Both the position numbers and the translations under genes were made by a program. Under the pieces are notes generated by a model, which ran no database searches, was not told the origin of the DNA, and was given only the letters and a program-made list of their open reading frames with translations. Positions 1 through 8,829 of a stretch of DNA of 8,829 bases are shown piece after piece (positions within the stretch are counted from its first letter, which is position 1; each line of letters starts with the position of its first letter). This DNA comes from Fonticula alba ATCC 38817. Lineage: Eukaryota > Protista > Nucleariida. Location: assembly GCA_000388065.2 (NCBI GenBank), contig KB932201.1; one strand, written 5' to 3'.

Positions 1-1472
1 GGGGGGGGGGGGGGCGGGGGAGATGGGGGCGGCGGATGCGCCTCCATCCCGCCCCGGCGGCGCGGTGTCGTTTGTTCTTGTTGAGGCCGCTTGGCGCTCC
101 TACGAGACGCTGGCCTGGGCGAGGCGGTGTCGGCATGGCTTGTCGCGGTCCGACCTGGAGAGGGCGCGTCCCCCGTCCTCATTCGATGCTTCAACCCCGC
201 CCCCCGCGCCCGCCGGCGCCGGGCGGCACCCGGCTGGGGCGAGCTCGCGCGCCCCTGGACCCGTCCGCTGGCCATAATTTGCCCTGCCTCCCTCCCCCGG
301 GCCCCGGCACATATTGCGGTCGGGCGGCGCACCCGCGCCCCGGGGTGGGGGGGCGGGGGCGGGGCGCTGGAACGATGCCCCGAGAAAGAGGCGGAACATC
401 CCCTCGGGCCTGCCGGGCCCCGCCCGCCTTCCCCCCCCCCCCCCCCGCGCCCGGGCTAGCCGCCGTTGGCCCGCTCTCTTGGGCACGGGCGCGTGCGCGC
501 CTCTCGGGCGGGCCGGATACCAGTGCCCCGGCCCCCGGTCCTCGAGCCCCCCGGCTTCCCAGCGAGTGATGTGGCTAGGCTCGCCCCCCCCGGACGGAGG
601 GGGGGGGGCCTCGGCGCCTCCTTCAGGCCAGGGCGTCTTGGTGGCGGGGGCCCACCGCGCGACGGCCGAGCCTGGGGGACAGCATCGGCTCATTGCCGCA
701 GGTCCTCCTTCCCTTGCTTTCATGTTGCCCCCCCCCCCCGTCCCGCCCGGTGAGGTGCCCCCCTCGTTGTTCCCCTGGGGGAGGGGGCTGGGGCTGGGGG
801 GGTGGCTGTGTGGATGGGCCGGAGTTTGTTTTCTTTTCCCTTTTCCCTCCTGCGCCTGGCCTCGGTCTTTGTTCAAGCATGCGGCGGCCCAGCCACCCGG
901 CCAGCCGCAGGGTGCCCTCCCCATCGTTCTTTCTCGAGCTATCTCTCCCGCCCCCGCCCCCGCCCCCCCCCCTGCCCCCGCCCTGCCCCCGACCTGTGCC
1001 CGGGCGTCTTGTCTAGTCTAGTCGGCCGTTGGGCCGAGCGAGCAGCCCCGCCCCGAGGGATGTGCTGCCCTCTTCTGTCCGTCAGCCGGGAACTGTCCGT
1101 CATCTTACCCCCCCCCCGCCCCCCGCCCCCCGCCCCCCGCCCCCAGCTGACCCTCCGTTTGTCCACCAGGGGGACTGGGGAGGCCCGGCGGAACGGCAAG
1201 CCCACAGAGGAGGCCGAGACGCGGCGAGAGAGTCCGCAGGCCCGGAGCGGCCAGAGCGCAAACGGGGCCCCGGCCCCGGCGAGAGGAAGCTCGCCGGCCC
1301 GAGTCGGCGCCGCCTCCTGCGCGAGGCACGCCACCCATCCCCCCTGGGTGAGGGCGGGGGGGGGGGGCTGCGGCGGGGCCGGGGCAGGAGGGTGGAGGGC
1401 AGGGCCGGCCCGGGGGGGGGGGGGCGGCGCGGGGAGCAAATTGGGGCCAAGATGGCCCGGCGCAATGTCACG

Positions 1473-1523
1473 NNNNNNNNNNNNNNNNNNNNNNNNNNNN
1501 NNNNNNNNNNNNNNNNNNNNNNN
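1473..1523. other. Assembly gap (51 N)
   Basis: N run. Confidence 0.99.
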
Positions 1524-2260
1524 GGCGGAGGTCGCTTTCCTCGTCCGAGGCGTCCGATTCTGCGGAGCAGGGGTACTCACCAGCGGGGGGGGAGGGGGGG
1601 GGGCGGTGCGGGGCCCGGGCCGGCGCGGGGGCCCGAACCGGAGCGGGGCCCGGAGGGGCTGCCGGGGGTGGGCGACCGCAGTTGAGGGGGGGAATGAGTA
1701 TTCGGTATGCGGGTTCGCTCGCGACGGGGGGCAACCCGGGGGGCGGCCGGCCGGGGGGAGGGGGGGGGGGGCACATAGGAGGACTCTTCAGAGGCCACAC
1801 CGCCGGCGCCCCTGGCGAGTTGGGGCAGCACAGCATTTTTCTTGCAAGCGTAAACTCCCCTGTCGTCAGCCGGTTCCTCCCCCCACCGACCGACGCCTCT
1901 TTACGCCCACCCCGCTTCCCCCTCCCTCTCTCCCCCCTTTGCCCGACTCTCCCCCCCCGGCTCGCCCGCTGAGGTACTTCCCCCCCCCCCTCCCCCCTTG
2001 TCGTCTGTGCATTCGCCCGTGTTCGTTTGCTCGCCTGCCACTGTGTCTTTTCTTTTTGCAGCCCGACCGCATTGCGCCGCGTGCTGCTTGCCTGCTCCCC
2101 GCGCCCCTCCCCTCGCCCTCCTTTGCTCGTGCGCCACACCCGTCTCGACACTCTCCCTCCCTTGTGTGTCGGGATATGGGCACCGCGCGCGTCTCCGTCC
2201 TTTCTCCTCCTCTTCCTGCTCCGGGCCTTTTGCGATGACACGCTGTTCATCGCTGTGCTC

Positions 2261-2298
2261 GTGTGTGTGTGTGTGGTGAGACGCGCGCGCATGCATGC
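2261..2298. repeat. (GT)n followed by a (CG)n/GCAT alternating tract
   Basis: gtgtgtgtgtgtgtg gtgaga cgcgcgcgcatgcatgc. Confidence 0.8.
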
Positions 2299-2431
2299 CT
2301 ATCGCCAGCCAGTGCCCCGGGCGCGCCACCGCCTCTGGTCATGCCTCCCTCGTCTTCCGGAAGGCGGGCAGGGGGACGGCCAGCGGCTGGTTGCGGTCGG
2401 CCGGCCAGCCGGCCGGCCTCGATAGCATGTT

Positions 2432-2448
2432 GCGCGCGCGCGCGCGCG
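2432..2448. repeat. (GC)8G dinucleotide run
   Basis: Directly visible. Confidence 0.85.
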
Positions 2449-2610
2449 TGCCCACCGCCACTTCACCAGAGGGGGCCTCGCACCTCCGACTGGGGCTCTC
2501 AGCCTCTCGACCCTCGCCTCGTTCTGACCGTTCCGTCCTCCTCTCTCTGCTCTCGGTCTTCCCCGTCCGCGGCCCGGGCCGGCATGTCTCCCGCTCGTCG
2601 GCTCCCACGT

Positions 2611-2649
2611 CCGCACCCCGCCCCCCCCCAGTTCCCAGTCGCCAACATG
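2611..2649 (+). promoter_or_regulatory. Probable 5'-UTR intron acceptor(s) and Kozak-like start of RhoGDI
   Basis: C-rich tract, then CAG (ends 2631), TTCCCAG (ends 2638), then tcgccaacATG. Confidence 0.45.
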
Positions 2650-2788
2650 TCCACCGACGAGTTTGCCCCCCAGATGACCGAGGGCTACAAGACCCCCAAG
2701 GCCGTCACTCTGTCCGAGCTTCAGGACCTCGACAAGGAGGATGAGGCCATGAACAAGTGGAAGGCCTCCCTCGTCAAGGAGACCTACG
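2647..2788 (+). CDS. RDI1: RhoGDI coding exon 1 (N-terminal regulatory arm)
   Basis: ATG 2647 to TAC G, followed by donor GTGCGT at 2789. Confidence 0.93.
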
Positions 2789-3997
2789 GTGCGTGTTGGC
2801 CTTGTGCCTGACCAATGGTGTGGCTCTCTGCCCATGCTCGCACCTCCCCCTTGTCCTCTGAGCTCGCATGCTTCGCTTGCTCTCGGAGACGTGTGCATCG
2901 TGTGTTTGTGTTTGCGTGCATATGTGGAGGTGCACCAGGTGTGGTGCTACCTCCTCCCACCAAGCCAAGCGCATATCCCCAATTGGCCATGTGTTTGTCT
3001 CTGTCTTCCTGTCCTTTCCCATCTAACACGCGCGCTCATGTGCTCTCCTCTCTGCCAACCGACCCGCGCAGCTCCCGCCGACGATCCTCGCCGCGTGGTT
3101 GTCCTCTCCATGACTCTGTCTTCCCCGGACCGCCCGGACATCACCCTCGAGCTCAACTCCAGCGGTAAGTGCTGCCTGCTGCGTTCCGGCCTTCTGCTGT
3201 TATTGCTGTCCACTCGCAAAGCACCGCCACTCACTTTCCTCTGTCTTCCCTCCTCCGCACTCCCCTTCCATCGCCCGGTGTGTCCTCTCTCTCTCTCTCT
3301 CTCTCTCGTTCTCTCTCTCCTCCGGGCCACCTGCAGAGAAGGTCCAGGAGCTGAAGAAGCTCAAGACCATCATCAAGGAGGGCTCCACCTACCGCATCTC
3401 GGTCAACTTCCGCGTCCAGCACGAGATCGTCACCGGTCTCAAGTTCCTGCACGTCATCAAGCGCAAGGGCATCACTGGTGCGTCATACATTGTGCCCCTG
3501 GGGCTGCCCCGTCCTTCACTCCATCCGCCCATCCATCTCCCCCCCCCGCCCACTGCCCTGTGCATGTCTCCGTCTCTCCCTCCCTCCCTCCCTCCCTCCC
3601 TCTCTCTCTCTCCCGCCTGCGGGGAGGCAGCCAATCTGCTGCCTTTGTCGCCGGCCAGCGGGCCTCCTTCTTCCGCTCTTTTCCCCGCCTCTCTCATTAT
3701 CCTCCTCACTCACCCCCTCATCGGCCCCTCGCTTCTCTCTCTCTCTCCCCCCCCCTTCTCGCTCTCTCCTCACCCTCTCCTGGCATTGGCACTCTCGCAG
3801 TCGAGAAGATCCAGGAGATGATTGGCTCGTACGCTCCCCAGCTTGAGCCCCACACCAAGTCCTTCCACCCCGAGGAGGCCCCCTCCGGCATGATGTTCCG
3901 CGGTAACTACGTCGGTCATGCCAAGTTCACCGATGATGATGGCAACATCTACCTCGAGTGGGAGTGGCCCTTCGAGATCAAGAAGGAGTGGGAGTAA
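2647..3997 (+). CDS. RDI1: Rho GDP-dissociation inhibitor (RhoGDI), 190 aa, join(2647..2788,3072..3164,3337..3477,3801..3997)
   Basis: Spliced product MSTDEFAPQMTEGYKTPKAVTLSELQDLDKEDEAMNKWKASLVKETYAPADDPRRVVVLSMTLSSPDRPDITLELNSSEKVQELKKLKTIIKEGSTYRISVNFRVQHEIVTGLKFLHVIKRKGITVEKIQEMIGSYAPQLEPHTKSFHPEEAPSGMMFRGNYVGHAKFTDDDGNIYLEWEWPFEIKKEWE. It has the RhoGDI hallmarks LDKEDE..KWK.SL, IKEGS.YRI, EIV.GLK, GSY.P, EEAPSG..RG.Y, FTDDD and WEW..EIKK.W. Exon lengths 142+93+141+197=573 nt; three GT-AG introns; ATG context gccaacATG. The symbol is the yeast name (ARHGDI family). Confidence 0.96.
2789..3071 (+). other. RhoGDI intron 1 (283 nt, phase 1)
   Basis: GTGCGT...CTAAC...GCAG; removal restores the frame. 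Confidence 0.92.
3072..3164 (+). CDS. RDI1: RhoGDI coding exon 2
   Basis: Acceptor CAG 3069-3071 and branch-like CTAAC 3023-3027. Encodes (A)PADDPRRVVVLSMTL...LELNSS. Donor GTAAGT at 3165. Confidence 0.92.
3165..3336 (+). other. RhoGDI intron 2 (172 nt, phase 1)
   Basis: GTAAGT...(CT)n...CTGCAG. Confidence 0.92.
3285..3319. repeat. (CT)n microsatellite in RhoGDI intron 2
   Basis: Directly visible. Confidence 0.85.
3337..3477 (+). CDS. RDI1: RhoGDI coding exon 3
   Basis: Acceptor CTGCAG ending 3336 after a (CT)n tract. Encodes (E)KVQELKKLKTIIKEGSTYRISVNFRVQHEIVTGLKFLHVIKRKGIT, a frame not shown in the ORF track. Donor GTGCGT at 3478. Confidence 0.93.
3478..3800 (+). other. RhoGDI intron 3 (323 nt, phase 1)
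   Basis: GTGCGT...(CCCT)n/(CT)n...CTCGCAG. Confidence 0.92.
3572..3614. repeat. (CCCT)n/(CT)n microsatellite in RhoGDI intron 3
   Basis: Directly visible. Confidence 0.85.
3801..3997 (+). CDS. RDI1: RhoGDI coding exon 4 (C-terminal Ig-like prenyl-binding domain)
   Basis: Acceptor GCAG ending 3800. Encodes (V)EKIQEMIGSYAP...FTDDDGNIYLEWEWPFEIKKEWE, stop TAA 3995-3997. Confidence 0.95.
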
Positions 3998-4241
3998 ATC
4001 TTCTCGCCTCTTCCCTCTTCCTGTCTCCATCTCGTCCGCGCCTGCGCATGTGCGCATGCGAGCGCGTTCCCCCTCTGCACCTCTCGCCTAGAGACCCCGG
4101 TCGGCGGGTGTGTTCGCGTGTGTGCATCGCCCTCCGTACCATGCGTCTATATGCAGGTGTGGCGCGTTGTCGGGAGGGAGGCGGGGGGTGGGGGCGGACG
4201 GGCGCTCCCATGTGCGTATGTTCACCCTCCCCCTGACTGGT

Positions 4242-4256
4242 AGCAGCAGCAGCAGC
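4242..4256. repeat. (AGC)5 trinucleotide repeat
   Basis: Directly visible. Confidence 0.8.
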
Positions 4257-4302
4257 ATTGTCCAGTGCACCGGGTGGATGTATCCTGGGGGATAGCCGTG
4301 TA

Positions 4303-4333
4303 TGTGGGTGTGTGTGTGTGTGTGTGGGTGTGT
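4303..4333. repeat. (GT)n microsatellite
   Basis: Directly visible. Confidence 0.85.
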
Positions 4334-4471
4334 ATATGTGTTGTGTGTGGCTCATGCGCCGCGCCCTCATGATCGCCTCTCTCTATTTCTTTCTCCCCCT
4401 CTCTCCCCCCTTCACCCAGCACCACCCCTTCATCACAGCGCCGCCCTCCCCTCTCCCCCCTTCTCTCCCCT

Positions 4472-4709
4472 CCCAGCCAAAACGCCACTCTGTCCCATGT
4501 CACATCCCTTGATCGATGGCTCGATTGTACTCCAGTATTGTACTCCCTGATATTGCCTTCTCTTCCCTTCCCCCCTCCCCTCCCCNNNNNNNNNNCCCAG
4601 CCAAAACGCCACTCTGTCCCATGTCACATCCCTTGATCGATGGCTCGATTGTACTCCAGTATTGTACTCCCTGATATTGCCTTCTCTTCCCTTCCCCCCT
4701 CCCCTCCCC
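4472..4709. repeat. Perfect 114-bp direct duplication (4472-4585 and 4596-4709) flanking a 10-N gap; probable assembly overlap artefact
   Basis: The two copies are identical base for base and abut the gap exactly. Confidence 0.9.
4586..4595. other. Assembly gap (10 N)
   Basis: N run. Confidence 0.99.
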
Positions 4710-4796
4710 ACAGTATTATACATATCATATTTCACTCCGTGTGTCCTTCTCTCCCTCTCACTCCCTTTCCTGTTGTCTCTCTTTGTCTCCAAATCG

Positions 4797-4846
4797 GTGT
4801 GTGTGTGTGTGTGTGTGCGTGTGTGTGTGTGTGTGTATGTGTGTGT
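4797..4846. repeat. Imperfect (GT)25 microsatellite
   Basis: Directly visible. Confidence 0.9.
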
Positions 4847-5066
4847 TTGGGATGGCGGATGTGCGGATGCCGAGGAGGGGGCCCGGGCTGTTTTTCGTCT
4901 CCCGCACGTCTTCTTTCTCGGTCTCTGCGGGCAAGCATACGTACATGTCCCACCCCACGGGCGCCCGCCGGGGAAGCAAGCAAACCTAGCCCCTGCGCGA
5001 TGGTCTCTAGCTTACTCGCCCATGTGCAGCTTTCTCCCTCTCCCTCTCTCCCACTCCTTCCTGCAG

Positions 5067-5112
5067 GGCGGGTTACTTCACGTTTCGGAATGACTCGGTC
5101 GAAGGCATCCCG
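5067..5112 (+). other. Orphan exon-like segment on + (46 nt)
   Basis: About 30 nt of pure pyrimidine tract plus CTGCAG before, and GTGCGT donor after. One frame reads AGYFTFRNDSVEGIP. Parent gene not identified. Confidence 0.35.
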
Positions 5113-5184
5113 GTGCGTGTCTGTGTGTGTCTATGTGGGTGTACGCGAGCGCCAAGGGGGAGACGTGTGAATGCAAGGCGAGAT

Positions 5185-5190
5185 TTTATT
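5185..5190 (-). terminator. Candidate poly(A) signal AATAAA for the kinase-like gene
   Basis: TTTATT on +, about 230-310 nt beyond the candidate stops. The hexamer is rare in this GC-rich context, but its use in this organism is unverified. Confidence 0.4.
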
Positions 5191-5366
5191 GTGCTCAGCA
5201 CCAAGGGGAGGGCACATGCACGCCGGAAACCTGCCAGAAACTCGGAGGCCAGGTCATGGCGGGCAATGTGACGGCCATTCGAGCAGCGACAAATATGTAC
5301 CGAGGGTGTTTCTCAATGCACCCACAGTCACACCCACTCACACATGCATACGCAAGTGGATGGGGG

Positions 5367-5393
5367 CACACACACACACACACACACGCACAC
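5367..5393. repeat. (CA)n microsatellite
   Basis: Directly visible. Confidence 0.9.
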
Positions 5394-5421
5394 CTGCATC
5401 CTCCCCTCTCTGGCTCGCACT

Positions 5422-5450
5422 TCAGCCATGCGCGCGGACAAGATCTGGAG
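5422..5450 (-). CDS. Possible alternative terminal exon of the kinase-like gene ((A)PDLVRAHG*)
   Basis: Donor GTGCGT at 5532 (phase 1), (CCT)n(CT)n tract and CTCAG acceptor ending 5451, TGA at 5422-5424. Confidence 0.4.
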
Positions 5451-5456
5451 CTGAGC

Positions 5457-5484
5457 GAGAGAGAGAGAGGAGGAGGAGGAGGAG
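5457..5484. repeat. (GA)n(GGA)n compound repeat
   Basis: Directly visible; forms a pyrimidine tract on the minus strand. Confidence 0.85.
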
Positions 5485-5500
5485 GTGGTACTTCCCCCTG

Positions 5501-5723
5501 TCAAGAATAAAAGGTGTCGGAATCCGACGCACCCCCCTCCTCGGAGGAATGCTCGCTATTGCCCTCAAGGTACCTGGAGACATACAGGGCATTGGCATAG
5601 CCGAGCGGGTCCTGATCCGGATGGGTAACTGAGCCCGGCAGGAAGGGCGGCGGCACGAGGGGCCTCACCACCGGTGGGGGAGTGGTGAAAATCTCGTGCG
5701 ACAGGATCTGAAGAGCGGTGGGT
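5501..5723 (-). CDS. Kinase-like gene exon 6 (end of kinase domain plus C-terminal tail)
   Basis: Acceptor CCCAG ending 5724 with CTAAC at 5757-5761; restores KDRPTALQILSHEIF. TGA at 5501-5503 unless a further intron at 5451-5532 is used. Confidence 0.75.
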
Positions 5724-7953
5724 CTGGGTGCAGGGAGGATGCCCATCGGACCGCAAGTTAGTTGCACGATTGGAGATGGGAAGCGGACAGGGACGCGGAT
5801 GTGGAAAGGGAGAGGCAGGGGGAAGGAGCATGGCAGCCTGGCGGGGGGCAAGAGGGCATACCTGTCCTTGGGATTGCGTGAGAGGCAGGCCACAATCAAA
5901 CGGTAGAAGGCCGGCGGGAAGCCCTCCTTCACGGTTCGCGGCAGCGGCGGGAAGGGCCGATCAAGTTTGTCGATGAAAATCTACACACAAATGGGGAAAG
6001 GTCCCGCACCCCCGAGGCAAGGTCAATACACAGCACGAAGTGCCCGCTCTCTGCAGGCAATGTAGGATCGAGGGAGGATAGTAGGCCTATCTGGAGGGGG
6101 GGGGGGGGGGGGGGGGGGGGGACGCACCTTCATCTGGGGCCAGTCGCTGTAAGGTGTGCAGCCATAGATCATCTCCAGGCAGGTGATGCCAAAGGCGTAG
6201 ATGTCTACCGCCGGGCCGTATGTCGAGTCCTGGGCAAGTAGCTCCGGCGCCATCCAGTCCGGCTCACCGATGAATGTGTGGGCCTCCGGCGAGATGGCCC
6301 CCGATGCGGCCACCGCTGGATCCCACATCTGGGCCGAGCATTGGCCTTCGGCGGCCTGTCGGGCCAGCGAGCAGAAGTACTCGGGGCGTTGTGAAAAGAG
6401 ACTCATATTGCTGAGGCCCGTCAAGCGGACCTGGCCATCTGGGTCGACAAGGATGTGCTCGGCTCGAATGTCACTGCGCAGCAGGGAGGCGTGCCGGTTA
6501 GATAGTGGCGCGAGGAGGGCGGCGGAGGGCCAAGAAGCAAGAGGAGTGGGGGAGTGGGGGGGGGGGGGAGGGCGGACGGGCGGACGCGTCCGGACGTACT
6601 TGTGGACAAGCCCGTGCGAGTGGAGATACACCATGGCACGAAGGACGGGGCGCAGCAGACATACGACAAATTGGAAGTCATTGAGCCCTGAGCCAGGCAT
6701 GTGCCCTGGCCCCGGGGCATCGTCATTGTCGCTATCCCGCGCCTCGGGGGCGGACGTGGCTGTCGTGGCAGCGGCAGCTGCTTGTGAAATGAGCCCGCTG
6801 ACCGAGCCCCCCGACATGAGGGGCATCAGCAGCCAGACACAGATGTCCCGGTCCTCTAGGGCTTCGCCAGCATCGGGCACCGGGTCGCCTTCCTCGAAAT
6901 CCCAGACAACCGGCGGGAGGGCGTCACCGGCCGACAGGTTACCAGACGAGACGGCGTCTGCACCCAGGGAATCCGCCTCCCCATCGCCATCCTCATTGGG
7001 CAGGGGATCCGCCGTGAAGGTTGCCAAGATGGGAAGAATGTGCGGATGGGAGAGGATCATCTGCCGCCAGAGGCAGATGCCGCGCTGTGTGTGCGTGCGT
7101 GTGTGTGTGTGCGCATATGAAGGAGGAAGGCAAGACAATTAGCGCTCTGCAAAGTGTGCCAAAGCCAGCCCCTGCCGAACGAAGGAGAGGCCGCACCATG
7201 GTGGCCTCCAGGCGCTCGAAGGACACGCGGATGCACTTGAGCGCAAAGAAACGGCTGGCCGTGTGCAGCGAATGCGGGCTCGGGGAGTGATGATGCCCGG
7301 AGGACGAGGCCGACGGCTGGGAGAGTTCATGCGCCGAGGTTGACTGGGAGGAGGGGACGCTGTGCGAGGAAATCAAATTCTGAAGCGCCAAATAGACAAC
7401 CACGCGGCCGGAACTGCCGTGTCCAATGGGCGTGAGGTGAATGTCGTAGTCGGCCAAAGAGGAGCAATAGGGTGGCCGCAGGTGCGCAGGGAGCCCGGCC
7501 GTGTGGATGTCACTGAGGGAGCTGACGGACAAGGACATGGGGTCTTGCCGGAGAAGATGGTTGGGAATGGGGGGAGGTGGCCGGCTGGGGGCCGGGTCCG
7601 TTGAGCCCTGTTCATGGTAGCCGTATGCGGACTGCGAAGAGCCCCGGCGGCGGAAGGGCTTGCGCTGGGTCAAGAGGAGGGTGGGGGGAGGAACAAGGGG
7701 CTAGGTCAGCAGGGCGGGAGGATGCAGGAGAGAGAGGGCGGGATGCGGCAGCGGGGGGNNNNNNNNNNNNNNNNNNNNNNNNNNNNNNNNNNNNNNNNNN
7801 NNNNNNNNNNNNNNNNNNNNNNNNNNNNNNNNNNNNNNNNNNNNNNNNNNNNNNNNNNNNNNNNNNNNNNNNNNGGGCTCGCACTCGGAATATGTCGGCA
7901 AGGCTGCGTTTCCGTTGGAGAGGGGGGGCGTTACCCGGCGTGGCGGAGGACAT
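5501..7953 (-). CDS. Ste20-family (GCK-VI FRAY/OSR1-SPAK / STLK) kinase-fold protein, probable STRAD-like pseudokinase, about 569 aa; complement(join(5501..5723,5862..5980,6128..6473,6600..7084,7197..7664,7885..7953))
   Basis: Subdomains in order after splicing: IGHGSSG (I), FALKCI (II), HPHILPILATF (IV), VWLLMPLMSGGSV (V), LRAMVYLHSHGLVHNDIRAEHIL (VI), VRLTGLS (VII), TFIGEPDWMAPE (VIII), DIYAFGITCLEM (IX), KIFIDKL (X), CLSRNPKDRPTALQILSHEIF (XI). Five GT-AG introns with compatible phases; exons sum to 1710 nt. The first exon and the C-terminus are less certain than the kinase core. Confidence 0.88.
5506..5511 (+). terminator. Candidate poly(A) signal AATAAA on +
   Basis: The only + strand AATAAA I noticed downstream of RhoGDI; it overlaps the last codons of the kinase-like gene in antisense. 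Confidence 0.25.
5724..5861 (-). other. Kinase-like gene intron 5 (138 nt, phase 2)
   Basis: GTATGC...CTAAC...CCCAG. Confidence 0.85.
5862..5980 (-). CDS. Kinase-like gene exon 5 (IFIDKLDRPFPPL...CLSRNPKD)
   Basis: Acceptor GTGTAG ending 5981; phase-2 donor GTATGC at 5861. Confidence 0.87.
5981..6127 (-). other. Kinase-like gene intron 4 (147 nt, phase 0)
   Basis: GTGCGT, C26 run, in-frame stop, TAG acceptor. Confidence 0.87.
6096..6121. repeat. G26 homopolymer in kinase intron 4
   Basis: Directly visible. Confidence 0.9.
6128..6473 (-). CDS. Kinase-like gene exon 4 (catalytic loop to subdomain IX)
   Basis: Acceptor GCAG ending 6474 with CTAAC at 6497-6501; donor GTGCGT at 6127. Confidence 0.9.
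6474..6599 (-). other. Kinase-like gene intron 3 (126 nt, phase 2)
   Basis: GTACGT...poly-C...CTAAC...GCAG; interrupts the HND codons. Confidence 0.88.
6600..7084 (-). CDS. Kinase-like gene exon 3 (alphaC to start of catalytic loop)
   Basis: Acceptor CACAG ending 7085 with CTAAT branch at 7138-7142; phase-2 donor GTACGT at 6599. Confidence 0.88.
7085..7196 (-). other. Kinase-like gene intron 2 (112 nt, phase 0)
   Basis: GTGCGG...CTAAT...(CA)n CAG. Confidence 0.85.
7197..7664 (-). CDS. Kinase-like gene exon 2 (N-terminal region, Gly loop, beta3 Lys)
   Basis: Pyrimidine tract, CTGAC and CCCAG acceptor ending 7665; in-frame TAG upstream at 7701-7703; donor GTGCGG at 7196. Confidence 0.85.
7665..7884 (-). 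other. Kinase-like gene intron 1 (contains the 116-N gap)
   Basis: GTGCGA...CTGAC...pyrimidine tract...CAG. Confidence 0.6.
7759..7874. other. Assembly gap (116 N)
   Basis: N run. Confidence 0.99.
7885..7953 (-). CDS. Kinase-like gene, putative exon 1 (MSSATPGNAPPLQRKRSLADIFR)
   Basis: gccATG at 7953 and phase-0 donor GTGCGA at 7884, matching the phase-0 acceptor at 7665. The intron spans an N gap. Confidence 0.6.
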
Positions 7954-8368
7954 GGCAGAGGTGTGGGCCGGAAGTACGGGGTATGCACACACGCGCACCC
8001 GCCCAGAGATCCAGACGGCGAGCCCACGCGAGGGGGAAGGAGGGAAAAAAGGGGACTTTGTGCGGGGACAGGGAGGAGGGGGGGGGGGGCTGCGTGGGTG
8101 CGCGCGATCGTTGCCTCTCTCAGCTGAAGCGGTATCGGCGCTTGGTGTGAGCTCTGTGCAGGTCGGGCGAGGGTGGCAGATTGGGCGGCTACAAGGGGAG
8201 AGGAGGGCCAGTGAGCAGGGGCAAAGAGGAGTGGAGGCTCGGGTTCGGCGGCCGGCGGGGGATGAGACACGGTCGCCATTTAATTGAGGGCGATCTCCTG
8301 GAATTTGGCCGTCCGGGTGGTCTGGCCGGATCTGGCCTTCTCTCGGAGCCGACCGAGGGCGCGGGCAT

Positions 8369-8395
8369 CTCTCTTTCTCTCTCTCTCTCTCTCTC
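8369..8395. repeat. (CT)n microsatellite
   Basis: Directly visible. Confidence 0.85.
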
Positions 8396-8542
8396 GGGCC
8401 AGGGAGGGGAGGAGGCCGCGCCCCTCGAAGGGCGGGTGGCTCCCCTTGCCCTGCCCGGCTGTGGTCGCGAACGCCCAGAAGCCCCGGCAGATGTGTGATG
8501 CTTTGTCGCGTCCTGGGCGCGATCCTAGAGACTCAACCCCTC

Positions 8543-8562
8543 GGGGGGGGGGGGGGGGGGGG
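8543..8562. repeat. G20 homopolymer
   Basis: Directly visible. Confidence 0.9.
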
Positions 8563-8687
8563 CCTGGCGGCCGGGCCCGAAGCCAGGGGGGCTATGTGAA
8601 CGCGCTCCGACCATACAAGCACCCTTCCGAGGGGCTCGCCCGCGGCATCATACTGTTCAATCCCACCCACCCCCAAGTCCCGCCCGC

Positions 8688-8688
<1 letters not shown>

Positions 8689-8751
<63 letters not shown>
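8689..8751. repeat. C63 homopolymer
   Basis: Directly visible; the exact length may be unreliable in an assembly. Confidence 0.9.
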
Positions 8752-8755
<4 letters not shown>

Positions 8756-8829
8756 CTTGCCCCCTATTTTCGCCACCGCCCCCTTCTCCTTCGCGTTTCC
8801 CACTCGGGATGCGGATTACATTGTCGCGG

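Follow-up and report, generated by a model that had tools for sequence, protein, structure and literature searches.

A STRAD-like pseudokinase gene of Fonticula alba and its relatives in chytrids and blastoclads

The textbook example of a pseudokinase with an activating role is STRAD, which turns on the tumour suppressor LKB1, itself a genuine kinase. To our knowledge, all mechanistic work on STRAD has been carried out with animal proteins, and a search of the literature found no paper describing a STRAD counterpart outside animals. MO25, which forms a trimer with LKB1 and STRAD, also binds the active kinases OSR1, SPAK and MST3/4. A different precedent is CASK, a kinase which is active without Mg; its catalytic Asp and beta3 Lys are in place, but it has neither the DFG Asp nor the Asn of the catalytic loop. 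In STRADalpha the catalytic loop has Ser195, Lys197 and His200, and the DFG position is GLR, at 213-215 (PMC2686265); a preliminary description of the locus studied here had given these motifs correctly, as the aligned PDB sequence also shows. Arg215 and His200 tether the beta-phosphate of ATP and Lys197 touches the gamma-phosphate; the C-terminal WEF motif is dispensable for the human LKB1-STRAD-MO25 trimer (PMC2686265).

Structure and catalytic motifs of the Fonticula gene

The window analyzed here is the whole stretch of 8,829 nucleotides from contig KB932201.1 of Fonticula alba. It contains a STRAD-like gene of six exons on the minus strand, which spans 7953..5501 and encodes 569 amino acids; the preliminary description had given the span as 7424..5724 and had rightly guessed a non-animal genome. 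Contigs from four transcript runs (two samples, one study) align in blocks at 5499-5723, 5862-5982, 6132-6473, 6600-7080 and 7197-7664, with an extra 5' exon past a gap of N. They skip 5724-5861 and 6474-6599, both with GT..AG ends. The gene is transcribed and spliced. A public 569-aa prediction, 'STE/STE20 protein kinase [Fonticula alba]', is identical to the six-exon model; in an exon-by-exon check every exon translation was found in it, in order, as a substring.

Exon 0 (7885..7953, prediction residues 1-23) starts with the ATG at 7953-7951 and has 23 codons (MSSATPG...ADIFR) before the donor GT at 7884-7883; the unaligned end of the transcript contigs past 7664 matches this exon. Intron 0 (7665..7884) includes the assembly gap, a run of N at 7759-7874, so this span may differ from the true length of the intron. 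Exon 1 (7197..7664, residues 24-179) encodes a low-complexity N-terminus, the Gly loop GHGSSG (7424-7407) and the beta3 strand with Lys166 of ALK (AAG, 7238-7236), and carries a 40-residue insert rich in Ser and His. It is followed by intron 1 (7085..7196, 112 nt, GT..AG, (CA)n-rich in its 3' part), at whose boundary the contig blocks leave exactly four exon letters, 7084-7081, between them. Exon 2 (6600..7084, residues 180-341) covers alphaC to alphaE, has two long acidic or Ala-rich inserts and ends with ...LVH plus aa, the first two bases of the Asn341 codon.

Intron 2 (6474..6599, 126 nt) is in frame and free of stops, and the ORF 6023-7138 reads through it in genomic DNA. Its retention is ruled out by the transcripts, since it is excised in all four contigs (joint 6473|6600, CT..AC on the plus strand); HRD would not be regained even if it were retained. 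Exon 3 (6128..6473) provides the rest of the catalytic loop, (N)DIRAEH, with Asp342 at 6472-6470, Arg344 and His347 at 6457-6455. GLS (6418-6410), an activation segment with a long insert, WMAPE (6256-6242) and DIYAFGIT follow. Intron 3 (5981..6127, 147 nt), defined from sequence and transcripts, starts with a poly-C tract. Exon 4 (5862..5980; transcripts and prediction) encodes the alphaG-alphaI region, IFIDKL...ACLSRNPKD, and is separated by intron 4 (5724..5861, 138 nt, GT..AG, joint 5723|5862) from the coding part of exon 5 (5501..5723). The latter begins with (R)PTALQILSHEIF and runs through a Pro-rich acidic tail to ...DSDTFYS and the stop TGA at 5503-5501. A transcript contig, unbroken from 5723 to 5213, extends the 3' untranslated region (5213..5500) at least to 5213.

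The spliced protein has a kinase domain (Pfam PF00069, E 6.5e-26, far past chance); in single-exon scans only exon 3 reaches this family by itself. The catalytic loop reads HNDIRAEH (6604..6455), and its Asn codon is split aa|t over the 126-nt intron 6599..6474. The Gly loop, beta3 Lys166 and the catalytic Asp342 are retained. The Mg-binding Asp of DFG is missing, with GLS in its place; His347 replaces the catalytic-loop Asn and Arg344 stands at the position of the catalytic-loop Lys. The alphaC Glu is probably also lost, with a Cys in its place in the alignment. By sequence, a kinase counts as a pseudokinase if it lacks the VAIK Lys, the HRD Asp, the DFG Asp or more than one of them. The Fonticula protein falls under this definition, as the absence of the DFG Asp is confirmed in spliced RNA and in the public prediction; no splice form restoring HRD or DFG was seen among the transcript contigs of the four runs. 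The preliminary description had read the Gly loop at 7424..7407, the ALK Lys, an intact catalytic Asp in HNDIRAEH and GLS at 6418..6410. These sequence observations are confirmed and the spliced contigs support the HND plus GLS form; the interpretation given there is supported in part, with all of its checkable predictions borne out.

The residues that define the fold (APE, DIYxFG and RP-x-A) are retained, and in the AlphaFold model the core folds as a kinase with pLDDT >90, while 173 of the 569 residues are below 50. About one third of the protein is low-complexity insert, distributed over four long inserts. Such inserts are common in the GC-rich Fonticula genome. Neither a WEF motif nor a CCT domain was found in exon 5 and the C-terminal tail, which has no Pfam match.

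A conserved family in chytrids and blastoclads

HND together with G[LFMVY][RH] occurs in about 45 sequences, which come from Chytridiomycota, Blastocladiomycota and environmental samples. In this HND family the motifs HND[IV]RADN and G[LFM][RH] stand where HRD..K..N and DFG would be, and the family profile scores the Fonticula protein with 371 bits. The DFG Asp is absent from all relatives, which have G at that position, and the HND Asp and the ALK Lys are kept in all full-length members from chytrids, blastoclads and Fonticula. At the alphaC Glu position the fungal members have Thr or Ser; no conserved WEF motif was found in 25 relatives. Public annotations list the relatives as 'STE/STE20/FRAY protein kinase' or 'kinase-like domain-containing protein'.

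A careful maximum likelihood tree, which contained no animal STRAD sequence, joins Fonticula and the HND family with 100/100 support. Within this clade the fungal sequences form a monophyletic group (98/94), which divides into blastoclads and chytrids in agreement with the species tree. A further 100/100 split unites the clade with the Fray/OSR1 kinases and separates them from GCK-III, MAP4K and PAK. The Fonticula branch is very long, with 2.44 substitutions per site or about eight times the median. On the basis of the tree, the HND-[IV]-R loop and the G-[LFMVY]-x at the DFG position, we assign the Fonticula protein to the HND family, as an orthologue of the chytrid and blastoclad members and their long-branch sister. 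The same analysis, together with the PDB ranking below, places it in GCK-VI (OSR1/SPAK/Fray plus STRAD) and not in GCK-III, PAK or MAP4K, a grouping that the preliminary description had proposed.

The relatives from Spizellomyces, Allomyces and Batrachochytrium resemble the Fonticula protein in the HND motif with a catalytic-loop Arg, in G-L/F/M at the DFG position, in the beta3 Lys and in having no WEF. They differ from it in a degenerate acidic Gly loop (GGVDDIS), where Fonticula has a canonical GxGxxG, in an Arg or His after GL (GLR/GLH), where Fonticula has Ser, and in the absence of the Fonticula inserts. Since the fungal relatives keep the catalytic-loop Asn, the change to His in Fonticula is lineage-specific. 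By this comparison the Asn-to-His change, the loss of the GLR Arg and the canonical Gly loop are all peculiar to Fonticula. The preliminary description had suggested that the protein could mark an intermediate in the loss of catalysis. PDB alignments confirm that it combines STRAD-like with Fray-like characters, but it does not stand alone and is one fast-evolving member of a conserved family.

Relationship to STRAD and its partners

We compared the HND family with the PDB sequences using profiles. The family profile scored OSR1 with 250, SPAK with 240 and STRADalpha with 239 bits, followed by MST3 with 196. A control profile from active Fray-like kinases gave 432 bits for SPAK, 421 for OSR1 and about 300 for YSK1/MST3; STRADalpha was not among its best 60 matches, i.e., below 236 bits. 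Hence, between the two profiles STRADalpha moves by >100 bits relative to the active kinases. When the search was restricted to the catalytic-loop/DFG segment of the Fonticula prediction (residues 305-372), STRADalpha was the best match among 177,635 PDB sequences (40.9 bits versus 33 for PAK5 and 32 for OSR1). In this region TGL.SNMSLFS of Fonticula aligns with an 11-residue stretch of STRADalpha, whose PDB sequence in the alignment includes CLQRNPDARPSA. Several states are shared by the family and STRADalpha and differ from OSR1/SPAK and plant or protist Fray. The shared states comprise a degenerate Gly loop of acidic character (GVDDIS vs GFEDLM) and the motifs LAR-Y/H-x-PTGEYV, HPNI-L/V-PY, LW-x-VT, GLR, DIYS-x-GITA, PF-x-D and LL-x-KL. 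The C-lobe pattern CLxxxPxxRPxA, which had been taken as a mark of STRAD, also occurs in OSR1 and is not specific.

Other searches gave a mixed picture. A protein language-model search put the Spizellomyces member nearest to the cluster 'STE20-related kinase adapter protein alpha'; the embedding of the Fonticula protein was uninformative because of its inserts. OSR1 and SPAK are the best overall sequence matches in the PDB. Foldseek with the AlphaFold model returned generic STE20 matches, with TNIK and PAK4 ahead and STRADalpha at rank 10, and was not discriminating. When the 319-aa translation reading from exon 2 through intron 2 into exon 3 served as the query of a word search, low-complexity words swamped the result and one match came back; a region-restricted search for animal STRAD with DIYSVGITA words gave three candidates, none of them STRAD.

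Both expected partners, which the preliminary description had proposed to look for, are present in the same genome. LKB1 was found by a motif scan of 64 kinase loci; its N-lobe exon scores 139 bits to STK11, with the next match at 60. A degenerate DNA pattern for HKD[IVM]KP had no match in the Fonticula genome; LKB1 escaped it because the motif of this protein is HRD and an intron interrupts the codon for Arg. MO25 is recognized by PF08569 with 154 bits. In the assembly N covers MO25 except for its last ~105 residues, and also the LKB1 C-lobe. Because MO25 binds active STE20 kinases as well, its presence does not single out STRAD. Neither an OSR1_C domain (PF12202) nor an active GCK-VI paralogue was found in the Fonticula genome. 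According to the tables of a published survey, LKB1 occurs in Allomyces, Catenaria, Piromyces, Batrachochytrium, Spizellomyces, Rozella and Fonticula and is absent from Dikarya, Mucoromycota, Zoopagomycota and Microsporidia (bioRxiv 10.1101/2020.01.27.920793). The LKB1-positive lineages include those in which we found the HND family; in the fungal lineages for which the tables list no LKB1, our searches found no member of it.

From the profile scores, the shared motifs and the co-occurrence with LKB1 and MO25 we infer STRAD orthology. The reading we favor, with a probability of roughly 65%, is that the Fonticula protein is a holomycotan STRAD counterpart, which binds ATP independently of Mg and serves with MO25 as a scaffold for LKB1. 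The HND family would then be the fungal-side orthologue of animal STRAD. ATP would be bound without Mg as in STRAD, with His347 in the place of His200, which tethers the beta-phosphate in STRADalpha, and Arg344 in the place of Lys197, which touches the gamma-phosphate. The pseudokinase would take a closed, active-like shape and together with MO25 hold LKB1 in an active conformation, in which it could phosphorylate AMPK-family kinases; the complex would form without a C-terminal WEF anchor. The replacement of DFG by GLx would predate the animal-fungal split, and the catalytic Asp and the beta3 Lys would have been lost later, on the animal side only. Three states of STRADalpha speak against STRAD identity, as the family keeps the HRD Asp and the VAIK Lys and has no WEF. 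Furthermore, the STRAD-like score may come in part from the shared loss of conserved catalytic residues in two pseudokinase lineages.

The strongest competitor, although we consider it improbable, is an independent pseudokinase which arose on the fungal side from the active Fray/OSR1 lineage, lost DFG separately and resembles STRAD by convergence. It would, with the same low probability, serve another partner, such as MO25 and a GCK-III kinase from the morphogenesis network, or else a pathway of the WNK type. The Fonticula gene is the only GCK-VI gene found in this genome and could descend from Fray. With the family profile, the Spizellomyces member and the Fonticula protein alike, OSR1 comes out slightly ahead of STRADalpha; the Fonticula beta5 segment WLLMPLMSGGS is Fray-like, and the public FRAY annotations of the relatives point the same way. 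STRAD and OSR1 are also pooled in one ancestral clade, OG099 (bioRxiv 10.1101/2020.01.27.920793). However, convergence could hardly explain the many non-catalytic residues which the family shares with STRADalpha and not with Fray. The >100-bit shift between the two profiles also speaks against this reading. Moreover, the HND family occurs in lineages that keep LKB1 and was absent from our matches in those listed without it; Mucoromycota have kept OG099 members and have no LKB1 (bioRxiv 10.1101/2020.01.27.920793).

Less likely still is an atypical active kinase with Mg-independent, CASK-like phosphotransfer, besides or in place of scaffolding. Residual phosphotransfer is conceivable, as no full-length member has lost the beta3 Lys or the catalytic Asp; the canonical GxGxxG of Fonticula, the catalytic-loop Asn of the fungal members and the general precedent of CASK fit this idea. 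On the other side, no member has the DFG Asp, and the alphaC Glu is replaced by Thr or Ser in the family and, in Fonticula, probably by Cys. In addition, Fonticula has no catalytic-loop Asn and an Arg for the catalytic Lys. A role in ATP binding only, like that in STRADalpha (PMC2686265), would explain the retained residues equally well. A decaying gene, in which the long end branch (2.44, about eight times the median), the inserts and the 173 residues with pLDDT <50 reflect relaxed constraint, is very improbable, given an intact frame of 569 codons over six exons, correctly spliced introns in RNA from two samples, the conserved APE, DIYxFG and RP-x-A, a core pLDDT >90 and inserts that are ordinary for this GC-rich genome.

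The occurrence of STRAD-counterpart-like proteins in early-branching fungi suggests that the LKB1 switch predates animals. If the STRAD reading is true, the presence of the HND family in lineages that keep LKB1 dates the complex before the animal-fungal split. A wider and rather doubtful scenario is that the animal-fungal ancestor already had an LKB1-STRAD-MO25 module with a GLx-type STRAD, that the surviving STRADs with Asp and Lys are possibly weak Mg-independent kinases, and that metal coordination was lost first and catalysis later on the animal side; the Asn-to-His change of Fonticula would then be independent of that in STRADalpha. Such a module would have survived only in Fonticula and zoosporic fungi. 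The family offers natural 'half-dead' forms, in which DFG is gone and Asp and Lys are kept, and which allow testing the order of the loss of catalysis and the gain of the scaffold function; as Spizellomyces is transformable, this can be tested in vivo. Should the family instead be an independent derivative of Fray, it would still show that a GLR-type pseudokinase was reached by a second route, through convergence.

Comparison with known systems

CASK belongs to the CAMK group and its homology with the Fonticula protein is limited to the fold; it serves as a precedent for a rival mechanism only. The OSR1/SPAK/Fray kinases, including the plant BLUS1-type relatives, are in the same tree clade as the HND family and share with it WMAPE and the GITA-x-E region; they also have FFK-x-AKN after the kinase domain like the fungal HND relatives. 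They differ from the Fonticula protein in an intact HRD..K..N and DFG in place of HND/GLS, in a C-terminal CCT domain (OSR1_C, PF12202), which is absent from the Fonticula gene, and in the activation-loop context of a WNK site, which Fonticula does not have.

STRADalpha has Ser195 at the HRD Asp and Arg100 at the beta3 Lys, whereas Fonticula (Asp342 and Lys166) and all its relatives keep these residues. Its C-terminal WEF docks into MO25 and is missing from Fonticula and the relatives. Lys197 and GLR of STRADalpha correspond to Arg344 and GLS in Fonticula, which further differs in its canonical Gly loop and its four long low-complexity inserts. Conversely, STRADalpha and STRADbeta (STLK5/STLK6) have, like the Fonticula protein, a STE20-group fold nearest to OSR1/SPAK and G-L-x in place of DFG. 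STRADalpha and Fonticula also share the His at the position of the catalytic-loop Asn (His347 aligns with the His of ASH) and SN-x-S-x-x-S after the DFG position, and the motifs of the N-lobe and the C-lobe described above are common to STRADalpha and the HND family.

Structure and expression of the pseudokinase gene

The pseudokinase gene consists of six exons on the minus strand of the window (7953-7885, 7664-7197, 7084-6600, 6473-6128, 5980-5862 and 5723-5504), followed by a stop codon at 5503-5501. On the same strand the Gly loop GHGSSG occupies 7424-7407, the β3 Lys of ALK 7238-7236 and GLS, at the DFG position, 6418-6410. The catalytic loop HNDIRAEH extends from 6604 to 6455, its Asn codon being split between aa and t by intron 2. 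A check against the window sequence showed that the preliminary description had located these motifs exactly, and its observation of a mosaic of dead and intact catalytic motifs is confirmed. Intron 2 (6474-6599, minus strand) is exactly 126 nt long, keeps the frame and has no stop codon. A plain ORF (6023-7138) thus runs straight across it, and ORF-based calling would add 42 false residues to the catalytic loop, between its His and its Asp.

Contigs from four 2012 RNA runs (two samples, one study) contain two thirds of the sampled words. Aligned to the window, they cover exons only (5499-5723, 5862-5982, 6132-6473, 6600-7080 and 7197-7664) and show explicit GT..AG joints from 5723 to 5862 and from 6473 to 6600, so the RNA in these runs is spliced. 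The loose 5' end of the contigs matches an upstream exon past the assembly gap, and the 3'UTR is continuous as far as 5213. This layout places HND and GLS in the mature message, the same reading as had been made from the genomic sequence, and indicates that there is no additional C-terminal exon. An exhaustive protein search showed that all six exon translations occur in order in a stored public protein of 569 aa (P0002; source name 'STE/STE20 protein kinase [Fonticula alba]'), which was used wherever a spliced protein was called for.

A Rho GDP-dissociation inhibitor gene on the plus strand (2640-3997) is placed tail to tail with that of the pseudokinase. The last exon of the inhibitor gene scores 90.7 bits to PF02115, and the first starts MSTDEFAPQ. 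At 4433-4792 two near-identical stretches flank a short N run, with ORFs starting MARLYSSIVLPDIAFSSLPPSPP at 4516 and 4640; the pair may be an assembly duplication at the gap. At positions 1-2300 the GC content is very high (70-78%), both strands carry long open frames and no Pfam match was obtained; a run of N lies near 1400-1460.

A holomycotan family of GCK-VI pseudokinases

The gene is most aptly regarded as the representative in Fonticula of a conserved and so far undescribed family of STRAD-like GCK-VI pseudokinases in Holomycota. The only close match to the query among 1.84 billion protein representatives was P0002 itself. One set among the weaker matches has HND[IV]RADN as its catalytic loop and, in place of DFG, G[LFMVY][RH]; this set is here called the HND family. 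According to cluster names and a profile search, it comprises environmental sequences and members of two fungal phyla, Chytridiomycota (Batrachochytrium, Spizellomyces, Chytridium, Phlyctochytrium, Polychytrium, Rhizophlyctis, Cladochytrium and others) and Blastocladiomycota (Allomyces, Blastocladiella, Paraphysoderma, Coelomomyces and Sorochytrium). The profile of the HND family gives its members 380-546 bits and P0002 371 bits. Below these come plant BLUS1-type kinases, with at most 275 bits.

A maximum likelihood tree (LG+C20; 50 sequences, spanning Fonticula, the HND family and Fray/OSR1, GCK-III, MAP4K and PAK kinases; 352 columns) united Fonticula with the HND family with a support of 100/100. 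The fungal members were monophyletic (98/94), as were the blastoclads (99/96) and the chytrids (98/91). The whole clade grouped with the Fray/OSR1 kinases against GCK-III, MAP4K and PAK (100/100), which upholds the GCK-VI placement proposed previously. Fonticula itself sits on a very long branch (2.44). It branches first, followed by blastoclads and chytrids together; this is the order of the species tree and is consistent with vertical inheritance since the ancestor that Fonticula shares with fungi.

Many plant and protist Fray-like predictions (P0050, P0034, P0189, P0148, P0133 and others) have AGVS for the expected DFGVS. The pattern suggests that gene models repeatedly go wrong at an intron within the DFG codons, rather than that these are genuine pseudokinases.

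Partner genes in the Fonticula genome

The preliminary description had called for a search for LKB1 and MO25 in the same genome, and both were found. One exon on contig 2 matches human STK11 at 139 bits, and the next-best kinase reaches 60 bits. This N-lobe exon (L042:1465-1872) of the LKB1 orthologue (locus L042, G000:C2:1722919-1726290, plus strand) ends with GIIHR, the Arg codon being split between CG and C by an intron; the next exon begins DIKPGNLLL and continues with LKISDFG and GSPAFQSPE. The remaining C-lobe reads N in the assembly. MO25 (PF08569, 154 bits) is on contig 1 (locus L065, G000:C1:4596200-4601200, minus strand); its last roughly 105 residues are readable and about 3.7 kb upstream is N. 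A search of this genome yielded neither an OSR1_C (CCT) domain nor an active OSR1/Fray-type (GCK-VI) paralogue, which suggests that Fonticula has no GCK-VI gene other than the pseudokinase. Similar kinase genes form a large cluster on contig 10, at about 300-575 kb.

In published kinome tables (bioRxiv 10.1101/2020.01.27.920793) a single ancestral clade, OG099, comprises both STRAD and OSR1. According to these tables, LKB1 occurs in Allomyces, Catenaria, Piromyces, Batrachochytrium, Spizellomyces, Rozella and Fonticula but is missing in Dikarya, Mucoromycota, Zoopagomycota and Microsporidia; Mucoromycota retain OG099 members without LKB1. The lineages in which we found the HND family are among the LKB1-positive ones.

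Comparison with STRAD

Against the PDB, the HND family profile scored OSR1 at 250, SPAK at 240 and STRADα at 239 bits, followed by MST3 (196), so that OSR1 is slightly ahead of STRADα overall. As a control, a profile was built from ten Fray-like kinases of plants and protists, all of them active; it gave SPAK 432, OSR1 421 and YSK1/MST3 about 300 bits, with STRADα below 236 bits and not within the top 60. STRADα thus shifts from far below the GCK-III kinases to far above them. For P0002 residues 305-372 (αE through the DFG position) the best match in the whole PDB was STRADα (40.9 bits), the next real kinases being PAK5 (33) and OSR1 (32); in this alignment VHNDIRAEHILVDPDGQVRLTGL.SNMSLFS pairs with the STRADα segment.

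Printed profile alignments, the family alignment and a Fray consensus identified features which the HND family shares with STRADα and in which OSR1/SPAK and the Fray consensus differ. These are an acidic degenerate Gly loop (GVDDIS; GFEDLM in STRADα), LAR-Y/H-x-PTGEYV, HPNI-L/V-PY, LW-x-VT, GLR, DIYS-x-GITA, PF-x-D and LL-x-KL. When the Spizellomyces member was compared with 7.7 million Atlas clusters by features of a protein language model, the closest was 'STE20-related kinase adapter protein alpha', which is a lead only. Together, the indirect evidence from profile scores, catalytic segment, shared residues and partner genes largely bears out the earlier STRAD-type interpretation, short of proof.

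The AlphaFold model has a kinase-fold core with pLDDT >90, four disordered inserts and two disordered tails. The expressed protein lacks the DFG Asp and the catalytic-loop Asn, and the usual Mg-ATP coordination would not be possible. It may bind ATP in the manner of STRADα, where His200 tethers the β-phosphate and Lys197 contacts the γ-phosphate (PMC2686265); His347 and Arg344 of Fonticula occupy these positions. With MO25, it would lock LKB1 in the active state.

Several features fit STRAD poorly, among them the slight lead of OSR1 over STRADα in overall score and those that follow. Unlike its fungal relatives, the Fonticula protein has a canonical Gly loop, His for the catalytic-loop Asn (as His200 in STRADα), no Arg after GL and a Fray-like β5 segment, WLLMPLMSGGS. 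In the family alignment the αC Glu appears to be Thr/Ser in the HND family and Cys in Fonticula. The C-terminal WEF motif is absent from every HND family member in this alignment; WEF is dispensable in the human LKB1-STRAD-MO25 trimer (PMC2686265). The HRD Asp and VAIK Lys are present in Fonticula and every HND relative, whereas STRADα has Ser195 and Arg100. Since both residues are retained throughout the family, a weak CASK-type activity that does not depend on Mg is conceivable.
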